Source of the DNA: a virus
Virus record (IMG/VR): IMGVR_UViG_3300014050_000017
Span: 1 to 64,000 of that record
DNA length: 64,000 nt
Reading direction: 5' to 3' (one strand)
Part shown: in pieces, positions 1 through 64,000 of the stretch
How positions within the stretch are numbered: position 1 is the first letter of the stretch
Layout of the letters: each line of letters opens with the position of its first letter
Notes under the pieces: generated by a model
Database searches by the model: none
Told to the model about the DNA's origin: nothing
What the model saw: only the letters and a program-made list of their open reading frames with translations
Program-made: the position numbers and the translations under genes

Positions 1-2
1 GC

Positions 3-1562
3 AGCCTGAGCAGCCGCAGCAGCCTGAGCCTCCGCTTCAATACGAGAGCTCGTACTGGACACCTGAACAGCGATAGCATTTGCTTTTTCTACAGCTACAG
101 TTGCTAGCTGGTCAGCAGTGGTTATAGCCGCAGTAGCTGCAGTGGTAGCTGTATTAGCAGCAGTAGTAACCGTTTCTAAATTAGACTGTGCTGTTGTTAG
201 GTTTGTGTTGGCAGTTGTTAGATTTTCTTGAGCTGTTGTTAGGTTTTGCTGCTCAGCTGTAAGAGTTGTCTGAGCTGCAGTTAAAGCTACTTCTGCAGCA
301 GATTGCTGCCCTTGTGCAGTATTTAAATTTAGATTGGCAGTATTAAGAGCCTCTGCAGCAGCTTGAGCTGCAGCTAGCTGCTCTGGGGTTGCGCTGCTAC
401 GACTCAAGGCTGAAGCTGGAACTACCTGCCATCCCTGCCCTCTATTCCACTGTAGCTGAACGTTTGCTCCTCCGCCGTTCTCATAGAAATGAAGAGTAAG
501 CGCTTTAGGAGTATTGGCTGTAAAAGCAACAGGTTGAGAGACGCTCCCCCCGCCACCTTTGTCATACCAGTCATTAATAACTAGTTGACCATTAAGATAT
601 AGTTTTACTCCGTCATCTGCTGGTGCGTAGAACTGGATATTACCTGTTGTGTCAGAGGTAATCTGACCAGTGTATTTAACTTGGAAGTCATCTCTAAATG
701 TATTAGCAGGTGCTCCGCTACCCCAGTTTTGATTAATTTGAGAAACAGTAGTGGTAAGGGTAGTTGTTCCAATTTCAACAGGTGGCGCATTGTTATACCC
801 GATGTTCTGGGTAACTTTCATATCTAAACCAGGTTGGGTACTAGCAGCCACAGTAGCATCAGCCGCAGCTTTAGTAGTAACGGCCTCCGTTACTACTGCT
901 TGTTGTGTAGTAACTGCAGAGGTTGCAACATTTACATCTTCTTGTCTAGCAGCAACAGTTTCAGTTGCAGTTTGTACAACTGCAGTTTGAGTTGTAACAG
1001 CATTAGCTGCAGCAACAGCTGTGGTGGTAGCAGTTTCCACAGCTGCTGCGGCAGGTGCTACGAGAGCGGTTGCGCTCTCAGCTTGTTGCACCAAAACAGT
1101 TGCACTATCAACTGCTGTCTGTGCAGTTGTGATTGCGGTGTTGGCCTCAGCAACAGCGGTGACAACTGCTGTTTCTGATGCTACTGTTGGTGGAATAACT
1201 GTTGATGCCACAGTTGCCGTGGCAGTATCAATCTTTGCTTGTACGGAGGTAACTGTAGGTGTCTCGGACTGAGTTGTTGTTCCTGTTGTTGTGTTTTCCT
1301 GTGTCATGGAGTTTTGGTTGGACGATGGCTCGTTATTGGATGAGGTTACGGTGGGTTGTGCACTTGGAGCAGGTTGCGGCTCAGGCACGGGAGTTGAAGA
1401 GGGTGACGGCTCAGCTGGAGGCGTTGATGAAGGAGACTGAGAAGGAGCAGGAGTAACCACCTGCTCGTTTGTAGCAGGCTCGTCTGCAGTAGCCGATTGT
1501 TGACTAACTAAATGAAGAACTGTTGCAAGGAATAGTGCTGCGAGTATACGCAGTTTATTTAT
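3..1562 (-). CDS. Secreted/surface protein with signal peptide, Pro/Ser/Thr-rich linker, Ala/Thr coiled coil and PA14 domain (3' end outside window)
   Basis: Open frame from 1562 to the left edge, absent from the ORF track. Translates (M)NKLRILAALFLATVLHLVSQQSATA-DEP...; PA14 motifs FYAPADDGVKLYLNGQLVINDW and HFYENGGGA at about 420-830; SD AAGGAG 6 nt before ATA at 1562. Confidence 0.8.
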   Translation of the reverse strand, partial: MNKLRILAALFLATVLHLVSQQSATADEPATNEQVVTPAPSQSPSSTPPAEPSPSSTPVPEPQPAPSAQPTVTSSNNEPSSNQNSMTQENTTTGTTTQSETPTVTSVQAKIDTATATVASTVIPPTVASETAVVTAVAEANTAITTAQTAVDSATVLVQQAESATALVAPAAAAVETATTTAVAAANAVTTQTAVVQTATETVAARQEDVNVATSAVTTQQAVVTEAVTTKAAADATVAASTQPGLDMKVTQNIGYNNAPPVEIGTTTLTTTVSQINQNWGSGAPANTFRDDFQVKYTGQITSDTTGNIQFYAPADDGVKLYLNGQLVINDWYDKGGGGSVSQPVAFTANTPKALTLHFYENGGGANVQLQWNRGQGWQVVPASALSRSSATPEQLAAAQAAAEALNTANLNLNTAQGQQSAAEVALTAAQTTLTAEQQNLTTAQENLTTANTNLTTAQSNLETVTTAANTATTAATAAITTADQLATVAVEKANAIAVQVSSTSSRIEAEAQAAAAAQA

Positions 1563-1583
1563 TGGAGACTCCTTATTAGAAGT

Positions 1584-1781
1584 CTATTTTAACAGAGTAA
1601 GGTAGTTATCTGGGTCGTAAACTGATGCAGCTTTTTGTATTAAAGCTTCACGTTGTTCTCTTGCGTGATGACCGCAAAACATTAATTCACCATTAAGAAA
1701 TGTTGCAATTACACGAGCAGCAGCGCTACATTGGTCGCAGCGGTCGTTTGCTGTTAGCTCTCGTGCAGTTACAGTTTGCAT
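1584..1781 (-). CDS. Small Zn-binding protein resembling a conserved actinobacterial family
   Basis: LTANDRCDQC...GELMFCGHH motif. Confidence 0.65.
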   Translation of the reverse strand: MQTVTARELTANDRCDQCSAAARVIATFLNGELMFCGHHAREQREALIQKAASVYDPDNYLTLLK

Positions 1782-1948
1782 TAGAATGGTGGCTTTCTCC
1801 AGGTTTTCTTATCTAACAAATTAGTATCAGACTTATCGTCTTTCATCTTTTTGTGCGCTTCTTCAGCGTACTTATCCATTTCAGCCCAGTCCTCATCGGT
1901 CATGGTTGTCCATGGGTCTGGGAAACCTTGCGAATCGTTATGCTTCAT
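1781..1948 (-). CDS. Hypothetical protein (55 aa)
   Basis: MKHNDSQGFPDPW...RKPPF*; fills the gap and overlaps both neighbours. Confidence 0.55.
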   Translation of the reverse strand: MKHNDSQGFPDPWTTMTDEDWAEMDKYAEEAHKKMKDDKSDTNLLDKKTWRKPPF

Positions 1949-2189
1949 GAGTTACGATATCCCATTTATCTCCGTGACGTTCCCTCATCATCTTCAAACC
2001 TGCTGCTGTGTGAGAGCCTGTAAAAGAGACGTTAGGGTTTTTCTTACTAGTCATAGTAAATCCTGTAAAAAGACCTTTACCAGTATTAAGGTCAACCTTG
2101 CTTACGCCTTCATCATTCATAGCGTGAGCACCCTCAGGGCCTATATTGACAACAGTACCCTTAAACTGGTCTTCACTACGCTCTGTCAT
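1938..2189 (-). CDS. Hypothetical protein
   Basis: ORF track; tightly packed operon. Confidence 0.6.
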   Translation of the reverse strand: MTERSEDQFKGTVVNIGPEGAHAMNDEGVSKVDLNTGKGLFTGFTMTSKKNPNVSFTGSHTAAGLKMMRERHGDKWDIVTHEA

Positions 2190-2479
2190 TTTTCATTCTC
2201 TTTCTTACCAGCACGGCGTTTGTTCTCTTTAGCAGTGTTTTTACTGCGAGAGATGGCTCTTAGGTTGCCCTTGGAGTCATTATTGTGGTTGTTGTCCTTA
2301 TGGTCCACAGTAATATCCTTAGACTTAAGTTTACCGTTCTTGGACTCATAGTCAGCACGAGCTTTATTCTTTGAAGTGGTAACCCACTTACCGCCGACCT
2401 TTTTCTTGTATACGTAGATAGGACGGCCGCCATTAGCATCAGAGCCCTTGTAAGGGCCAAACTTCTTTGTCTCTGCCAT
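2186..2479 (-). CDS. HNH endonuclease-like protein
   Basis: TVDHKDNNHNNDSKGNLRAISRSKN HNH motif; start moved to MAETKK. Confidence 0.7.
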   Translation of the reverse strand: MAETKKFGPYKGSDANGGRPIYVYKKKVGGKWVTTSKNKARADYESKNGKLKSKDITVDHKDNNHNNDSKGNLRAISRSKNTAKENKRRAGKKENEK

Positions 2480-2634
2480 TAGATACTCCACCATCCTTGT
2501 AGTGTGGCCTTACCACTGGCAATCCACTCTCTATGCTGTTCGTGCGTTAAATTCCAATCTATCTCATGGGTAGGCTTTTCACAAGAAGGACAAATATCCT
2601 TACCTGTGTACGCGTACACATGATGACAGAACAT
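2479..2634 (-). CDS. Small Cys/His protein (51 aa)
   Basis: MFCHHVY...CPSCEKPTH...WWSI*; fills the gap with a TAATG overlap. Confidence 0.5.
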   Translation of the reverse strand: MFCHHVYAYTGKDICPSCEKPTHEIDWNLTHEQHREWIASGKATLQGWWSI

Positions 2635-2907
2635 TTAGCAATCCCATTTACGCAATGACTTATTAATACGGCTATTAGGGTCACGTGCAGTCTTAGCAGA
2701 GGTGTTAGCCTTCTTCATACCCTCCATGCGTGCACAGAAAGACTTACGACGTGCAGCGCTCTTAGGTGATTTTTTAGCCTGCTTAGCAGATACTGGTGGC
2801 TTTAAGTTAGAACCAGGGTTAGCACGTTCATAGGACTTACGTCCAGCTTCGTTAAGTCCACCCTTTTGGTTCTTACCTTCTTTACGTGTCCAAGCTGCAG
2901 ATGCCAT
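2635..2907 (-). CDS. Basic phage protein (DUF6321-like)
   Basis: GGLNEAGRK...RRKSFCARM...SRINKSLRKWDC. Confidence 0.7.
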   Translation of the reverse strand: MASAAWTRKEGKNQKGGLNEAGRKSYERANPGSNLKPPVSAKQAKKSPKSAARRKSFCARMEGMKKANTSAKTARDPNSRINKSLRKWDC

Positions 2908-3269
2908 TAGTGTGGGTTCTCCTTATGCCATTTACGGACAGCCTTGACGCCTTGCTTAATCGTCTTAGAGCCACCCTTTTTTGTTAAGTTAATCTTGTCG
3001 TACTTGCCAGCTTTGGCCTTAGCCTCATGGTCGACGATGACATCGCCGCTCTTATTCTTCTTAACGGTATGTTTAATACCTTGAACCTTAATTGTTTTTT
3101 TTGGCACGTTCACTACGCTCCTTATGCTCGGGGGCATTTGCACACCCATGTGCATCTTTATGAAACATCTGGTATTCACCCTTACGTCTGGTAGGTACTT
3201 TAAGAGCTTCTTCTCTTATCTCTCTACCGCAGTTATCGCAAGTAGGAAATTGCCCACCAGTTCTTTTCA

Positions 3270-3539
3270 TTAGTACATAGTCCCATCGTTTCCCTGTCCT
3301 GGGAACCAATTATCAAATTCTTGATTACGGCTTGCACTCTGGCCGCCAGTCATCTTTCCTAGTCCGTAACCAATTGCACCTGCTCGAAGCGCAGGAGTCT
3401 TAGCAACCACACCTAATGCCTGCTTTCCAACAGCTGCTGCACCGCCGCGGCTAGCTACAAACTGTCCTGCACGACCTACTACAGCACGTCCAATTGTTGG
3501 ACCCGCCGCTCGTACTACCGCGCCAATTAATGGCCACAT
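3270..3539 (-). CDS. Hypothetical Ala/Gly-rich protein
   Basis: ORF track; TAATG coupling. Confidence 0.55.
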   Translation of the reverse strand: MWPLIGAVVRAAGPTIGRAVVGRAGQFVASRGGAAAVGKQALGVVAKTPALRAGAIGYGLGKMTGGQSASRNQEFDNWFPGQGNDGTMY

Positions 3540-3787
3540 TATCGGGTTCTCCTATTCAGTGAACGGTTAAGAACATCTTGAGCTTGTTCAGATACATTGT
3601 ATCTTCCGTATGACGGACGTGGACCATCAAACATCCCGTTGCTATTTCTGCGAGTATCGTTGGTTTTTCTGACAGCCTTTTTGGAGACGGATTTTTTAGT
3701 CTTTACACCTTTTTTCTTAGGGTATGCCTCGCCAAGTGCACGCTCTGCACGACTACGTCCTAGCGCTGGGTCTTTCATCTCTTCCAC
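3539..3787 (-). CDS. Hypothetical basic protein
   Basis: ORF track. Confidence 0.55.
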   Translation of the reverse strand: MEEMKDPALGRSRAERALGEAYPKKKGVKTKKSVSKKAVRKTNDTRRNSNGMFDGPRPSYGRYNVSEQAQDVLNRSLNRRTR

Positions 3788-3979
3788 CCTCTTGGTCGCT
3801 TACCGTACTGGTATCCACCTTGGTTATAGTAATCTTCAGTACTCATTGTTGTTGGTAGTTGATAACGTCGTGGAAGATGAACTGATAGCTCGCCACTCTC
3901 ACGGGTCCACTTAATAGGCTTTGGCTTCTCGTCGTTGGGAAGGCGGTACTCTTCTAATGGGTCTTCGTTAGGAATCATG
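3775..3979 (-). CDS. Hypothetical protein
   Basis: ORF track 3775..4008; start probably at MIPNED (approximate). Confidence 0.45.
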
Positions 3980-4060
3980 GTCGGTTCTTTTCGCATACAC
4001 AGGTGCAATCATCGACATCACATACCCCGTATCTAATCTCGTGGTCGCATTTGTAGCACA

Positions 4061-4318
4061 TTACTCAGTTAACCCTAACCATTGCATGCCCTTGTTTAAT
4101 CTCTCACCCATGGTTGGTTTTTTCCATGAGTTACCAAGTGCGATGGCTTCATCCTCATGCTTAGTCAATTCGGGAGAATCGTATGTCGCTCTCTTTTGGG
4201 ATGTAGGAGCGGAGAATCCTAGGGAACGATTATTGCGGTAGGACTCTAAATCAATAACACGGGATTTGTTATTGGCACGGTTAACGATGCCTTTTTGAAT
4301 AGGGCCGAAGGGTTCCAT
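4061..4318 (-). CDS. Hypothetical protein
   Basis: ORF track. Confidence 0.55.
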   Translation of the reverse strand: MEPFGPIQKGIVNRANNKSRVIDLESYRNNRSLGFSAPTSQKRATYDSPELTKHEDEAIALGNSWKKPTMGERLNKGMQWLGLTE

Positions 4319-4320
4319 AA

Positions 4321-4548
4321 CTAAAGTTTAGTGCGCTTTGTTTGATAATACTCAATAAAGGCTAGTAAGAGCATATCCACTAATTGAGGGGAATCTTTAT
4401 GTTTCTCTTCAAAATGGTGTTTCCAGGCAACGGCACCGAACTTATTCGAGCCGCATCCATTATCAATATCTGTGAATACAAGGCGTGCAAATTTAGCCGT
4501 GCGACCTTGAAAGTCCAGGCTCTCTTCGAGAAAGTCGTAAAAGCTCAC
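4321..4548 (-). CDS. Hypothetical protein (weakly YozE-like)
   Basis: MSFYDFLEE...; leaderless CACAAT-6nt-GTG start. Confidence 0.55.
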   Translation of the reverse strand: MSFYDFLEESLDFQGRTAKFARLVFTDIDNGCGSNKFGAVAWKHHFEEKHKDSPQLVDMLLLAFIEYYQTKRTKL

Positions 4549-4662
4549 GACTGTATTGTGAGGCTACTGCCTGGGTTTTAAACCCTAAACTCTCATAGGC
4601 ATCTATAGCATCATCCATTGAGTATGGGTGCTCTCTATAGCACTGACCACACTGCAAACACA

Positions 4663-4899
4663 TTAACGCTTTTTAGCTGTTTTCTTTACAGCCTTCTTAG
4701 CAGTCTTCTTTACCGCCTTCTTGGCAGCCTTCTTGACTGGCTTCTTAGCAGTTTTCTTAGATGCCTTCTTAGGCTTTAGGATTTCGTCTAGTTCTTCTTC
4801 CCAGACCTGTGGGCCAGTCTTGAGGAACTTATCATCACGAAGAGCCTTGCCAACAATGGCGACAATAACAGCGAATACAACAACAAATAAGATTTCCAT
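4663..4899 (-). CDS. Membrane-anchored protein with histone-H1-like Lys/Ala tail
   Basis: N-terminal TM (ILFVVVFAVIVAIVG) plus KKAAKKAVKKTAKK repeats; TATAGT-6nt-ATG leaderless start. Confidence 0.7.
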   Translation of the reverse strand: MEILFVVVFAVIVAIVGKALRDDKFLKTGPQVWEEELDEILKPKKASKKTAKKPVKKAAKKAVKKTAKKAVKKTAKKR

Positions 4900-4999
4900 A
4901 CCCAAACTATAGCAGGCTACTGCCTCCCCAATCTATGTGTAGGTACTCATGTTACCTGCCACCCCCGCGCTCGGGCGTGTCGTCTAACCCCTACCCCCC

Positions 5000-5073
5000 T
5001 GTGGATAAGTAGATGAACAAAAGATGAACAATAATAGCCCTAGTTGATAGGTGTCGGGGCTATCCATTAGGCT
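5000..5073 (+). promoter_or_regulatory. Cassette 1: DnaA box + tandem TGAAC repeat + sigma-A-type promoter
   Basis: TGTGGATAA 5000-5008; TGAAC 5014 and 5025; -35 TTGATA 5044; -10 TAGGCT 5068. Confidence 0.8.
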
Positions 5074-5099
5074 AGGGCTACCAACGAAAGGGGAACATT

Positions 5100-5384
5100 A
5101 TGGACATGACCATTAGCAAGTCGCTAGTTCATGGATTTATCCGTAATCTCAATGGCAAGTTCTTTACCATTGAGTTCGTCAAGCGCACTACGGGGGAATA
5201 CCGCGTTATGCGTGCCACTACCAACTATGACTCAAAGTTAGCGGGTGGCGACCTAGCCTACGACGCTAACGCCAAGCAACTTATCCCAGTATGGGACATG
5301 GATAAGAAAGCGTTTCGTAGTATCCCAACCGACGCGGTCAAGGTTATCCGCGCCCTCGGTAATACTTACAAGGTGGTTGAATAA
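5100..5384 (+). CDS. SH3/WYL-like fold protein (DUF2693-like)
   Basis: FTIEFVKRTTGEYRVMRAT...IPVWDMDKKAFRSIP signature; SD GAAAGGGG. Confidence 0.7.
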   Translation: MDMTISKSLVHGFIRNLNGKFFTIEFVKRTTGEYRVMRATTNYDSKLAGGDLAYDANAKQLIPVWDMDKKAFRSIPTDAVKVIRALGNTYKVVE

Positions 5385-5738
5385 ATGAAGCACGCAATTC
5401 ACATGGAGGGGGGCAGGTCGCTAAGCGACCTGCTCGACACCGAGACATTCCGTAACGCCTCAGTAACGGACACGCTCAACGGCAACGGGGTTATGGTAGC
5501 CCTACACTCTGCCCGTCATGTAGTCGATACCATGACCCTAAGCGGTTATGACTCAGACACTATCGCCTACGCATTCGAGAAGCCATGGAAGTATCCAGAA
5601 TTCTGGCTCCCAGCCCTCTACATTCATGGAGTTCTCTACGGCATCGGCGGACGCCGACTCTACACCGCCTTTATCAGTGATGTGGAATACGACGATAACC
5701 ACACATTCACTATCAAGGAACTCGAACCAACGGAATAA
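5385..5738 (+). CDS. Hypothetical protein
   Basis: ORF track; abuts upstream stop. Confidence 0.65.
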   Translation: MKHAIHMEGGRSLSDLLDTETFRNASVTDTLNGNGVMVALHSARHVVDTMTLSGYDSDTIAYAFEKPWKYPEFWLPALYIHGVLYGIGGRRLYTAFISDVEYDDNHTFTIKELEPTE

Positions 5739-5742
5739 GGTT

Positions 5743-5770
5743 AGAGGCGCGGACTTCCCCCCGCGCCTCT
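5743..5770 (+). terminator. Hairpin after gene, C-rich loop
   Basis: AGAGGCGCGG-ACTTCCCC-CCGCGCCTCT. Confidence 0.6.
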
Positions 5771-5867
5771 CTCGATTCCCCGTAGGGGTATGGGGAGGGT
5801 GGGTCAACACAAACATTAGAACGGCATAGGGACTGGCAAAGGAACCCCAGGAATAATAAAGAGAGCC

Positions 5868-5964
5868 TGTGGATAACTCGGTAAACAAGCCTGTGGATAA
5901 CTAAGTAAACAATAAGTGAACAAATTCAAACTGGCTTGCGTCTCATAAGGTTATCGAATAAGTT
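5868..5964 (+). promoter_or_regulatory. Cassette 2: two DnaA boxes + repeat + promoter
   Basis: TGTGGATAA 5868 and 5892; half-sites 5882, 5906, 5917; -35 TTGCGT 5936; -10 TAAGTT 5959. Confidence 0.8.
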
Positions 5965-6004
5965 TATCTCAGTGGGCAAGGGGCTCACAGAAAGTAGGTT
6001 AAAA

Positions 6005-6241
6005 GTGGATACATCCACTCAAGCGACACCAGTCGCTACCGATTACCTAAATAAGGTAATCACTCTCCGCAACGCCAAGTATTTTGGCACTGTTCAATCA
6101 GGTCGCTGTGAAGCGGTCACAATCACTGAACAAGGTGTTCAGTCAGTGAACATCGAGGGAATCGGCGACATCCGCGTCGCTGATGACTCTGATTACCAGC
6201 AGGGCTCACACTACTACTGGAACATCGAGTCAGTTCTCTGA
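6005..6241 (+). CDS. Hypothetical protein
   Basis: GTG start at 6005 after SD-like GAAAGTAGGT; the longer ORF-track start overlaps the promoter. Confidence 0.65.
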   Translation: MDTSTQATPVATDYLNKVITLRNAKYFGTVQSGRCEAVTITEQGVQSVNIEGIGDIRVADDSDYQQGSHYYWNIESVL

Positions 6242-6317
6242 TAGTTTCTATCGCCCCTAGTCGCAAGGCTAGGGGCGGTGGTGATTATCATAGGATAATC
6301 AGAAAGGGGGGTGAGCC

Positions 6318-6461
6318 ATGGACCCACGTCTATGGATGGCTCAGGTCTATCGCCAGTTGCGCGGTAACGAGCTGCTTAAGCAGTTTGAAACCGATATCAA
6401 CAATTGCCAAGGACCTGACGACGCTATTGCAATCTGCAAGCGTTACCTAGCATTGGCATAG
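6318..6461 (+). CDS. Hypothetical protein (47 aa)
   Basis: SD GAAAGGGGGGTGA; MDPRLWMAQ...YLALA*. Confidence 0.6.
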   Translation: MDPRLWMAQVYRQLRGNELLKQFETDINNCQGPDDAIAICKRYLALA

Positions 6462-6467
6462 CAAGGA

Positions 6468-6500
6468 GCCCCGCGTCGCAAGGCGCGGGGCGCTTTGTTT
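6468..6500 (+). terminator. Intrinsic terminator
   Basis: GCCCCGCG-TCGCAAGG-CGCGGGGC followed by a T-rich tail; same loop as the hairpin at 6252-6277. Confidence 0.7.
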
Positions 6501-6551
6501 GTGTTGGCCCGCCCACCCCGTTTATTTAATTGGGAGTTTTGGGAGGAGAGC

Positions 6552-6624
6552 TGTGGATAACTTAGTGAACACCAGGTGAACAATCAAAAACCTAGTAGAC
6601 ATGCGGAAAGTGTTCAAATATAGT
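6552..6624 (+). promoter_or_regulatory. Cassette 3: DnaA box + repeat + promoter
   Basis: TGTGGATAA 6552; TGAAC 6566 and 6577; -35 TAGACA 6596; -10 TATAGT 6619. Confidence 0.8.
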
Positions 6625-6665
6625 TTAGGTAGTGGGCAAGGGGCTCACAGAATAGGGGTTAAATT

Positions 6666-6869
6666 GTGCAAGAAGTTATATTCTACAACGGTTTCAACTT
6701 ACTCGTTGACATCGTCCTATGTTCGATTGTTGGATTCTTATCCTACAGGGCAGGAAAGATATCAGGTTACTTCAAGGGTTACAGTGACGGTGAAAACGAT
6801 TACAAGGACCGAGCAGAACAAGAAGCCGAGTATTACTACAACAGCATGCGAGAGGATTCATGGTCATGA
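6666..6869 (+). CDS. Small membrane protein
   Basis: TM segment then GKISGYFKGYSDG; SD AGGGG. Confidence 0.65.
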   Translation: MQEVIFYNGFNLLVDIVLCSIVGFLSYRAGKISGYFKGYSDGENDYKDRAEQEAEYYYNSMREDSWS

Positions 6870-7165
6870 AGTTACAGTGTAACCAAAAGGAAGCCATGGA
6901 CCGCATCGCGGCCCGTCAACCATTTGAGGCGTCAGCCTTGAGCGGTAAATATTGCAACTATACGCCTGGCGCAGGGCGCCTAGGCTCAGAGTATGACAGG
7001 CTTATTAGTGACTTTAAAACAGGCGCTTACGTAGTCTTCTCATATTCAACACCAATCGCCTGGTATGGGGCCAATGGTTGGTACGTAGTACAGGAGAAGT
7101 TCTCCCCTACTACATCCAAGCAACAGAATTACGTGCGACGAGCGGTTACCGTCATAGCCGCTTAG
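6866..7165 (+). CDS. Hypothetical phage protein
   Basis: ATGA coupling; YVVFSYSTPIAW...SPTTSKQQ motif. Confidence 0.7.
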   Translation: MKLQCNQKEAMDRIAARQPFEASALSGKYCNYTPGAGRLGSEYDRLISDFKTGAYVVFSYSTPIAWYGANGWYVVQEKFSPTTSKQQNYVRRAVTVIAA

Positions 7166-7177
7166 AAACCCCCTGGC

Positions 7178-7207
7178 AAAAGGCCCTCGAGAAATCGGGG
7201 GCCTTTT
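7178..7207 (+). terminator. Intrinsic terminator
   Basis: AAAAGGCCCTCGA-GAAA-TCGGGGGCCTTTT. Confidence 0.75.
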
Positions 7208-7220
7208 GTTATGCAGAGAA

Positions 7221-7298
7221 TGTTTGTGTTGACCACCCACCATCCCCACGCTAACACCATACATTGGCATTAAGCGAAGCTTAATGCCAACACAAACA
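7221..7298. repeat. TGTTTGTGTTG...CAACACAAACA inverted-repeat element with inner GCGAAGC hairpin
   Basis: Arms 7221-7231 and 7288-7298; perfect TTGGCATTAAGC-GAA-GCTTAATGCCAA at 7264-7290. Confidence 0.75.
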
Positions 7299-7307
7299 CC
7301 TGCGGCC

Positions 7308-7405
7308 TGTGGATAACTTAGTGAACGGGGCTGTGGATAACTCCGTTAACGGAAGATGAACAATAATAATCCTATTTGAAAGATTGAGATTGCTCATAGT
7401 AGGCT
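7308..7405 (+). promoter_or_regulatory. Cassette 4: two DnaA boxes + repeat + promoter
   Basis: TGTGGATAA 7308 and 7332; half-sites 7322, 7346, 7357; -35 TTGAAA 7376; -10 TAGGCT 7400. Confidence 0.8.
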
Positions 7406-7452
7406 AAGGACATGCGGGAAAGTCCCGTATACATAGTGAGAGGGGGCGCCAC

Positions 7453-8463
7453 ATGGCGCACGCACTAGAGGTTGAGAATGGCGAGGTAGCCTTTGCGCTA
7501 CGCGGTGCACCCGCGTGGCATGGCTTGGCTAATCGTACATTCTCCGCCGACGAGCATGTCTCAACCGCAGACATGCTATCCGCTGCTAAATTAGCAGACT
7601 GGAATGTCCGACTAGAGGACGTTCAATACCCAGCGGGTTACCGCTCAAAGTCCGACCTATTTATGGTCGTACGCACCAACCCATTCGACCAAGGCACCGA
7701 CGTGCTATCGGTCGTTGGTAAGCGCTACCGCGTATTCCAAAACGAGGAATTGTTCACATTCGGGGATAACATCCTCGACGGTGGCGCCTCATGGGAATCC
7801 GCAGGTTCAATCAAGGACGGCAAGGTCGTATTCGGCTCTCTCGTCGTACCTCGTGAGTTCATTCTCGACCCACAAGGTGCCAATGATAAGACTACTACTT
7901 ATCTGCTCGTTCACACATCACACGACGGTAGCGCCAGCGTTCAGGCGTCTATCACACCAGTGCGCGTCGTTTGCCAAAATACGCTACACGTTGCACTCAA
8001 TAACACTAAGTCCTCATTCAAGTTGCGCCACACTCTCAAGGTAGAGGGTCGCGTTGCAGAGGCTCGCCTCGCTCTTGGGCTCACATTCAATTACATGGAT
8101 GAGTTTGAGTCCATCGCTAAGTCTCTCTTTGAGACCTCAATGTCCAACGCTCAATGGGATAAGTTGGTCAATGCAATCTACCCAATGCCCGACGCTAATC
8201 AAGTCGCGCCACAAGTCATGACTAAGTGGCAAGCCAAGCGCGACCTACTGGATGATATCTATCACCAGTCACCAACCCAGACCAACATCAAGGGTAACTA
8301 CTGGGGCGCCCTTAACGCTCTCACCGAGCGTATCGACTACTTCCGCTCAGGTCGCACCGCCAATGGCGAGGCACTTATCGGAGCAGCCAGCGGGTTCGAC
8401 CCAGTGGTCAATGCGGAAAAGTCTCGCATCATGCGAGCAGTCCGCGAGTTGGCTAACGCTTAA
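7453..8463 (+). CDS. DUF932 family phage/plasmid protein
   Basis: PAWHGL, YRVFQNEE, YLLVHTSHDGS, TPVRVVCQNTL, WGALNALTE motifs. Confidence 0.85.
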   Translation: MAHALEVENGEVAFALRGAPAWHGLANRTFSADEHVSTADMLSAAKLADWNVRLEDVQYPAGYRSKSDLFMVVRTNPFDQGTDVLSVVGKRYRVFQNEELFTFGDNILDGGASWESAGSIKDGKVVFGSLVVPREFILDPQGANDKTTTYLLVHTSHDGSASVQASITPVRVVCQNTLHVALNNTKSSFKLRHTLKVEGRVAEARLALGLTFNYMDEFESIAKSLFETSMSNAQWDKLVNAIYPMPDANQVAPQVMTKWQAKRDLLDDIYHQSPTQTNIKGNYWGALNALTERIDYFRSGRTANGEALIGAASGFDPVVNAEKSRIMRAVRELANA

Positions 8464-8474
8464 GTAAGCCTACT

Positions 8475-8501
8475 AGCCCCCCGCACCCAGCGGGGGGCTT
8501 T
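8475..8501 (+). terminator. Intrinsic terminator
   Basis: AGCCCCCCGC-ACCCA-GCGGGGGGCT-TT. Confidence 0.7.
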
Positions 8502-8524
8502 GGCATGCCCGCATTTAGCTAAAA

Positions 8525-8611
8525 GTTTGTGTTGGGGCTTGCTGAACAGTAGCTATATATGTATAGGTAGTGTTCGAAAACAGCACCTATACAGCAAGCC
8601 CCAACACAAAC
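8525..8611. repeat. Long hairpin element (20-bp perfect arms)
   Basis: GTTTGTGTTGGGGCTTGCTG 8525-8544 / CAGCAAGCCCCAACACAAAC 8592-8611. Confidence 0.85.
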
Positions 8612-8628
8612 AAGCCTATCAGCAGGGC

Positions 8629-8703
8629 TGTGGATAACTAAATGAACAGGAGATGAACAATCACTACGCTGGCTTGCGTTATGTCGGGAGTCTAAATTAG
8701 ACT
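8629..8703 (+). promoter_or_regulatory. Cassette 5: DnaA box + repeat + promoter
   Basis: TGTGGATAA 8629; TGAAC 8643 and 8654; -35 TTGCGT 8674; -10 TAGACT 8698. Confidence 0.8.
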
Positions 8704-8781
8704 CGGCGTAGTGAGAAATACTCACACAAGTAGAGATAGGAGAAATCCAATGCTACCTAGAGACTCTAGGGAACGACTCTA

Positions 8782-9216
8782 ATGACGAAGGGGGGTGATA
8801 CTATCTTTACACGCAACAACGCTCAACTCATTGAGCAACAGCAAGTGCCAAATCCAATGGCGAAGGGGCACTTCTTTACCAACATGACCGAACTTCTTTG
8901 GTCTGATGGGACTATTACATTCGGTTGCCTCATCTGTGGCGACCAAATGGACTCACGCCCACAACTCTCAATCCACATTGGCAAGGCTCACAACCCTGCC
9001 AAACCTAAAAAGCCTACTAAGAAGGCTACCCGCAAATACACTAAGCGCAATACAGAGTATTGGGCTAATGGTGGAAACATCAACCAAAACCGACCAACAA
9101 CCGACCAAACGCTAACCGATAAGGAACTAGCGTTTTGGAAGGCGCAAGCGCACAAGGCAGAAGCGGAAAACCGCAAACTGCGAGCGCAACTCAAAGCCCT
9201 ACTAAACATAAAGTAG
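8782..9216 (+). CDS. C2H2 zinc-finger protein with basic linker and C-terminal coiled coil
   Basis: CLICGDQMDSRPQLSIHIGKAH; KPKKPTKKATRKY; AEAENRKLRAQLKALL. Confidence 0.7.
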   Translation: MTKGGDTIFTRNNAQLIEQQQVPNPMAKGHFFTNMTELLWSDGTITFGCLICGDQMDSRPQLSIHIGKAHNPAKPKKPTKKATRKYTKRNTEYWANGGNINQNRPTTDQTLTDKELAFWKAQAHKAEAENRKLRAQLKALLNIK

Positions 9217-9296
9217 GCAGGGTTTCTCACCCCCCGTGAGAATAGTCCTGAGCATGACTCCAAACTGCTCATCTAACAAAGCCTAAGGGGGCTAAA

Positions 9297-9692
9297 GTGG
9301 CAACAACCATAAAGGTAGATAGGCTAGTCCTATTACAAGCACTAACGGCTAAACTAGCCGAGCAAGACCAACTTCGTGCCGACTACAAGAAGGCAGAGGA
9401 AAAATACAAGAAGGCAACAGAAACCTTTGCTAATAAGATTATGACATTGGTAAAAGGTGGCAAGTTAGAAGTCGCAAACACTAACTATCGTTCTTGGCGT
9501 GATGAACTAGAAATCACTATCAAGATAGATAAAGGCGTTATGCCAACCGAGCCTGAACAACCTAAGCGTCCTGACGCATGGCTACACGATAGCGATTACG
9601 AGGAACTCCGTAAGACTATCAAGTTGCTAGGTATGACGGCAGACCCAAGCGTGCCTACAAGCGTGTATAAGTCTGTATCACAATGGCTCTAA
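9297..9692 (+). CDS. Hypothetical protein
   Basis: SD AAGGGGG, GTG start. Confidence 0.7.
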   Translation: MATTIKVDRLVLLQALTAKLAEQDQLRADYKKAEEKYKKATETFANKIMTLVKGGKLEVANTNYRSWRDELEITIKIDKGVMPTEPEQPKRPDAWLHDSDYEELRKTIKLLGMTADPSVPTSVYKSVSQWL

Positions 9693-9703
9693 AATAAGAC
9701 TAC

Positions 9704-9734
9704 GAAGCCCCCGCAGAGATGCGGGGGCTTTCTT
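9704..9734 (+). terminator. Intrinsic terminator
   Basis: GAAGCCCCCGCA-GAGA-TGCGGGGGCTTT-CTT. Confidence 0.75.
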
Positions 9735-9822
9735 GTTTGTGCTGGGCTTGCTGTAATAAGTAGCTATCTCGGTATAGGTACGGATTTCATCACTGCCTAT
9801 ACCAGCAAGCCCAGCACAAACA
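9734..9822. repeat. Long hairpin element, paralog of 8525-8611
   Basis: TGTTTGTGCTGGGCTTGCTG 9734-9753 / CAGCAAGCCCAGCACAAACA 9803-9822. Confidence 0.85.
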
Positions 9823-9843
9823 TAATAGGGCTGAGAGATGGCC

Positions 9844-9952
9844 TGTGGATAACTAGGTGAACAACGTATGAACAACCCTGTGGATAACTAAGTGAACGAG
9901 AGATGAACAATTACAAATGTAATGGAGAAAAGAGAAAGAGTTATAGTAGATT
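9844..9952 (+). promoter_or_regulatory. Cassette 6: duplicated DnaA box/repeat unit + promoter
   Basis: TGTGGATAA 9844 and 9879; TGAAC 9858, 9869, 9893, 9904; -35 TGGAGA 9923; -10 TAGATT 9947. Confidence 0.75.
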
Positions 9953-9978
9953 AGGCACACCTACCGAAGGGGGGGACT

Positions 9979-10506
9979 ATGAACAGTATTGAACGCAAGG
10001 AGCGTTTTACTGAACTAATGGCAACAATAGAGTTGTTGCCAAGTATAGAGGACGAAAACTACGAGCCTAAGTTTCCTAAGGGAACACTAGGCTTATCAGA
10101 CGGACGACTAAAGACCGCTATCATGGTTCAAGCCATGAAAAATGATGAGGAGTTTCAAGGCAACCTTATCAACGCACTAGCAAATACAGGTCTAGAAGCG
10201 TGCCAACAAAAGCACATGAACGGCGAAATGCCTAACGAGGACGACATAGCCTCGGTATGTATGGCTATCCATGTAGCGTGGGCGGCAGGTGCGTTATCGC
10301 CTATGCTAATAATCCTAGGTATCGCAAGTAAGATGTTCGCAGTATGCGACATTGAAATACCTGACGACCTCACACTTATCTTTCGTCCTAATCAGGGCAT
10401 GAAGGATAAAGCGCCACAGTTAGACCCGATAGCCCTATTAGAGTTAGATAAGGAAGGGCTATTTGACCTACTAAAGAAGGGTTATGAAAATGACTCTGAC
10501 GAGTGA
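9979..10506 (+). CDS. Hypothetical protein
   Basis: SD GAAGGGGGGG. Confidence 0.7.
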   Translation: MNSIERKERFTELMATIELLPSIEDENYEPKFPKGTLGLSDGRLKTAIMVQAMKNDEEFQGNLINALANTGLEACQQKHMNGEMPNEDDIASVCMAIHVAWAAGALSPMLIILGIASKMFAVCDIEIPDDLTLIFRPNQGMKDKAPQLDPIALLELDKEGLFDLLKKGYENDSDE

Positions 10507-10735
10507 TAAAAAGACTCCCGACGGGCGCCGTATGGTAGCCCTACCATTCAAAATTGAGTTCGTTGCCTATGTAGAGGAGCATAAGTTCCTAGAACACATG
10601 ACCTTAGTAGGTGGCGAGTTAGATAGGCTTATCAACATGCACGAGGCATGTGCAGTAGATGTGCTAGACATAGACAAGCAGTTGGTTGATAAACAACGAG
10701 GCTGGAAGGAAGTCCTCGTAGAAAGGGTGCAATAA
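10484..10735 (+). CDS. Hypothetical protein
   Basis: ORF track; overlaps upstream gene. Confidence 0.6.
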   Translation: MKMTLTSDKKTPDGRRMVALPFKIEFVAYVEEHKFLEHMTLVGGELDRLINMHEACAVDVLDIDKQLVDKQRGWKEVLVERVQ

Positions 10736-10736
10736 A

Positions 10737-11222
10737 ATGGGTATGGATGTGTATGGCAAAGCGCCGAAGTCCGAACGCGGGGAGTATTTCCGCAATAATA
10801 TATGGTGGTGGCGACCACTATGGGATTATTGCGAGGAAGTAGCCCCTGACCTCTGCTCCAATGTAGATGGACACTCCAATAGCGGAGATGGTCTTGACGA
10901 CAAGGGCGCAGAACAACTTAGCCAAATCCTCAAGATAAGGCTATCTGATGGGTCTGTAGATAAGTACGCTCAAGAACGGGAAGTCTATCTATCAGCCCTA
11001 CCAAAGGAAGTATGCGATTTCTGTGACGGAGTGGGTATCGTACAGGTGAAGGAAGGCTGGCCTGACTATGTAGAAGGGCAAGTAACCTTTAGAGACCCAT
11101 GTAACGCATGCAACGGCACTAAGGAGAAAGAACCATGGCAACGCCATTACCCATTCTCCAAGGAAAACGTAGAAGAGTTCGCAGAGTTCCTAGCAGATAG
11201 CGGTGGATTTGAAATCTGTTAG
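10737..11222 (+). CDS. Hypothetical protein with DnaJ-type CxxCxGxG zinc motifs
   Basis: MGMDVYG...YFRNNIWWWRPLW; CDFCDGVG, CNACNGTK; FLADSGGFEIC. Confidence 0.75.
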   Translation: MGMDVYGKAPKSERGEYFRNNIWWWRPLWDYCEEVAPDLCSNVDGHSNSGDGLDDKGAEQLSQILKIRLSDGSVDKYAQEREVYLSALPKEVCDFCDGVGIVQVKEGWPDYVEGQVTFRDPCNACNGTKEKEPWQRHYPFSKENVEEFAEFLADSGGFEIC

Positions 11223-11247
11223 GACGGAACCCCTTCCTATCCATCGC

Positions 11248-11283
11248 ATAGGGCTATCAGTTTCGGCTGGTAGCCCTATTTTA
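11248..11283 (+). terminator. Intrinsic terminator
   Basis: ATAGGGCTATCAG-TTTCGG-CTGGTAGCCCTAT followed by a T run. Confidence 0.75.
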
Positions 11284-11326
11284 TTGCCGCTAAGTTACTG
11301 GCCAGTAGCTCTCCAGGCCGCGGAGA

Positions 11327-11470
11327 TGTTTGTGTTGGCCCACCCTCTCGTATTTTGGTATTAAATTATACCAAAATACTCGTACCCACCCTGAATGACG
11401 CCTTTTTTAATATAAAAAAGGCGGTCATTGCTAATTGGGCTATGGCTTTAGCCATTAGCCCAACACAAAC
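11327..11470. repeat. TGTTTGTGTTGG...CCAACACAAAC element enclosing three hairpins
   Basis: Arms 11327-11338 and 11460-11470; inner GTATTTTGGTAT/ATACCAAAATAC, GCCTTTTTTA/TAAAAAAGGC and GGGCTA/TAGCCC. Confidence 0.75.
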
Positions 11471-11472
11471 CC

Positions 11473-11557
11473 TGTGGATAACTTGGTTAACAGGAGATGA
11501 ACATTGGCTGAGAGAGAGAGAATTGGCTTGACGGCAGAGAGAGCGAGAGAGTAGGCT
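11473..11557 (+). promoter_or_regulatory. Cassette 7: DnaA box + repeat + promoter
   Basis: TGTGGATAA 11473; half-sites 11487 and 11498; -35 TTGACG 11528; -10 TAGGCT 11552. Confidence 0.75.
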
Positions 11558-11669
11558 CGGAGATTTTGCCCTCTCGGCTACTGCCACCCCGTCTAATAGG
11601 CTTGTTAAGCGCAAGGCCAGATTTAATAGCCTTATCGCCAAGTCCTATCAGCATGAGAGAGAAGGGGGT

Positions 11670-11742
11670 TGTGGATAACTATATGAACGGCAGATGAACA
11701 AATGGGTGGAGAGTGTAGTTAAATGCGGAAATAGGTTAGAGT
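11670..11742 (+). promoter_or_regulatory. Cassette 8: DnaA box + repeat + promoter
   Basis: TGTGGATAA 11670; TGAAC 11684 and 11695; poor -35 TGTAGT 11714; -10 TAGAGT 11737. Confidence 0.7.
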
Positions 11743-11783
11743 GGGGGAGTGGCAACACCGCCACCTATATTGAAGGGGTCGTT

Positions 11784-13301
11784 ATGACTAATCACCTTGC
11801 GTTGCTCGTAGTGAGTGACGCCGTATTAGAGGGGGAACAGGCGCAAGCCCAAACCCTACTCATAGGAACGGATACCGAAGTCTTAGGGTATCACCGCGTA
11901 TCTAATGGCGCTAAGGGGAGAGGACAGGCGTGGCAACCCGTATCCGTCCTTCCTACTAGCCCTATCTCTCACGAACCCGTTGCCGTCGTACTTAGCGACC
12001 GCGACCTCGTAATGCTTCAACTCGGTCAGATTACTAATATCGGTATTAAGGCGCTATATGCGTTAGAGAGCGCCACCGCACCTAGTAACCCTATCGCTCA
12101 CGACCTTGCCGTAGAGGGGTTACGCGACCGCCTCACACAGGGCGATTCCACGCTATCTGAACATGTAACTGATAAGCGTCGTTCACAGGGTCTATCTATT
12201 AGCCCTATCGTAAGTACAACTTCGGCGACCGCGACCGCGCCCGTCGTGCCTATCAAGCCTATCGAGCCTACAAGTAATAAGGCTATGAGTGACGCCCTAG
12301 TAAATGCTATGGTGAGCGTGCCTGATAAGGCTTTCGCAAAGTCCTATATCAACCGCAAGGTCGTAGGCGGTCTTACCGACTTCGAGATTATGGACTTCGC
12401 TATGGCGTCTAAGAAAAATGTCCTTATCGAAGGTCACGCAGGGTCAGGTAAGACGGCTATGGTGCAAGCCTATGCGTCAGCGCGTGGACTTCGGTATTTT
12501 AACGTCGCATGCCATATTGGATTAGAGGCTTCACACCTCGTCGGTCGTTGGATTCCTACCCCCGACGGACACTTCCGTTGGCAGGACGGCGCAGTTACAG
12601 AGATAGTCCGTAATGGTGGCGTCCTACTATTCAACGAAATTAACTTCGCACCCGAGCGCTTTCTCACCTTTATCTTTAGCCTATTAGATTATCGTCGTGA
12701 GATTCAGTTAATGGAAAATGGTGGCGAAGTCGTCAAGGCTCACCCCGACCTACTTATCGTAGGCGACATGAACCCCGACTATCGTGGCACTCGCCCACTC
12801 AACCAAGCACTCGCCGACCGCTTCCCCGAGCGTCTAGTATTCCCATACGATAATGCTATCGAACAGAAGTTACTCGGTAGCAAAGCCCTATTAGATATGG
12901 CGAACCAACTCCGTACCGAGTTTGATAAGGGTACTATCAGCACCCCTATCTCCACCCGTAATCTAGTAGCCTTCGCAGATAACGCTAAGGCGCTAGGCAT
13001 GGACTTCGCCACCTATTGCTATATCAACTCTTTCGAGGGTGATGAGGAACGTAGTGCAGTAAGACTATTACTCACCACTCACCACGACAATATCGCGTCC
13101 GACTTCGGACTTGCTACTAAGGCTATTAAAGATGTATTCGGTAACTCAAATGTAGAAACCGCTATCTTAAATACAGAAGTAGGCGCTATCGTGGACGGCA
13201 TGGAAGTATCCGTAGCAGAAGCGACCCCCGAGATGAACGATATCCACGAAGCGGAAGCGTTTAACTCTCTCGTCGATATCCTTAACGGCGGTAACAACTA
13301 A
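11784..13301 (+). CDS. MoxR/CbbQ/CobS-like AAA+ ATPase
   Basis: Walker A GHAGSGKT, Walker B LLFNEIN, MNPDYRGT, ALADRF, ISTRNL; start at MTNHL after SD GAAGGGG. Confidence 0.9.
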   Translation: MTNHLALLVVSDAVLEGEQAQAQTLLIGTDTEVLGYHRVSNGAKGRGQAWQPVSVLPTSPISHEPVAVVLSDRDLVMLQLGQITNIGIKALYALESATAPSNPIAHDLAVEGLRDRLTQGDSTLSEHVTDKRRSQGLSISPIVSTTSATATAPVVPIKPIEPTSNKAMSDALVNAMVSVPDKAFAKSYINRKVVGGLTDFEIMDFAMASKKNVLIEGHAGSGKTAMVQAYASARGLRYFNVACHIGLEASHLVGRWIPTPDGHFRWQDGAVTEIVRNGGVLLFNEINFAPERFLTFIFSLLDYRREIQLMENGGEVVKAHPDLLIVGDMNPDYRGTRPLNQALADRFPERLVFPYDNAIEQKLLGSKALLDMANQLRTEFDKGTISTPISTRNLVAFADNAKALGMDFATYCYINSFEGDEERSAVRLLLTTHHDNIASDFGLATKAIKDVFGNSNVETAILNTEVGAIVDGMEVSVAEATPEMNDIHEAEAFNSLVDILNGGNN

Positions 13302-15163
13302 TGCCACGCGACAACCACAACGACCTACTAGATAGGCTTATCGAGGAAACTCGCATGGGCGCTTATAGCGGTGACGAAACCTTCGACGCCGAAGCCCTTG
13401 CAGAGGAATTAGAGGAACATATCAACAAGTTACAGGCGGTAGGTGCGGTCTATGGTCGCACCGACCGCATACTTACCGCCGAACCCGTAGAGGTACGCGT
13501 CGAGGATAATCCCGAGATGAATACCCAAGCCTACAACGACGGCAAGACTATCGTGTTCAACGCTAGGCTTATCGAGGACGTAGATGATAAGACTATTATC
13601 TCGCTCAACGGATTCAACTACCACGAAGTCGCTCACGTCCTATATTCCCCTAGAGGCGGTAGCGAGTTCGGTAAGGCTATCAAGCGCGAAGGGTTGAAGC
13701 ATGCGTACAACTGCCTAGAGGACGCCCGTATCGAGCGCCTACTAATCGCTAAGTATCCTGCCGTCGCACCCTTCCTAGAGGCTACCTGCCTAGAGTATCT
13801 ATTGAAGGGTCAGAGCAACGAGTTCGCTAGTTACTTCCCACTAATGACGGGTCGCAAGTATTTAGATATAGAATTGCGACAGGAAATTGCAGATAGATTT
13901 ATTAAGCACTTCGGCAAGGACTTAGCCATGTCGATATCAGTGCTAGTGCATGAGTACCGCACACTCGTATTCCCACGCGACTACGATAGAGGCTTAGAGA
14001 TAATAAGACTATTTGCAGATATCGTTGGTCGTGAGGATATCAACGAAGTTAATGGCGTACCTATGATTCCTAGTGGCGGTCATGGCGACCGCGACGTTCA
14101 GGATAAGGGTCGCATGAAAGGTATCCGCGAACAGGAAGCCCAACAAGATAAGGCTAACAAGGACGAGGCTAACGGCGCAGGACAGGGCGACGAGCGCATG
14201 GACGACCCTGCCGATTCTAATACAGAAATAGATACCGATAGCCGTAGTTTCGGTAGCGACGGCAAGGACGACGCAGACGACAACGTGCTTCGCAAAGATA
14301 TCAAAGAGCGACTAGATAACCTTAGCAAGGACGAGGAAGTAATGCGTGGCGCTAAGGAAGTCCGTAAGGCTATCAACGACAATAACCAACGTCGTAGTGC
14401 TATTAAACAGGGCGCTTACTCTCTCCAACAAGTAACGTCAAAGGTATCTGCGACCGCCAAGTCTTTTGGTGTAGCCCTAGAGCGCGTCCGTATAGATAAC
14501 GACCCTGCGTGGGAGTTAGAGCAACCTATGGGTCGCTTAAATATAGGACGTGCTATGCGTGCCGATATCAACGACATAGATAAAGTGTTCGATAGGTGGA
14601 GTGAGGGTAACTCCAATAATGATATCGACGCGATAATCCTAGTAGATACTTCGGGTAGCATGTCGTGGCAGATTCAGCGCACTATGGAAAGCGCATGGAT
14701 TATCAAGCGCGGTATCGAACGTATCAACGGGCGCGTATCCGTTTATAAGTTTAACCACGATAGTAGGCTTATCTACTCCGCAACTGATAAGGCTATGCCA
14801 ACCGAGTATCGCTACGTCAATACTTCGGGCGGTACTAACCCTTACAAAGCCCTATTAGAAGCACGCCGTCACCTAACGTCTAGCCGTCGTGGAGTACGCA
14901 TGCTATTTATCGTGACCGACGGGCATTGGGATATGACCGACGAGAACGATAAGATTATCGCCGACCTTAATACGGACGGCGTAGAAACTGCGATAGTCTA
15001 TCTCGGTGATATCAAGCGCTACTCTGATAGTCGTGAGGAATACGAGCGTTACTGCGCCATGTATCGTCATGGTGCAAAGCACTTCCGCGATATCGTAGAA
15101 CCAACCGACATGGTGCTACTCGCTAAGGACATAGTTAAAGCCACTATGACCGCAAGGCACTAG
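13301..15163 (+). CDS. vWA-domain partner protein (CobT-like) with HExxH motif
   Basis: HEVAH, NCLEDARIE, acidic linker, MIDAS DTSGS, GGT, VTDG; TAATG coupling to the ATPase. Confidence 0.85.
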   Translation: MPRDNHNDLLDRLIEETRMGAYSGDETFDAEALAEELEEHINKLQAVGAVYGRTDRILTAEPVEVRVEDNPEMNTQAYNDGKTIVFNARLIEDVDDKTIISLNGFNYHEVAHVLYSPRGGSEFGKAIKREGLKHAYNCLEDARIERLLIAKYPAVAPFLEATCLEYLLKGQSNEFASYFPLMTGRKYLDIELRQEIADRFIKHFGKDLAMSISVLVHEYRTLVFPRDYDRGLEIIRLFADIVGREDINEVNGVPMIPSGGHGDRDVQDKGRMKGIREQEAQQDKANKDEANGAGQGDERMDDPADSNTEIDTDSRSFGSDGKDDADDNVLRKDIKERLDNLSKDEEVMRGAKEVRKAINDNNQRRSAIKQGAYSLQQVTSKVSATAKSFGVALERVRIDNDPAWELEQPMGRLNIGRAMRADINDIDKVFDRWSEGNSNNDIDAIILVDTSGSMSWQIQRTMESAWIIKRGIERINGRVSVYKFNHDSRLIYSATDKAMPTEYRYVNTSGGTNPYKALLEARRHLTSSRRGVRMLFIVTDGHWDMTDENDKIIADLNTDGVETAIVYLGDIKRYSDSREEYERYCAMYRHGAKHFRDIVEPTDMVLLAKDIVKATMTARH

Positions 15164-15173
15164 AACAAGTGTT

Positions 15174-15208
15174 CGATACCTGCACCTGCACTTCGGGTGC
15201 AGGTATCG
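15174..15208 (+). terminator. Hairpin after AAA/vWA operon
   Basis: CGATACCTGCACC...GGTGCAGGTATCG; no U tail. Confidence 0.5.
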
Positions 15209-15235
15209 GCTAACCCGACTAACAAATGAGGAAAC

Positions 15236-15397
15236 ATGGAAACAAATACAGAAATAGATTACAAAGAAGCCTTACGAAGTACGTTAATGCAAATGCGCGG
15301 TCATGTAGAAGCGCATAACGCAACCGACGAGTTTATGATAAACCTATTAGATACAGCAACCGACTATCTATTCTACCTAGAGGACAAAAGCAAATGA
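15236..15397 (+). CDS. Hypothetical protein (53 aa)
   Basis: SD GAGG; METNTEIDY...EDKSK*; ATGA coupling. Confidence 0.6.
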   Translation: METNTEIDYKEALRSTLMQMRGHVEAHNATDEFMINLLDTATDYLFYLEDKSK

Positions 15398-15705
15398 CCA
15401 GCACAAACCTAGTACCGCAGACAGGTCAATATAACGACCTTGCACTTAAATATATAAATGGCGACCCAAGCGCTATTCACCTATTAGATACCGCTATCGG
15501 CGCTTCGCTTGACCTATGCGCCCTACGCAACGATACCGACGAGCGCTTAACCAACCTATTCGATTACCACGACGTACGCGGTGAGATAGATGAGGCTATC
15601 GACAGTATCGAAGCCGACATGGATAGACTAGGCTTACGAGCGCCTATCCTTGATGAAGCAGACCAGCGCGACCTAGAGAACGGCTATGGGTTAGACGGAA
15701 TCTAA
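15394..15705 (+). CDS. Hypothetical acidic protein
   Basis: ORF track. Confidence 0.65.
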   Translation: MTSTNLVPQTGQYNDLALKYINGDPSAIHLLDTAIGASLDLCALRNDTDERLTNLFDYHDVRGEIDEAIDSIEADMDRLGLRAPILDEADQRDLENGYGLDGI

Positions 15706-15831
15706 TGAGGTTATCAAAGACGAGAGAGCAACTACGGCGCTTGATAGAACTGCGCCGTAGTAATGCTTCCGTACCTATCCGCAATAAGAAGCGATACACT
15801 AGGCAAGTTAAACATAGAGATAAGGACATAA

Positions 15832-16251
15832 ATGAGCAACGACGAGATTATTGACGCAGAGATTATTGACGAGGTAGAGGAAGCGGTCGAGGAAGTATCC
15901 GATACATGGAAACTCGTCGCCTATCACTTACAGAATAATCACTACCCACCTATCCCACTAAACATGGTCGATACGTGTCTTAGGGCTATTGAATACGCCA
16001 ACGAAGGCGACTTTAATACGATTATCACACTACCCGAAGGCACGCTATACAAAGGCGCAAACACCGCCAACGTAGAAACTATCGTGGAGAGCCACCACCT
16101 GCACCAGTTTATTACCAGCGACCGCGAAGTAATTACTATCAAAGACGCCGACGGACAGGTCGTATATCAAGGTTATGGAACAGAACTAAAATTAGAAACT
16201 AAAGAAATAAATGAGGAAGTAGATGAAAGTGAACCAGCAGGAGAGCAATAA
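15832..16251 (+). CDS. Hypothetical acidic protein
   Basis: SD AAGGA; YHLQNNHYPPIP motif. Confidence 0.7.
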   Translation: MSNDEIIDAEIIDEVEEAVEEVSDTWKLVAYHLQNNHYPPIPLNMVDTCLRAIEYANEGDFNTIITLPEGTLYKGANTANVETIVESHHLHQFITSDREVITIKDADGQVVYQGYGTELKLETKEINEEVDESEPAGEQ

Positions 16252-16786
16252 TCTTCACAACCCTGAAGACTTCGCCGCCAGCGAAGAACACCTATGCAAA
16301 GAGGGTGCAACTATGTGTGATAAATGCCTAGATAAATATGGAATAGAGAAATAAAAAGAAGGAGAAAGAAATGGCACAGTGTAATTGGTGCGGAGATGCT
16401 TACGAGAGTAGCCTATGGACTAACCACCTATGTATTGAACCGAAGGAGAGCGACTATGAAGTGCGCTAAGTGCTTCATTGAATACGATAACGGCGAAGTT
16501 ATTGCCCCTATCGACGAAAGCGCTATTGACGAAGTTAGCGAGATAGGTCTAGGATTTTGCGTAATGTGCGTACCACCAGCAGGTACGCCAGCCCAAGTTT
16601 AAGGAAACCTATGAAAGAACACGTTAGGCACTACGGAAGCGGTAAAGCGCATACGTTGTGCGGAGAAAACTATCCTTTATATCTAAAACTATATAAACTT
16701 TCTGCCTTATTGGTAAAGTTAAATAAAGTGTGCGGAGAGTGTTACGCACGATTTATGATTAGAGAGTTAGGTTGCACCTGTAAATA

Positions 16787-17215
16787 ATGCAAACCTTCCT
16801 ACCATACGCAGACTTCACAGAGGTAGCACGCGTATTAGATTACAGACGCTTAGGTAAGCAACGCGTCGAAGCCTATCAAATAGTAAGAGTATTAGACGGA
16901 ACTCAACAAAGTAACGCATGGAGAAACCACCCTGCCGTACTCATGTGGAGAGATAATCTCGACGCCCTAAAGATGTACGGCACAGAGATATGCCTAGAGT
17001 GGATACGTCGCGGATATAACGATAATCTTATTAGCCACTTCCAACACAAACCCGCGCCCGACATGCCAGCGTGGCTAGGCGACGAGCGGATACATATATC
17101 GCACCAAGCAAACCTAGTGCGAAAATTGCCCGAGTATTATAGGATACACTTCCCAACAGTAGATGAAACCCTGCCGTACCATTGGCCTATCACAAAGGAG
17201 AACATACATGGCTAA
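16787..17215 (+). CDS. MSMEG_6728 / pyrimidine-dimer DNA glycosylase (T4 endonuclease V-like) family protein
   Basis: MQTFLPY...LDYRRLGKQRVEA, HPAVLMW, PAWLGD...HISHQANL...Y. Confidence 0.85.
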   Translation: MQTFLPYADFTEVARVLDYRRLGKQRVEAYQIVRVLDGTQQSNAWRNHPAVLMWRDNLDALKMYGTEICLEWIRRGYNDNLISHFQHKPAPDMPAWLGDERIHISHQANLVRKLPEYYRIHFPTVDETLPYHWPITKENIHG

Positions 17216-17513
17216 GAAAGTAGAGCGCACGTTTAAGGCAACACTTACCCGTAACACCGCAAAGGGCGGTGCGTGGAAAGTAAATTACACAATTACCGAA
17301 CTACGCCAAAATGGGTTAGGTAGTTATGACGACATTGAAATCGACAACATTACTACCGCATGGTCTAACGCCAGCGCAGGTAAGCGTTGGATTAAAGAGA
17401 GAGTCCAGCAGTTGACTCCACGCAAGAGCATTAAACTTGATATTACTTCCATCGACGAAAATGAGAAGCCAGTCAAGATTCAAGGCACTTTAATATATAA
17501 GCAGGAGAGTTAA
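17208..17513 (+). CDS. Hypothetical protein
   Basis: SD AAGGAG then MAKKVER. Confidence 0.7.
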   Translation: MAKKVERTFKATLTRNTAKGGAWKVNYTITELRQNGLGSYDDIEIDNITTAWSNASAGKRWIKERVQQLTPRKSIKLDITSIDENEKPVKIQGTLIYKQES

Positions 17514-17514
17514 A

Positions 17515-17619
17515 ATGAGTAACCCTATTATCCCTGAACCAGAGTGGGGTCGTCCTAGCCCTAGCATTAGTGACGACGACGTATTTGAATTTGAAGACGA
17601 CGATGAAGATGACGAGTAA
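17515..17619 (+). CDS. Acidic mini-protein (34 aa)
   Basis: SD AGGAG; MSNPIIPEPEWGRPSPSISDDDVFEFEDDDEDDE*. Confidence 0.55.
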   Translation: MSNPIIPEPEWGRPSPSISDDDVFEFEDDDEDDE

Positions 17620-17763
17620 ACTTAATTTAGAAGCCCTAGTTAAACTTTATAAGCGTAATAGCAAGATGAAGTGGGTAGCATGCCACCACTGCGGTCGCAT
17701 GTTTATCGTAGATAAGAGAAATATCAGGGTAGATACTAAATGTAGTTCATGCTAGGTTTTCAC

Positions 17764-17845
17764 AGGCGTCAAAGCGGGTTCACTTACCTCTCCCGCCAAG
17801 GCTATCCATGAAGCCAACCCCTTCGGCTGAGATAGACCTGCGCCT
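17764..17845 (+). ncRNA. Candidate small structured RNA with two pyrimidine-rich loops
   Basis: AGGCG/CGCCT closing stem; GCGGG/CCCGC; CTATC/GATAG plus AGCC/GGCT; lies just before the terminator. Confidence 0.4.
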
Positions 17846-17855
17846 TCATAACAAA

Positions 17856-17887
17856 GAAGCCCCCCTAGACGGCGCTAGGGGGGCTTC
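17856..17887. terminator. Bidirectional terminator between convergent blocks
   Basis: GAAGCCCCCCTAG-ACGGCG-CTAGGGGGGCTTC. Confidence 0.8.
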
Positions 17888-17896
17888 ATTATTTAA

Positions 17897-19921
17897 TTAT
17901 TTAATTGGTACTTCACAGTAATCATTAGAGCAGTATTTCTCACCGATTGCATCAGCGGCCATCCCTGCATAGACGTCAGTAAAGTCAATAGGAAGCAATT
18001 TAAATGTATATTTATCGTATTCTTCCTTAGTTATTTGCGTATATGGCATTTGCGGATAGGTCTCGTTCCCCATTGGCAAGAAAGAAACGGTTTTGAGCTG
18101 TCCGTCAAACATGTGCAACACAGTTCCTACGGCGTCCTTTTCAGTATTTGAATTAAATGATACAGTCACAGATACCGAATTGTCCGACCAATGTCGTTGA
18201 GCGGTAGAGGCAAGAGACATCTTTTCAAAGATAGATACATCTTTCTCCGAACGTAGAGCGCTAGATTCAATAGGGAAGAAGACCACACTTGTAGTTTTAG
18301 GTGACTCCGACGCCTTTTCTACTTTATAACCCGACGCTTTAAACAAAGGTAGCATTGGGTCATCATTAGAAAAGCGGATTGCACGAAGGAAGTGCTTCCC
18401 ACCAGGAGTCCAGTGAACCCCAGGAGATTCTCCAGCAAGGATAGACACAGTTCCGCTTGGTTTTACAGTAGTAGTCTTAATAGATTCGCGGATACCTAAC
18501 CACTCGGAGTAGGTGCGGTCGTAATCTTGGATAACCTTGTAACCAGCGTCCATCCACTCACGAAGCACAGGCAAACCTTCGCGGTCAGCAAAGTTAGCCA
18601 CACCAGACATAGAGGTTCCGATACGGCGGTTACGTTGCATAATCGCATTTGTTTCTTCCCAGTGGGTAGGAAGCAAAGTAACAGTCTTAGCGTATAGATA
18701 CGCAAACTTTAGAGTACGAAGGTAATCTTCTTTAGAGTCATGGCGGTTCAGGTAAGTCTCCACCAAGGTACAGCACTCAAAAGATTCCAGCGATTGCTCG
18801 GCGCATGGGTTGTAACCCGCGGCTCGCCAGTCCTTGTTGTTGGGCGGGTCTATGAGTCGACCATATTGACGAGTAACGTCCATCCAGATAACGCCAGGCT
18901 CACCATTGAGAGCAATACCCTCAACGATATGTTCTAAATTAGAGCCAACAGATACTTCAACAGAGTTATTAGACATCCATGCCCAACCAGGGTTGGCAGG
19001 GTCATAGGAGTTGCGTTCAGGATATACGGCAGAGTTCTTTAAATTTAAAAAGTCCTTGTCGTCCAGTCTGCCCATGAGCAGCTCAGCAGAGCGGCGGACG
19101 TTACCCGAGACCACACAGACACCTATTAAATTACCGATATCCGCAATATCCTTGCGAGTTAACTTTTGAGTAGCCCTACCTTTAAATATATTACGAATAT
19201 AGTCATGTAATTTAATCAGTGGGTCTGGGCCCGCGGCCGTGCCTCCGAAGGTCTTGATAGGAACACCAGCAGGACGGATAAGTGAGTAGTCAAATATAGG
19301 CGACTTCTTATCAGGCATTAGATAGGAGTTGATGAGAAGGCTGACAGATTCAACCCAGCCCTCGCGGGTATCTGGGATGACGATTGGGTCTGTATCTGGA
19401 TGAGGCTCATAAATAGTAAAATCCTTGTCCGCACCCTTGTCGTCAAAGCCAACACCTACGCCCAACATTGATGCTTCCATTAGAAAAGCAAATGGTTTAG
19501 CAGGGTCTAATTTAGACATGCTAGAAGTAGACACGAAAGCACAGTTCTGCAAGGCCGCGGAGTTCTTGAGCTCATTGACCAGTGGGGTGCCCATAACCCA
19601 TAGCCCACGTCCAGGTGGAGTCCACTTTAAATTAAACAGGCGGTCAAACGCTTCCTTAGCAGAAGCCTGGGCCCTGGAATCATTCCAAGGTAGTCGTTGG
19701 GATTTGCAGTGGTCTTTCTGTAGGGAGTACATGCCCTCGATAACTCGTTGGCAAACATCTACCCAAGTCTCTTTGGTTCCGTCCTCTTTCAAACGTGAGT
19801 AGGTGCGTAAGAAGGTAATCTCACCAACCGAATTACCGCCCGCATCTTTATACCCCCAAGGCACTTTCTTGCTCTTGTAGTCCTTTAGGAAGTCCTCGGT
19901 TAGTCTGAAAGATAGTGGCAC
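17897..19921 (-). CDS. nrdJ: Class II (adenosylcobalamin-dependent) ribonucleotide reductase
   Basis: PPGRGLW, ALQNC, NVRRSAE, NPCAEQ, TTVKPSGT, C-terminal CSNDYC; GTG start at 19921 after GGAG. Confidence 0.92.
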   Translation of the reverse strand: MPLSFRLTEDFLKDYKSKKVPWGYKDAGGNSVGEITFLRTYSRLKEDGTKETWVDVCQRVIEGMYSLQKDHCKSQRLPWNDSRAQASAKEAFDRLFNLKWTPPGRGLWVMGTPLVNELKNSAALQNCAFVSTSSMSKLDPAKPFAFLMEASMLGVGVGFDDKGADKDFTIYEPHPDTDPIVIPDTREGWVESVSLLINSYLMPDKKSPIFDYSLIRPAGVPIKTFGGTAAGPDPLIKLHDYIRNIFKGRATQKLTRKDIADIGNLIGVCVVSGNVRRSAELLMGRLDDKDFLNLKNSAVYPERNSYDPANPGWAWMSNNSVEVSVGSNLEHIVEGIALNGEPGVIWMDVTRQYGRLIDPPNNKDWRAAGYNPCAEQSLESFECCTLVETYLNRHDSKEDYLRTLKFAYLYAKTVTLLPTHWEETNAIMQRNRRIGTSMSGVANFADREGLPVLREWMDAGYKVIQDYDRTYSEWLGIRESIKTTTVKPSGTVSILAGESPGVHWTPGGKHFLRAIRFSNDDPMLPLFKASGYKVEKASESPKTTSVVFFPIESSALRSEKDVSIFEKMSLASTAQRHWSDNSVSVTVSFNSNTEKDAVGTVLHMFDGQLKTVSFLPMGNETYPQMPYTQITKEEYDKYTFKLLPIDFTDVYAGMAADAIGEKYCSNDYCEVPIK

Positions 19922-20030
19922 TTGCGTCTCCAATTCTGCGAAAGATGTTAAGTTTAGTCATGAATTACAGCCTACTTCAGACTGTATAAATATCGGTGTT
20001 GTGCATGGTTACTATGCTGATAATAAAGTG

Positions 20031-21476
20031 CTACTTTTCTTCTATAGATTTGCGTATCACCTCTGTAGTTTCTGCCTCATTGAGGCCGCCTTCAGGCAAT
20101 TCTTTTAGCACTTGAGCCCTGTCTCCAAAGATAGAACTCAGTACTCCTGCGGAACCCTGACGCTCTACGGTCATCCTAATAAACTCGCGTGAGTCGTCCA
20201 ATTCTTTGACGGTCTTGATTAATTTAAACAGTCTATCTATCTCTTGGGATACGTTCGGGTCTGCGTATCCACCGTTCATTTCTTCAGAAAAACGCATAAA
20301 AGCAACCCTTTGCCCCTGCATTTCTATGATTGCATTAATCAAAGACTTGAGTTGGTCTTTGCTCTTTACCTCGATTGGTAACTTAAACGCACACATAGAT
20401 TGAGGCTTAAAAGCAGGGCAGTTGGCGGCTACAAAGCAGGTATCACACTGACGAAGGGTGCTTGCTTGTGAGGTCACATGGGTGTTATCTGATATAACTC
20501 CATCGGCATCTACATCGGTCTTAACCTCGTATCCAAACACTGGAAGATTGCGTATTTCATCCGAATTACGCGGTTGAAGTTTCCGCATTTCTACACCCTT
20601 ATTATCAGCATCTAGGGGTGCGATTTCCGCATTTGAATCACCTGGTTCATCCTGATAATAAGACTCGCCCACCTTGTTTATCCTCTCTTCAAAACGTTCA
20701 TAAGACCAAACTGCCAAACGGCAAACTTCTCGGTTGTCGTCCTCTGCGATAAGGTCGGCATCAAGTCCAGCCTTCTCATAGATATGGTTGTACCTTGTCC
20801 TAGCCTGTTCCTTCATCCTCTTGGGATATCTAACAAGCCTAGTGCCATCCCAAACGATTGTCTCCCCATGGGTCATCGGGGATATCCATGAAAGGGTGTG
20901 GGCAGTTTCGGCTTGGATTGAACGAAGGTTATCTGGCTTGGCACATCCTAGCGCATGGAAGCGAGTTCCGTTGCGCTTGGTGGCGGTTCTGGTGGTGGAG
21001 GCTAGGCGGGTCTCTGACTCTATGGCGGCTCCTGGAATACCCACATCTAAATAATTATTTATAACCCTGTTGAGGTTATCTAAACCTAAATCTGGGTTCC
21101 AGACTGGTAGAAACTTGCCAGGCGGCACCTGGGCCCAAGCTGTCTTCCTCTGTTGGTCTACGAAGGCTGGGTCTACAAATCCATAATTAAGTTCGGCAAA
21201 TAAAGTTAATCTATCTATGTTGATGGCTACAAAATGCTCATAAGCTGCGGCGAACTCCTCCAGCTCCAGGCGTCCTAGCTTGGCATTCATGGGTAGGCCA
21301 GGGTATAGATAAATATAGGAATCCTTAGGGAAGTAGTTATCTAATAGATACTCTTTAGTTTTGGGCATACCTCTGCGTACCAAGCCATGGAAACTGACTC
21401 CTAAGTGGTTGGCAGTGGTGGTTTCTAACAGGGTTCGATTGCTGGGGATTTCGCATCCCATGTATACGATTTTCAC
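20031..21476 (-). CDS. Degenerate TGT/DpdA-like barrel fused to Cys4 domain and helical tail
   Basis: Motif order IYLYPG, FAELN, LPVWN, VGIPG, FHALG, TAHTLSW parallels phage TGT-like LDSG, NLD, PVFH, ALGG, HGFG, SVDSTSW; CDTC-x5-C-x8-C. Confidence 0.6.
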   Translation of the reverse strand: MKIVYMGCEIPSNRTLLETTTANHLGVSFHGLVRRGMPKTKEYLLDNYFPKDSYIYLYPGLPMNAKLGRLELEEFAAAYEHFVAINIDRLTLFAELNYGFVDPAFVDQQRKTAWAQVPPGKFLPVWNPDLGLDNLNRVINNYLDVGIPGAAIESETRLASTTRTATKRNGTRFHALGCAKPDNLRSIQAETAHTLSWISPMTHGETIVWDGTRLVRYPKRMKEQARTRYNHIYEKAGLDADLIAEDDNREVCRLAVWSYERFEERINKVGESYYQDEPGDSNAEIAPLDADNKGVEMRKLQPRNSDEIRNLPVFGYEVKTDVDADGVISDNTHVTSQASTLRQCDTCFVAANCPAFKPQSMCAFKLPIEVKSKDQLKSLINAIIEMQGQRVAFMRFSEEMNGGYADPNVSQEIDRLFKLIKTVKELDDSREFIRMTVERQGSAGVLSSIFGDRAQVLKELPEGGLNEAETTEVIRKSIEEK

Positions 21477-21946
21477 TATAAGCGCTCTCGTCGCTCGTCG
21501 TTATCGTATTCGTCCTGTTGTTTTATCAGTTCTTCTTGTATCTGCGCCCAAGGCTTGAATCCCCGTTTAAGGCTATCAGGTCTGAAATTCTCATTGGTAT
21601 AAATAGGGTGAAGGAACATGATTGCCGTTATGCCTCTGACCAGTAACTTAACGGCTAAGTCTGGGTCGGAAGTAACTACATACTCAACTGGCCCTTGTGA
21701 ACGAATCCACTCAACGTGTCGCAGTTTAGGGTCATCACCTGGGAACGGCACATCTTCTAGTGCAACTAGGTCATCAAAATTATTAATGCGTTGCTGACGT
21801 AGCCAATGGTCGGCTTTATCTTTGTCTTCACACAGAATAAGTACGCGGTGTTTTTCTTTAAGTGTTTTATAAAAAGATATGCCCTCTACGATAGGGTGCT
21901 TTTTATGGTTGCGTAAAACCTCATCCATAAATACAAGTATTGCCAC
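21476..21946 (-). CDS. HAD-fold-like protein
   Basis: ILVFMDEVL (degenerate DxD), HPIVEG, ADHWL, K, YVVTSDP. Confidence 0.55.
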   Translation of the reverse strand: MAILVFMDEVLRNHKKHPIVEGISFYKTLKEKHRVLILCEDKDKADHWLRQQRINNFDDLVALEDVPFPGDDPKLRHVEWIRSQGPVEYVVTSDPDLAVKLLVRGITAIMFLHPIYTNENFRPDSLKRGFKPWAQIQEELIKQQDEYDNDERRERL

Positions 21947-21958
21947 GACTTAATTCTC

Positions 21959-22894
21959 CTAATTACGTTTATTGGATAACGCTCTCCTGACAAGCGTATC
22001 GGCAGACGGTAGTTCTTGTCCATAGGTTGCTGCCTCAAATACCTGTTTGGATTGTTTTTCAATTTCTTTTAATGCTTTTAGTGCCTGTACAGTTCCAGCA
22101 GATTTACCTGCCTGCCAACGATAATTGTGAATATCTAAGTACCCTTGACCACTAGGACTAAATGCGTATTTACGTCCTTTATGTATATCTTCAAATAAAG
22201 CAGCGCCTTGTTCTACTGCAAGTTTTAATGCAGCTTCAGCATTACGTCTTGCAACATCTGTTGTTGCTGCACCTATATTAGATAGTGCTTCTGCATATCT
22301 TGATAAAATTTCAGTGGCCATTGACGTATCTTGTGCCACCTTTCTTTCATACATTTTATTAACAGGAACACCGCGAACCTCTGGCTTAACTGTCCAATCA
22401 TCGTTGGTCAAGTTATACGCTGCATAAGGTTTGATAGTCCTGATGTCGGACTGTACATTAACATAAAAAGTTAATTCGTAGGCGTCCATGAAGTTTGTAT
22501 TTTGACTATTTAATTCAGCACTAAACCCCTCATTTAAGGTTTGAGCAATTTGCTTATCGCTGAGCCCTTTTAGTTCTGGGTTTGCCTGACGAAACAGCAG
22601 GTAGTTGATACCAACCAAACAATCTAAATCAGCAGGCTTTCTGGCCGCTGACCACTGGTAGCTCACAGCTGACCCAGCTAGCCAGACCTGTACGTAGGCC
22701 TCTGGGTTGTTGTACTTTAGTTTTAAATGGGTAAATAGGATTCTTAATATAGATGCCCTGATAGACGGGATAACTTTCCCATTTCTAATAAGTCTAGGGT
22801 CCAACCCAGCTGATGGGGTTGAGAAGTAGGATGTCTCTGAAGGCTCTACTGACACTGGCCGTGCCTGTTGCGCCAGCGCTTTGTAGTAGTCCAT
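21959..22894 (-). CDS. Pol-beta superfamily nucleotidyltransferase
   Basis: VWLAGSAVSYQW...ADLDCLV; third acidic residue in YELTFYV. Confidence 0.8.
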   Translation of the reverse strand: MDYYKALAQQARPVSVEPSETSYFSTPSAGLDPRLIRNGKVIPSIRASILRILFTHLKLKYNNPEAYVQVWLAGSAVSYQWSAARKPADLDCLVGINYLLFRQANPELKGLSDKQIAQTLNEGFSAELNSQNTNFMDAYELTFYVNVQSDIRTIKPYAAYNLTNDDWTVKPEVRGVPVNKMYERKVAQDTSMATEILSRYAEALSNIGAATTDVARRNAEAALKLAVEQGAALFEDIHKGRKYAFSPSGQGYLDIHNYRWQAGKSAGTVQALKALKEIEKQSKQVFEAATYGQELPSADTLVRRALSNKRN

Positions 22895-22898
22895 TTAC

Positions 22899-23126
22899 CT
22901 ATTCTATATCTTTTTTGTTGCTTTCTTTGTACTTAACGTCGGTATCCCAGTCGATAACACGATGGTTCTCTGGTTTATCTTTCTTGATACCGCTCATGAA
23001 GCCGCACTCTGCATGCGCTGATACAAATTGATTAGCCCACATGATAACGAGGCCTTCATTTGAATCCTCATTTAAATCGGCTTGGAAACTTGCCTCGCAC
23101 TTGCATGTCATCTCGATGAATGCCAC
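22899..23126 (-). CDS. Small Cys/His protein
   Basis: GTG start after GAGGTGG; CKC...HAEC. Confidence 0.6.
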   Translation of the reverse strand: MAFIEMTCKCEASFQADLNEDSNEGLVIMWANQFVSAHAECGFMSGIKKDKPENHRVIDWDTDVKYKESNKKDIE

Positions 23127-23221
23127 GGTGCCACCTCTATCCCTAGTTCTGTACATACAGTATACTCCTGCTGTACGGTCTAATGTCTAGTGTACCGAGG
23201 CCAGTTTTGACCCAAATAGGG

Positions 23222-23785
23222 CTATTTGGTGTACAGCCCCTTGCTCTGGTTGTGTTTCATCATGTTGTAGGACTTGACGGGGCAGAAATCACACAGGTGC
23301 ATTTTAGGCATCTTGGAAGGGTCTAAGCCTGCCTCTCGGCGGTCTTTTGCTGTATCAGCCTTAAGAATCTTTTTATCAGTCTTGTAGTCTGAACACTGAC
23401 CTTGTGGACGGTTATGTTGTGCAAAACACTTCATTGCATCTGCGGAATAGTTGTCTTTGGTTTCGTAGAAGTTGGTACCAAATACATCTAGTCCAGGTGA
23501 GCCGCCCTTTTGGAACTGCTCAACAATCTGCTTTTTTCCGTCTGGATGTTGCCAAACAACAAGGTCTGCATCTGCAAGCATGCCGCGATGATTAGGGTGA
23601 CGCTCTACCATTGCATGTAGGAATGGGTTGCGGTTCTGGTCGTGACCAGGTTTATTATCAAAGGGGAAGCGGTCGTCGTAAGGGATTTCATCAACACTCT
23701 TGCAGTCGTAACAGGCAAGTAGTAATACCTTAGGACGGTCTTTAGGGTCCTCTTTGGGATTTAATTTAGAAAGGTCAAGTACCAT
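23222..23785 (-). CDS. Cys/His-rich hypothetical protein
   Basis: CYDC, CFAQH, C, CDFC; leaderless TAGTCT-6nt-ATG. Confidence 0.7.
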   Translation of the reverse strand: MVLDLSKLNPKEDPKDRPKVLLLACYDCKSVDEIPYDDRFPFDNKPGHDQNRNPFLHAMVERHPNHRGMLADADLVVWQHPDGKKQIVEQFQKGGSPGLDVFGTNFYETKDNYSADAMKCFAQHNRPQGQCSDYKTDKKILKADTAKDRREAGLDPSKMPKMHLCDFCPVKSYNMMKHNQSKGLYTK

Positions 23786-23804
23786 GTGGTAAGACTACCA
23801 CTAA

Positions 23805-24536
23805 TTAGGAGTATCTACTACCAAATGACGGTAAATCGTCATCCCCATCTTCAAGTAGGCGACGACGAGCCTCTGCTCTGCGAGCTTTATCTTCGGCTGC
23901 TCTGGCTTTTGCCTCTTCTTCAGCGCGTTTCTTTTCGGCTGCTCTATCCACAGTGGTGTTTGAGCCTGCAAACAAATCAGTCAAATCCTTCTTAACATTG
24001 GTTGGAGCAACGGGCTTTGTATATTTCTTAGTAGGCGCTGGCTCTGACGTAGTAGGGGCTGGCCTTGACGACGGTGCAGCCTTTTTGGTTGCAGGTTTTC
24101 TCTTTTTTACAGTTGTTGCCTGTGGTGTAAATGAAGGGTCTGGAGTATCAAAATCAATTAAACCACCTTCAGTGGTAGCCCCTATTGCCTTAAACTTAGC
24201 TTTATACGCCTCGCTTTCAGCAATCCTTTTTGGAACGCTTACTCCGCGTGAGCTAAGAACAAGGTCTCCATCATTTCCGTTGTTAACAAGCGTATCTAAC
24301 ATATTTTTATGAAGGGCATTGCGGCTATCAAATTTAAACCCAATATGCCCTTTAGTACTAGCAGGCTTAGACGTAAAAGGCGTAGTATCTACCCCTTGAT
24401 AACGTAAAGAATCTTGGTTTTCTTTTACTTTTTTATTAGTTACAGTATCAACCGTTGGTGTGGAATTAGCTGCCTCATTGAAAGCGTCCATGCGTTTTGC
24501 GTTTTCAACAATCTTGCCAATATCTTTTAGTCCCAT
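23805..24536 (-). CDS. Hypothetical low-complexity protein
   Basis: ORF track; SD AAGGA. Confidence 0.65.
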   Translation of the reverse strand: MGLKDIGKIVENAKRMDAFNEAANSTPTVDTVTNKKVKENQDSLRYQGVDTTPFTSKPASTKGHIGFKFDSRNALHKNMLDTLVNNGNDGDLVLSSRGVSVPKRIAESEAYKAKFKAIGATTEGGLIDFDTPDPSFTPQATTVKKRKPATKKAAPSSRPAPTTSEPAPTKKYTKPVAPTNVKKDLTDLFAGSNTTVDRAAEKKRAEEEAKARAAEDKARRAEARRRLLEDGDDDLPSFGSRYS

Positions 24537-24908
24537 TTATTTTCCTTTTGCAGGGTCGGTATTAATCTTAATAACCTCACGCGGTTTACCAGCGTTACGG
24601 CGTTCTTCACGTTCCATTGCATCTTTTGCAGTTGCGCCAGACTTTGCGCGGTTAGTAATAGCAGTGCTGGCCTCATTGTAATCTGCTGGTGACTGAATCC
24701 AACGATAGGTGCTACGACGTTCACCTGGTTCTTGTGGTCGTGTTCTTACGCCGTTCTTTGCTGGGCCAACAAAACCATGGACATAATTAAGGTCTCTGTG
24801 ACTTTCACCAGTCATGTCTACGCCTCTAAGCGCAGCGCTACTAGATAAATGCTTTTCTATCTGAGGCACACGAGCAGGGTCGTAGGCGCGGTCGTATGCG
24901 TCTGACAT
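24537..24908 (-). CDS. Hypothetical protein
   Basis: ORF track; coupled. Confidence 0.6.
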   Translation of the reverse strand: MSDAYDRAYDPARVPQIEKHLSSSAALRGVDMTGESHRDLNYVHGFVGPAKNGVRTRPQEPGERRSTYRWIQSPADYNEASTAITNRAKSGATAKDAMEREERRNAGKPREVIKINTDPAKGK

Positions 24909-25117
24909 TAATTACCCGCTGGGTTTACTTTGCTTGGTTCCTCTGAATTAATAAAACCGTAGTTCATATATGGGTGAAGACCTGCGCGGTTAGCCTGCAC
25001 AGTCTGGTCTCCCATACCTGGTTGAACAACAGTATTTGGACGGCGCTTGCGGTACTTGCCGTCTGTTGCGCCCTCTGTCATGTCGCCATTGAGGGAACGT
25101 GATTGATTAACTGCCAT
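24908..25117 (-). CDS. Hypothetical protein
   Basis: Start at MAVNQS via TAATG overlap. Confidence 0.6.
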   Translation of the reverse strand: MAVNQSRSLNGDMTEGATDGKYRKRRPNTVVQPGMGDQTVQANRAGLHPYMNYGFINSEEPSKVNPAGN

Positions 25118-25350
25118 TATGCCATCCGTCCTTTGACTAGTCTTGAGGCCTTGATACGGTTGCACTTAGGGCACACGCTTTGGTCTCGTAACGATTCTAC
25201 AGGGTTCATAGCCCCACCACATGCCTTACAGGAACGAGTACCGTTATAAAGGGTGTTTTTTAGCTCTTTCTGGGTAGAAAGGCTGACATCCTCTGCACCA
25301 ACCATACCTTCTCCTGTGCTATCTGTAAATAGTCCTGGGTCTTTGCTCAT
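25117..25350 (-). CDS. Zn-ribbon protein
   Basis: CKAC...CPKC. Confidence 0.6.
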   Translation of the reverse strand: MSKDPGLFTDSTGEGMVGAEDVSLSTQKELKNTLYNGTRSCKACGGAMNPVESLRDQSVCPKCNRIKASRLVKGRMA

Positions 25351-25676
25351 TAGTCTAGCTCTCTTTTACCAAATTTAGAATTAACATCATTTTCGTTAGC
25401 TTTTCGCATTTCAATGCGTTCTGTAGTCTGCTTTCTTGCATGTCCAGAACCTTTTACAGCAGAAATAGACTCTTCAGCAGCCTTATTTAAATTCATTTTT
25501 CCTGCTATACCTTTATTAAAACCATGTGCTGCAAATCGTTTTTGAGCGGCGGTATCAGTATCCCAGTTTACAAAAGAACCATCAGATAGGCTGTAACCTC
25601 CACCAAATTCGTGATTACCTGCAAAACGACGCTTTGGGTCATTTTCTCTACGTGGTGCTGCCATATTAGACTCCAT
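25350..25676 (-). CDS. Hypothetical protein
   Basis: ORF track. Confidence 0.55.
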   Translation of the reverse strand: MESNMAAPRRENDPKRRFAGNHEFGGGYSLSDGSFVNWDTDTAAQKRFAAHGFNKGIAGKMNLNKAAEESISAVKGSGHARKQTTERIEMRKANENDVNSKFGKRELD

Positions 25677-26046
25677 ATCCTAATGAGTTGCGGCTAGTTG
25701 ACTGCTGGCTGTTAGGAGTGTTGGAGAAATCTGACTCCACACGTTGTTCTCTACCAGCAGGTAGTCGAACAATATCTTCAATAGTTAACTCATTCTCAGT
25801 ATATCCGTAACGGTCTGGGAATAGGTTAATCTGTGGCAAGTTTGGGCGAACATGCTCTTGGATTTCTTCGCTTGTCATTGTCCAAACGGCGAGCGCCTGG
25901 TTTAACAAACGGTCTTGATTAGATTGAAATGGCCCTAGGTATTCCTGTGGGGGAAACGCAGCCTCTTCAGGTGTGTGATATGGCTTGCGGCCATCATCAG
26001 TCCACGGCCTACGACCGTAGGTACCATCTGCATATTTACCTGGCAT
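25666..26046 (-). CDS. Hypothetical protein
   Basis: ORF track. Confidence 0.6.
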   Translation of the reverse strand: MPGKYADGTYGRRPWTDDGRKPYHTPEEAAFPPQEYLGPFQSNQDRLLNQALAVWTMTSEEIQEHVRPNLPQINLFPDRYGYTENELTIEDIVRLPAGREQRVESDFSNTPNSQQSTSRNSLGYGV

Positions 26047-26213
26047 TAGTTTTTCTTCTCTTCGCCTCTGTACTTAGCAATGTGTTCTTCAAACTCTTTG
26101 TGCCTAGACGCTCTGGCAGTGTTGTGAACCTCTAATGAATGGTCTTCATCGTTTGCAGTGTGGAAATTATTATCACCGCATGTTGGGCAGCTTACTTTGT
26201 AAAGAGGCATAGT

Positions 26214-26753
26214 TTACTTCCACTGTGGACGCATACGCGCCATCTGGTCTTGACGTGCGTTATTTACATACATTGGTGAATCGCTCTTTACAGTTGGGCC
26301 AGCCTTACCATCATTTGGTAGATGTGGAGCTGGCGCAATATCTGCCATGAATACATGGCGAGGACTACGATACACGTTTCCATCTTTTACAGCCTGCGCT
26401 TGACGCAAAATGCCAGAGTGTGGCTCTAACCCAGCTGGATAGTAATAACCCTGCTGGTCGATGCGCTCGCCGCGGTGAACGCCGCGTTGGTAAGAGCGCT
26501 GACCTATTCTAACTTTAAGTGAGTCGAGTACATTTTCAGATTGGCTGTTTGGTCTTCCACGGTCATCGCGTCGTGTGCGAATGGTGCCTAAATAACCATC
26601 AGGATATTCTGCTTGTGGTGCACGACCCACGCCCAGGCGTAGCTCATCGAGTTCATTTCTCGCAACAGGAACACCACCGCCACCATAGTTGGCATACGTA
26701 CCGTATAAACCACTGGCGCCTAGGTTCTGTGTATTTTGGTGAGGGCTGGGCAT
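26214..26753 (-). CDS. Hypothetical protein
   Basis: AEYPDGYLGTI motif; leaderless TATCAT-7nt-ATG. Confidence 0.65.
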   Translation of the reverse strand: MPSPHQNTQNLGASGLYGTYANYGGGGVPVARNELDELRLGVGRAPQAEYPDGYLGTIRTRRDDRGRPNSQSENVLDSLKVRIGQRSYQRGVHRGERIDQQGYYYPAGLEPHSGILRQAQAVKDGNVYRSPRHVFMADIAPAPHLPNDGKAGPTVKSDSPMYVNNARQDQMARMRPQWK

Positions 26754-26777
26754 ACCTTAAATGATACGCCCAGTACC

Positions 26778-27803
26778 CTACTTAGACGCGTTAAACTCCT
26801 GGCCCTCGTACAGTGCCCAGCCGTCCATAATGTGGATTGGTTGCAAAGTGAACGAATCATCTGGTCTGACCCACGCAATCATCACTCCCTGTTGCCAATC
26901 TTCCCAATGCTTTACTGGACGACCTTGGTCATTTAAACCAGAGCCGTATGAAGGAACCGCACCATCAATGCGGCATAGGCATCCTGGGCTTGCTGACACG
27001 CTACGAATTGGACCGTCCTGGTCATGGACTGTTTTATATTGCATCTCTTGTCTGTGGACATGGCCAAATACTGTTGAGATGTGCGGATTCTTATTGATAT
27101 AGGCACTGGCAGTTGAGCCGTTAGAACGTACGGTGGTTCCGTGAATAGCGCGAAGGTACTTGGTTACCCAGTACTCTCCTGCTGGATAGGACCCCACGTA
27201 GTCAACCTTAATATCATCTAAACGTAGAAGGTATGGGATGGACATTACAGGCCACTCATCTGGAGTTGCGTTAGCACGCTTAATTCCCTTTGATGCCATT
27301 GCGTTCATTACTACGTACTTCTGCATACGGCAATCGTGGTTTCCTTCTAACAAAACAATCTTTGAATCTGGGCAAGTGGCTCGCTGCTTTGCTAATAGGT
27401 TATGACCGTAATCTAGAGCTGGTTGCACTGTGTGGGCAAACATCTCTTCCTGTGCGTATTTGCCCATGGTTGGTAAATCTAAATAATCCCCCAAATGGAT
27501 AATTTCATCTACGCCATATTTTTCTTCAAGGTATGCAAGCAATTGGAAGTGAACTTCAATCGCTGCTTCATCGTGGAAGGGGTCTAATGTGCCATCTTCA
27601 TATTTTCTATACCCAATCTGTGGGTCTGGCACGAACATAATTAGGCGACCGTCTTTTTTGCCTTTACGTTCTTTATAAGTTGCTGGTTTAATTACTGTGG
27701 GTTTTGCTGGCTGCACAGGTGGCCATGCCCACTCATTATTAATATTAACTAAAACTCTATCAAATATATCTGATACAGATTCTTTTACTTCTGGCATGTG
27801 CAA
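26778..27803 (-). CDS. Calcineurin-like metallophosphoesterase
   Basis: PDPQ, LGDYLD, EGNHD, IHG, GHVH motifs. Confidence 0.85.
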   Translation of the reverse strand: MHMPEVKESVSDIFDRVLVNINNEWAWPPVQPAKPTVIKPATYKERKGKKDGRLIMFVPDPQIGYRKYEDGTLDPFHDEAAIEVHFQLLAYLEEKYGVDEIIHLGDYLDLPTMGKYAQEEMFAHTVQPALDYGHNLLAKQRATCPDSKIVLLEGNHDCRMQKYVVMNAMASKGIKRANATPDEWPVMSIPYLLRLDDIKVDYVGSYPAGEYWVTKYLRAIHGTTVRSNGSTASAYINKNPHISTVFGHVHRQEMQYKTVHDQDGPIRSVSASPGCLCRIDGAVPSYGSGLNDQGRPVKHWEDWQQGVMIAWVRPDDSFTLQPIHIMDGWALYEGQEFNASK

Positions 27804-28042
27804 TACTCCTTAAAGTGTGAGCGAAAGGCAGTTAGCTTTGCAGGAATATTGACGCCAGCTTTTACCAGTGCTTCATACAAGTTTTTAATATCTACTTTTC
27901 TATTTTCATTCTTTAGGCTGTTAAATTTATCCTGGTCTTCCTTAGGCAAAGTATTTAGCCACCTTTGTACTTTGCATTTCTTTGGCTGTTTTGCATCAGC
28001 AATAAAGCCGTCTAGGATAGAGCCCAGCGTGTCTTTCGCCAT
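27785..28042 (-). CDS. Small protein overlapping the phosphoesterase
   Basis: SD GAGG; C...H..CTC. Confidence 0.6.
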   Translation of the reverse strand: MAKDTLGSILDGFIADAKQPKKCKVQRWLNTLPKEDQDKFNSLKNENRKVDIKNLYEALVKAGVNIPAKLTAFRSHFKEYCTCQK

Positions 28043-28110
28043 ATGACCTCTCTCTGATTAAGGGGCGATTTCACACACAAGCCTACCAGAGAAAAAACGT
28101 TTGTACAGCA

Positions 28111-28140
28111 AAATACCCGCGATTTTGGTCGCGGGTATTT
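28111..28140 (-). terminator. Intrinsic terminator after hsp20
   Basis: AAATACCCGCGA-TTTTGG-TCGCGGGTATTT. Confidence 0.7.
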
Positions 28141-28191
28141 GCCTGTTAATAAGGGTCTATCTTGCAATGGTGATAGCAAGATGTGTGGACT

Positions 28192-28713
28192 TCAGTGAAT
28201 TTTGATTTCCTTTTCCTTCTTCTCCTCAGGAACAATTCGCTCAAGGTCAATGGTCAATAGTCCATCAGCAATACGAGCGTCATTGACAACTACATCGTCA
28301 GCAATAGCAAACTTCTGTACAAAGTTGCGTGCTGCAATGCCTTTATAGGCGTAATCCGCGTAGTCTTCTCCGCGGTTGCCTTCAACAGTAATGATGTTTT
28401 CTTTATAGGTAATCCTAACATCATTCTTAGTAAAGCCCGCAATAGCCAGTTCAATCTGGGCTTTGTCATTAGGTAGGTGTTTAATGTTATACGGTGGGTA
28501 CGAGCTTTTGATACGAACATCTTCTAGTTCCTTGAACAGGTCTAGATGACGGTCAAACCCAACAGTCCATGGCGCTAGCATATTCTGCAGTGCAGAAAAT
28601 GGGTCTTGTACAGCAGGTTTTACTGATGGAAATTGTTGGATTGTTTTTGGCTTATCCCATGGTTCGTGAGGTGAACCTTTTGGGTAGCCGCCATTAATTG
28701 GAAATGTAGCCAT
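28192..28713 (-). CDS. Small heat-shock protein (Hsp20/IbpA-like)
   Basis: VGFDR, YPPYNI, IELAIAGF, YKGIAARNF, DGLLTIDL, PEEKK; start MATFP after AAGGAG. Confidence 0.92.
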   Translation of the reverse strand: MATFPINGGYPKGSPHEPWDKPKTIQQFPSVKPAVQDPFSALQNMLAPWTVGFDRHLDLFKELEDVRIKSSYPPYNIKHLPNDKAQIELAIAGFTKNDVRITYKENIITVEGNRGEDYADYAYKGIAARNFVQKFAIADDVVVNDARIADGLLTIDLERIVPEEKKEKEIKIH

Positions 28714-28835
28714 AATATATCTCCTTAGACGATATAACTTTTTGTGACCCTCCGAATGAGCGGTCAGCAATAGTATACAACAATCTAAATTAGAATATAT
28801 TCCCGTAACCTTAGAAAAGGTACATTTAGAAATGC

Positions 28836-28862
28836 CAAAGCCCCTCCTAGCGAGGGGCTTTG
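28836..28862 (-). terminator. Intrinsic terminator
   Basis: CAAAGCCCCTC-CTAGC-GAGGGGCTTTG. Confidence 0.7.
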
Positions 28863-28875
28863 CGCTATTCAGTTG

Positions 28876-29214
28876 TTAATTGTGGTCGGCTTTACCATCA
28901 GAGAAGTTAGGCGCGACACGATTTACTGCTGCAGCAATTATACGCCCATTAGCCTGAGTTGCGCTAGCCTCTGGTGCTACAGACCTCTGGAACTTAACGC
29001 GAACACCGTAACGAGCACCGCCAGTGGCAGATACGTTGGTGCGAGATGGCTTTGCCTGACGATATGGGTCAGTGCCACCCTTTGCGTTTCCAGTCTTCTT
29101 CATGAGCTTGCCCTTAAGTGGGGCAGCTACTTTTGCTGGTTTTGCACCCGTAGCATTGCTCGCATCACTAGATGTCGGAGCTAATGGCTTCGAGTTCTTA
29201 GTTGAATCTTTCAT
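28876..29214 (-). CDS. Basic low-complexity protein
   Basis: ORF track; SD AAGGA. Confidence 0.6.
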   Translation of the reverse strand: MKDSTKNSKPLAPTSSDASNATGAKPAKVAAPLKGKLMKKTGNAKGGTDPYRQAKPSRTNVSATGGARYGVRVKFQRSVAPEASATQANGRIIAAAVNRVAPNFSDGKADHN

Positions 29215-29273
29215 TTATATTCCTTTGGCCGAAGGTATAAACAGAGTAGGGTATTTATTGGGGAAATACAGGG

Positions 29274-29555
29274 TTAACGTGCACTGACATCAAAGACGAT
29301 GGCTGATATCTGGCCGTCATGGCTCTCAATGCTGGTAAACCCTGGAATACAGATTAAATCCATACCTCTTGGGGCGGTATACCCACGGGCAATGGCAATG
29401 GCTTTTACAGCCTGGTTGATAGCTCCAGCCCCCACAGCGCGAATCTTGCAGGCGCGGGTCTCATAGATGCTATGAGCAATGGCTGATGCTACGGCTTGTG
29501 GGTTAGACCCAGCGCTTACACGCAGGACCTGGTCATCTTTCAGTTCTTCTGACAT
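29274..29555 (-). CDS. spoVS: SpoVS family protein
   Basis: LRVSAGSNPQAVASAIA...AVGAGAINQAVKAIAIARG...IPGF. Confidence 0.9.
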   Translation of the reverse strand: MSEELKDDQVLRVSAGSNPQAVASAIAHSIYETRACKIRAVGAGAINQAVKAIAIARGYTAPRGMDLICIPGFTSIESHDGQISAIVFDVSAR

Positions 29556-29603
29556 TTGATACTCCTATTAGTGGTACTTATTACGGAGTAATCATTATCT
29601 ATT

Positions 29604-30029
29604 TTAATTTAAAATATCGCTGGCTAAAACCTCTTCAACCTTTTTAGCAAGGTTGGCCTTATCCAATCCAATATGGCAGGGATGACAGCGTGCAATATAG
29701 TGGTCATAATGCATGCAATATGGGTTTTTTCCAGCTCCTGGGCGGTTTTTATTAGCGGTTCCTAAAAGGACCTCATCGCACTCGCCTATCCAAGACCAGT
29801 CAATAGCTGGTTCCCCACAGTCGTAACAGGGGCTGTTTGAGGCTAGTCCTTTATCTCTCTTTAACCTGCTGTGCATTCCAAAGTAACTAACAACCTCTTT
29901 TTTAGGCCTACCAAAACCAGGACTGCGTAGGTCTCGTGGTCTTTCATACATCCACCAATGTTGGTAGTGGGTTGAGCACATCTGCCGTGCTTTTGCTTTT
30001 TTATCGCAATTTTCAATTGAACAATTCAT
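29604..30029 (-). CDS. HNH-like endonuclease with N-terminal Zn finger
   Basis: CSIENC...CSTHY; CYDC; CHPCH. Confidence 0.65.
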   Translation of the reverse strand: MNCSIENCDKKAKARQMCSTHYQHWWMYERPRDLRSPGFGRPKKEVVSYFGMHSRLKRDKGLASNSPCYDCGEPAIDWSWIGECDEVLLGTANKNRPGAGKNPYCMHYDHYIARCHPCHIGLDKANLAKKVEEVLASDILN

Positions 30030-30238
30030 GGTCTGTCTAGCGGCGTTGGGGCCTTAGCATAGGTCCCGCAAATACTGCACTCCATATCTAATAGGTATTG
30101 GGATATTTCATAATCTTGAAAACTAGCTTTAATGTTCCAAAGACTGGATTCACATACGGGACACTCATGTAGGACTTGGTTTTCATAATCCATAGACCCC
30201 GTATAGTCGGGTTTTAAAGCTCTAATGCTCTGTGTCAT
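30026..30238 (-). CDS. Zn-ribbon protein
   Basis: CPVC...CSIC. Confidence 0.65.
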   Translation of the reverse strand: MTQSIRALKPDYTGSMDYENQVLHECPVCESSLWNIKASFQDYEISQYLLDMECSICGTYAKAPTPLDRP

Positions 30239-30461
30239 GCCTGCAGTTTATAAAGTCGTTTGCTAAATGGCAGGCTATATCCATATAAATTGAAGCGGTT
30301 GTAAAAAGGTCTACAGGATGGTGAAGGTCATCAGCCCCTTTAAATCCCCAGTTACCCTTTAGGTATTCTTTTAAGCCTGGGGTTAACCTATCGATAAAAT
30401 CATCGATAGTCATCCATCCATCTTGGATTAAATCTTTATCCTTGTGGTTCTTCATGGGCAA
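30222..30461 (-). CDS. Hypothetical protein
   Basis: ORF track. Confidence 0.55.
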   Translation of the reverse strand: MPMKNHKDKDLIQDGWMTIDDFIDRLTPGLKEYLKGNWGFKGADDLHHPVDLFTTASIYMDIACHLANDFINCRHDTEH

Positions 30462-30687
30462 GACCGTGCTCCTTTTTAAAATCGTACAGAGCGTTTAAAA
30501 ACTTCTCCTTCTCTTGTTCTAAAAGAGCTACCTCATCCTCAGATAGCTTATCTTTATTTTCTTCGTAAAGCTCTACGCCACGTTTAAACTGCATTTCTAA
30601 TAGTTTTAACTGCTGTAGTCTGCGTTGTTTAATAAAAGCATCTTTCTCTGCTTGACGTTGCGCTATCTTTTCTTGTCGTTTACTCAC
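30436..30687 (-). CDS. Hypothetical coiled-coil protein
   Basis: ORF track. Confidence 0.6.
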   Translation of the reverse strand: MSKRQEKIAQRQAEKDAFIKQRRLQQLKLLEMQFKRGVELYEENKDKLSEDEVALLEQEKEKFLNALYDFKKEHGLAHEEPQG

Positions 30688-30825
30688 CTTTAGCTCCTAT
30701 CACTCTAAGTCCTTCCATAATTCCACCGCAGAAAACGCAATCCTGCTCTTCCCAGCCACTTTGTACGGCGTACCCATAGCAACGGGCGTCGCATTTAGTA
30801 CAGAACAGTGCATACTGTCCAGGCT

Positions 30826-31017
30826 CTATTCCAAGTTTTCCTTCGCCCATGCCGACCACTCCTCCCACAGCTCTATTACTTCAAGGCTTTCATAACTTTG
30901 CTCTTCTAGATGTTCGGCAAAATCATCGTCTACAACAATTACAGGCAAACCGTTATATAGCATTCCTGTTTCTTTATCTTTAGCAAGTAGTTCTAGGTAG
31001 CTAGTCATTGTCCTCAA
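30826..31017 (-). CDS. Hypothetical protein
   Basis: ORF track. Confidence 0.55.
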   Translation of the reverse strand: MRTMTSYLELLAKDKETGMLYNGLPVIVVDDDFAEHLEEQSYESLEVIELWEEWSAWAKENLE

Positions 31018-31580
31018 ATTTCTCGATATTTAGGGTCTTGTACCTGTTGGTATACCGCTTTTTCATAAGCTAGCTTACCATCCCCTGAGCATAACCTGGC
31101 AAGACCATAAGCATCAGCAGCATTGTCATCTGTAAATGTCTGTCCCCACTTTTTGTAGGTATGTAGAAGTATTAAATTCTTTTGACCAGTACCCGCGCCT
31201 GTTACATATTTTTTTAGGGTATTAGGGGGAATTATCAATGGGTATATATCGTGCCTTGCTAAGGCCATCTTTGTTATGCCGCCAAGCTCGCCTAGATGAA
31301 ACACCTTGCCTTTAGCTCCCATGGCGTAACCTTCCATGGCTGCGTCAATAACGTTTTTATGCCCCATCCATTCATATACAAAATCTTCAATATCCATGAG
31401 GCGACGGATACCGCGGTTATCTGATTTAAATACTTCTATGTAGTACTTTTCTTGGTAATACGCACATATAGCAAATCCACTATAGGACTGGTCAATGCCC
31501 ATGTAAAACGGGCTACTGCCAGCGAGGTCAAGGCCTCCTTCAATTTTTTTAAGGGGCATATCTATTAAACCCAGTGACAC
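31014..31580 (-). CDS. RuvC-like Holliday junction resolvase
   Basis: MGIDQS, MEGY, LGELGG, PNTLKKYVTG, DDNAADAY. Confidence 0.85.
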   Translation of the reverse strand: MSLGLIDMPLKKIEGGLDLAGSSPFYMGIDQSYSGFAICAYYQEKYYIEVFKSDNRGIRRLMDIEDFVYEWMGHKNVIDAAMEGYAMGAKGKVFHLGELGGITKMALARHDIYPLIIPPNTLKKYVTGAGTGQKNLILLHTYKKWGQTFTDDNAADAYGLARLCSGDGKLAYEKAVYQQVQDPKYREI

Positions 31581-32043
31581 GACTACTAGATGTACGGCGA
31601 GTTAGTTCTCGGCTGGTCAATGAGTAATAGCGTTCAATGTTATCTAGGATAGTACGAATCATCTTGTGATAGGCGCGGGCATAGGCATACGCATCAGCCA
31701 GCTCACGCACTGCAGGCTCATTCTCAACCTGGGCACGTAATAACGTGGCTTTCTCTGATGCTTTGCCAGTGGTCTTAGACAGTAGTCCAGAACCAACCGC
31801 ATCGTTGTATAGGGTTTCGGACTCTAACTCTGCCAGTTCAGCACAGGCTGCCTGGGTGCGTAGAAAGTTCATGTTTTCAATGTACTTGCTAGCCATACTC
31901 ATTAACTCTGTGTCATCCACTAAAGTAATGTCGTTTGGAAAGTCTGGTAGTTCTAGGTTAAGGGAGCGTTTTAATGGCAACCCTTGTTCTTCTAATTGCC
32001 TTAGTACCTGTGCGCTTATTCCTGTGGCCACTAGTTCAGTCAT
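31549..32043 (-). CDS. Helical protein in recombination module (possible recombination mediator)
   Basis: Start MTELV after GGAGG; coiled coil ending SRELTRR; lies between nuclease and resolvase. Confidence 0.55.
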   Translation of the reverse strand: MTELVATGISAQVLRQLEEQGLPLKRSLNLELPDFPNDITLVDDTELMSMASKYIENMNFLRTQAACAELAELESETLYNDAVGSGLLSKTTGKASEKATLLRAQVENEPAVRELADAYAYARAYHKMIRTILDNIERYYSLTSRELTRRTSSSRVTGFNRYAP

Positions 32044-32893
32044 TGTATCCTCCGCATCGTTCGCAATTACCCCAACCATCAATGTTGCACGGTGGTGGTG
32101 TTTGATTTTTTACCGCTTCTACAATTTTAGCAGCAGCCTCAAACAAAGGCGCAACTGAGAAATCACTCTTAGGTATTACAAACTCTTTGGGTTCCTGTGA
32201 TGCTTTGTTTTCATAAATAAGAACAGCCTCTTGCGGTACAACATCAAGATTTAAAAGTTCAGCAAGCTTCATATATATCTGTACTTGATTAATATGGGAC
32301 TCAAATGGAGCTTTGATGGCAGCAAACGCCTTATCTAAATCACCGTTATGCTCCATAAATAAAGATGGGTCTTCCCAACGAATAGTGCCTGCACCAATTG
32401 ATTTAATCTCCAACATCAATGGCTCACCTAGGTTTACTAATATGCCATCAGAATGACCATAGATACGAAGTGGCTCGTAAAATAGCGGAACCTCTCTATA
32501 CTCTAACGGTCCATCATGGCAATCAGAACCGCCAAAAAACATCTCACCGCACTCTATGCAGTACCACTTACCGTATAGCGTTCCCATATCTTGAAACCAT
32601 CGTTGCCACTTAGCGTGAATAGCATGGCCTTCAGCAAATACCGATGCTGTACGTAGAGTCATAGAACGGTTGGCTACAGGAGCCTTACCCATCAAATGGT
32701 AATAAGAAGCTCTGTGGCACCACTCTTTTTTAACCATATCTGACGGATGCAGTACATCGGTACGACGGCTTAAATCTCGTGGCTTTGCAATTAGATGGCG
32801 CTCAAGTGAGCCTAATACACGTGTTTTCTTTCTAGACACGTCTACAAATGCTTTCAGTGCCCCTGTTACCTGTTGTGGCTTTTGTGCTTTCAT
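32036..32893 (-). CDS. Cas4-like PD-(D/E)XK exonuclease
   Basis: HPSD..WCHR, GHAIH, GHSDG, LEIKS, QVQIY, C-terminal C..C..C. Confidence 0.85.
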   Translation of the reverse strand: MKAQKPQQVTGALKAFVDVSRKKTRVLGSLERHLIAKPRDLSRRTDVLHPSDMVKKEWCHRASYYHLMGKAPVANRSMTLRTASVFAEGHAIHAKWQRWFQDMGTLYGKWYCIECGEMFFGGSDCHDGPLEYREVPLFYEPLRIYGHSDGILVNLGEPLMLEIKSIGAGTIRWEDPSLFMEHNGDLDKAFAAIKAPFESHINQVQIYMKLAELLNLDVVPQEAVLIYENKASQEPKEFVIPKSDFSVAPLFEAAAKIVEAVKNQTPPPCNIDGWGNCERCGGYND

Positions 32894-32895
32894 GT

Positions 32896-33213
32896 CTAGA
32901 CCTTATCATCAAATAGGTGCTCCTTTAAAGTCTTGCCTTCTTTTTTTAATTTACGCTTTAACGCGTTACGTTCTCGATGGCTAAGACCACCCCAGATACC
33001 ATGCTGTTCATCCATCTGGTCTGAGTACAACAAGCACTGCTTGCGTACTGGGCATTCTGGCAGGCCGTCACGGCCAAAGCAGACACCCTTAGATATTGTT
33101 GCTACTTTTCTATATTTAGTTTTATCACGTGGTGGAAACCAAAGTTCGGTGTCCATGCCGCGGCATTTGGCGTTATGTCGCCAACCCTCTACGTGACCTG
33201 CGTCGTCGTACAA
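32896..33213 (-). CDS. whiB: WhiB-family transcription factor
   Basis: WRHNAKC, WFP, C...CPVRKQC, GIWGGLSHRER. Confidence 0.92.
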   Translation of the reverse strand: MYDDAGHVEGWRHNAKCRGMDTELWFPPRDKTKYRKVATISKGVCFGRDGLPECPVRKQCLLYSDQMDEQHGIWGGLSHRERNALKRKLKKEGKTLKEHLFDDKV

Positions 33214-33530
33214 TTATGCTCCTGAAGGTTCTGGCGCATTTCCAGAAAATCATCTTCAGTTAGCAATATGTAATTGTTATTGTTAAGACTGAAACCGAGG
33301 ACGGGTGTCCGACTATCAACGATGGCTTCGTTAACAATCTTTTCTAGTACTGCTGCCTTGACAGTTACCTGAGTTTTGCCAGTCCACTTGTGTTCTATTA
33401 ACAAGTCCTTAGACCTAACATCACCCTTACGACTCCAAAACGCGCCACTGGCAGCATTACGCTTACCACCAACAAGCTTTGCTAGTCGAGCCTCGTGCTT
33501 CTGAGATTCCTTTTGGCCTTTACTCCTCAT
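33189..33530 (-). CDS. Hjc-like PD-(D/E)XK resolvase
   Basis: HEARLA...SGA...KGDV...IEHK. Confidence 0.75.
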   Translation of the reverse strand: MRSKGQKESQKHEARLAKLVGGKRNAASGAFWSRKGDVRSKDLLIEHKWTGKTQVTVKAAVLEKIVNEAIVDSRTPVLGFSLNNNNYILLTEDDFLEMRQNLQEHNCTTTQVT

Positions 33531-34569
33531 CAGCTACGAACTTTGAACCTGCCCGTAGGGCATCTAGTACGTCGCGCTCAAGGGTTTCCTTAAGGTCAAT
33601 CTCTTCCCGTATGGCTCCAAGCATACCATCTTGGCCCATCCACTTTCTATCGCCATAGTTGTAGTAGGCGCCTGTGCGCTTAATGACCTTATTAAGGATA
33701 CCCATGGCCATAATCTCTTTAGCAAAATCCACCTCGCCAGCAGGGATAAGACCGCCATCAGCAAAGTAGAAGTCAAAGGTAGCCACCTGAGAGGGGGCTG
33801 CTGACTTGTTCTTTAATACTCGAACCTTAATTGACTGGCCTACACGACGCTTTTCTTGCCCAGCTCCTACCTCAATCCACTCATCACGACGCACTTCACA
33901 ACGGGTAAAGAAGGCATAGTCCTTGCCTAATCCACCTGGGGTGGTACGTGGGTCTCCGTACATGACGCCAATCTTTGAACGCCACTGGTTAATAATGATG
34001 CCAATAAATGGGCGCTCTACCTCTACTAGGGAGCGCTTAGACGCCTTGCCAACCTTGCGGAAGAACTTGTTAGTAAGGAGGGCACCGCGACCTACAGTAG
34101 ATTCCTCCATCTCCTTATCGTCCTCTGCTGTAGGGACCAAGGCAGGTAGCGAATCAACAACAATACAATCCACCGCTCTACTTTCTGTAAGTTTGACAAC
34201 GGCTTCATACGCTTCCTCCATGATGTTAGTTGAAACTACATACACACGTGAGGTATCAACGCCACACATCTTGGCGTAACTATCTACCCATTGTTCAGCG
34301 GCTACCCACACAGTTGTAAACTCTGGGTCACGCTTTTGATTAGCTGCTACAGTCTTAAGTGCAATAGCGGTCTTTCCATTACTGGCTTCACCAATAAGTT
34401 CATGCCACTGGTTTGCAGGCCAGCCACCACCTAGTGCAACGTCTAACGCCAATGAACCCGATGTAAATCGAGCAGGCTGTTCAATAATTTCTGAACCTAA
34501 TACAATGGTTCCTTCGCCATACTTTTTGTTAATTCCTGTAATTGTTTTAATTAACTCTGCATTTTTCAT
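33520..34569 (-). CDS. recA: RecA/UvsX recombinase
   Basis: SGSLALDVALGGG, GEASNGKT, VVDSL, INQWR, TTPGG, KNK. Confidence 0.95.
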   Translation of the reverse strand: MKNAELIKTITGINKKYGEGTIVLGSEIIEQPARFTSGSLALDVALGGGWPANQWHELIGEASNGKTAIALKTVAANQKRDPEFTTVWVAAEQWVDSYAKMCGVDTSRVYVVSTNIMEEAYEAVVKLTESRAVDCIVVDSLPALVPTAEDDKEMEESTVGRGALLTNKFFRKVGKASKRSLVEVERPFIGIIINQWRSKIGVMYGDPRTTPGGLGKDYAFFTRCEVRRDEWIEVGAGQEKRRVGQSIKVRVLKNKSAAPSQVATFDFYFADGGLIPAGEVDFAKEIMAMGILNKVIKRTGAYYNYGDRKWMGQDGMLGAIREEIDLKETLERDVLDALRAGSKFVADEE

Positions 34570-34943
34570 TATTCAATCTTTCCTATAATAGTTGTTGGAT
34601 TCCATCCGCCATTTGCCACTTGTCTTGCTGGCTGTGGTGCGCCTGCCGTTTGTTGTCCTGAGACAATGCCACGACCCATACCACTGCCTGATTGTACTAT
34701 TGGGTACCCACAGTCATAACATCTCTTACGAGACTCAGGTGTTGCGCCACCATAGTTGTTACTACCACAACCTGGGCAACGCTCTGCTTGTGGTGTTCTT
34801 TGTTGACTAGGTGGATATTGGGGTTGCTGTGGCTGTACATAGGTTGCTGGCTGGGGAGCAACATACGGAGGCTGTGCTGGCTGCTGTGGAGCAGACTGTC
34901 CAGCAAGTTTATTTGCCCACCATGATTGATTACTCATCGTCAT
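34569..34943 (-). CDS. Pro/Gln-rich Zn-ribbon protein
   Basis: CPGC...CYDC. Confidence 0.6.
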   Translation of the reverse strand: MTMSNQSWWANKLAGQSAPQQPAQPPYVAPQPATYVQPQQPQYPPSQQRTPQAERCPGCGSNNYGGATPESRKRCYDCGYPIVQSGSGMGRGIVSGQQTAGAPQPARQVANGGWNPTTIIGKIE

Positions 34944-35400
34944 CCTCTTTCGTATCGGTTAATTCTATCTCACCGTGACTGATAAGGCCTATCTCCATAG
35001 CAGCAGAAAAAGCACTCATCAAACTGGTCATAGCAATAACCTTGTACATGGTGCCCATAGTGGTGGTTTCACGTTTAATCTCTTCTATGTTCTCTGGTTC
35101 TTTTTCACTTATCTCTGCCACCTGTATACCAGTTATGGCGTTAGCAACAATGTCAGCCATTAACTCCATAAAGGGAACTAGGTAAGAAATCTCTTCCATG
35201 CGAATATCGCTGTCTTCTTCTTGTTTCTCCTGACCTTCTTCACTATCAGGATTTATACCAAGAATACTAGCCATCTCATTAGGGTCGCTTAGACCCGTGT
35301 CATAAATAAACCACCTGGCTATATCTGTTACAGGTATGTCTTTTCTTATGATTTCAAAATCTAAATCTATCTTTTTCTTTTTACGATTAAACCAATTCAC
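34930..35400 (-). CDS. Hypothetical protein
   Basis: ORF track; GTGA overlap. Confidence 0.65.
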   Translation of the reverse strand: MNWFNRKKKKIDLDFEIIRKDIPVTDIARWFIYDTGLSDPNEMASILGINPDSEEGQEKQEEDSDIRMEEISYLVPFMELMADIVANAITGIQVAEISEKEPENIEEIKRETTTMGTMYKVIAMTSLMSAFSAAMEIGLISHGEIELTDTKEDDDE

Positions 35401-37364
35401 TTTGCCTCACCCCATCGCTGCACAACCGTGACGTCGGCAATAAGAGGGACATCTAACACGTTGATACCTTCCATAGATTCTCTGATTGCCTCTCTAGTCT
35501 CTTCGACCAAACTATCTGGGGTTATAGTTACTAATTCATCGTGGACGGTAAGAAGGAGGCTGGCCTCGTTAGGTACCATCTTATGAGCCCTAATCATAGC
35601 AAGCTTCATGATGTCTGCGGCAGACCCCTGGATACGGGTATTGAACGCCTGACGCTCAGCGCCCGCACGCTCACCTATATTCCTGCTGTTTATCTCTGGT
35701 AGGTAACGTTTACGACCAAATATGGTGGATACGTAACCAACCTTACGGGTAACCCCTACAACCTTGGCTCTGTAGGCACTTACGTTCTGGAACTTATCGC
35801 CAAAGTCTTGTAGTAGTTTCTTTGCCTCATTTACAGTGCAGCCAATAGAACGAGCAATCTTATCTGGTCCTACACCATAGGCCATGGAAAGAACAAGAAC
35901 CTTACCTGCCTGACGGTTAACGCCCATAACATCTCCTACAGTTGTATAGATGTCGCCACCCTCTTTGTAGTTCTTCATCATGATGGGGTCCATAGACATG
36001 GACGCAATGATGCGGGGCTCAATCTGTGAGTAGTCTGCTACAACTAGTTTGTAACCTTCTGGGGCATAGAACAGGTTTCTAATAGCTTTGCCATGGGCTG
36101 TGGCTGGGTTGGGAACATTCTGCAAGTTGGGGTTACGACTAGAGAAACGACCAGTCTCTGCACCGTGCTGAATGAAGTCAGCATGAATACGGCCATCAAC
36201 AAGTAGGCTTTCCCTATACTCTGTTTTAGATTTACCGCCCGTAGTCTTAGTAACCTCGCCACCAAGATACGGAATAACGTAGGTACTCAACAACTTATTT
36301 AAATCTGCATACTCTAATAAAGCCTTAACTAGGGGGTCGGACTCTCTGTAAGGTTCTAACGCCTCTGCGGAAACAGAGAAGTCATCAGTTGTTAAAGCAA
36401 GTCCTTCTGCTTCTTTTTTATTGCCTTTACCAGTTAGAAGTTTTGGCTTTAGACCACGTCCTTCTGGAACTGGTAGGTATAGCAACTGTTGCTTTTCTCT
36501 ATTGGAATTAATATTAAACACAGTACCTGCAGCACTATAAATCTCACCGCGAGCGCGTTCAATGTCTTCTTCTAGTTGAACATGCAGGCTAGACAAAGCA
36601 TCTTGGTCAATAGGTGCTCCAGCAAGTTTCATAGAGCATAAAACTCGTAATACGTCCATCTCCAAATCCATGATGTTGGAAACCCCAGCATCTTCAAGCT
36701 TTTGCTTTACTACCTTCCAGAGCATAAAGGTGTACTTAGCATCTAAATAGGCGTATTTAGCAACCACGCTGAAGGGGTGAATCTCCACCTGAGCGCCTAC
36801 GCCCTTCTCCATCTCATACCCAAGTTCGCGCTTCAAGCAATCATCAAGACCGCATTTGTTTTTATTACGGTTGTCATAAACAAAAGAGCCAACCATGGTG
36901 TCAAAGTAAGGGCCGTTAGGAATCTCGCCACCAAAATATTTAGCAATAGAACATAGGTCAAATACTAAGTTGTGACCTATCTTTGTAGCGTCATTGAAGA
37001 ACAGGGGACGTAGAGCAGCAAACACCTCTGCTGGGTATAGCTGAGCAGGTGGCTCTGTAAAAACATGTGTGTGAAGCTTTTTATTTTTAGAATAATCATC
37101 ATCAGTTATAGTTAGGCCTTTTTCAGCACGCTTTGCGCCCTGACCAGTAAGCGGCTTTATAACTTCAGCCAGTTCTCCATTTGGATGGCCTAAAGGGATT
37201 ACATCTCCTCTACCGTATGTAGACAAGCTAATCCACATAATTTCATTTACAACAGGAACGCCTCGACGTTCGCCAACGGTTTCAGTATCAAAGGCAAAAG
37301 CATCTTGTTTTAGATAGTACGCAACCATTTCATCTAGTTGCTCACGCGTAGTTATTATGTTCAT
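35397..37364 (-). CDS. polA: Family A DNA polymerase with 3'-5' exonuclease
   Basis: FDTET, HNLVFD, YAYLD, TGRFSSRNPNLQN, DYSQIE, motif B R..GK...YG, QGSAAD, VHDE. Confidence 0.95.
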   Translation of the reverse strand: MNIITTREQLDEMVAYYLKQDAFAFDTETVGERRGVPVVNEIMWISLSTYGRGDVIPLGHPNGELAEVIKPLTGQGAKRAEKGLTITDDDYSKNKKLHTHVFTEPPAQLYPAEVFAALRPLFFNDATKIGHNLVFDLCSIAKYFGGEIPNGPYFDTMVGSFVYDNRNKNKCGLDDCLKRELGYEMEKGVGAQVEIHPFSVVAKYAYLDAKYTFMLWKVVKQKLEDAGVSNIMDLEMDVLRVLCSMKLAGAPIDQDALSSLHVQLEEDIERARGEIYSAAGTVFNINSNREKQQLLYLPVPEGRGLKPKLLTGKGNKKEAEGLALTTDDFSVSAEALEPYRESDPLVKALLEYADLNKLLSTYVIPYLGGEVTKTTGGKSKTEYRESLLVDGRIHADFIQHGAETGRFSSRNPNLQNVPNPATAHGKAIRNLFYAPEGYKLVVADYSQIEPRIIASMSMDPIMMKNYKEGGDIYTTVGDVMGVNRQAGKVLVLSMAYGVGPDKIARSIGCTVNEAKKLLQDFGDKFQNVSAYRAKVVGVTRKVGYVSTIFGRKRYLPEINSRNIGERAGAERQAFNTRIQGSAADIMKLAMIRAHKMVPNEASLLLTVHDELVTITPDSLVEETREAIRESMEGINVLDVPLIADVTVVQRWGEAK

Positions 37365-37428
37365 ATCATCCTAAAAAAAGTATAGGCTGGGGACAGAGCA
37401 CGTTCTACCCCCAGCCTAACACTATTGA

Positions 37429-38091
37429 TTAAAGAAGGGAATTAGCGATTTCTTCTAGCTCTTCCCATGTGTGTTCCTTAATAACGGAACGTGTGTAAGG
37501 CTCAATCTTTGCCACTTCTGCTTCTGTCTTATCAGGGTCAATACCCCAATCCTCCATAAGGTCACGTGACTTGATTGCTTGTAGGTGATAAACAGTCTGC
37601 TGCATCTTTCCAGTACGGCTGATTGCCCAATAGTTCTTGGTCAATGGACCCTGTGGTGAGAACTCTGCTGAGTGCAAGGTCTTATAAAGACGTGGGCTTG
37701 CAATTAGCATTTGGCGCTGAACACCAGATGGAGTAATAACTGCGATGGTAAAGGCACGCTTATCTTCAGGCTTGCTTCCAAGCTTGGTGCACAATGGGTC
37801 GTTAGGTCCGAGTGAGACGTAAGACTTTTTGCCAACAGTCTTCTGTTGTAGGAAGTGCTGCTTGTAGATAGCGAAAGGACCATTTTGGTCGATGAATTTA
37901 ACTACAGTGAACTCTCCGTCGTTAAATTTAAACTCAGTTGGGTAGTCACCTGATGCGGTTGTCAGCTGTTCTGCTGCTGCCCAACCTGATTGAACTGCAT
38001 TGCTTGATGGTACTGCTGGACGGTCATCAACACTTGTGGTTGCAAACGCGTCGGTTGTAGTCATGTACTCTTCGGTACGGTCGACTGCCAT
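37429..38091 (-). CDS. Single-stranded DNA-binding protein (gp32-like)
   Basis: Start MAVDR after AGGAG; VVKFID..PF..YKQH, DPLC, ISRTG; upstream of polA. Confidence 0.6.
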   Translation of the reverse strand: MAVDRTEEYMTTTDAFATTSVDDRPAVPSSNAVQSGWAAAEQLTTASGDYPTEFKFNDGEFTVVKFIDQNGPFAIYKQHFLQQKTVGKKSYVSLGPNDPLCTKLGSKPEDKRAFTIAVITPSGVQRQMLIASPRLYKTLHSAEFSPQGPLTKNYWAISRTGKMQQTVYHLQAIKSRDLMEDWGIDPDKTEAEVAKIEPYTRSVIKEHTWEELEEIANSLL

Positions 38092-38117
38092 AGATTTTTC
38101 TCCTAGTTTCTGTTGTT

Positions 38118-38585
38118 TCATCTATTAAGCTCGGCACTCTTTATAGAGTCCCAAGCCTCAGCTATTGCGTTAGTCAATTGCTGGTTAGGCCATTGTATCC
38201 TAGTTTTATCTAGAAGTCCAGCCTTTCCAAACAACTCTACCGCCTTTTCAATCTGAGCCCGCGAGTATAACCTGCGGCCTCTTTGTGTTTCGCCGTTCTT
38301 TGTTTCTTTATCAGCCAAACGATATGGCGCCTGTGGGATATAGCCTTCTTTAATCCAGTAACGGATTGTTACAAGGGGTCTACCCAAAGCCTGCGCTAAT
38401 GCGCCTACCTGATAAAACTCGTGTAGTTCTCCTGATGGTAGTTTCCTGAATACAGCAGTAGTAGTCCAGTCAGAACCATCTTTATTTATTCTTTTATTTT
38501 TTTCTTTTGTCTCACGACGTTTCTTTTTGCTGCCTGGATAGTATGTATCCAAGTCAGAAAACATCGCATCAATTTCATCTGACAT
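38118..38585 (-). CDS. MerR-like HTH DNA-binding protein
   Basis: YQVGALAQALGRPLVTIRYWIKEGYIP...RRLYS. Confidence 0.8.
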   Translation of the reverse strand: MSDEIDAMFSDLDTYYPGSKKKRRETKEKNKRINKDGSDWTTTAVFRKLPSGELHEFYQVGALAQALGRPLVTIRYWIKEGYIPQAPYRLADKETKNGETQRGRRLYSRAQIEKAVELFGKAGLLDKTRIQWPNQQLTNAIAEAWDSIKSAELNR

Positions 38586-38586
38586 A

Positions 38587-38979
38587 TTACTTCCCAACGA
38601 TAAACGCGTAACTCACCTTTGCTGGGAACATGGTATCAATATCTTCTTCAGATAGATGACCGTTATAAAAAGCAGCCATAATCGCTGCCTCATCTAATGT
38701 TGGAACCATTTTAATGCAGGTCTCACGGATACCTTTTTTGGTAAGAATGATTTCTGCTGCACTGATATCAAGACTCTTTGACACACGCTTTTGTTTCATG
38801 ATTTGTTCGTTCTCATCTACAGATAGAACGATGTGTCCTTTTTCATCCTCTGTACCAAACTGTTCAATGTTATCTGTCAGACGCTTTTTAATATCTGACT
38901 GACGTTTGGTTAGAAGGTCGACGTTATCTTTCAACGCCTTGAATTGGCGGATGTCTTCTTTGATTGCTTCAATGTCCAT
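38587..38979 (-). CDS. Hypothetical protein
   Basis: ORF track; SD AGGA. Confidence 0.7.
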   Translation of the reverse strand: MDIEAIKEDIRQFKALKDNVDLLTKRQSDIKKRLTDNIEQFGTEDEKGHIVLSVDENEQIMKQKRVSKSLDISAAEIILTKKGIRETCIKMVPTLDEAAIMAAFYNGHLSEEDIDTMFPAKVSYAFIVGK

Positions 38980-39039
38980 AAGTTTCCTAACGTTTAGCTT
39001 GTTAGGCAGAACTTAATGGATGACTATGACAGTGTCAAG

Positions 39040-39198
39040 TTACTTACTGACGATGCGTGCTGCTTCTTTTGCGGTGTAGCTGCGATAGCCAGTCTTCTTC
39101 TTGTTCATGCTGCCTGGCTTCTTAAACCCAGTGCCCTTAGGCATGTTGTCCTGTCGCCACTTTAGGGCGGCGGCTATCTTATCTTGGTGTTTCCCCAT
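39040..39198 (-). CDS. Small basic protein
   Basis: MGKHQDK...FKKPGSMNKKK. Confidence 0.55.
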   Translation of the reverse strand: MGKHQDKIAAALKWRQDNMPKGTGFKKPGSMNKKKTGYRSYTAKEAARIVSK

Positions 39199-39199
39199 T

Positions 39200-39349
39200 T
39201 TATTTATCTTCTTTAATATAGTTTTGAAGAGCGCGGATAATAACGCTGGTAACCGTAACCTTCTCAGCTGCAGCTTTTCGTTGCACAGCCGTCCAAAGGT
39301 TATCGGACACACGAATAGTACGTGTGGGGGTCTTAGGCGAGTTAGGCAT
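39200..39349 (-). CDS. Ribbon-helix-helix (CopG/Arc-like) protein
   Basis: TPTRTIRVSDNLWTAVQRKAAAEKVTVTSVIIRAL; leaderless TACACT-6nt-ATG. Confidence 0.8.
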   Translation of the reverse strand: MPNSPKTPTRTIRVSDNLWTAVQRKAAAEKVTVTSVIIRALQNYIKEDK

Positions 39350-39391
39350 TCTTATAGTGTAAGGGCACCCAACGATAAATGTTGGGTGTAC

Positions 39392-39465
39392 TGGCTCCCC
39401 CCCATGGATTCGAACCACAACTGGCGCATCCAGAGTGCGCTGTCCTACCGTTAGACGAGAGGGGA
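39392..39465 (-). tRNA. tRNA-Gln (CUG)
   Basis: TCCCCTC/GGGGGGA acceptor; GCGCA-CTCTGGA-TGCGC anticodon arm; GGTTCGAATCC; encoded CCA. Confidence 0.92.
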
Positions 39466-39466
39466 A

Positions 39467-39542
39467 TGGAGCGGTTGACGGGGCTCAAACCCGCGACCTG
39501 TACCTTGGCAAGGTACCGCTCTATCAACTGAGCTACAACCGC
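39467..39542 (-). tRNA. tRNA-Gly (GCC)
   Basis: GCGGTTG/CAACCGC acceptor, discriminator T, GTACC-TTGCCAA-GGTAC, encoded CCA; atypical T loop TTTGAGC. Confidence 0.9.
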
Positions 39543-39546
39543 AAGC

Positions 39547-39800
39547 GGCTAGTAAGTCTACGAGCAGACTAACCTACCAGCCATGATACATGAGGATTTA
39601 CACAAGCTCGTTGTCCTCCAGCTGTCCTCGTCAGGAGTCGGTCTTACCGCAACGCAGCCTTAGTACCAAAAATGTCAGGTCGGTTTAAACCACGCCGTAA
39701 GGATTAACCGAGTCCCCTGACGAGACCGTCTAAGCGGCTCTAGAAACCCTTAGATACTTGCGTAAACTTCCAACCAATGAGAAGCCATACAAAGTGTTAC
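39547..39800 (-). ncRNA. Candidate structured ncRNA between tRNA-Asn and tRNA-Gly
   Basis: Several stems (CTCGTCAGG/CCTGACGAG etc.) and two loop-loop complementarities; no credible ORF. Confidence 0.55.
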
Positions 39801-39804
39801 TCTG

Positions 39805-39877
39805 CTGCCCCACCTGGACTCGAACCAGGGACACTCGCATTAACAGTGCGATGCTCTGCCAACTGAGCTATAGGGCA
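39805..39877 (-). tRNA. tRNA-Asn (GUU)
   Basis: TGCCCTA/TGGGGCA acceptor; TCGCA-CTGTTAA-TGCGA; CCTGG-TTCGAGT-CCAGG; CCA not encoded. Confidence 0.92.
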
Positions 39878-41464
39878 CTAAACGTTGCCGTTAGTCAGGT
39901 AGGACCTGAGGCTATCGACCGTCATGGAAAGTTTATCACCGTCTTCTATGCCATTGCCATCTATGATGGCGTTAGCCACAGAGGACTTCTGTTGAAGCAT
40001 ATCGTGCTGGCGTTCTTCAATAGAGCCAGCCATAATTAAATCTTGAATTACGATTGAGGGCCAAGTTGATGATGCTCTTTGTATGCGGCCATTCCTTTGC
40101 GTTGCACTGCCCGAAGACCAAGGGAGGTCGTAATTGATAAGGAGATTAGCAGCAGGAAGGTCCACACCGTAGCCCCCAGCGTCAGAACTAACCAGTACGC
40201 GTACAGCGGGATTAGTATTGAAGTCAGTTTTGTTAGATTCTTTAGTACGAGCATCCATCCTCCCAGAGTATTGGCGACAGATATCTGCCCCAAGTGCATC
40301 GGTAATCTTGTCTAGCATGTCAACGTAGGTAGCAAATATAACAACCTTATTCTCTTCGCTTTGTTCTAGAAACTCTTGAACATACCTAACTAGGTAATCT
40401 AATTTAGGTGAATCCTTGCAGCTATCTAAAACCCCATTATCGACAAGCTCAGCTATATATGCGGAACCCTCTCCGCCCATTTGTTTAAATTTAGTAGCGC
40501 TGCTGCGTAACAAGTCTGGATGAGAGCAGAGCATCTTAAGTGCTCCAATCTTAGACATAATCTTTCCACGCATCTCATCCTCTGGGCCACCACGTCGAGA
40601 TTCCATGCCGTAGTGAGCCATGATGTTAAAGTTAGAACCAAATAAATCCTGTGCCTCATCTAAGTCTGCAAGCAAGTCTTGAGCTATCTTGGTATAAACC
40701 TTTGATGATGCTCTATCAAATATGACAGTAATTGGGTCTTTGTGAATTGTGTCAGGCAAGAAAGGTGCAACATCTGGGTCTTTTTGTGCCTTACGCACAG
40801 AAGCTTCCTTCATCTTATTGTGAAGGGTAGACAAGTTGCGGTAATACTGGGGTGCGCCCCAAGAGTTTCTTACAATGAAAGCCGCGTCAAAGATATCAAA
40901 CCTACCAAGTACGCTGGCGTCAACGAATTGCATAATGCTATACAACTCTTCTGGACGACCATTCTCAATAGGGGTACCCGTGAGTGCAAACCTATATGGT
41001 GTGTTGATAAGTTTTTTGACGGCTTTGGAACGCTTTGATTTAAATGACTTGATGGCTGTGGCCTCGTCAAGGACGACAAATCCTCTTGGTAAGTCTTTGA
41101 CGGTATCCCAGTCGTTAACAACTTGCTCATAATTAAGGATGATGTAATCAACCCCTGTATTACGCCAGTCTTTCGCAAGGTCGTACTGCTCTGCTCTTTT
41201 CTTTGGCGTTCCGTCAACGACCAAAGCACGTGAAGTACCATCTGTAAATTTCTCTATCTGATTAGCCCACTGATATTTCAATGAGGATAGACAAATTATA
41301 AGACCTGGTTCTTTTACTTTCCGCTCATCCATCAAACGTTCTATAGCCGCAATGGTAAGGACGGTCTTACCTAGTCCGAGGTCATACGCCACTAGAACCT
41401 TGCCACGTTCGCACATCTTGTCGACCGCTTCAGGTTGATAGGGGAGTAGAGTTCCTTTAAACAT
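39878..41464 (-). CDS. SNF2-family helicase
   Basis: LLPYQ, DLGLGKT, LDEA, LTGTPIEN, GGYGVDL, YDLPW, QRNGRIQR. Confidence 0.92.
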   Translation of the reverse strand: MFKGTLLPYQPEAVDKMCERGKVLVAYDLGLGKTVLTIAAIERLMDERKVKEPGLIICLSSLKYQWANQIEKFTDGTSRALVVDGTPKKRAEQYDLAKDWRNTGVDYIILNYEQVVNDWDTVKDLPRGFVVLDEATAIKSFKSKRSKAVKKLINTPYRFALTGTPIENGRPEELYSIMQFVDASVLGRFDIFDAAFIVRNSWGAPQYYRNLSTLHNKMKEASVRKAQKDPDVAPFLPDTIHKDPITVIFDRASSKVYTKIAQDLLADLDEAQDLFGSNFNIMAHYGMESRRGGPEDEMRGKIMSKIGALKMLCSHPDLLRSSATKFKQMGGEGSAYIAELVDNGVLDSCKDSPKLDYLVRYVQEFLEQSEENKVVIFATYVDMLDKITDALGADICRQYSGRMDARTKESNKTDFNTNPAVRVLVSSDAGGYGVDLPAANLLINYDLPWSSGSATQRNGRIQRASSTWPSIVIQDLIMAGSIEERQHDMLQQKSSVANAIIDGNGIEDGDKLSMTVDSLRSYLTNGNV

Positions 41465-41999
41465 ATGCCTGCATTCTAGTAACAATCAATAGCTCTAAGT
41501 CTTTAAGGCTGCTAGCGTTGACGATGATATGGTCAAAAGGGTAGTCGTCCATCTGAGTCTCTGATACATGGCCGTTAACAGCAGTTACCCCTGGGCGTTC
41601 AACTCTCCACACCTGACCACCAGGCAACTCCCAGATAGCTGTGGCTTCATTTTTAAACCTAACATCAGTGATAACCCACTTGCCGTATACATCTGTTTTA
41701 TTTATTGCTTGTTTAATCCAGAAGTCTTCTCCAAAAACCTTACGGGCAGATACCCCAACAGCTTGTAGGGTGTGGCGAACCTGTGGGTTTTTCTTTGCAG
41801 CCTCCCACCCATCACGGTCTACCACATTGCGTAAAAAGATAGGTTCGTTTGCAACATGGCCAACAATAGGATTGAAGTCATAGCAGAACTCCCTAATGGG
41901 GTCAGCAAAGGCTACGCGTTGAAAGCCAAATCTACGTACAAGAATCTCTGCAACAGTGTCTTTGCCAGACTGTGCGTATCCCGATAATCCGATAATCAT
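41457..41999 (-). CDS. Deoxynucleoside monophosphate kinase
   Basis: IIGLSGYAQSGKDT, FADPI, ITDVRFKNE, HVSE. Confidence 0.88.
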   Translation of the reverse strand: MIIGLSGYAQSGKDTVAEILVRRFGFQRVAFADPIREFCYDFNPIVGHVANEPIFLRNVVDRDGWEAAKKNPQVRHTLQAVGVSARKVFGEDFWIKQAINKTDVYGKWVITDVRFKNEATAIWELPGGQVWRVERPGVTAVNGHVSETQMDDYPFDHIIVNASSLKDLELLIVTRMQAYV

Positions 42000-42190
42000 T
42001 CATGCTCCTCTGGACAACACTCTTTACATGCTCTAATTAATGTAGCAGAACCTCGTAGGGCTTCCCAATGGTCTGCAGTTGGTTTGTCGCAAAAAGAACA
42101 ATACTTAGCTCTTTCTTTATTCTCTGCAGAAACCTTCTCTAGGTAATCGCGGAGAGGACCAGCTGCCATCCACCTTGTTGTGCCGCTCAT
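41996..42190 (-). CDS. Small Zn-finger protein
   Basis: CSFC...CKEC. Confidence 0.55.
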   Translation of the reverse strand: MSGTTRWMAAGPLRDYLEKVSAENKERAKYCSFCDKPTADHWEALRGSATLIRACKECCPEEHE

Positions 42191-43098
42191 GGTTGGTACC
42201 CTATTAGATGTTTAGCAAATTGCAAACCCCATTCTATTTCTTTTCTTGACATACCACCAACATCCTTTTGGTCGGTACTGTCGTAGTTAAAGAACCAACA
42301 AGGTAGCCCAATATCTAAAGCCATATCTTTAATAGCGTTAGTACAAGACTTGCCAGCGTCATCATTATCTAAAGCAAATATAGGTCGCGTAGCTCCGCGA
42401 ATAAGACTCCATTGCGTTCCTGATATAGCGCAGCCATAGGTAGCAACCGCCCCCTCTACACCAACGGAGGCTAGCCTTACTACATCTAGTGGTGACTCAA
42501 CAACAATCATGTCACCGCCCCTGTAGTGCTCATAACCAAAAAGGGCTTCGCTCTTCTTTACACCTGTTGAATTTCTAAAGAACCTGGTCTTGTGACCTTT
42601 TTCTTGCCAGCCAAGAAGCTTTCCTGACATAGGGTCACGTATTGGGATAATCCAATTACCCTGTAAAGCGTTCCACTTTATGCCGTACTTATCAACTAAG
42701 TTTGGAAGCAGTCCTCGGCTTTTACATACATCTTCAGGTACAGATTTAAACGCCAAAAGCATGGACTCATGGATAGGAACCATTTCTTCTTGCTCTGGCT
42801 TATCGCCTCTTACTAACTGTTTGATTCTTGCAGTTAAACGAGAAACTGTTCTATCAATATCATCAATCTCTATATCACCAGCACCAAGGTAGTTAACTAA
42901 AGTTTTTAAACCACCCTTCCAATCACAAGAGAAGCAGATAAATAAACCGCTATCTCCGTTAATCCAAAAAGAAGGGTTGTTATCTTCTTTACCAGTTCGC
43001 TCTTTGTGAGCGGGGCAGTGCAGTTGAATTTCATTGCCGCGAATAGATACTACCTTTAATCCTAAGGTTTCTAGTGTGTCTTCTACATTAGAGGTCAT
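42187..43098 (-). CDS. DNA primase (CHC2 Zn finger + TOPRIM)
   Basis: CPAH...CFSC; VVESPLD; LDNDDAG; KDVG. Confidence 0.9.
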   Translation of the reverse strand: MTSNVEDTLETLGLKVVSIRGNEIQLHCPAHKERTGKEDNNPSFWINGDSGLFICFSCDWKGGLKTLVNYLGAGDIEIDDIDRTVSRLTARIKQLVRGDKPEQEEMVPIHESMLLAFKSVPEDVCKSRGLLPNLVDKYGIKWNALQGNWIIPIRDPMSGKLLGWQEKGHKTRFFRNSTGVKKSEALFGYEHYRGGDMIVVESPLDVVRLASVGVEGAVATYGCAISGTQWSLIRGATRPIFALDNDDAGKSCTNAIKDMALDIGLPCWFFNYDSTDQKDVGGMSRKEIEWGLQFAKHLIGYQP

Positions 43099-44314
43099 TG
43101 ATGTCTATCTCCCTAAACGTACCTGTATCCCACGCCCAGATAAGCGATATCTCCATGCGACCAGAGTTACGGCTTTCAAGAACCTTTAGTACACGGGTGT
43201 CGTCTACGTTCTCGTCTTCTCTTTGTAAACCAAATACCACGTCAGCATCTTGTACGAAAGAAGATGAGTAACCAATAGAGTCTGCAGTAACCTGACCCTT
43301 ACGCATCTTCCAGTTAAGAACCTGGGTAGTAATAATTACTGGAACCTTAAACTTTTGTGCCATGCGCTTAAGCGAACGGGTGATGTTAGTGATGGCCTGT
43401 GGAGTGTTGGCTTCTCCAGTCTGCTCATCAATCATCAAGTAAACACCATCGATAAACACAATCTCTGGGTGAAGAACCTGTATCTTGCTAGCAATACCTG
43501 AAACCGTGGAGCCATTAGCAGAGTCAACCAACCAGAAAGGCTTACGCATTTGCTCCATAGAATTTAACTTTGCCTGATAACGAGACTCTTCTTCAGCATC
43601 CAAAACACCGTTAATTAATCTGGTATGAGATATACGTGCACGCATAGCATCGTAACGAGTTTGCTGTTCGTGGTTACTCATCTCAAAAGATTGGAACATA
43701 ACTGATTTATCTTGTAGGTGAACGTTCTGTGCAAACTGCAAAGCAAGAGTTGATTTACCAGTCTTGGGAGGCGCTACGACAACAATTAACTGACCAGGCT
43801 GTAGTCCTCCAGTAACCTTATCTACACTAGGAAACCCTGTTCCAGTGCCAAGAAGTCCTGGATTGTTCTTACGCCATAGATACTCTTCCCAACGTTTCTT
43901 TGGGTCTTCTATGAGGTTCATATCGCTGGTTTTGCTTAGCCCGTCTTCCTCTAGGCTAATAATTCCAGCTTGGAAAATACGTAATGCTTCTTCGTGGTCA
44001 CGGCTTTTATCTAGTGCAATAGCCGCTGCCTCTATCATCTTTATTACAGAGGCTGCTCTACGTGAGGCTACGACGTTATCTACTAGATAATCGATATTGT
44101 CCTGTGATTCATACTGCTTCCATGTAGGGAAGTTTTGATTGATTACCTCAAGGCTGGGGCACTCTGCGTACTTTGCAAAGTGTTCACGAACAAATACCCA
44201 AACACGTCGGACTTCGCTATCGACAAACCAACTATCTTTAATACCGCGTTCGTATAAGTATGGAAGGTCGCGGCTCTCTAATATCTTGCTTAGTAATTTA
44301 TATTCGTTGTTCAT
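43088..44314 (-). CDS. DnaB-like replicative helicase
   Basis: GGLQPGQ, APPKTGKST, SFEM, FIDGVYL, QDAD, SRN. Confidence 0.92.
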   Translation of the reverse strand: MNNEYKLLSKILESRDLPYLYERGIKDSWFVDSEVRRVWVFVREHFAKYAECPSLEVINQNFPTWKQYESQDNIDYLVDNVVASRRAASVIKMIEAAAIALDKSRDHEEALRIFQAGIISLEEDGLSKTSDMNLIEDPKKRWEEYLWRKNNPGLLGTGTGFPSVDKVTGGLQPGQLIVVVAPPKTGKSTLALQFAQNVHLQDKSVMFQSFEMSNHEQQTRYDAMRARISHTRLINGVLDAEEESRYQAKLNSMEQMRKPFWLVDSANGSTVSGIASKIQVLHPEIVFIDGVYLMIDEQTGEANTPQAITNITRSLKRMAQKFKVPVIITTQVLNWKMRKGQVTADSIGYSSSFVQDADVVFGLQREDENVDDTRVLKVLESRNSGRMEISLIWAWDTGTFREIDINDL

Positions 44315-44721
44315 TGTAAGTCAGCGAATGTCCTTCCCCAGTGTCCGTAACGTAGGAGGCGCGAGTCTACATCAACTACGCCAACTACTTCTGGTCTATA
44401 GGGAAGTTCGCTGAGCAAGTGTTTGTCCGATTCATACGCCGTGTAGTATCTAAATGGGTTAGTGCCCATATTGTCAAGCATGTCCATAACCTCTTGTAAA
44501 TCCTCATCCCGTAGGTCAAAGGAAACAAGTTCTAGGGTAAAGCCAGCTCTGGTTGTAAAAACGTAAAGGTACGACAAAGCGTCGCGTCTAAACTTCTTTT
44601 CTATCTTTACAGTCGGGATGATTAATAGTTTCTTTTTTATATTAATCTCCACGTCCATAATAATGTCGGTGGTAACTAGTATCCTTTTGGGGAGTTCGTT
44701 ACTGATATCCCCATGCTTCAT
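44311..44721 (-). CDS. Hypothetical protein
   Basis: ORF track; coupled in the replication operon. Confidence 0.7.
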   Translation of the reverse strand: MKHGDISNELPKRILVTTDIIMDVEINIKKKLLIIPTVKIEKKFRRDALSYLYVFTTRAGFTLELVSFDLRDEDLQEVMDMLDNMGTNPFRYYTAYESDKHLLSELPYRPEVVGVVDVDSRLLRYGHWGRTFADLQ

Positions 44722-45029
44722 TAGAAGACTTCAATCTTACCGAACCTAATTACAAAATCTCGGAAGGCTTCTTTTGATGACCTAGCGGTTGCAATATCGT
44801 CAGCCTGAGCACGGCTAGAGAACTCTAGCGGGTAGGTGTCGCCGCCGTTTGCTTTAATGCGAGCGCTGACAAACTTAACATGCTTACAGGTGCTACGTCC
44901 TCTGTAGCCAGGGCAGGTGCAATACAACTTGTTGTTGTCGTCTACAGACACCTCGTAGATGCCAGGACCAGGCGACTGTGTTTGGCTGAGGAACACCTGA
45001 ACCAACTTTGTATCCATTATTGCACTCAT
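44721..45029 (-). CDS. SWIM zinc-finger protein
   Basis: YEV...CTCPGY...CKHV. Confidence 0.75.
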   Translation of the reverse strand: MSAIMDTKLVQVFLSQTQSPGPGIYEVSVDDNNKLYCTCPGYRGRSTCKHVKFVSARIKANGGDTYPLEFSSRAQADDIATARSSKEAFRDFVIRFGKIEVF

Positions 45030-45712
45030 TCTCGTAGGTCTCCTTTACTCGTAACCATCGGTAGATATGTAAACGCTTCCTTAGCAAAGCTTTCGGTTGC
45101 ATCGCCGTAAAGACTATTCCAATCTTCAAGCATCACGTTGGTGGTCACGATGGTTGGCAGGCCCTGGTTGTATCGCGTACGCAATACATGGTGGAGAACG
45201 TTTTTCTGCCATCCACTTAGGCTGGCGTGCTCCTTACCTACATCATCAATTACTAGAACCCTGATGTTATAGGGGTCGTGCGCTTCGCCTAGAATCCCAT
45301 AGTAGAGCACCTCCTCCCAGTCTGTCGGGCTATCCATCATGCGACCTTGCAGTGCTAGGACGTCATTAAATGTTATGAAATAACAAGGCCTGATTAATAC
45401 GGACTCTTCCGATACATCAAAGGCCTGTAGGGGTGAATTAAGCATGATAGTCTGGATAGTTGCTGCTGCAACTGTCGACTTTCCGCGACCAGGTAGCCCA
45501 GCCAACAAAAGACCTCGGCCACAATACCTGTTACCAGAGGCGCGAACTACTGAGCCTTCGTTAAAAATACTAAGCCAACCACTAATTTCAACGATGTCTT
45601 CAGGGTCTGAGTCATTGCAATCTTCAAGAGTCCAGCCAAGTTTAGATTTAGGTATGCCTGCAGCCTGTATCCATGTGCGACGTCGTACTTTTTGTTTTTC
45701 TAATACGTACAT
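45026..45712 (-). CDS. DnaC/IstB-like ATPase (helicase loader)
   Basis: AGIP, GLPGRGKST, LVIDDVGKE, RY..GLPTIVTTN. Confidence 0.88.
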   Translation of the reverse strand: MYVLEKQKVRRRTWIQAAGIPKSKLGWTLEDCNDSDPEDIVEISGWLSIFNEGSVVRASGNRYCGRGLLLAGLPGRGKSTVAAATIQTIMLNSPLQAFDVSEESVLIRPCYFITFNDVLALQGRMMDSPTDWEEVLYYGILGEAHDPYNIRVLVIDDVGKEHASLSGWQKNVLHHVLRTRYNQGLPTIVTTNVMLEDWNSLYGDATESFAKEAFTYLPMVTSKGDLRE

Positions 45713-46659
45713 TACTTCCCACCGCTCCTTAAATATTCTTCACGTTCCGCACGTGCTTTGGCTCTTGCTGCGGATACTACATCTAAGTCCTCAGGTTTCA
45801 TAGCACGTCGTACTTCATCAATCTTAGTAGGCGCATAATTTAAGAAGGTCCAGAACAACTGTTCAGGGTTATATAACTTACGGTGTTCAAACTTGTAACT
45901 AGCAATAAACATGTCCAACAGACGCTTATCTAGCTCGCCGTTAGTGTCGTTGTCTACACGGAACTGATACATAGCTTTTACCAACCTAGGGCGTTGAGTC
46001 AGAGCAACCTGCTCTACCTGCCATAGGGTCTTGCACTGTTCCGCAAAATAATTAATGATGTCGGTAGGAGTCCAACGGTCTACAGTCTTCTTAGCCCTGG
46101 CAATCTGGCGCTTCTTAAAATGCTCCTGCGACTGCTCCTGGCGTTCGCGCTTCTTGCGCTCAGCCTCCTTCTTTAGTTCCTGCTCTAGGTCATCTGGGTC
46201 TATTGGCATTGAGCCTAAACTCATGGCTTCTCCTTCTGTTGTTTCTTCTTTCCGTGCGTGAAAATTCATTTTCACGCCTTGGTTAACTGAATTAGCATAT
46301 AAACCATACTGCTCTGTGCTATATGGAATATCTGCTATATAGGTATCAGCTATATTGCTATTCTGTGATATGGAGATGTAGGTTTCACCGTTCGGGAAAA
46401 CCTGCAACGGTGACCCAGTACTCCAGTCAAAAGCATAGGCCTTACCCTGGGTGGTCAGCTCTAGGGTATGCCAAAAGGTTCCCTTGGCGGTCTTACCGCT
46501 AGAACGGGCTACAAGGCCAATAGAGACCAGTTCAGTGATGGCTGACTCAGTCTCATACCTACCCCAGCCATTGGCCTCCATAAGGCCCTGTACGCCCCTT
46601 GGAGCCCCATATCTGGCTATGGTCAGGAATACACCTAGGGTCTTAGGGCTTAGGCTCAT
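45712..46659 (-). CDS. Putative replication initiator (N-terminal winged HTH)
   Basis: wHTH-like N-terminus, low-complexity linker, helical C-terminal domain; directly upstream of the DnaC-like gene. Confidence 0.55.
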   Translation of the reverse strand: MSLSPKTLGVFLTIARYGAPRGVQGLMEANGWGRYETESAITELVSIGLVARSSGKTAKGTFWHTLELTTQGKAYAFDWSTGSPLQVFPNGETYISISQNSNIADTYIADIPYSTEQYGLYANSVNQGVKMNFHARKEETTEGEAMSLGSMPIDPDDLEQELKKEAERKKRERQEQSQEHFKKRQIARAKKTVDRWTPTDIINYFAEQCKTLWQVEQVALTQRPRLVKAMYQFRVDNDTNGELDKRLLDMFIASYKFEHRKLYNPEQLFWTFLNYAPTKIDEVRRAMKPEDLDVVSAARAKARAEREEYLRSGGK

Positions 46660-47305
46660 TCTGGGCTTTCCACTCGGCTATGAAGGCGCGAGCAAAGACA
46701 CGGGCTATTGCTTCGACTCCCGCGTAGATATCTTCAAAATCTTCGGCTTCTTCTTCGTCGTCTTCGTACTCTTCTTCGTCGTCTTCTTCCTCACCGACTT
46801 CTTCTTCCTCCTCATCGTCGTCTTCCTCGCTTTCTGAGACCATCTCTGCCTCTGGAAACTTAATCTGTTCGGGTTCTGCAATTGATGCTGATGGGGTGAT
46901 TTCTGATAGTCCGTTGAGTAGGTCGTAGCATTTGATGCCCGCTGTTGTACAAGCCGCTAGGGTAGCCAGTGATGAGTCGTCACCGTCATCCCACAATAAG
47001 AAAGCTGTTGTATCGGAGCCTGCCACTATCTCTACAGATTTTTTAATTGGGTCTGCATCGTAGACAATAGATGCCGCTGGCATGTTCGCAACATCTGCGT
47101 CTTCCTTAGCAATTAAAACAATCTCTTTGTTTTTATCCCTAGCAAACTGTGCAACAAAAACCTGTGACGGTGTTGCTTGTTTATCAATAGGAATAATAAG
47201 AGTTCCACCATCGCCTTTAGCGTAGTAGTGGTCTTCCATTAATGCTTCTACGTTTTGCCTACTGGTAGAGCCTTTGCCTGCTACCAAAACATAGTACTTG
47301 TTCAT
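46643..47305 (-). CDS. Alpha/beta protein with long Asp/Glu tract
   Basis: About 30-residue D/E run near the C-terminus; SD AAGGAGG. Confidence 0.65.
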   Translation of the reverse strand: MNKYYVLVAGKGSTSRQNVEALMEDHYYAKGDGGTLIIPIDKQATPSQVFVAQFARDKNKEIVLIAKEDADVANMPAASIVYDADPIKKSVEIVAGSDTTAFLLWDDGDDSSLATLAACTTAGIKCYDLLNGLSEITPSASIAEPEQIKFPEAEMVSESEEDDDEEEEEVGEEEDDEEEYEDDEEEAEDFEDIYAGVEAIARVFARAFIAEWKAQNEPKP

Positions 47306-47336
47306 AGGACCTCCTTAGGTCCCTAGTACCCTACCA

Positions 47337-47615
47337 CTAATCTCGGGCAGTGTTAATAACGGCTGGCTTGTATACGGATACCCGTTCCACTATGGCAAGT
47401 AAAGATGCTCCTAGGAACGCCCCAGCTACTGTCCATAGGACATACTGTCGGGTAGTTGAAACTTCAACTAAATATACGGCTACAGCCGAGAATATAATTG
47501 AAAGTACAGCATTAATTACGGAAATAGGTATAAAGATACTTAGTACTTCTACCAGGTTACGAACTGTAGCCAGGAAGAACCCTGTAAAGCACCCCACTAA
47601 TATAAGCTCCAGCAT
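47337..47615 (-). CDS. Three-TM membrane protein (holin-like)
   Basis: Three hydrophobic segments; leaderless TAGGAT-6nt-ATG; follows tail genes. Confidence 0.55.
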   Translation of the reverse strand: MLELILVGCFTGFFLATVRNLVEVLSIFIPISVINAVLSIIFSAVAVYLVEVSTTRQYVLWTVAGAFLGASLLAIVERVSVYKPAVINTARD

Positions 47616-47627
47616 GGGAGCATCCTA

Positions 47628-50438
47628 CTACGTTTTTGGCTGTGCGAGGTATATAGCGTAGCTAGAGCCTGAGGTTAGCCATTCGTCCAACGCCCCTTTA
47701 GCAAGGCGGTCTGATATGGCTATATAGTTTTTATAGTAATGGCTTCGAGAGTTATTAGGTACCTGGCCTTCCCAGAACAACTCGGCGTTAGAACCAAAGC
47801 CTTGGTTGCCATCAAAGTACTGTAGGGCAAAAGGGCTGTTCTCAAATAACGCGTCGTCCACAACAATCTGGTCATTAGCCGCTCCGTTAGTCCAGATAAA
47901 GGATACGTTTGCATAAGCCGCATTTTCAGGAGCAATTGCAGAGGACGAAATTCTTTGCCATGACGTATTGCTATTTATAGTTACTAAAGGTTCAAGCGTG
48001 CTAGAGATAGCGGTCTTGGTGCTGTCATACCAGTAAATTACTGGGCGCACTGTTGGTGCAGTGGTTCCTGTAACACGTTTTACATACACACTAAATGTGT
48101 AATATGTAGATGGGTAATGGATATTTAAATAGTTAACAGACGTTGCTGCTGCTGCAACTTCTGTATTACCAGTAGCAGTTTTGTTAATAATACAAGCGCT
48201 TCCTGTTTTTGCTACAGACCCAGATGCTTGTGTAAATATTACAGATGCACTTGGGCTTACTGTGTAGTCAAAAGTAAAGTCTTGTACACCAGTTATAGTT
48301 TTTACCCCAGAGTATGGAGATGGCAAACCAGATACTAAAACTATGTCTCCAATTTTATAAGTATGAACTGTAGACAGGGTAACTGTTGCAGTCGTAGCTG
48401 ACTGTTGGTACCCCTGAATAGTAAATACGTCTGCTATAGGGTCAGACTCACTAGCGCTTGCGGTTGCTGTAGCGTTGGTAAATCCCCAAGGAGCAAAGCT
48501 ATTTGCGCTATTGAACGTTGGGTTTTTAATTTCATTGATTCTTGTTGCCTTCATAGTTATATGAACCTGGCGTGCTTCGTCAAAGTCGGTAACTACATTG
48601 GCTTTTTCAAATTGAGCAGCGTCAAAATAATGGCGCTCGCCGCTTGCCGCGTTTCCTACAGCCGATACAGCAATAGCTGGAGCTGCGTAATAACACTCTT
48701 GAACTCGCGCAATAGTTACAAGGAATCCAGAACCACCAGTGCTGCCAATAGATGCTTTATCAAAAGAGTAAACAGTTGTAGGGTCTGAACCCTTTCCTCC
48801 ATTAACAATAACGCAGCTTTGTACAACCCCTCCACTAATAGAGATGTTGGCTCTAGGTGCTATAGAGAAAGCTTTTCCACTTACGCGAGTTAAAGGCACG
48901 TTTGTATAAGCTCCGTCCGTATATCCAGAGCCAGCAGTACCAAAGAAAGGATTAAGAGTAATAGCGCAAGGCGCTGCGGCTGTTACGGTTGCTCTTGTTG
49001 ACAGAGAACCAGTTGCATTTGTAGCTGGGTTACCAGTGCTTGTAGACATAAATACGCCAAAACGGTCGTACCAGTTAATACCAGCAGTAAAACTTCTAGT
49101 AGTACTTAGAGCAGCACTGTACACACTAAATGTGTATGTATCACCAGAAGTTACTGGTATACCAAGCTGTACTGGGGAAGCGCTTCCACAGTTTATGGTT
49201 ACTACCTGTGCAGTTCCAGTTGCGTTTGCTAAAGAAAGAATTCCCTTTGCTTTATTTGGATATAACGCAGGTGCTGTAGGTTCTAAATAAGGAGCTGGGT
49301 AAGGTTTAACAATTGGATACGCTTGCGTGTCAATGTTTCTTGCATTAGTTAAAGGCTGTTCTGTTGTAGTAACAGATACTTCTATGTAACTAAGAGGGTC
49401 TGTTCCTATAATTGTAATAGGGCTTTTGTTCCACCCAGGGGTTCTAAAGCCACTGATTGTAATTTTGTCACCAATCTTGTAGCCGTGTGGGCCTACAATC
49501 ATGCGAAGAACATTGTTATTATTAGTTAGGAACTGAGTTACTTCTAGTGTTCCCAACTGGCTTATAGAACCTGTGCTATCTCCTGACACCCAATTTCCAA
49601 TGCCTTGTTCAAAGGAAGAATCGTTGTAACTAAGCATTAAGTTATGGCTTACCTGTAACCCTTCAAGCGTTGGATTAGGGGTGCTATCAACAGGAGATGG
49701 GCAAGACCATCCAGAAAAAGCTTTAATGTATTCTCTAATTCCTTGAGTAGAACCTTTTTCTTTTGTTAGCTGAACAGAGTCTCTTACTAGGATGCGAGAT
49801 TGCTGGTATCCGATTTCAGGCTCTGCAGCTATACCAATCTGATTAAGAATAAGTGGGATAGTAGTTCCCGTTACTTTTTCAAAGTTGTAACGGTCAGAGA
49901 TAAGGTCAATAAGACCACGTGTTTTATCAAACGCAAAACCAAATAAAGATAAGAAAGCCCTTAGGTCTTCATTGTCGGTTGGTTCAGAAGCTATATTAGG
50001 GGTTGTAATCTTGTGGATTAAAGGCATGTATTGATACAGCAGGTCACCAGTTCCGTAGTTCTTTACAGACAGTCCTGTGGCTCGCCCAGCCAATACCCAT
50101 GTAAGTTGAGTTACGTCAAGTACAAAAATTGAGTAGTAGTAGGTTTTAGTGTTCTTAGTATCAGGTAAAACGTCAGTAAATATTTGAGGGTCGTTTCGTC
50201 TTGTGGTTTCAAAAGCTAATTCACCATCAGTAAAATTAACAGGAAAACCATAAGGGCTACGTACAATCCTCATCTTAGCCCAGTTACCAATAGGGCTAAC
50301 CCACTTAACAGTTATTTGAGCATAACCTGAAGACAGGGTTGTTACAGGCTCCGCATCATAGTTAAGGGGGTTATCGCTACCGTAGTAACTAAGAGGGAAG
50401 TCGGAGGAGGAGTAGTAATCAAGACCGTAACGTGCCAT
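47628..50438 (-). CDS. Baseplate wedge/tail fibre protein with carbohydrate-binding-like domains
   Basis: P2 gpI-like segment (LRAFL...KEKGSTQGI) and two CBM-like modules (YTFSVY...INWYD...FDAAQFE). Confidence 0.75.
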   Translation of the reverse strand: MARYGLDYYSSSDFPLSYYGSDNPLNYDAEPVTTLSSGYAQITVKWVSPIGNWAKMRIVRSPYGFPVNFTDGELAFETTRRNDPQIFTDVLPDTKNTKTYYYSIFVLDVTQLTWVLAGRATGLSVKNYGTGDLLYQYMPLIHKITTPNIASEPTDNEDLRAFLSLFGFAFDKTRGLIDLISDRYNFEKVTGTTIPLILNQIGIAAEPEIGYQQSRILVRDSVQLTKEKGSTQGIREYIKAFSGWSCPSPVDSTPNPTLEGLQVSHNLMLSYNDSSFEQGIGNWVSGDSTGSISQLGTLEVTQFLTNNNNVLRMIVGPHGYKIGDKITISGFRTPGWNKSPITIIGTDPLSYIEVSVTTTEQPLTNARNIDTQAYPIVKPYPAPYLEPTAPALYPNKAKGILSLANATGTAQVVTINCGSASPVQLGIPVTSGDTYTFSVYSAALSTTRSFTAGINWYDRFGVFMSTSTGNPATNATGSLSTRATVTAAAPCAITLNPFFGTAGSGYTDGAYTNVPLTRVSGKAFSIAPRANISISGGVVQSCVIVNGGKGSDPTTVYSFDKASIGSTGGSGFLVTIARVQECYYAAPAIAVSAVGNAASGERHYFDAAQFEKANVVTDFDEARQVHITMKATRINEIKNPTFNSANSFAPWGFTNATATASASESDPIADVFTIQGYQQSATTATVTLSTVHTYKIGDIVLVSGLPSPYSGVKTITGVQDFTFDYTVSPSASVIFTQASGSVAKTGSACIINKTATGNTEVAAAATSVNYLNIHYPSTYYTFSVYVKRVTGTTAPTVRPVIYWYDSTKTAISSTLEPLVTINSNTSWQRISSSAIAPENAAYANVSFIWTNGAANDQIVVDDALFENSPFALQYFDGNQGFGSNAELFWEGQVPNNSRSHYYKNYIAISDRLAKGALDEWLTSGSSYAIYLAQPKT

Positions 50439-52201
50439 TAACTAATGCCTCCACTAGTTGTTAGGTCTAGGCCAATAACAGTAACAACTCCACCAGTTCT
50501 TGTTGTTTCTAGTTGAGGTAGCTCTCTCTTAGAACATAGGATGTCTTTTACAGTAACCAAAGACGCTTTACCTACAGGAGTTACTGCAGATGAGTTGACG
50601 TTGTCACTAACAAGCGCATAGGTAAAGGTATTAGTGGTTACCCCTGTTATTACAGATGTGCCATCAAATGGAGAACCAACACCCGAGATTAATACTGTTT
50701 CTCCAATCCTATAGTTGTGAGTTGCAGACGTGGTCAAGGTAGCAACGTTGCTAGTTAAAGCCTTATTGCTAATAGAAAAGACCTTGTCTTCATCTTTTCT
50801 TACCATCTTAATAAGGGTAGTTCTGCTGATACCTTCAATTTCCCCAAGGACTTTATATAGGTCAGCTGGGTAGATACTGTCATTAAACGATACGTTATCA
50901 AAAGCAAACAACTGATTTATAGCCGAAGTAATATTAGCTACTACTTGAGAGCTCTTATACTGTGAAAGAATAACGCAGTCTAATTTAATTCTTACATCTA
51001 CATAGGTAGGTGGCTGTAGAGTTAGTGAAACCCCAGGTGGAATTTTATCTGTGAAATAGTCAAACACTACTTCAGAAAGGTTGTTAAATACCACAGAAGA
51101 TGTGATGCCATCAGCTTGAAGGCCAGAGTCTCCGTATGGAGCTAAGAATAAAGTTACGCTACTAAATACACCAGCATCAGCAACAGCCTTTGCTACTCCT
51201 GGAACTTGGATAGCCAAAGCGGCATAGTCTGCTAACGACACTGCTCTATTAAGAGACCTTACGCTTTTAGGAGCGTTAACTCTGATTGAGTCCGTAGCTT
51301 CTGGGTCAGCTCCGCCAGAGCCTGCTCCAGAGGTCTCTCCAATATTTGGATTACCTACTGTTAAACCAGCAGTGAAGTTTGTCAATATGTATTTGATACT
51401 TCCAGCTGATACGTTTCCAATAGTACCGCCGCCAATTCTATAATATGCAAAAATCTCTGCACCATTGTTTGGAATACGTCCACTGATGTTATCTCCAAAC
51501 TGTACAAACGTTTCCCCGTCACTATTAGTGATAACAGAGAACACAGGGTCATATCCTTGATAATCAATTAGGTAAGGTACTTGAGTGTACTTAACGCCAG
51601 AAACATAAATTTCAACACTGTTATTTACAACAGGGCTTTCTGGAATCTGAAAGACTTGATATGGAGACCCATCTGAGTCTCCAATCTTTCCATTATCTTC
51701 ATCAACCCCATACCCTCTAGACTCTCCTTGAGTAGCGGTTACAGTTACAGAACCGTTTGTAGTACCTACCTTTGCAGGAACCGTAACTTGTGAATCTGTT
51801 TCAAAAACTACCTGTACCTGCTGTCCACTAGAGATTTGGCTGGTAGCAACCTGGGTTCTCTTTGGTACAACAATAGGGTTAGCGGTTGAGTTAGAAAAGG
51901 TGAGAATGACTGAAGCAGCTGTAGAATCAATAGGCTGATAGCCTAGCAATCTAGCTAGCTTTAATACGTTATCTCTTTGGCTTGCCGTTGTAATAAAAGA
52001 CTCATTAATAGAACGGTCAATATAATAATTAAGTTGGTCGCCAATATATGTAAACAGTTCTAGCATGGTCATGCCAAAGTCTGCTGGGTCACGAGTGGTC
52101 CACTTAGGGGCAAAGTATGGAATTAGGTCAATTAACTCTTGCCTCAAGGACTCGTAGTCTCTGGAGGTATAGTCAACCTGCGGGATGTAATTAGTTGCCA
52201 T
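50438..52201 (-). CDS. Baseplate J / T4 gp6-like wedge protein
   Basis: DYTSRDYES, DPADFG, ARLLGY, FGD..GRIP, YRIGGG, RAVSLADY. Confidence 0.9.
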   Translation of the reverse strand: MATNYIPQVDYTSRDYESLRQELIDLIPYFAPKWTTRDPADFGMTMLELFTYIGDQLNYYIDRSINESFITTASQRDNVLKLARLLGYQPIDSTAASVILTFSNSTANPIVVPKRTQVATSQISSGQQVQVVFETDSQVTVPAKVGTTNGSVTVTATQGESRGYGVDEDNGKIGDSDGSPYQVFQIPESPVVNNSVEIYVSGVKYTQVPYLIDYQGYDPVFSVITNSDGETFVQFGDNISGRIPNNGAEIFAYYRIGGGTIGNVSAGSIKYILTNFTAGLTVGNPNIGETSGAGSGGADPEATDSIRVNAPKSVRSLNRAVSLADYAALAIQVPGVAKAVADAGVFSSVTLFLAPYGDSGLQADGITSSVVFNNLSEVVFDYFTDKIPPGVSLTLQPPTYVDVRIKLDCVILSQYKSSQVVANITSAINQLFAFDNVSFNDSIYPADLYKVLGEIEGISRTTLIKMVRKDEDKVFSISNKALTSNVATLTTSATHNYRIGETVLISGVGSPFDGTSVITGVTTNTFTYALVSDNVNSSAVTPVGKASLVTVKDILCSKRELPQLETTRTGGVVTVIGLDLTTSGGIS

Positions 52202-52203
52202 TG

Positions 52204-52605
52204 TTATGCCTTCCTGATTAACTCGCCAGACCTGCTGAAGAATCCGCTAGTCAACTGTAATGATTGAGTCAATGTGACAAGACCCTTTCTATATTCTATC
52301 TCAACTTCAATAAGACCATTATCTGTATCTACAATTGGGTTAACATTTAATAGCTCTAAACCTGGAAGCCAGGTAGCAAAACAAGTAGCTACTGAGCTTC
52401 TAATGGTCTCGGTGCTTTCTTCTATGTTCTCAAATAAAGACCTATTTACATCACTACCAAAGTTTGGACGCATAACTCTCTCGCCAAACTTAGTCATAAC
52501 AGTCAACAGTACTTGGTCTTGGATAATCTTTTTTTCATCAGTAGTGTAAGCAACTTCTCCAAGAGAGTTAAAAGAAAACGGCAGGGATATAGCACGCTCG
52601 CTCAT
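52204..52605 (-). CDS. gp25/GPW-like baseplate protein
   Basis: ISLPFSF, T.FGERVMRPNFGS. Confidence 0.9.
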   Translation of the reverse strand: MSERAISLPFSFNSLGEVAYTTDEKKIIQDQVLLTVMTKFGERVMRPNFGSDVNRSLFENIEESTETIRSSVATCFATWLPGLELLNVNPIVDTDNGLIEVEIEYRKGLVTLTQSLQLTSGFFSRSGELIRKA

Positions 52606-53162
52606 AGCTCAACTCCCATCCATACTGGAAAATTAGGGTCTCCGCCCTCAAACATAACCCACACTTTTTGACCTATCTTAGGTACTAGTCTATGCGGTGT
52701 ATGCTCAGGTGTCAGGTTTGTCTCCTGGTCATCGTTCCATTTGTTATCAGTATCAGCAGTTGTTTCATGTTCATGGTCTAGGTTCCATGTGGAGTCTGGG
52801 GTTTTACCTGTGTGGTTATTAGTGTGTGCGTCATGAGCGTCATGAGCAAGGCTAATTACAACAGGATGAGTATGCGCTGTTCCCGCTGATGCGGCGCCAC
52901 TGGTAATAGTGGTCGAATGAGAAGCGTGGGTAGCGTGTGTAGCGTGAGCCTGTAACAAAGCGGCTACCTCAGACGCTAGGTGCTTTTTGTGGTCTGGATG
53001 GTTGCTGTTTGACGTAACTGGCAAACAGCCTCTAGCCCACTCCGTTGGCTCTTCGCCAAGTACCTGGGGTACTTGCAATCTAATACGGTTATCTTTATCA
53101 GGGTCTTCAATATCAATAACAACACCCGAATAGATTCCGTAAAATCTCTTATCATCAATCAT
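52602..53162 (-). CDS. Baseplate spike protein (gpV/Gp5 OB fold) with His-rich insert
   Basis: FYGIYSGVVIDIEDP...RIRLQVP...WA; VPKIGQKVWVMFEGGDPNFPVWMG. Confidence 0.85.
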   Translation of the reverse strand: MIDDKRFYGIYSGVVIDIEDPDKDNRIRLQVPQVLGEEPTEWARGCLPVTSNSNHPDHKKHLASEVAALLQAHATHATHASHSTTITSGAASAGTAHTHPVVISLAHDAHDAHTNNHTGKTPDSTWNLDHEHETTADTDNKWNDDQETNLTPEHTPHRLVPKIGQKVWVMFEGGDPNFPVWMGVEL

Positions 53163-54499
53163 CGAAGGGCCTTTGCTCTTAATCTGTCAGTAACTGCCTT
53201 GGGTTTATTAACCTTAGGAGGTGCTGGTATTTTAGGGGTAGGGCTAGCAGCTCGCCAAGTAGATGGGGTTCTTACTTTAGTTGTTGTTTTTTTTCTGTTA
53301 TCAATTTTACCAAAGCTGCCCTGTTTTCTATTACTGGTTCTACGGTTACTCTTAATCAGCTTACTGTTAGGGTTTCTTTTAGTTTGCGATACTCCTGGAG
53401 AAATAAATCTTGTAGGGGTATCTGGTGGGGATGTGATTAGAGTGCCATCAGCCCATCTAGTTGCTCCGCCAACAGCGTCAGAACCAACGTTTATATTAGT
53501 AGTATATGTGTAAACGTTTCTTTCAGTTTCTACAATTACATGCTCTGTGCCTAAGACGGTCCAATATCCAGAATAGGTATCGCCAACTCCCTGAAGATAT
53601 ACAGGAATGTTAGGTCTAATCGATGGGTCTCCCAAAACAGATGCGCTCCCACGGTATGGAAATGCGGTTCTTGCCTCAGCTGCTTGAGACTCAAACTTGG
53701 CAATCTCTGGGTTAGGGGTAACCGCTAAAGACTCAAACCTATCAAAAAACTCTTCTTGGCTTACGCTTCTTGTCTTAGCGTTTCTTTTTTGTACTGTTTG
53801 TTTAACAGGTACCTTAGAAAATCTATCAACACCAGTTACAGCAACTGCTGCTTTTGGGTTTCCATCCCAATCAATAGACTCACCAATTACTGGTCTGAAA
53901 GAGTATAGGGTTGAACCCTTAGGGTTTTGAGCATCTCGTAGTATGAACTTAGGGCATTGCGTACGGTATCTTTGGTAGTCTGTAAGTATAGGTTCAAAAT
54001 ACACTTCAGTGTTTTCAGCTCGTAGTGTGTATCCAACCTGCTTAGCAAGTCTTACAGCCATTTGCCAACCTGTGTAGCCAGCCTGTGATATTTGTTCAAA
54101 CACTCGTTTGTGAGGCACACCAATAAAGTTTAATTTATGCTGTAACGCAATAGCCTTAACCACTTGGTCAGCCGTGTGCTCTCGATACACTTTTTGAGAC
54201 GCCTGTTTCATAGGAAACGACCCGCCAATAACTACTACATCGGTATAGTTTTTACCAGGAGTAATGCTTGGTTGAATGTGATGTACGTATCCAGTAAAAT
54301 TTCTAGAAGTCTTATCTCCAGTTATAGAAGCTAGCACTGGAGTACCAGCTTTTATAGTGTTATAAGAGGGGTCCCAATCTCTGTAGGTAAGCACCAACAT
54401 TTCATGCTCGTATACTTTTTGGTACAAGACAGCTTTATAAATGAATTGTGGTTCATCAGCATTGCCATCAGGAAAGGTTACCTTTATTGGTTTAAACAT
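53159..54499 (-). CDS. Baseplate hub (gpD/gp27-like)
   Basis: TADQVVKAIA, Q..WQMAVRLA, LGDPSIRP, YSGYW.V..EH. Confidence 0.85.
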   Translation of the reverse strand: MFKPIKVTFPDGNADEPQFIYKAVLYQKVYEHEMLVLTYRDWDPSYNTIKAGTPVLASITGDKTSRNFTGYVHHIQPSITPGKNYTDVVVIGGSFPMKQASQKVYREHTADQVVKAIALQHKLNFIGVPHKRVFEQISQAGYTGWQMAVRLAKQVGYTLRAENTEVYFEPILTDYQRYRTQCPKFILRDAQNPKGSTLYSFRPVIGESIDWDGNPKAAVAVTGVDRFSKVPVKQTVQKRNAKTRSVSQEEFFDRFESLAVTPNPEIAKFESQAAEARTAFPYRGSASVLGDPSIRPNIPVYLQGVGDTYSGYWTVLGTEHVIVETERNVYTYTTNINVGSDAVGGATRWADGTLITSPPDTPTRFISPGVSQTKRNPNSKLIKSNRRTSNRKQGSFGKIDNRKKTTTKVRTPSTWRAASPTPKIPAPPKVNKPKAVTDRLRAKALR

Positions 54500-54773
54500 T
54501 AGGTATCCTAAGTATTGTTCCAGGAGCTATGTTTAATGGGTCTGTAATCTCAGGGTTGTAATCTAATATGTACCACCACATTGAAGGACGTCGATAGTAT
54601 TTATGAGCTATTTGGTCTAGTCTTTCTCCGCTTGCATACGTGTGAGTAAAAAACGATAAAAAACCTATGTCTGGAAAATCGTAAAATACAGTTGGATTCT
54701 CTGGTCCATTAGGCGTTACAGAAAAAAAGTCTACGATAGAGTCGTCATATCTAGAGCCAATATAGATTGTCAT
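54492..54773 (-). CDS. LysM / tail protein X
   Basis: GERLDQIAHKYY..P..WW.I.D.NP.I.DPL.I.PG..LRIP. Confidence 0.88.
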   Translation of the reverse strand: MTIYIGSRYDDSIVDFFSVTPNGPENPTVFYDFPDIGFLSFFTHTYASGERLDQIAHKYYRRPSMWWYILDYNPEITDPLNIAPGTILRIPNV

Positions 54774-54780
54774 GTTTATC

Positions 54781-55992
54781 CTAAGCGATAGTAGAGCCTG
54801 CGAATGCAGCGCAAGAGAAGGATACAGTTGTTCTAAGAGGAATCATGGTTTCAGTAAACATAATATGATTTATGTTTAAGCTGGTAATCCAACCAACAAA
54901 CGACAAAGACTTTGTAGCATCTGGTCCAAGTCTAAAAGCCAATAAGGATGGTGAGAGGAATCCAATATTTGCTGTAGGCTTCTTTAACAATGTGGTCCAT
55001 GTTTTGTTTTTATCTTTAGGGTCAGAACCAATACCTGTTCCGTTCAACGCTTTAAACAAATACTCTAGGTCAGCCATAGTTCCATAAGCTGCAAGGTCTT
55101 TAAGTTTTTGCAGCTTTTTGGTTGCACTAGCCTCTCCATAACCATACTTATAGTAGTTGTCTATAAAGAACTGTAACTTTTCTGGGTTGTTTGCCCACTC
55201 TTTAATACAGGCAAAATCGTTTACTCTATCAAGGGTAATGGTAAAACTATAAGTCTCTTGACCAGGAAAGGCTCCAGCAACGCTTCTAAATCTATCGGCA
55301 GATGATGGCGTTACATCCATGTTTCTTTCAATGTTTTGTTGAATCGTCTCTGGGTTCCAAAGAAATTGAAAACCAAAAGCATAGTTGTTCTTGCCGCTTC
55401 GGTCTCCAACTTTACTTTTCTTTTCAGCATCTTTTTTTGCCTGCTCTGCAGAAGACGTAGTGATTTCTAAAGACTCACTGTCTACAGTAGACACAAGACC
55501 ACCATCATCCCAATGCCAAATAACTCCACGACGTTCTCTGTGGATACTATTTCCTAAAGGATTGTTGTTAACAAATATGCCGTCATCTGTCATGCCGTTT
55601 CTTAAAACCTCAACGGGTCTTACAGGCAAGCTCCAAGCATGAGGAGGTAGATTAAATTCATAGTCGTCTGGCGGAGTATTTCCAGGAAGCTTTGGTTCAG
55701 CTGGTCCTTTCTTTTTTCTCTTCTTATTTGTTGTTCCACCAGTGGTGCCTGTTCCATAGGTTTTTTTAATAGCGTCTACTTCTACTTGAGAATACACAGC
55801 GGATTGAGGTGGACGTGCTCCTCTTCCAACGGCAGGACCTACTGTATAGTTAGGGTTAGCAGCGGTCTGGGCAGCAATGGCTTCTGAAGACTGATATCTA
55901 ATATATCCTCTACCACCTGGGGCGTTTACAGTAGGAGGTATTAAAACACTTGCAGTCTTTTTGTTTAGCTCTGACGAACTTTTAGATGGCAT
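54781..55992 (-). CDS. Tail tube initiator-like protein
   Basis: FQFLWNPETI, FTITLDR, GWITSLNINH.MFTE.MIP.R; between tape measure and LysM genes. Confidence 0.7.
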   Translation of the reverse strand: MPSKSSSELNKKTASVLIPPTVNAPGGRGYIRYQSSEAIAAQTAANPNYTVGPAVGRGARPPQSAVYSQVEVDAIKKTYGTGTTGGTTNKKRKKKGPAEPKLPGNTPPDDYEFNLPPHAWSLPVRPVEVLRNGMTDDGIFVNNNPLGNSIHRERRGVIWHWDDGGLVSTVDSESLEITTSSAEQAKKDAEKKSKVGDRSGKNNYAFGFQFLWNPETIQQNIERNMDVTPSSADRFRSVAGAFPGQETYSFTITLDRVNDFACIKEWANNPEKLQFFIDNYYKYGYGEASATKKLQKLKDLAAYGTMADLEYLFKALNGTGIGSDPKDKNKTWTTLLKKPTANIGFLSPSLLAFRLGPDATKSLSFVGWITSLNINHIMFTETMIPLRTTVSFSCAAFAGSTIA

Positions 55993-58259
55993 TAGTTACC
56001 TGCTGCTTTCGCTATTGTTTCTTGGCTAGTAAGAGCCGCCTTGAGAGCAGCTACGTTTGCTTCTGGGTTACCGACACCGCTTAGGTTTACAGTAACTCCT
56101 CCGTAGTTATATGTAGTGCTATTAGGCGCCTGTACTGGACCAGCACCAATAAAGTCTTTTACAAAACCTGCTAAAAGATTTCTACTAGTATTGTCTCCAG
56201 ACTTTAAGAAATCTCCCATTGAGAACCTTGCAGACTTTTTATCTTCAGATTCTCCACTAGGTCCTCCTTTACCAGGACCTTCACCGTAACCCCCGCCGCT
56301 AGAACCAAGCATGCCTTTATAGGTTCCGTCGCCACCAGCCTTGCCTGTTCTCCAAGCAGAGTTGTTTACGGCAGTTAGGATTGCTTCTTTGTTACCCTTT
56401 TTAATAGCTTCAACAATTGCTGTGTAACCGCGTTCTTTTGCCTTGTTGCCAGTAAGGGTATCGATAGTTGCATCAAAACCTTGCTCCCAAGATGTATAAG
56501 CTTTAACACCTACTGGGTTCATAGACTTAGCGCCAGTTTTATTAAGTGTAGTGTTTAGTGGATTGAACTCTGCTGTGTTAACCCAGTGTCCTCCCTCAAA
56601 CCTCATCCAGGTCATCAACGCATCGATGGCCTCATTAGTGGGCTTCTTTGCGCCTAGTCTTTTTGCTAATTCTGTTGCCCATGATTTAGCGCTATAGCCA
56701 CCAGCGGTAACATCCCCGCCGTCTCCTCTAAATGGGTAGTTCTTTAATTCATGGTTAGGAACAATACGACCATCAACGTGAGGTACGAATAGCTCTGGTC
56801 CGCGCTCGCCGACAACGTATGGGGTTTTATTTTCTACACTACCGCCGTGCTCACGCTTTAATAGATAGCCTGCCCATGCCGCGTTCATAAATGCGCCAGC
56901 ACCGCCAGCAACTCCAGAGGATAAGGTTTCTCCACCGCTCTTGAAGAATCCAATGGTCTTTAATACTCCAGCAAACCTATCAATAAGGTTAAAGAACCCA
57001 TTCATGTAACCAAGAATTCGGTTAGCAAATGTAAATGCCGCAGCCATAGTTGGCGCTACCTGTTGTAAGGTAGTCATAGACTGAGCAGTTCTTTCGCTGA
57101 TAGAACTTACGGCAGCAGTGGTTGCTCCGTACTTTTCTCCTAGCTTCTTGAGGTCTCTGCCTGCAAATCGTTGACCACCACTTCGTGCCTTAAGCATAAG
57201 GCCATCTTCTATTTGCTTACGAAGAAGGGGGTCGTTTCCAAAATATTGGTCAAGCATAGATGCAAGAGCATTACCAGGCTGTAAAGATATCTGTACATCT
57301 TGTACAGTGATTGGTTCACTGCCCATTTTTTCTCTGTTTAACTTAGCCCAAATCTCATCAATAATCTGTGGCATAGGCTTAAGGCTGCCGTCCTCACCAC
57401 GGATACGAATACCGATACCACGTAGCATGTTGACGTTACGCGCTTGTTGAATAGAGCCATATGCACGTGCTGAACCTTCAACACCCATACCTGGAGTAAT
57501 GTTTGACATCTGTGCAGAACCCAAAGCAACGCCAAGCATGCTAGGACCACCAATACCAAACTGTCGGAAGGTCTCCATCATCTTTGCTGGGTCCATCTTT
57601 GAGGTTATGGTTCCCTGCTTTGCAATCTCTTGTAGAAGAACAGTTGCTTCTTTATACGCTTTATCTTGTGAATTTTTTGTAGCGTCAAGGAACCCAGCAA
57701 CAGGGTTATTGTTAAATGGCTGAACCTGTCCGTCAGGTCCGCGACGTCCTAAACCAGCTGCTGTTAAACCAGCCTGCTGTTGGTAAAACACCATACGAGA
57801 AGTTGCTAATTGCATTTCAACAGCTTCTTTGGTTCCTGGCATCATAGCCATGCTGCCAGCTCCTGCAGCAAATAGCGCGGTGCCTCGTGCAAAGGTGCGA
57901 CCGCTACCGTCTCTATCTATAGGTGTGGCATTTCCATACTGAACGTTAGATGACCTAACATCAACAGGGTATGGTGGTCTGAAAACTAAATTAGAATCTG
58001 GCCCTCCGCCAGGAGGAAATACATTACCTGAACCAGTTACAGTAAATACTGGATATGGGGCAACTTGGTTTGAGGCAGGGCCGCCACCATAACCGCCCCC
58101 GCTATCTCCAAAGCCTCTTAACTTTCCTAATGCAGAGGATAGGCTGTTACCCCAACTAGCTGTTGAAGAACCAATGGCTGAGAAGTCACGACGAATATCG
58201 GAGGCATAGCTCCGCAACTGTGACAGTAGGTTTAAAGACTTGATTGGGTCTTCAGCCAT
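55992..58259 (-). CDS. Tape measure protein with C-terminal lysozyme-like domain
   Basis: Position; GGSV...YVVGERGPELFVP; WMRFEGG...NPLNT...YTSWEQG. Confidence 0.82.
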   Translation of the reverse strand: MAEDPIKSLNLLSQLRSYASDIRRDFSAIGSSTASWGNSLSSALGKLRGFGDSGGGYGGGPASNQVAPYPVFTVTGSGNVFPPGGGPDSNLVFRPPYPVDVRSSNVQYGNATPIDRDGSGRTFARGTALFAAGAGSMAMMPGTKEAVEMQLATSRMVFYQQQAGLTAAGLGRRGPDGQVQPFNNNPVAGFLDATKNSQDKAYKEATVLLQEIAKQGTITSKMDPAKMMETFRQFGIGGPSMLGVALGSAQMSNITPGMGVEGSARAYGSIQQARNVNMLRGIGIRIRGEDGSLKPMPQIIDEIWAKLNREKMGSEPITVQDVQISLQPGNALASMLDQYFGNDPLLRKQIEDGLMLKARSGGQRFAGRDLKKLGEKYGATTAAVSSISERTAQSMTTLQQVAPTMAAAFTFANRILGYMNGFFNLIDRFAGVLKTIGFFKSGGETLSSGVAGGAGAFMNAAWAGYLLKREHGGSVENKTPYVVGERGPELFVPHVDGRIVPNHELKNYPFRGDGGDVTAGGYSAKSWATELAKRLGAKKPTNEAIDALMTWMRFEGGHWVNTAEFNPLNTTLNKTGAKSMNPVGVKAYTSWEQGFDATIDTLTGNKAKERGYTAIVEAIKKGNKEAILTAVNNSAWRTGKAGGDGTYKGMLGSSGGGYGEGPGKGGPSGESEDKKSARFSMGDFLKSGDNTSRNLLAGFVKDFIGAGPVQAPNSTTYNYGGVTVNLSGVGNPEANVAALKAALTSQETIAKAAGN

Positions 58260-58412
58260 TATGTTCCTCTATATCGTTGTGAACGCTCCAACCAGTTCTT
58301 TCTTTCACGAACTGAAAGGTTGCGTATATCTGTTAGGGTCCAACCAGGAAAGGTTCTTGTTAGAACCTCATACTGGTCCAGAAGGTCTTCGTAATCGGTT
58401 TCGCTATATACG
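58259..58412 (-). CDS. Start-less tail assembly chaperone extension (+1 frameshift product)
   Basis: +1 frame VYSETDYEDLLDQYEVLTRTFPGWTLTDIRNLSVRERKNWLERSQRYRGT*; TAA overlaps the tape measure ATG. Confidence 0.7.
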
Positions 58413-59198
58413 AAACAAATCTAGCAAGCTAAGTGGTAGGTCCATTAACTCACCACATGCCTTGCAAGCCTTCTTCACCTCCCCTAGGCGTGGGCCTGGG
58501 TTACGTGCGATAATCTCATCGATTATCTTTGTGCGGTCTGCCATGCCAAGTGCAAGTGCAGTTCCCGCGCCAACAGATGGTGCTCCATTTAGTGAAACAA
58601 TACAACCAGATAGTAATAGGGTATTAATTTCCGCTGGCGTCTTATCAACATTTTCCATAAGACGCTTTTGTGTTATTCCGTTAGGAAGTGCAACGACGGC
58701 TGTTCCCAGCTTAGTCTTTACCTCCCATTGCCTATCTTCAATTGGGTCTTCTAGAGCTTTCACTGGAACATCAGTAGCTAAATCAATAGATGCGGTGTGC
58801 TCATCGTTACAGGAGAAGCACCGAACCTTTAGGTCTACTGTTGGTCCAAATGTTACCTTTCTGATACCCAATAGAATCGCGTCGCGGTCTCCCGCTAGCA
58901 AGATATCTAGGTCAGTAGAGGTGGCATTTTTATTACCAAGCTTTACTAGACCTCTTTGTAGAAGAGCATTAAGGGCTTTGCCAGAAGAACCAGTCTTAGC
59001 AACTGCCTCTTCATCTGAGCCTGTAAGCTCTTTTACCTCTGCCGTAGTGTGTAGCACACCATCTAGGTCTACAAACCCACCAGGCAGTTGTACCTCAGAC
59101 TCTGAAGGGGCCAGCGTTTTAATCTGTTTCGCTGGCTCCTCCATAGCCTGTTCAGCAAACTTAGCTACAAGTTGTGCATCCGTAATAATTTCTGACAT
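58404..59198 (-). CDS. Tail/baseplate assembly chaperone (T4 gp26-like)
   Basis: LPGG, ELTGSDEE, GDRDAILL.IR..TFG, CFSC, CKAC, ends LLDLF. Confidence 0.8.
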   Translation of the reverse strand: MSEIITDAQLVAKFAEQAMEEPAKQIKTLAPSESEVQLPGGFVDLDGVLHTTAEVKELTGSDEEAVAKTGSSGKALNALLQRGLVKLGNKNATSTDLDILLAGDRDAILLGIRKVTFGPTVDLKVRCFSCNDEHTASIDLATDVPVKALEDPIEDRQWEVKTKLGTAVVALPNGITQKRLMENVDKTPAEINTLLLSGCIVSLNGAPSVGAGTALALGMADRTKIIDEIIARNPGPRLGEVKKACKACGELMDLPLSLLDLFRI

Positions 59199-59223
59199 CT
59201 TATACTCCTATTTCATATCGTTA

Positions 59224-59880
59224 TTAAACGATTGCTTTGCGGTCTTTATCCACGAAGGTGACCGATAGACCTTCATGTACAAGCGACATAGATTCAAATA
59301 GAATCGCGCCGTCCGCAGCATTTAGGTCTGTATAGTTTAGCGTAGTAATCCAAGCGTTGTGAATCTTGAACGCCATACGAGGAATGTTTGCGCCTTCTTC
59401 AGTGATGCCCTTTGTGTTTGGGTGGTCCATTACATAAAGGTTGATATCTACACGGAAGCTCTTAGATGTTGAAGTATCTGAGCGCATTGCGATACCTTCA
59501 CCAGATGCTGCGGCAAATAGACCACGCATCCATGTAATAGCTTGGTCATTGCCAAATAGCACGCCACGCTGGAAGGTAACAGGGGTAAAGGTAGTCATAC
59601 CAGGAATCTGGTGAACGGTAGTGTTATAGCCACCTTCACGATACTGGATAGACTGTGTGTTAATGCTTAGACCAGAAATCTGGCTGAAGCCACCAAGCCA
59701 ACCGTTGGACTTACCTTCTACGAAAGGGGTCTTCTTGTCGCTCTGGTTAATTTTTGTGCTAAAAAGATTCTCAGGCTTTCCACCCTCAGCTGCTGCTGGT
59801 GAAAACTCTGCAACGAACCGAAACGAGCGTAACGGGTCTGACGCTATTGTAGAGAATCTATTGATAATGCTTGTTGTCAT
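59224..59880 (-). CDS. Tail tube protein (T4 gp19-like)
   Basis: DPLRSFRF, GFSQISGL, YREGG, PG.T.F.PVTFQRG, NAW, L.HEG. Confidence 0.9.
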   Translation of the reverse strand: MTTSIINRFSTIASDPLRSFRFVAEFSPAAAEGGKPENLFSTKINQSDKKTPFVEGKSNGWLGGFSQISGLSINTQSIQYREGGYNTTVHQIPGMTTFTPVTFQRGVLFGNDQAITWMRGLFAAASGEGIAMRSDTSTSKSFRVDINLYVMDHPNTKGITEEGANIPRMAFKIHNAWITTLNYTDLNAADGAILFESMSLVHEGLSVTFVDKDRKAIV

Positions 59881-59894
59881 TTACTGGCTCTCCT

Positions 59895-61397
59895 TTACGC
59901 CACAGTAACGGTGGTTCCACCGTCAAACTGACCAATTTTGATGACCACGAATTCGGCTGGACGCTGTAGAGCAACGCCAACTTCAATGTGTACCTCTCCG
60001 TTATCAATAAGGTACTGAGGGTTATTCTCAGCATCTACCTTAACGAAGAATGCTTCTGATGGAGTTCCTCCACGAAGACCTCCCTGACTCCAGAACTGGG
60101 TCAAGAAAGATGTGCAAGCAGTTTCCAAACGACGCCATAGAGCTGGGTCATTAGGCTCAAAGATTGCAAACTCTGTCAAGTCTGTTAGAGACTTGCGTAA
60201 GTAAATAAGGCTACGACGTACAGGTACGTACTTGTCTACATATCCACGCTTTAGTGTTCGTGCACCCATTACAACAAAGCCAGAACCTGGAATAAAACGA
60301 ATAGCGTTTACAGGAGCTGCTGCGGTGTTAAGGGCATCAAGGTTTGCGTTTGTAAGTAGGCGTGTTGATACAACACCTGCAAGACGTGCCTGAAGTCCCG
60401 CTGGTGCCTTGAATACTCCGCGAGATGTGTCAGTAGAGGCGATAAGACCAGCAACAGCTGCTCCTGCTCCTACAGTAAGTGTCTTACCTGAGACTGCACC
60501 TAGTTCAAGAGTTGGGTCTGAGATAACAAGTGGTGGATAGTAAACCGCAGCTAAAGAAGATGCAGTGTATGTTCCAGCCAGAGTTAACTGGTTAGCTGGG
60601 GTGTCGTTTACGCCATCAACAACAACAAATACGTCATCGCGTCCTTCAGCATAGCTGATAGCTGCATTAACTACGTTAGCTGATGTCTGACCAGGTAGGT
60701 TAAGAACCAAAGATTCTCTAACTGTATCGTGAGCTGAAAGGCCTGCTGAGTAATCAGTAAGACCTACAGCGTTCCCTGTAGTTCCACCTGATAGAGCTTG
60801 GTTAGTTACAACTGCTGGGTTTCTTGTGCTTCCAGTATTTCCAGAGTTAAGGTCTACAAGAGTGACATAATTAGAAACAGTGTTAACTGTATCTGGTGCA
60901 TAGCGAGAGTCGGTTGCAGTCATTGAAAGCTGAGTAAATGTCTCTACGATATCTGCGTCAGTTACTCCGCCGTTATAGATGGTTAGGTCAAAGTATCCAG
61001 TTTCAATAGAGTTAGAAACAGAGATGTTTAAATCGTTACCCCAACGACCAGCGTTCTTAGCAAGAACCTGTAGTGTTGCAGATGGGCTTACAGCACGGTC
61101 GTTCAGAGAGCGTGTAGCTGTCTGTGCGCTTGCTGCAATGCGGGTTACGTATAGTTGGCTTCCACCATTTGAGAAGAACATATAAACTGCAAGTGGTAGG
61201 TCATTGCTTGTGTAAGTATTCCATGAGCCAAACTTTGTTACATACTGGCTCCAAGATGTTACCAACGTTGGTGAGCTGATTGGGCCTCGGTCGCTCACGC
61301 CGACAAGAGCAGATACAAACTGTGATGCAGCTCCAGGAAGTGGTTGTACGGGATTTAACGTTTCTTGAACGTATACCCCAGGGCGTTGAAATGCCAT
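59895..61397 (-). CDS. Tail sheath protein
   Basis: RPGVYVQE, FFSNGG, AVYYP, RGVFKAPAG, GARTL, YVPVRR, FEPND, PAEFVVI. Confidence 0.95.
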   Translation of the reverse strand: MAFQRPGVYVQETLNPVQPLPGAASQFVSALVGVSDRGPISSPTLVTSWSQYVTKFGSWNTYTSNDLPLAVYMFFSNGGSQLYVTRIAASAQTATRSLNDRAVSPSATLQVLAKNAGRWGNDLNISVSNSIETGYFDLTIYNGGVTDADIVETFTQLSMTATDSRYAPDTVNTVSNYVTLVDLNSGNTGSTRNPAVVTNQALSGGTTGNAVGLTDYSAGLSAHDTVRESLVLNLPGQTSANVVNAAISYAEGRDDVFVVVDGVNDTPANQLTLAGTYTASSLAAVYYPPLVISDPTLELGAVSGKTLTVGAGAAVAGLIASTDTSRGVFKAPAGLQARLAGVVSTRLLTNANLDALNTAAAPVNAIRFIPGSGFVVMGARTLKRGYVDKYVPVRRSLIYLRKSLTDLTEFAIFEPNDPALWRRLETACTSFLTQFWSQGGLRGGTPSEAFFVKVDAENNPQYLIDNGEVHIEVGVALQRPAEFVVIKIGQFDGGTTVTVA

Positions 61398-61439
61398 TTA
61401 GATAATCTCCTTAGTTAGGTTATATATAAAGTCCATGTA

Positions 61440-62105
61440 TTAAACGATTGTTAGGTCAGAAGGTATAGACGTATTTTCTACTGGATTATTAATGAATACC
61501 TCTTCAACAGCCTGAACTCTTTGAGCGGCTACTGCTGGGGTAAGCTCACTAATTACTCTTACTGTAAAAACGTTACGTAGAAGTCTTCGGTTTCCACTTT
61601 CCGAATCCTCAAACGTATCCCTCTTTACATATCCATCTACAAACATAGAACGCCATCCAGTTTGAGTACCTAGTTGGTTACTTACTGGCAGCTTTCCATA
61701 TTTAGCTGGAAACTTATTCCACATCTGAAACAGGATTGCCCTGTCATGTCGTGGGTGTCTTGCGTGTGTGGTTATCTGGTAGATAATGTCAAAAGCAACT
61801 GGGATGTCATATTCGTATGTATATCCAGTTTCAGGCTGCTGGGTTCCCATAAAATCTGTATCAAATAGACGACCTTGATGTTGTCTATCGTTAGCATGAA
61901 TAATATCCACCAGGTCGATGGTTACAAATGGAAACTCTTGCGCTCTAACTTCTACATCTGGATATCCAAACCACACCTTTACTGGTCGGGTTTTGATGGT
62001 CCCTGTAGGTCCGTTAGCGGCAGCTGACTTCTCATCTGCAACGGTCATTCCTTGAACAAATGTCTTGAGGGCTTCATCCTCAGCGATAAGAAACGGATTA
62101 CCCAT
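61440..62105 (-). CDS. Tail completion/terminator-like protein
   Basis: Upstream of sheath; FPFVTIDL, YQITT; start MGNPF. Confidence 0.65.
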   Translation of the reverse strand: MGNPFLIAEDEALKTFVQGMTVADEKSAAANGPTGTIKTRPVKVWFGYPDVEVRAQEFPFVTIDLVDIIHANDRQHQGRLFDTDFMGTQQPETGYTYEYDIPVAFDIIYQITTHARHPRHDRAILFQMWNKFPAKYGKLPVSNQLGTQTGWRSMFVDGYVKRDTFEDSESGNRRLLRNVFTVRVISELTPAVAAQRVQAVEEVFINNPVENTSIPSDLTIV

Positions 62106-62427
62106 GGAAGGCTCTAGTCTCTTCAATGATGGCGTCAATAACAACGTCATCAATTATCTGGGCTAGGTACTTATCTAAATTGTATGAGAGGGGTCTGATA
62201 GCCGCCTTGTGGGGCTCAGACATGGAGCCATACTCCGAGTTATAAAACTCTTCTTCTTTGCTCTCTGGATACAGTACTTTGATGTCATCATTTTGATGAC
62301 CAACCTGCACAGAGTTAATAAGCTCTTCAGACCACCCAGATTTTTTGGCGCGGGAACGGAGGTCGTAAGTCATATCGTCTACGACCCTGCTAGCGTTATC
62401 TTTAATTAGATTTTCTACGCTTGACAC
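62098..62427 (-). CDS. Putative neck/tail completion protein
   Basis: EYG...P...IRP motif; position. Confidence 0.55.
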   Translation of the reverse strand: MSSVENLIKDNASRVVDDMTYDLRSRAKKSGWSEELINSVQVGHQNDDIKVLYPESKEEEFYNSEYGSMSEPHKAAIRPLSYNLDKYLAQIIDDVVIDAIIEETRAFHG

Positions 62428-62560
62428 GCTTAGTCTTCTTCCCTAATAGGTACCCAGTCACAGCTCCAGCCAACATTGCCGCAGTGTGGGCCTGAGGAAT
62501 AGCCTTGCCAATCTCTTCTCTGAAATCTGTATCAGAGGCTGAAGATATTTTTTCAGACAT
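62402..62560 (-). CDS. Hypothetical protein (52 aa)
   Basis: SD AGGA; MSEKISS...GYLLGKK. Confidence 0.5.
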   Translation of the reverse strand: MSEKISSASDTDFREEIGKAIPQAHTAAMLAGAVTGYLLGKKTKRVKRRKSN

Positions 62561-62640
62561 GGACATCCTAGGTTTTCGCAGGGTACAACGCAGGGGTGAA
62601 GCTATGAATCCCGCATGGATTCACTACTAGGATAAAGCAA

Positions 62641-62660
62641 AGGGCCCCTTTCGGGGCCCT
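62641..62660 (-). terminator. Intrinsic terminator
   Basis: AGGGCCCC-GAAA-GGGGCCCT followed by TTGCTTT on the minus strand. Confidence 0.75.
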
Positions 62661-62667
62661 AAGCGGA

Positions 62668-62871
62668 TTACTTCTTTTTTATCTTCTTGATAATAGCGGC
62701 ATCAATCTTCTTGTCTTCCGCCATAGTCTTTGGCTTCTTCTTTTTGCCATGGGCTTTATCAGCCTTTTCAAACTTTGCCTTCTGAGCAGGGGTCATACCC
62801 TTGGTCATCTGGGCATCTTTCTTCTTGTCTTTGGCTTCTGTGTACTTGCCACTCATAAAACCTTTAGCCAT
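62668..62871 (-). CDS. Lys-rich mini-protein
   Basis: ORF track. Confidence 0.7.
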   Translation of the reverse strand: MAKGFMSGKYTEAKDKKKDAQMTKGMTPAQKAKFEKADKAHGKKKKPKTMAEDKKIDAAIIKKIKKK

Positions 62872-63014
62872 TACATGCCCTTCTTTCTGACCATAGATGC
62901 TTTCTTAGCCTTTGCAGGTGCACCCTTCTTTGCAGCAAACTTCTTGTTCGCTGCCTGCAGGGTCTTCATTCCGTGCTTGTTCTTTGGTTGTCCACAGCCG
63001 CAAGTCGCGCACAT
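62871..63014 (-). CDS. Lys/Ala-rich mini-protein with MCATCGC start
   Basis: MCATCGCGQPKNKHGMK...KKGM*; TAATG coupling. Confidence 0.7.
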   Translation of the reverse strand: MCATCGCGQPKNKHGMKTLQAANKKFAAKKGAPAKAKKASMVRKKGM

Positions 63015-63190
63015 TACTTCCTCTTTCCCTTAGCACGGAGGGCAGCAAAGTCAGAACCTTCTAGCTTTCCATCCTTATCTACATCAAGCTTCTTCTGCTT
63101 AGGTGACATGCCCTTTGGAGCAGCCTTCTTAGCAGCCTTCTTTGCAGGGGCTTTCTTTTTCTTACCCATACATCCACATGTAGCGCACAT
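63014..63190 (-). CDS. Lys/Ala-rich mini-protein with MCATCGC start and EF-hand-like loop
   Basis: MCATCGCMGKKKK...LDVDKDGKLEGSDF; TAATG coupling. Confidence 0.7.
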   Translation of the reverse strand: MCATCGCMGKKKKAPAKKAAKKAAPKGMSPKQKKLDVDKDGKLEGSDFAALRAKGKRK

Positions 63191-63360
63191 TACTTTTTCT
63201 TCTTTCTTGCAGCAGCCATGTTGTCTACGAGGTTAGGATAGGGACGGCCTGCTGCTTTCGCCCTAGCCTTTGCAGATGCTTTCTGCGACTTACTAAGTTT
63301 ACTGGATTTACCTGGGGTTGGGTCTTTCTTATCCCAGACTGGCTTATCTTTTTTTGCCAC
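63190..63360 (-). CDS. Lys/Ala-rich mini-protein
   Basis: GTG after AAGGAG; AKARAKAAGRPYPNLVDNM. Confidence 0.7.
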   Translation of the reverse strand: MAKKDKPVWDKKDPTPGKSSKLSKSQKASAKARAKAAGRPYPNLVDNMAAARKKKK

Positions 63361-63490
63361 TTGATGCTCCTTTTTTCTTAACTTTTTTAGGAAGAGCCTT
63401 ACCCTTAGGGGTTTTTTCCTCCCACTCCTTAGCCATCTCTGGGTGCTTGGCGTACATGAACTTACGCTGCTGTTGAGATTTGAATGGCAT
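63344..63490 (-). CDS. Lys-rich mini-protein
   Basis: MPFKSQQQRKFMYAKHPEMAKEWE...TP...LP. Confidence 0.7.
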   Translation of the reverse strand: MPFKSQQQRKFMYAKHPEMAKEWEEKTPKGKALPKKVKKKGASSGKKR

Positions 63491-63774
63491 TAGAATACTG
63501 TTGAGTAGACTACGGATACTGCGTTAGCACCCGTGGTGATAGCGGCTACTGCATATAGCTTGTCCCCAGCGTTAAGGTCAAATCTATAAGCAGAATCTTT
63601 CTTTACAGTAAGGCCTTTGTCTGCTCCAGAAGTAGCAACTTGAGCATCGCCAACATAGATAGAGTTATTATCGTCGTTAACGATTGTGACTGTAGTGGTA
63701 GGTTCTTTTGGTCCAAGGTGTACAAGTAGGACGGGAGTAGTTCCTACGGTAAACGCTTGATGATTTAAAGCCAT
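63490..63774 (-). CDS. Beta-rich virion protein
   Basis: SD AGGAGG; IVN...IYVGD...G...LYAVA. Confidence 0.65.
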   Translation of the reverse strand: MALNHQAFTVGTTPVLLVHLGPKEPTTTVTIVNDDNNSIYVGDAQVATSGADKGLTVKKDSAYRFDLNAGDKLYAVAAITTGANAVSVVYSTVF

Positions 63775-63782
63775 ATGGCCTC

Positions 63783-63998
63783 CTATTTAATGTACCCAGC
63801 AAGAGCTAGGAACTGTGGGTCATTGACCATTTCGTCGGCCATAACCTGCATACATTCTACAATGATGAGGGTATATCTTTCAGCAACAATGCCTGCCTGT
63901 TGAATAAAATAAGGGCGATAAACCTGGCCCTTCCATAGGATACGACCACGAGCTTGAAGGTCTGGGTTGCCAATGACTCCTGGTACAACGCGCTCAAC
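63783..63998 (-). CDS. Partial gene (possible head-tail joining protein)
   Basis: Open frame ...RGRILWKGQVYRP...DEMVNDPQF...YIK*; 5' end outside window. Confidence 0.55.
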   Translation of the reverse strand, partial: VERVVPGVIGNPDLQARGRILWKGQVYRPYFIQQAGIVAERYTLIIVECMQVMADEMVNDPQFLALAGYIK

Positions 63999-64000
63999 AT

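Follow-up and report, generated by a model that had tools for sequence, protein, structure and literature searches.

DnaA is known as a transcription factor at promoter-proximal boxes of E. coli dnaA, nrdAB, purH, and other genes (Stringer, Fitzgerald and Wade 2024, PMC11317965), and the E. coli protein favors box pairs 2 to 3 bp apart (PMC11317965). At several origins, response-regulator sites are interleaved with DnaA boxes, as for MtrA in M. tuberculosis, CtrA, Spo0A, and HP1021 (review PMC4285127). The PHO box of actinobacterial PhoP consists of 11-nt direct repeat units, GG/TTCAYYYRG/CG, at least two of which are needed (Sola-Landa et al. 2008, PMC2275107). Cyanophages provide a precedent, with genes controlled by the Pho regulator of the host, and the study concerned cautions against relying on Pho boxes predicted in phages (PMC10976474). 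Phage T5 has eight DnaA boxes, which form two inverted-repeat clusters in non-coding DNA and have been proposed to halt injection of the genome (bioRxiv 10.1101/866236), while T4-like phages have PeSL cassettes, which are promoter-early stem-loop units (PMC2839356, PMC4122927).

The window analyzed here is the first 64,000 nt of an 80,133-bp IMG/VR record. The virus is an uncultured lake phage of actinobacteria. The original prediction reported 11 exact copies of TGTGGATAA, and we find all of them, on the + strand and within 6.7 kb (Table 1), whereas shuffled sequences averaged 0.64 copies and never exceeded 3. The claim that there is no further perfect copy holds for the whole record, where 11 is the total, and a PWM scan revealed no degenerate copies, the 11 sites scoring 34 to 41 bits and the next best 10 bits. 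Every 9-mer (11/11) fits the DnaA-box consensus TTATCCACA / TT(A/T)TNCACA perfectly. Host promoters regulated by DnaA usually tolerate mismatches, whereas all 11 phage boxes are perfect. Each box is intergenic, as had been claimed, and lies between + strand ORFs; an ORF start called at 11694, which overlaps the last unit, is a mis-call, as the homologous gene in relatives begins ~90 nt downstream.

The geometry set out in the original prediction is likewise reproduced. All 11 boxes (module A) are followed after exactly 5 nt by a T[G/A/T]AAC half-site, and nine units, tandem sets being counted separately, have a second TGAAC 11 nt further on, the 9-mers holding these repeats being designated B and B'. 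Six units have 14 nt between the second TGAAC and a -35-like hexamer, the unit at 8629 has 15 nt, and that at 11473 has 25 nt, and a TAnnnT hexamer follows after another 17 to 18 nt; tandem units step by 24, 24, and 35 bp. Whereas the spacer bases differ freely from unit to unit, neither the 9-mer nor the repeats change. Each cassette has a predicted composite site, consisting on the bottom strand of the box TTATCCACA and two TTGTTCAY direct repeats of 11 nt between box and -35. Since the TTG called at 5936 falls within the promoter, the gene start 3' of unit 2 is uncertain, and the ~110 nt after the unit 7 promoter hold no convincing ORF. We presume these promoters to be early from gene order only.

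Table 1. Coordinates of composite units, predicted promoters, and associated genes
Feature	Position	Strand	Detail
Module D motif CGGGCGTGTCG	4972..4982	+	Family-wide; single copy in window; 17 nt 5' of first box
Unit 1	5000..5031	+	A 5000-5008, B 5012-5020, B' 5023-5031
Unit 1 promoter (predicted)	-35-like TTGATA 5044-5049; -10 TAGGCT 5068-5073	+	Gene 5100-5384
Unit 2, tandem 24-bp step	5868..5923	+	Distal A 5868-5876, B 5880-5888
Unit 2 proximal set		+	A 5892-5900, B 5904-5912, B' 5915-5923
Unit 2 promoter (predicted)	-35 TTGCGT 5936-5941; -10 TAAGTT 5959-5964	+	
Unit 3	6552..6583	+	A 6552-6560, B 6564-6572, B' 6575-6583
Unit 3 promoter (predicted)	-35 TAGACA 6596-6601; -10 TATAGT 6619-6624	+	Likely gene 6666-6869
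Unit 4, tandem 24-bp step	7308..7363	+	Distal A 7308-7316, B 7320-7328
Unit 4 proximal set		+	A 7332-7340, B 7344-7352, B' 7355-7363
Unit 4 promoter (predicted)	-35 TTGAAA 7376-7381; -10 TAGGCT 7400-7405	+	DUF932 gene 7453-8463
Unit 5	8629..8660	+	A 8629-8637, B 8641-8649, B' 8652-8660
Unit 5 promoter (predicted)	-35 TTGCGT 8674-8679; -10 TAGACT 8698-8703	+	
Unit 5 genes	8782-9216; 9297-9692	+	8782-9216, C2H2-like zinc-finger protein
Unit 6, tandem 35-bp step	9844..9910	+	Two full A-B-B' sets, A at 9844 and 9879
Unit 6 promoter (predicted)	-35 TGGAGA 9923-9928; -10 TAGATT 9947-9952	+	Gene 9979-11222
Unit 7	11473..11504	+	A 11473-11481, B 11485-11493, B' 11496-11504
Unit 7 promoter (predicted)	-35 TTGACG 11528-11533; -10 TAGGCT 11552-11557	+	One extra helical turn off
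Unit 8	11670..11701	+	A 11670-11678, B 11682-11690, B' 11693-11701
Unit 8 promoter (predicted)	-35-like TGTAGT 11714-11719; -10 TAGAGT 11737-11742	+	
Unit 8 genes	to 15163	+	AAA_5 ATPase (true start near 11785), VWA protein

The identification of the 9-mers as DnaA boxes stands as far as comparison carries it, through the host-type 9-mer and flanks, wide conservation among phages, and DnaA-typical arrangements, and we regard putative host DnaA boxes on phage promoters as well supported in that sense. As a proxy for the host we used a family of small, low-GC Actinomycetota with genomes of 1.0 to 2.2 Mb, to which a single MAG led, and no DNA-level link between this family and the phage was found. 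Its dnaA loci (n = 16) have TTATCCACA 46 times and TTGTCCACA twice, and they include ccTGTGGATAActtTGTGGATA just 5' of dnaA with flanks as in the phages. The boxes of this candidate host family share the C/T flanks and the 3-bp tandem pair of the phage boxes. Related IMG/VR genomes have arrays in the same block (9 in G005, 9 in G003, 8 in G002, 10 in L110, and 6 in G006), and the complete relatives of 96 to 98 kb have almost no box copies outside it. A non-redundant set of 19 distant relatives has 62 copies of TTATCCACA versus 3.8 expected. Tandem box pairs 3 bp apart are also found in distant relatives, as are, at the orthologous DUF932 promoter, inverted pairs of the form TT(A/T)TCCACA-N13-TGTGGA(T/A)A. 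The variants TTTTCCACA, TTATACACA, and TTATGCACA are also seen in relatives. Judged by the DUF932 gene, the closest cultured relative is the Streptomyces phage Jay2Jay, whose early region lacks DnaA-type boxes.

Given this anatomy, conservation, helical phasing, and match to host-type sites, we propose that host DnaA and a second protein act on the composite sites and modulate the eight promoters, a reading to which we give an even chance. Host DnaA would dock on the box and a second DNA-binding protein on the repeats, with a PhoP-type response regulator as the best candidate and further DnaA protomers as the alternative; together they would act from upstream, as at class I sites, to modulate the recruitment of RNA polymerase. 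Binding, the sign of regulation, and its timing are presumed here, and the eight promoters would form a regulon reading the replication state, and possibly the nutrient state, of the host. As in E. coli DnaA-regulated promoters, a consensus 9-mer adjoins the promoters, box pairs in phage relatives are 2 to 3 bp apart, and a pair of this kind immediately precedes dnaA in the candidate host itself. Unlike in E. coli, the putative site is phage borne, is repeated at eight promoters as a regulon, lies far upstream (~-80 to -72), and is joined to a second repeat element.

The box stands 39, 50, 59, or 70 nt before the -10, on one helical face; across lineages, the distance from box end to -10 is 37 to 40, 49 to 51, 58 to 60, or 70 nt. 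This register would be unneeded if the boxes served mainly as a sponge for DnaA or in replication or DNA docking (as in datA, oriC, or the T5 injection stop), with an incidental promoter position, an account that we judge quite improbable. Instead of forming a dense origin- or datA-type cluster of less than ~1 kb, the boxes extend across 6.7 kb in arrays of one or two, with one array at each promoter, and PolA and RecA are encoded by the phage itself. What speaks for such a role is that T5-like phages keep DnaA boxes in the first-injected region (bioRxiv 10.1101/866236), that distant relatives show origin-like box clusters adjoining iterons, and that the 11 perfect boxes of the phage compare with 5 to 22 in each candidate host genome (mean 10.7). 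Because the perfect boxes of the phage are as numerous as those of a whole candidate host chromosome, DnaA sequestration would be an expected side effect of phage DNA replication; the gating of transcription and the titration of DnaA raised in the original prediction may apply. As in T5-like phages, the early region of this lytic phage has conserved host-type DnaA boxes that are not needed as an origin, but it places them per promoter, unlike T5.

Close relatives differ in what they use upstream of these promoters. In the colinear sister phage G004 (~78% DNA identity), the orthologous promoters lack the box and have CTGTGAGTTT and CGGCGTGTCG instead, and CGGGCGTGTCG, which is not a DnaA box, lies 24 to 25 nt before each -10. 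The module sets are A-B-B' in the present genome, A-C in G005, and C-D in G004, with genomes at ~78% DNA identity. As close sister phages use unrelated upstream modules without the box at orthologous promoters, the DnaA box is an exchangeable module and not something these promoters always require; it is dispensable, since G004 lacks it at orthologous promoters and the box of G005 has a partner element different from the repeats found here. Such turnover is typical of phage-specific regulators, and we consider it rather unlikely, though the likeliest of the alternatives, that one or more phage-encoded or virion-delivered proteins read the whole composite, the DnaA-like 9-mer then belonging to a phage operator and the cassettes being a phage-controlled, middle-type regulon. 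Also consistent with a phage reader are the perfection, strict single orientation, and fixed spacing of the boxes, as well as the small unassigned proteins encoded in the block, including the C2H2-like zinc-finger protein. Candidate host genomes show no enrichment of motif D, which suggests that a phage protein probably reads at least one of the modules. For the box itself, however, no phage gene tracks its occurrence: no ORF is common to all box-bearing genomes yet missing from G004, and a Bac_DnaA_C domain is absent from the present genome and five complete relatives. The partner elements change, but the same 9-mer persists at orthologous promoters in relatives with as little as 52% protein identity, and TTTTCCACA, TTATACACA, the tandem 3-bp pairs, and the flanks mirror host dnaA-region boxes, all of which speaks against a phage reader.

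As for the repeats, GTT[C/T/A]A[C/T/G]-N5-GTT[C/T/A]A[C/T/G] is found on the bottom strand in nine units versus 0.77 expected in the genome, with the exact 11-nt period and at least two direct units of a PHO box. A GTTCAYY core is present in the promoter-proximal repeat of 8/9 units and in the box-proximal repeat, save for C-to-T/A variants that are also found in host pstS repeats. Upstream of candidate-host pstS are 11-nt repeats, [G/A/T]TT[C/T/A]A[C/T], which share the variant bases of the phage repeats, and across 13 pstS loci of the family 10/25 motif pairs have 11-nt spacing and 3 have 22 nt. The PHO-box form that had been predicted is upheld in this match to the candidate host. It is not upheld in other respects: the R-S-G at the 3' end of the PHO unit is unmatched, and the repeats, seen from the genes that follow, are on the template strand, inverted with respect to the host pstS arrangement. 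They also end 37 to 39 nt before the -10, at -50 to -70, whereas activated Pho promoters have their boxes on the coding strand at or near -35. Nor is the repeat pair beside the box conserved in related phages; only the present genome has such a pair, and relatives have one repeat, one free-standing pair, or other modules. The PHO-box reading is plausible but weaker than the DnaA reading. As at the origins bound by response regulators, a putative DnaA box lies directly beside OmpR/PhoB-type direct repeats, but the phage units are at promoters, one per promoter, rather than in a single cluster.

The TGAAC repeats might themselves be low-affinity DnaA boxes, each unit then combining a box for nucleation with an array on which a DnaA-ATP oligomer would assemble, as at oriC. 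The 9-mers beginning 12 and 23 nt after the box start, with 3- and 2-bp spacers, resemble TGTGNAYAA, having means of 2.45 and ~1.8 mismatches (2.73 for the latter if the two units without a second repeat are counted), versus a mean of 5.69 for genome 9-mers, only 0.8% of which have two or fewer. Tandem units hold the 3/2/3-bp spacing, unit 6 comprising six co-oriented 9-mers with spacers of 3, 2, 3, 3, and 2 bp, and relative L142 carries TGTGGATAA-ccc-TGTGAACAA. Published models include nucleation at a strong box followed by a weak-box array (PMC4285127), as well as pairs 2 to 3 bp apart (PMC11317965). In spite of this, we consider weak boxes unlikely. The second and third 9-mers match a DnaA box at 6 to 7 of 9 positions while keeping invariant bases of their own: in 20/20 repeats there is a non-consensus G at box position 3, the rarest base there in host dnaA-region boxes (2/76), and a T at the position that DnaA ignores, and position 9 is a pyrimidine rather than A. 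The invariant T points to a separate reader of the repeats, and relatives have free-standing TTGTTCATAGGTTGTTCAG in the opposite orientation, away from any box. The combination of a perfect DnaA box and a phosphate-regulator-like repeat at a constant helical position before eight early-type promoters suggests, without proving it, that the phage senses the state of the host cell before it switches on these genes.

The + strand block from 5000 to ~17750 consists of promoter cassettes, in which terminators and hairpins precede each unit and the order is terminator, long hairpin, upstream composite site, sigma-A-type promoter, 5' hairpin, and small genes. As in PeSL cassettes, small early genes are flanked by a repeated terminator/stem-loop and promoter, and close relatives swap genes at the joints; this is an analogy of architecture, not homology. 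Unlike PeSL, the cassettes belong to another phage lineage and host, the repeated unit has putative host-type regulator sites, and relatives exchange one kind of site for another. That the units are kept alike mainly by recombination of such mobile promoter-terminator cassettes, with no specific reader of the 9-mer, seems to us highly improbable. Shuffling of the PeSL type (PMC4122927) would fit the differing gene content between conserved joints in G000, G004, and G005, but not the freely varying spacers next to an invariant 9-mer and repeats, or the same 9-mer amid unrelated sequence in distant relatives. In the present genome, the genes at 5385-6882 are unique, and their flanks are colinear.

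The window has 11 copies of the perfect DnaA-box 9-mer TGTGGATAA, always on the + strand, whereas shuffled sequences have 0.64 on average and never more than 3. The original prediction had listed 11 co-oriented boxes and seen no other perfect copy; by pattern count in the window, its number, orientation, and coordinates are all exact, and across the whole 80,133-bp IMG/VR virus record, of which the window is the first 64 kb, these 11 copies are again the only ones. A weight-matrix scan gives the 11 sites 34 to 41 bits and nothing else in the genome more than 10, a split which indicates that degenerate copies of the box are absent from the genome. Five nucleotides past every box comes T[G/A/T]AAC and, in nine units, a second TGAAC lies 11 nt beyond. 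From this second repeat to the -35-like hexamer there are 14 nt in six cases and 15 and 25 nt in the other two, followed by 17 to 18 nt and a TAnnnT element, and tandem units are stepped by 24, 24, and 35 bp; the half-site, gap, and tandem-step geometry first described is accurate on remeasurement. All eight promoter-proximal units place the second TGAAC 37 to 39 nt (49 in one) before TAnnnT. Written as 9-mers, the composite consists of the box (A), 3 bp, a first repeat B (nGT[G/A/T]AACAn), 2 bp, and a second repeat B' (five of the nine copies read GATGAACAA). The 24- and 35-bp duplications preserve this register, so that five or six 9-mers of one orientation follow one another.

Several independent lines, all drawn from sequence, argue that the 9-mer is a DnaA box. 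It corresponds to the universal DnaA-box consensus and is invariant across relatives while its surroundings change. At the orthologous DUF932 promoter, distant relatives have either TT(A/T)TCCACA-N13-TGTGGA(T/A)A(A/T) or two boxes in tandem with 3 bp between them, and among 19 nonredundant distant loci TTATCCACA is enriched 16-fold, with TTTTCCACA, TTATACACA, and TTATGCACA at ~2-fold each. Box pairs spaced by 2 to 3 bp are preferred by Escherichia coli DnaA (PMC11317965). As a proxy for the host, we used a candidate family of Actinomycetota with 1.0- to 2.2-Mb genomes, found through a MAG bearing a related reductase gene. In 16 dnaA loci of this family (38 to 51% G+C), TTATCCACA occurs 46 times versus twice for the high-GC actinobacterial form TTGTCCACA, and the bases next to these boxes are mostly C and then T/C, as in the phage. 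Directly 5' of dnaA in the family lies ccTGTGGATAActtTGTGGATA, a string also present in distant phage relatives. At the DNA level, the phage shares only weak short matches with the candidate family, and no host link is seen.

Relatives were gathered by a DUF932 protein search, which yielded 44 loci (91 to 52% identity; 35 to 48% G+C). Box arrays recur in the same block, with 9 copies each in G005 and G003, 8 in G002, 10 in L110, and 6 in G006/L119, and complete 96- to 98-kb relatives have almost no copies outside it. The partner of the box differs by lineage: the closest clade has one T[G/A/T]AAC, G005 has TCCTG(T/A)GA, L119 has an inverted TTRTNCACA, and L139 to L143 have a second perfect box 3 bp off, followed by GTTAT repeats. 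The sister phages G004 and G005 are both colinear with this genome at ~78% DNA identity, and the orthologous promoters of G004, which lack the box, carry CTGTGAGTTT and CGGCGTGTCG, the latter ending 24 to 25 nt before the -10 element. As the partner differs by lineage and G004 replaces the box, the upstream sites are swappable modules on a conserved promoter scaffold; genes between conserved joints are likewise exchanged among relatives. When the three-part composite was sought in IMG/VR and metagenome contigs, only single chance matches were found. The original prediction proposed to check related phages for conservation of the 5/11/14 spacing; the box arrays recur there, and the B and B' pair beside the box is seen in this genome only. 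Streptomyces phage Jay2Jay, examined in a co-variation test for TTGTCCACA-type boxes, has no DnaA-type boxes of any form in its early region.

The motif CGGCGTGTCG (motif D) is enriched through nearly the whole phage family, at 1 to 12 copies per 10- to 20-kb locus, and in distant relatives it stands 2 nt ahead of TTGACA. Since motif D (GGCGTGTCG) is not enriched in candidate host genomes (64 versus 50 for the control), it is probably read by a conserved phage factor. The complementary strand of the motif includes GACAC, the core motif of WhiA. Some distant relatives also have origin-like clusters of several DnaA boxes beside iterons (AAACCTAACAA repeats), and a TATAAT promoter there is overlapped by two paired boxes.

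Measured here and in the relatives, the box ends 37 to 40, 49 to 51, 58 to 60, or 70 nt before the -10 element, and these distance classes differ by single helical turns. Such steps are the signature of a protein that has to face RNA polymerase from upstream, which argues that the box serves transcription and does not act only as a sponge or an origin. In the most likely working model, DnaA would dock on the box and a second protein on the repeats, and both would tune sigma-A promoters of moderate quality. Sequestration of DnaA by replicating phage DNA would follow from box number: whole genomes of the candidate host family have 5 to 22 perfect boxes each (mean, 10.7), so a single phage genome with 11 would approximately double the consensus sites of the cell, taking this family as proxy. 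A more far-reaching version, which we regard as rather unlikely, has a lytic phage of streamlined lake actinobacteria with its whole early cassette block wired to two host sensors, DnaA and the phosphate starvation regulator PhoP, bound next to each other on the same face of the helix ahead of each promoter; only replication-competent hosts in the right phosphorus state would then support infection, and sister phages would rewire the same promoters by module swaps. Equally doubtful is that a phage-encoded factor reads the composite. Module swapping between relatives speaks for such a factor; a Bac_DnaA_C domain is encoded neither in this genome nor in five complete relatives, and phyletic profiling found no phage ORF common to all box-bearing genomes yet missing from G004. 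A small CxxC ORF considered as a box-tracking gene was ruled out, as a diverged copy is present in the box-less G004. Within the block, the phage protein that stands out most as a DNA-binding candidate combines a C2H2-like zinc finger (CLICG...HIGKAH) with a lysine-rich stretch and a coiled-coil-like tail at the C terminus, and it is conserved in the clade at 39 to 75% identity.

Taken in 9-mer register on the top strand, B and B' resemble weak DnaA boxes at exactly 3- and 2-bp spacings, with mean mismatches to TGTGNAYAA of 2.45 for B and ~1.8 for B' (2.73 including the two units without a second repeat), against 5.69 genome-wide. A reader other than DnaA is favored by the position which DnaA ignores, invariant in 20 of 20 repeats, by box position 3, always G, the form rarest in host boxes, and by the pyrimidine at position 9; we consider it improbable that the repeats are weak DnaA sites. 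On the bottom strand they read TTGTTCAY and GTT[C/T/A]AY with an exact 11-nt period, which is the core of the repeat unit in actinobacterial PHO boxes, GG/TTCAYYYRG/CG; at least two such units with an exact length of 11 nt are required (PMC2275107). In 13 genomes of the candidate host family, the region ahead of pstS carries 11-nt repeats of [G/A/T]TT[C/T/A]A[C/T] (10 of 25 motif pairs at 11 nt and 3 of 25 at 22 nt), including the variants GTTTAC and GTTAAC, both of which also occur in phage B sites. The proposed PHO-box identity is favored by the period, the GTTCAY core, and the host pstS match. Against it count the orientation (inverted relative to host pstS), the location at about -50 to -70, the mismatch in the 3' portion of the PHO unit, and the restriction of the pair beside the box to this genome. 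A strict double PHO pattern occurs 0 to 4 times per genome in five host genomes, about the same as the control, so the pattern defines no large host regulon, and a cyanophage study testing PhoB binding cautions against relying on predicted Pho boxes in phages (PMC10976474). A PhoP-type reader is a tentative possibility, well short of even, and the remaining likelihood falls to something other than PhoP-type or DnaA. Phyletic profiling for a phage gene tracking the repeats found none. A single free-standing TTGTTCATAGGTTGTTCAG, oppositely oriented and not next to a box, occurs in the closest clade.

DnaA boxes have precedents in the lambda, P1, and T5 contexts, as do Pho boxes in cyanophages. 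At host promoters, DnaA functions as a transcription factor (PMC11317965), and at chromosomal origins the response regulators MtrA, CtrA, Spo0A, and HP1021 sit beside DnaA boxes (PMC4285127). T5-like phages retain DnaA boxes in first-injected DNA (bioRxiv 10.1101/866236), cyanophages exploit the host Pho regulator (PMC10976474), and T4-like phages shuffle early genes via repeated promoter/stem-loop cassettes (PMC4122927). What appears to be new is the combination: across a whole set of phage promoter cassettes, a host-initiator-type site is placed as the upstream module, locked in phase and joined by a partner module that can be swapped; a literature search found no such arrangement described in actinophages. 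Should these promoters truly be controlled by host DnaA, alone or together with a Pho-type regulator, this would be regulon-scale sensing of host cell cycle and nutrient state by a lytic phage via host master regulators, bearing on infection timing by phages of slow-growing, phosphorus-limited lake bacteria and on host replication shutdown through DnaA soak-up. Module swapping between closely related phages offers a natural experiment on promoter-input evolution.

The source is an uncultured tailed phage (G+C, ~45 to 47%; record estimated 83% complete) that encodes WhiB, PolA, RecA, Hsp20, and a MerR-like HTH protein, together with class II ribonucleotide reductase, TGT/DpdA-like, DUF932, AAA_5 ATPase, and VWA proteins. 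A near-identity search against cultured phages gave no match, and DUF932 and ATPase queries matched, among cultured phages, only actinophages (Streptomyces, Mycobacterium, Gordonia, Arthrobacter, and Brevibacterium). WhiB is taken as an actinophage marker. Based on this marker and the 44.8% G+C of isolated 'Ca. Planktophila' phages (PMC10202952), our best guess for the host is a low-GC freshwater actinobacterium.

The boxes sit in a + strand block from 5000 to ~17750, a divergent - strand block begins at 4905, and the remainder of the genome is on the - strand; judged by gene order alone, the cassette genes would be early. Cassettes run in the order terminator, long hairpin, composite, promoter, short 5' hairpin, and gene(s). 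The inverted arms GTTTGTGTTGG and CCAACACAAAC flank variable long hairpins, each between a terminator and the next box; they are kept in relatives, and the hairpins could be processing sites or recombination joints. An E. coli-type sigma-70 scan recovers just one of the eight promoters, owing to -10 elements of the TAnnnT type. An Rfam scan gave no match at gathering score, and nearly all cassette proteins lack an assignment in Pfam and PHROGs.

Positions of features in the window and in related loci
Feature	Genome or locus	Position	Strand
Motif CGGCGTGTCG	window	4972-4982	
Motif CGGCGTGTCG	L105 (G004)	7367-14376	
Hairpin arms (in addition to the CCAACACAAAC copies just 5' of most boxes)	window	6496-6514, 7221-7239, 11327-11345	
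Hairpins with GTTTGTGTTGG ... CCAACACAAAC arms, examples	window	8520-8614, 9699-9836	
Origin-like cluster	L141	15394-15510	
Origin-like cluster	L143	16432-16500	
Origin-like cluster	L140	1413-1441	-
C2H2-like zinc finger protein	window	8782-9216	+
Small CxxC ORF	window	4493-4663	
Stretch between units 7 and 8	window	11558-11668	
HNH-like protein	window	2189-2485	-
80-aa protein	window	4663-4905	-

Three mechanically called ORF starts, at 11694, 5936, and 6601, fall within promoter units; the true starts are probably 11785 (ATG after GAAGGGGT), ~6002 (GTG), and 6666 (in another frame), respectively. Between the unit 7 promoter and unit 8 lie ~110 nt without a convincing ORF, a candidate small RNA or leaderless micropeptide, the first 40 nt of which (GGAGATTTTGCC..GGCTACTGCCACC) are kept in G004 and partly in other relatives. 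By far the best-conserved gene near the array encodes an HNH-like protein of 99 to 101 aa, with 88 to 98% identity across relatives, compared with 50 to 80% for their other proteins. An 80-aa protein with an N-terminal hydrophobic helix and a KKAxKK-repeat tail resembling histone H1 is encoded by a 12-nt periodic DNA repeat, and its gene opens the divergent leftward block.

Follow-up and report, generated by a model that had tools for sequence, protein, structure and literature searches.

The genes for host takeover and anti-defence found in phage early regions are the fastest to change and are mostly unknown, and their packaging and exchange are poorly understood outside the T4-type phages. 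The attC sites, which lie between cassettes and act as folded single-stranded DNA, are built from short conserved end boxes that pair with each other and an interior conserved in structure. In the T4-type phages, spacers composed of a terminator and a promoter, termed PeSL (promoter-early stem-loops), flank small variable early genes and serve as exchange points (PMC2839356, PMC4122927). The stoperators of the cluster A mycobacteriophages are single, asymmetric sites oriented with transcription (PMC9283540, PMC6550527), and the cluster O phages carry 17-bp palindromes (PMC4351075).

The locus described herein lies in the first 64 kb (the window) of an 80-kb IMG/VR virus record. Two hairpins in the window, designated elements A and B, are members of an undescribed and strongly supported family, for which 78 unique long-stem elements have been collected from about 35 related uncultured myophage contigs.

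The phage and its early cassette array

The record derives from a myophage, which encodes a tail sheath protein, PolA, a class II RNR, an SNF2 helicase, a CobS/CobT-like pair and a DUF932 protein, together with WhiB, RecA, DnaB, a primase, a DnaC-like loader, a resolvase-like protein and a SpoVS-like protein. No match to cultured phages was obtained by blastn. The nearest neighbours of PolA, at 41% identity, belong to Streptomyces phages, and because WhiB is present as well, an actinobacterial host is suggested as probable. A set of core genes is found on the minus strand at 29274-29555, 33189-33530, 32896-33213 and 32036-32893; it includes a SpoVS-family (Alba-like) protein (29274-29555, Pfam E 4e-29), a Holliday-junction-resolvase-like protein that adjoins RecA (33189-33530, phrog_2002 E 8e-23), a WhiB factor and a protein with a weak Cas4-like nuclease match.

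Positions 5000-11700 harbor a plus-strand array of about seven cassettes, each of which is constructed from a 35-nt motif, a promoter, one to three small genes and an intrinsic terminator, and nearly all of the cassette genes lack a Pfam or PHROG match. The 35-nt motif consists of TGTGGATAAC and two TGAACA repeats about 11 nt apart and is located upstream of each early promoter; 11-12 copies, all on the plus strand, occur in 4999-11703 (13 matches versus 1.95 expected). The DnaA box that had been proposed downstream of the hairpins is indeed present there, but it represents the first 10 nt of this repeated motif rather than a lone box. A predicted sigma-A-type promoter (TTGnnn / TAnnnT, hexamers assigned partly by direct reading) follows 10-15 nt 3' of the motif. 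Every terminator-promoter gap of the array contains the 11-mer GTTTGTGTTGG or its complement, in the form of two long hairpins, two pairs with an 11-bp stem, and two single copies beside a C-rich tract, one per orientation (6497 and 5804). The features of these gaps are as follows.

5780-5814, minus strand: motif-plus-C-rich element in reverse orientation, its G-rich sequence on the plus strand
6497-6520, plus strand: single base motif and C-rich tract (CCCGCCCACCCC), directly 3' of a terminator
7222-7297, no strand assigned: short-stem (11-bp) member before the DUF932 gene, with the same end motifs and no long stem
8475-8501, plus strand: predicted intrinsic terminator of the DUF932 cassette, GC stem and short T run, 23 nt upstream of element A
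8525-8611, no strand assigned: element A, outer arms 8525-8544 / 8592-8611 (from sequence, fold and a place among the top covariance-model matches)
8525-8535 / 8601-8611: base motif of element A
8536-8544 / 8592-8600: variable arms of element A
about 8545-8560: unpaired AT-rich stretch of element A
about 8561-8591: inner hairpin of element A
8628-8661, plus strand: 35-nt promoter-upstream module after element A, TGTGGATAAC and two TGAACA repeats
8674-8679 (-35, TTGCGT) and 8697-8702 (-10-like, TTAGAC), plus strand: putative promoter after element A, hexamers assigned by reading
9704-9731, plus strand: predicted intrinsic terminator of the 8782-9692 cassette, T run adjoining element B
9734-9822, no strand assigned: element B, outer arms 9734-9753 / 9803-9822 (from sequence, fold and a place among the top covariance-model matches)
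9735-9745 / 9811-9821: base motif of element B, C:G variant at position 8
9843-9911, plus strand: two tandem 35-nt promoter-upstream modules after element B
11328-11470, no strand assigned: 143-nt member with three internal hairpins, in which the 11-bp motif pair alone forms the closing stem

At the position orthologous to the short-stem member (7222-7297), two relatives (L024 and L028) carry a long-stem hairpin, while the 143-nt member is kept in relatives with compensated changes. The terminator layout seen at 8475-8501 recurs in 46 related contexts.

Several further observations were made in the array. The base motif accompanied by CCCACCC-type runs constitutes a second composite element, present in both orientations (5780-5814 and 6497-6520 in the window, and relatives), and four plus-strand G runs in the copy at 5780-5803 could form a G-quadruplex. 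Upstream of the CobS/CobT-like operon, a 470-bp spacer (11223-11693) contains two DnaA-box modules, GAGA-rich runs and the 143-nt multi-hairpin element (an AT-rich near-palindrome), and looks like a replication origin. The first gene after element A (8782-9216, plus strand) has, on direct reading, a CxxC...HxxxxH stretch resembling a C2H2 zinc finger; no Pfam or PHROG match was found for its product.

The two hairpins of the window

The preliminary description had reported hairpins at 8525-8611 and 9734-9822, each with perfect 20-bp arms, and this anatomy was reproduced in every particular: 8525-8544 pairs with 8592-8611 and 9734-9753 with 9803-9822, without any interruption. Between the two copies, the T:A pair at stem position 8 of A is replaced by C:G in B, and one G:C pair is absent from both arms, just as had been claimed. 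Both copies contain AGTAGCTAT within the unpaired stretch on the 5' side, and 3' of this stretch an inner stem formed by GTATAGGT and (A or G)CCTATAC; element B thus also has variable arms, an unpaired stretch and an inner hairpin. The placement of each hairpin after a terminator (8475-8501 and 9704-9731) and before a promoter was likewise borne out, with TGTGGATAAC located downstream at 8629 and 9844.

Folding energies calculated with DNA parameters are -30.3 kcal/mol for A and -28.5 kcal/mol for B, versus about -9 for shuffled sequences (z -9.9 and -8.7; 0 of 200 shuffles equally good). RNA parameters gave the same picture, with -46 and -48.5 kcal/mol for the two hairpins. The z-scores range overall from -8 to -10, and the minus strands are equally stable.

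The element family in related phages

The first search pattern fixed only the two 11-mers and retrieved 38 loci on about 30 viral contigs of 45-98 kb, which share 65-85% identity with the window in coding DNA. The 70 unique elements of this first scan fall into two classes, with a perfect stem of 11-12 bp in 19 and of 18-26 bp in 51 and nothing between; about a quarter of the motif pairs lack a long stem, and stems of 13-17 bp, which would be expected of decaying intermediates, were not found among the elements. In the extended collection the long stems measure 18-31 bp, and one reaches 42 bp.

The base of the stem is an invariant motif of 11-12 bp, GTTTGTGYTGG (hereafter M), represented in a sister clade by TTGTTGAGTTGG, whereas the arms beyond M are hypervariable. 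M always lies at the stem base, in either polarity: in both clades there are flipped elements, in which the C/A-rich strand forms the 5' arm. Single copies also lie beside a C-rich tract, pointing either with or against transcription. The 11-mer occurs in 8-13 intergenic copies per genome, versus 0 for a reversed control, and each phage genome carries 3-6 copies of the element. In complete genomes the elements are the sole long perfect inverted repeats besides one or two terminators, and they are grouped in the early region. Their position, 3' of an intrinsic terminator and 5' of a promoter module with the "DnaA box", is shared by the family. The preliminary description had rightly recognised two related copies; that they belong to a clade-wide family located at every early terminator-promoter junction, and that their 11-bp base is conserved, had escaped it.

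The hairpins occupy the same junctions throughout the clade; they are syntenic and exhibit no presence/absence polymorphism. In some of them the whole hairpin, with its interior, is better conserved than the adjacent coding DNA (95% versus 77-84%); element B and its orthologues in L024 and L039 share 95% identity. Across about 35 contigs M does not vary. The repeats upstream of the promoters do, even among close relatives, where the layout is retained but built from other sequences (GTTAT, GGCGTGTC), a pattern that looks like one of phage-specific early regulators combined with a constant base motif of the hairpins. The elements can be used as a practical marker of cassette boundaries in this uncultured clade.

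A few members or neighbours of the family are unusual. At L028:972-1047 and L047:3552-3627, the motif variant GTTTGTGTCGG pairs with CCGACACAAAC, which constitutes a further compensated change in the otherwise invariant motif. At L090:7378-7473, a perfect palindrome has 42-bp arms, and the sequences flanking the arms are complementary as well. It contains in both arms the base motif in flipped polarity and promoter-upstream repeats, and is probably a divergent promoter pair that arose by inverted duplication. parS-like perfect palindromes (GTTTCACGTGAAAC) adjoin hairpins at L006:2469-2482, L028:2292-2305 and L030:489-502; none was found in the window within 2 mismatches. Helical phasing of the two motifs was considered and dismissed, the length distribution giving no sign of it.

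Covariation and perfection of the arms

For the homologues, MAFFT alignments placed the arms out of register, and end-anchored counts as well as alignment to a covariance model were used instead. The model was built on the outer 18 pairs, and all matches were aligned to it. In this alignment 99.6% of the cells are paired, compared with 78.8% in 500 shuffles, not one of which attains the real figure; the covariation score is 0.437 versus 0.085, and changes on both sides are seen in 16 of the 18 pairs; when the partners are slid, pairing falls to 34-45%. The alternatives offered earlier for the two copies of the window, namely selection on structure or arm-to-arm conversion, are thus supported by strong covariation among homologues.

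The perfection of the stems is strict. The 78 long-stem elements comprise 1800 bp of perfect stem, 919 bp of which lie beyond M, and not a single G·U or mismatch is included. Stem positions 12-18, which were unconstrained by the search, hold all four Watson-Crick pair types, with 0 G·U or mismatch in 357 pairs; at position 8 both T:A and C:G are seen, but T·G never. By comparison, 42 G·U occur among the 589 pairs (7%) that make up the main helices of 46 neighbouring terminators, a highly significant difference from the outer stems (Fisher p about 3e-18). Among related copies, 21 substitutions and 6 indels were counted, all of which are mirrored in the other arm and none of which is unmirrored; the indels occur without a bulged intermediate. 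One orthologous pair has a near-identical interior but four substitutions and one indel between its arms, each of them mirrored.

An invariant base, wobble-free hypervariable arms, mirrored indels and independence of polarity point either to a structure that forms on both DNA strands or to active copying from arm to arm, and either alternative would be an unusual and testable mechanism.

Reshuffling of early cassettes

The early ORFs of all 38 loci were clustered into families and mapped. Cassette order and content vary among the relatives, with the elements at each junction. A zinc-finger-like gene family precedes DUF932 in two lineages and follows it in three, and another family lies 5' of DUF932 in one phage and 3' in another. 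In a close relative, one cassette is inserted between two cassettes of the window and is flanked by duplicated modules consisting of the hairpin plus 33 nt. The hairpin core can itself change place: a common core, set in unrelated flanks, lies 5' of DUF932 in two genomes and 3' of it in another two, and between L050 and L048 the homology breaks off about 20 nt into a 5' arm and is restored about 13 nt short of the end of a 3' arm. The ends of homology blocks are 2.7-fold enriched near M, a figure confounded by the conservation of M next to variable arms and not used as evidence.

No target-site duplication was detected, and flanking direct repeats did not exceed chance. Scanning of about 80 ORFs disclosed no integrase, transposase (Y1, DDE), HUH enzyme or tyrosine recombinase. 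Phylogenetic profiling gave no information on a partner protein, since the phages that have DUF932 but lack the hairpins are otherwise unrelated.

Possible role of the elements

The earlier guess that the elements act as DNA has gained strength from the lack of G·U pairs, the mirrored indels, the folding of both strands, the use of either polarity and the position outside the predicted transcription units. The occurrence of M in both polarities, and singly in both orientations, fits a site that is read as duplex DNA, and the inclusion of promoter-upstream repeats in the palindrome with 42-bp arms implies that palindromes form at the DNA level. Although this falls short of proof, the balance of evidence favours a role at the DNA level.

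The explanation that we tentatively prefer is that the elements are DNA-level boundary modules, in which paired protein-binding motifs are set in a self-correcting palindrome, and that they serve as recombination joints as well. M at each terminator-promoter junction would be read as duplex DNA by a conserved protein, either a phage core protein or a host factor; candidates include the SpoVS-like, resolvase-like and MerR-like (38118-38597) proteins and the zinc-finger ORFs. At most junctions, two inverted copies of M would stand at the base of a long perfect palindrome, which could fold back on either strand, as a hairpin in transient single-stranded DNA or as a cruciform under negative supercoiling; extrusion of a cruciform from the duplex would be kinetically hard with interiors of 12-57 nt. 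A change in one arm might then be copied to the other by intrastrand template switching or hairpin-templated repair, or alternatively selection might act on a structure required of both strands. Cassettes and hairpin cores would be swapped between phages at the conserved modules, which would serve as joints, and the elements may have an insulating or a recombination role. The RecA, Holliday-junction-resolvase-like and SpoVS/Alba-like proteins encoded by the phage are counted in favour of the boundary module, as are the constancy of M, the bimodal stem lengths, the variable cassette order and the recurrence of one hairpin core in unrelated flanks.

Several other explanations compete with it. 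The elements might work as RNA hairpins on read-through transcripts, where cutting by RNase III or stabilisation of 3' ends would separate and insulate adjacent early messages in the manner of the T7 R sites, and a number of properties agree with such a role, which is rather unlikely but a serious competitor. The elements adjoin the T run of a terminator and the U tracts of many of these terminators are poor, so that their transcription by read-through is plausible; stems of at least 18-20 bp fit RNase III, and as RNA the hairpins have a very high folding stability. Relative to the direction of transcription, the interiors are asymmetric in a mostly constant sense, with the longer unpaired stretch on the 5' side in 31 elements and on the 3' side in 10, and G·U pairs are in modest excess on the plus strand of the inner helices (7.9% versus 4.4% on the minus strand), which together hint at a strand-specific, possibly RNA, role. 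The outer stems argue against it: no G·U is present in the 919 variable pairs, compared with 7% in bona fide RNA stems nearby, and the mirrored indels are seen without a bulged intermediate. Moreover, RNase III needs no invariant base motif, let alone one that is used in either polarity and as unpaired single sites in both orientations, and the elements lie 3' of terminators, not within a polycistronic message. No overall strand preference emerged from the folding energies either (12 clusters equal, 9 plus, 3 minus; p = 0.11, not significant), and a strand test based on the types of 1x1 mismatches had too few cases. Two assignments of parts of the element to transcription signals were rejected. 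A sigma-70-type promoter within the 5' arm (TTGTGT, 17 nt, TATTnA) appears only where the stem is 25 bp, with the final T missing and the spacing unconserved, and the left motif does not serve as the distal U tract of the terminator, since flipped-polarity elements have the C/A-rich strand there.

The variable order and content of the cassettes, the hairpin at every junction and the inserted cassette between duplicated hairpin modules recall an integron- or transposon-like recombination site, at which a recombinase would recognise the folded DNA, with M as the core, and move the cassettes. Conserved ends with structure-conserved variable interiors are attC-like, and the sister-clade motif includes GTTGAGT, which fits GTTRRRY. 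Such a site is nevertheless distinctly unlikely, considering that about 80 scanned ORFs include no integrase, transposase or HUH enzyme, that the motif of the window departs from the attC core and the perfect stems have no extrahelical bases, and that every cassette has its own promoter and terminator; target-site duplications, copies in bacterial genomes and presence/absence polymorphism are all lacking, the elements being syntenic. It is likewise improbable that the long stem is a by-product, in which only the inverted pair of M would be functional, in an operator-like manner, and would seed templated growth and self-correction of a palindrome during replication. This would account for the place of M at the outer stem end whatever its polarity, for arms that remain perfect even after indels, for the bimodal stem lengths, and for the quarter of motif pairs without a long stem, one of which replaces a hairpin at an orthologous junction. 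It is harder to reconcile with hairpins that are more conserved than the flanking coding DNA down to the interior, with the retention of hairpins at the same junctions clade-wide and the missing 13-17-bp stems, and with the smaller inner hairpins, which have not been perfected. Finally, the palindromes might be the sites of recombinase-independent or RecA/resolvase-driven cassette exchange, a reading that we consider slightly less likely still. Transcription-driven supercoiling would extrude a cruciform whose junction is flanked by M, the phage Holliday-junction resolvase or a motif-binding partner would cut it, and the ensuing repair would swap cassettes and re-perfect the arms; if true, this would represent a DNA-structure-based analogue of the integron in lytic phages.

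Comparison with known systems

No match to a known MITE, REP or terminator family, nor to any Rfam family, was found for the elements. Searches of Rfam returned only hairpin-shaped matches below the gathering score (miRNA precursors, leader peptides; E 0.007-0.9), and 596 Gb of bacterial genomes contained 5 unrelated matches, about the number expected by chance, which argues that the elements are not host REP or MITE sequences. In common with REPIN/REP (RAYT) and MITE sequences, they are hairpin repeats, about 70-100 nt in length, whose ends are conserved and whose stem changes are compensated. In contrast with those families, only 3-6 copies are present per phage genome, restricted to terminator-promoter gaps and differing from copy to copy in arm sequence, and neither a transposase, a target-site duplication, an insertion polymorphism nor a copy in bacterial genomes accompanies them.

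The early RNase III hairpins of T7 are likewise long, lie between early genes and have asymmetric interiors and stems of about two helical turns. The T7 sites, however, lie inside one long transcript and tolerate non-canonical pairs, whereas the elements follow predicted terminators, lack G·U and have a sequence-invariant base. They also differ from intrinsic terminators, in that no T run follows the 3' arm; the next base is A in 35 of 51 elements. With attC the elements share conserved pairing ends and an interior that is variable in sequence but conserved in structure. The window motif GTTTGTG does not fit RYYYAAC/GTTRRRY, though; GTTGAGT is found only in the sister-clade motif, and only the rare flipped-polarity elements show the attC order. 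In addition, the stems are perfect and free of extrahelical bases, no IntI is encoded among the about 80 ORFs, and the cassettes have their own promoters and terminators.

For a short repeated intergenic site in actinobacterial phages, the stoperators are the nearest precedent. Like them and the palindromes of cluster O, M is a short conserved site repeated in intergenic gaps, and the sites of those phages are read by a phage protein on duplex DNA; unlike stoperators, the sites described here are mostly inverted pairs that close a long variable palindrome and may have either polarity. The whole spacer, with its terminator, its promoter and its shuffling, behaves like a PeSL cassette. The spacers hold a terminator with a GC stem and T run and a TTGnnn / TAnnnT promoter, the order of the cassettes varies, and swaps are bounded by the modules, as revealed by the 38 mapped loci and by the breakpoints between L050 and L048 at the hairpin arms. 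The PeSL stem-loop is itself the terminator, while in the present phages a separate palindrome of about 70-95 nt is located between terminator and promoter; PeSL have no counterpart of this motif-based palindrome, which characterises an unrelated group of phages with a probable host from an unrelated phylum.

Follow-up and report, generated by a model that had tools for sequence, protein, structure and literature searches.

Results

The tract and its tRNA setting

The window analysed here is 64 kb of the 80-kb record of an uncultured virus in IMG/VR, and the record is estimated to be 83% complete. Three tRNA genes lie on its minus strand with a helicase gene just upstream of them; the surrounding replication module further encodes a primase, a DnaB-like helicase, a dNMP kinase and DNA polymerase A. 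The first two of these tRNA genes are separated by a tract of 261 nt. The features of this region, and two protein genes referred to below, are as follows (window coordinates).

39804-39877, minus strand: tRNA-Asn (GUU), upstream neighbour of the tract, without an encoded CCA (ARAGORN; Rfam tRNA, 66.5 bits)
39543-39803, RNA on the minus strand: inter-tRNA tract of 261 nt between tRNA-Asn and tRNA-Gly
39467-39542, minus strand: tRNA-Gly (GCC), downstream neighbour, beginning directly after module B (ARAGORN and Rfam)
39392-39465, minus strand: tRNA-Gln (CUG), 1 nt past tRNA-Gly (ARAGORN and Rfam)
32896-33213, minus strand: WhiB gene
28192-28770, minus strand: HSP20 gene

A first-pass annotation of this DNA had described the tract as a single, densely structured RNA of ~260 nt with two pseudoknots, bracketed by tRNAs. 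The bracketing by tRNA-Asn and tRNA-Gly, with the other two tRNAs (Gly and Gln) 1 nt apart, was borne out by ARAGORN and Rfam, and the complementary strings that it quoted are all found where it had placed them. No tRNA, tRNA pseudogene or tmRNA was detected inside the tract by the same two programs, and a consensus scan found neither a promoter nor a terminator within it. The minimum free energy (MFE) of the whole 261-nt tract is -91.7 kcal/mol (z -3.29), better than 200 of 200 shuffles. When the two modules, A and B, of which the tract is composed were folded separately (z -1.23 for A and -0.34 for B), neither beat its shuffles. Since the modules alone are unexceptional, the z-score of the whole tract must come mainly from a stem that joins A to B, and the evidence for structure is comparative.

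WhiB is a marker of actinobacteria and their phages. The WhiB gene, together with the origin of the relatives in lake metagenomes, suggests that the window phage is probably a freshwater actinophage and that its host is probably actinobacterial.

The tract is a cassette of two RNA modules

The corresponding loci of 80 relatives were fetched via the helicase, which is 76-88% identical in amino acids. About 40 of these 80 loci carry the same tRNAs, almost all in the arrangement Asn-3 nt-Gly-1 nt-Gln, and none of the 80 gave a blastn match to the tract. Because tRNA-Asn and tRNA-Gly are only 3 nt apart in these ~40 related phages, the tract is an inserted cassette; in the alignment with relatives it corresponds to a clean gap of ~258 nt, with flanks that align well.

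The tract is a two-gene RNA cassette within a small tRNA operon, consisting of module A followed by module B. A and B are two distinct, unrelated and conserved structured RNA families, confined to the gaps between same-strand tRNA genes in uncultured phages and exchanged as units between tRNA arrays; each is present once in the record of the window phage. The single RNA of ~260 nt proposed earlier did not survive this comparison: each module is found alone between tRNAs elsewhere, and when both are present a tRNA usually lies between them. A + B co-occur in at least 20 arrays, usually in the order Leu|B|Trp|A. The alignments contain gaps of 1, 2, 5 and 8 nt in addition to compensatory changes, which does not fit a coding reading; A and B are non-coding.

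In relatives the same tRNA junctions hold other cargo, namely a cobalamin adenosyltransferase gene and a 47-nt hairpin insert. The former (195 aa, PF01923, E 1e-56) lies between tRNA-Gly and tRNA-Gln at L016:5741-6328; it begins right at the tRNA end and its open reading frame reaches into tRNA-Gln. The same insert was seen in a subgroup of the relatives (L017-L021, L025, L026, L028, L030, L031 and L038). The 47-nt insert, which forms a hairpin at the tRNA-Gly/tRNA-Gln junction of one relative (L014:2117-2163), is a third kind of cargo. We considered whether the tract is the remnant of a homing endonuclease and rejected this, as the 535-nt insert of the relatives is the cobalamin adenosyltransferase gene. 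A miniature element (MITE) of the IS200/IS605 type was likewise rejected, as the tract is single copy, strand-locked and covarying.

Module A

The extent of module A and its paired elements are listed below; all are on the minus strand.

39669-39803: module A, short form, RNA nt 1-135 (~131 nt), from blastn, model R2 and covariation
39668-39672: U5 linker between A and B, from the alignments and the ends of the R1 and R2 matches
39789-39795 with 39756-39761: helix P1
39781-39786 with 39765-39770: helix P1a
39749-39754 with 39729-39734: helix P2
39716-39721 with 39674-39679: helix P3'
39706-39711 with 39680-39685: helix P4
39724-39727 (GGUC) with 39711-39714 (GACU): pseudoknot helix S1, crossing the 5' strand of P3'

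Three further viral contigs (L082-L084) were matched by a 20-mer of the tract; the likeness there is limited to RNA nt 37-131 (77-85% identity in blastn over ~100 nt) and fills a 163-nt gap between tRNAs. These phages share almost no other DNA with the window or with each other, and the part common to L082 and L083 is 239 nt, comprising a tRNA-Met and the element. A degenerate pattern retrieved 20 more copies of A from metagenomes, between tRNAs of the same strand, and diverged copies were found with model R2 in at least 20 B loci. Module A occurs in at least six contexts: Met|A|Gln, Met|A|Leu, Met|A|Asn, Asn|A|Gln, Asn|A+ORF|Ile and, in the tandem arrangement, Met|A+B|Gly. Members of the family are 135-165 nt long with an invariant core of 25 nt. 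The window copy belongs to the family by sequence homology and by the presence of P1, P2, P3', P4 and S1, all pairs of S1 and P3' being formed; model R2 gives it 123.4 bits, a score that is not independent as the window was in the training set.

Covariation supports seven helices and a 4-bp H-type pseudoknot, S1, in module A. Among 11 close sequences, 95.5% of the cells are paired and 11 of 44 pairs show compensatory changes, as compared with 31-41% paired in controls in which the partner strand was slid. When the diverged copies found by R2 in B loci were included (30 sequences), 87.4% of the cells were paired and 22/44 pairs were compensatory (slid controls, 34-39%), although this larger alignment was fitted to the model, which biases the pairing counts in the model's favour. 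The pseudoknot helix S1 is paired in 120 of 120 cells (slid controls, 13-44%) and was found as six haplotypes: GGUC/GACU, CAUG/CAUG, AGUG/CACU, GAUC/GAUU, GGUG/CACU and CAUC/GAUG. P3' is 100% paired, with three covarying pairs.

This pseudoknot is not one of the two that had been named in the tract. One of those, TCTAAG with CTTAGA, turned out to be the two strands of P2, which is nested and in which three pairs covary; the additional short stem that a pseudoknot would require is paired in 63.6% of cells only, two of its four pairs being broken for the most part. The idea of pseudoknots in the tract thus stands for A, but through a different helix, and the TCTAAG/CTTAGA pseudoknot is not a feature of the family.

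The U5 linker is the sole A/B junction in the tract, and no tRNA lies within it. An intrinsic terminator after A was considered and rejected, as none was detected in the consensus scan and other A copies lack the U5 run.

A tRNA does not always follow module A on its 3' side: small open reading frames follow it in L089 (1785-2030) and in L101, and one of them encodes a DUF7455 protein. In A-holding arrays we also observed a third inter-tRNA module of ~166 nt (L082:3992-4158 and L093:2523-2688), which the window does not have. Like A, its L082 copy starts with GGAGUA and ends with a GUCAG...CUGAC hairpin followed by ACAU. Many B arrays contain a spacer of ~165 nt between tRNA-Gly and tRNA-Leu.

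Module B

Module B and its paired elements, again on the minus strand, are as follows.

39543-39667: module B, RNA nt 137-261, ~125 nt, from model R3 and covariation
39663-39667 with 39585-39589: helix P1
39655-39659 with 39620-39624: helix P2
39647-39649 with 39639-39641: helix P3
39633-39636 with 39625-39628: helix P4
39614-39618 with 39592-39596: helix P5 (the GAGGA/TCCTC hairpin of the first-pass annotation)
39571-39582 with 39547-39558: helix P6, 12 bp with a 12-nt loop
39606-39611 (ACGAGC, P5 loop) with 39560-39565 (GCUCGU, P6 loop): candidate kissing loops

For the 3' half of the tract, a homologue first came from a metagenome locus, L093. This locus belongs to a relative that is syntenic with the window phage, with ~80% nucleotide identity across 10.7 kb, and its array order is Asn, Trp, 166-nt module, Met, A, B, Gly, Gln. 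A loop-based 18-mer common to the B copies of the window and L093 retrieved 29 true B copies from IMG/VR, and two other patterns retrieved nine more; an exact 20-mer from the variable stem of B gave no match in IMG/VR. The family now has ~40 members in 13 neighbour pairs (12 tRNA pairs and A|Gly), always on the tRNA strand. B copies begin at the end of the upstream tRNA with GAUAYUAAGG and stop 0-4 nt short of the next tRNA. In L109 and L116, ARAGORN found no tRNA within 400 nt 5' of B, and B there starts with AAUAC, not GAUAY.

The window copy fits this family. It starts with GRUAYUAAGG and ends in the 12-bp hairpin and a short tail, its 3' end abuts tRNA-Gly, and its 5' side abuts module A rather than a tRNA, as in L093. 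The covariance model R3, which was built without the window or L093, matches 39543-39667 over its full length (model positions 1-128) with 131.6 bits and an E value of 1e-26, every pair being standard. In an alignment of 30 sequences, six helices and the loop-loop pair have 98.5% of their cells paired and 21 of 40 pairs compensatory, whereas controls with the partner slid by 1-3 columns were paired in 29-44%. For example, the hairpin P4 is UCCU-GACG-AGGA in the window and UCCC-GACG-GGGA in most members, a compensatory change from U-A to C-G.

The last hairpin of B had been read as a 5-bp stem, AGUCU/AGACU. No covariation was seen for this stem, in which one pair fails to form in 9/33 sequences, and it is replaced by the 12-bp register of P6, in which eight pairs covary. 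In L136, moreover, a G-to-A change is matched by C-to-U in an otherwise invariant inner pair of P6, which favours the 12-bp register over AGUCU/AGACU. The complementarity between its loop and that of P5, noticed in the same annotation, is present and is kept in ~40 B members, the pairing itself being a candidate. All six ACGAGC/GCUCGU pairs are possible in 30/30 B sequences, with variation only as A/G opposite U, and GCUCGU is unchanged also in those members that were retrieved by patterns leaving the P6 loop free, where one C/U lies outside the six paired bases. As the bases are invariant except for A/G opposite U, the pairing is strongly conserved and covariation speaks neither for nor against it. 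Module B forms a three-way junction and a 12-bp hairpin, with the P6 loop probably kissing the P5 loop. The geometry fits an intramolecular kiss in our model, in which the 12-bp P6, starting at the foot of P1, would have P1 and P5 (10 bp and two loop bases) lying alongside it.

A likeness of CUGACGAG to a hammerhead core or to the sarcin-ricin loop was rejected, because the family consensus is CCGACGGG inside a 4-bp hairpin.

The long stem between A and B

In the MFE structure, a central stem links A nt 80-106 to B nt 146-177, and the whole tract folds ~15 kcal/mol better than A and B apart. As the A-to-B helix is preferred by this amount, the modules might not fold independently in this phage. 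One alternative to two separate genes is a single 261-nt RNA, or an A:B pair, whose A strand GUCAGGGGACUCGG would alternate between pairing locally (with CCUGAC..AACCGA) and pairing with a look-alike in B, ACCGACUCCUGACGAG. The stem and the whole-tract z of -3.29 speak for such a switch, as does the presence of A and B together in many arrays. In addition, the P3/P4 segment of B (39625-39641) is almost a duplicate of the 3' strand of A itself (39674-39685), ACCGAC[UC]CUGAC:

Window: B segment ACCGACUCCUGAC; A 3' strand ACCGACCUGAC
Another clade: B segment ACUGACUCCCGAC; A 3' strand ACUGACCCGAC

At the U/C position of this segment, A matches B in both the window and the GUCGGG clade, as a switch would have it, but does not match it in L107/L111. 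The energies of the A:B segment duplexes, each tested against 500 shuffles, were:

Window: -29.7 kcal/mol, 0/500 shuffles as good
L113: -28.0 kcal/mol, 2/500 shuffles as good
L131 type: -18.8 kcal/mol, 121/500 shuffles as good
L093: -16.7 kcal/mol, 72/500 shuffles as good
L107: -12.7 kcal/mol, 347/500 shuffles as good

The values for the window and L113 favour the switch; however, the duplex is at chance level in the largest clade (L131 type) and in L107/L111. The stem is also not formed in L093, the sole relative with the same A+B tandem, and the 9-nt complementary run occurs in 77 of 2000 shuffles (~4%). Both strands of the stem have local, covarying partners in their own families, 100% paired: one lies in P3' and S1 of A, and the other is the hairpin P4 of B. 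Finally, most type-1 A copies have no B at their locus. The earlier proposal of a long stem between CTCGTCAGG and CCTGACGAG (39716-39724/39627-39635) has to be given up as a family feature for the same reasons, CCTGACGAG being the P4 hairpin of B. We consider a switch of this kind unlikely, although no other alternative fares better.

Searches for known families and partners

The first-pass annotation had suggested a search against Rfam and a search for homologues in phage metagenomes. The latter led to the two families described above, whose helices covary. The former, with Rfam 15 on the window and a typical array at gathering score and at E up to 10, returned no known family other than the tRNAs, plus sub-threshold noise (YrlA with 23.1 bits; Plastid-ycf2 on the antisense strand of the tRNAs). 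Searching the 50,697 named phage records by distant-mode blastn gave tRNA matches or nothing, whether the query was the 701-nt region or B alone. As judged by Rfam 15 and the named phage records, families A and B are uncatalogued. Of the view that the tract is a new or minimal ornate phage ncRNA, the novelty is thus retained, but it is neither a single RNA nor a minimal GOLLD or ROOL.

A scan of 185,579 prokaryote species, one genome from each, turned up no B element containing the 18-nt core; one chance match was obtained, in which only the 18 nt fit the model. A covariation-based survey of DNA viruses in IMG/VR reported 8,495 unnamed structured-RNA candidates (Fremin et al. 2023; PMC10690425), and A or B may be among them; the text of that paper gives no description of modules other than tRNAs located between tRNA genes.

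No RNA-binding or RNA-processing partner was found among the clusters of neighbouring proteins at ~60 loci. The protein clusters common to A and B loci are HSP20, WhiB, lysis enzymes, 2OG oxygenase and nuclease. Of the ~60 loci with A or B, 30 have an HSP20 homologue, which often lies immediately upstream of the tRNA array.

Discussion

Two probable small-RNA genes in a tRNA operon

We put the probability at roughly 60% that A and B are two back-to-back genes for stable small RNAs that act in trans, located in a tRNA operon and released by tRNA processing. The position of the tract agrees with the first-pass annotation in this respect: it is non-coding, structured, on the tRNA strand and, to judge from its sequence, placed for release by tRNA processing. 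The A-B cassette would be transcribed together with the tRNAs. Its 5' end would be made by the 3' tRNA endonuclease that trims the CCA-less tRNA-Asn, and its 3' end by RNase P cutting before tRNA-Gly. A and B would each fold locally during transcription and would possibly be separated at the single-stranded U5 linker. The loops of A and B are invariant across phages with differing flanks, and this conservation, together with the analogy to phage T4 discussed below, suggests that the two RNAs may persist in a stable form and act in trans via these loops. The likeliest target would be a protein or an RNA of the RNA-handling machinery of the host or phage.

Next after the switch between A and B comes the possibility, which we regard as improbable, that the modules are cis spacers that aid the folding, spacing or processing of the adjacent tRNAs and are degraded after cleavage. 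A and B are indeed confined to tRNA operons and abut the tRNA ends exactly, and both end in a 12-bp helical stack and a 3-5-nt tail before the next tRNA. However, ~40 close relatives manage the same three tRNAs with spacers of 1-3 nt, so that the modules are not needed there, which argues against a purely cis role in processing. The modules lie beside at least 13 different tRNA pairs, and their invariant loops of 12-17 nt and pseudoknot far exceed the needs of a spacer.

A more speculative idea, for which we see still less of a chance, is that A and B, usually with a third module (L082, L093), constitute one phage RNA device. B's copy of the A 3' strand might invade the pseudoknotted 3' domain of A to give a heterodimer or switch; or B, with two parallel stacks clamped by the kissing loops and a 12-bp stem with a tail, might mimic the shape of a tRNA and serve as a decoy for a host enzyme or defence that targets tRNAs.

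The tRNA-less junction between A and B also raises the question of whether self-cleavage occurs there, with A, B or both acting as small ribozymes of a class not yet described, as this junction offers no tRNA-processing site and the folds are compact and pseudoknotted, with invariant bases in junctions and loops. We hold this to be very improbable: the Rfam models of hammerhead, twister, pistol, hatchet and HDV gave no match to 39350-39950 at E up to 10, and in most arrays tRNAs stand on either side of each module, which makes self-cleavage unnecessary. Least credible of all is a selfish or decaying, MITE-like DNA insertion or remnant that has no RNA function, for although the tract is a lineage-specific insertion at a junction that takes a cobalamin adenosyltransferase ORF or a 47-nt hairpin in relatives, it is single copy in the record and keeps strictly to the tRNA strand, its junctions show neither terminal repeats nor a target duplication, the B core was not found within a B element in the prokaryote genomes scanned, and the strong compensatory covariation points to selection on RNA pairing.

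Comparison with known systems

If A and B are stable RNAs released from a tRNA operon, they would resemble RNAs that have been known for a long time. For fifty years it has been known that phage tRNA clusters can hold extra stable RNAs, and species 1 and 2 of T4 are such RNAs, of unknown role. The T4 rnaD/rnaC pair, which encodes species 1 and 2, is the closest counterpart of A and B. The sizes are similar (139 nt for rnaC and 119 nt for rnaD), and the layout is the same: in T4, tRNA-Arg is followed by rnaD and rnaC in tandem on the tRNA strand with no intervening tRNA. No homology in sequence or structure was detected: R1 and R2 run with filters off on NC_000866 68000-75000 gave noise, with best E values of 0.2-0.67 (10 bits for E 0.2) lying off rnaC and 7.6 bits on rnaD. 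The host phylum and the phage type are also unlike those of the window phage, and rnaC and rnaD are stable RNAs, whereas A and B are candidates for such RNAs.

GOLLD and ROOL are associated with phages or prophages, often near tRNA genes, and have ornate folds and an unknown function. At 500-800 nt they are four to six times longer than A and B (~130 nt each), which gave no match to their Rfam models at E up to 10; the A/B tract is not evidence for a new large ornate kind of RNA. Bacterial and phage Y RNAs (YrlA), which go with Ro60, are small structured RNAs found beside tRNAs in some actinophages, with tRNA mimicry (PMC4201824). The tract differs from them in that its YrlA score of 23.1 bits compares with a cut-off of 69 and comes from a match that straddles the last hairpin of B and tRNA-Gly, and in that Ro60/TROVE (PF05731) is absent from the 80-kb, 83%-complete record, in which positive controls were found.

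A and B add two well-defined families, each with dozens of members, to the orphan small RNAs of phage tRNA clusters. They offer targets of ~130 nt from abundant freshwater phages, which are probably actinophages, and a function, if found for A or B, could explain the whole class of orphan RNAs in phage tRNA islands.

A further feature of the window concerns phages that carry A. A small HNH endonuclease gene (PF13392) at 2186-2494 on the minus strand has 66% identity to copies in L082, L084, L086, L092, L108 and L134, which are A-bearing phages otherwise unrelated to the window phage.
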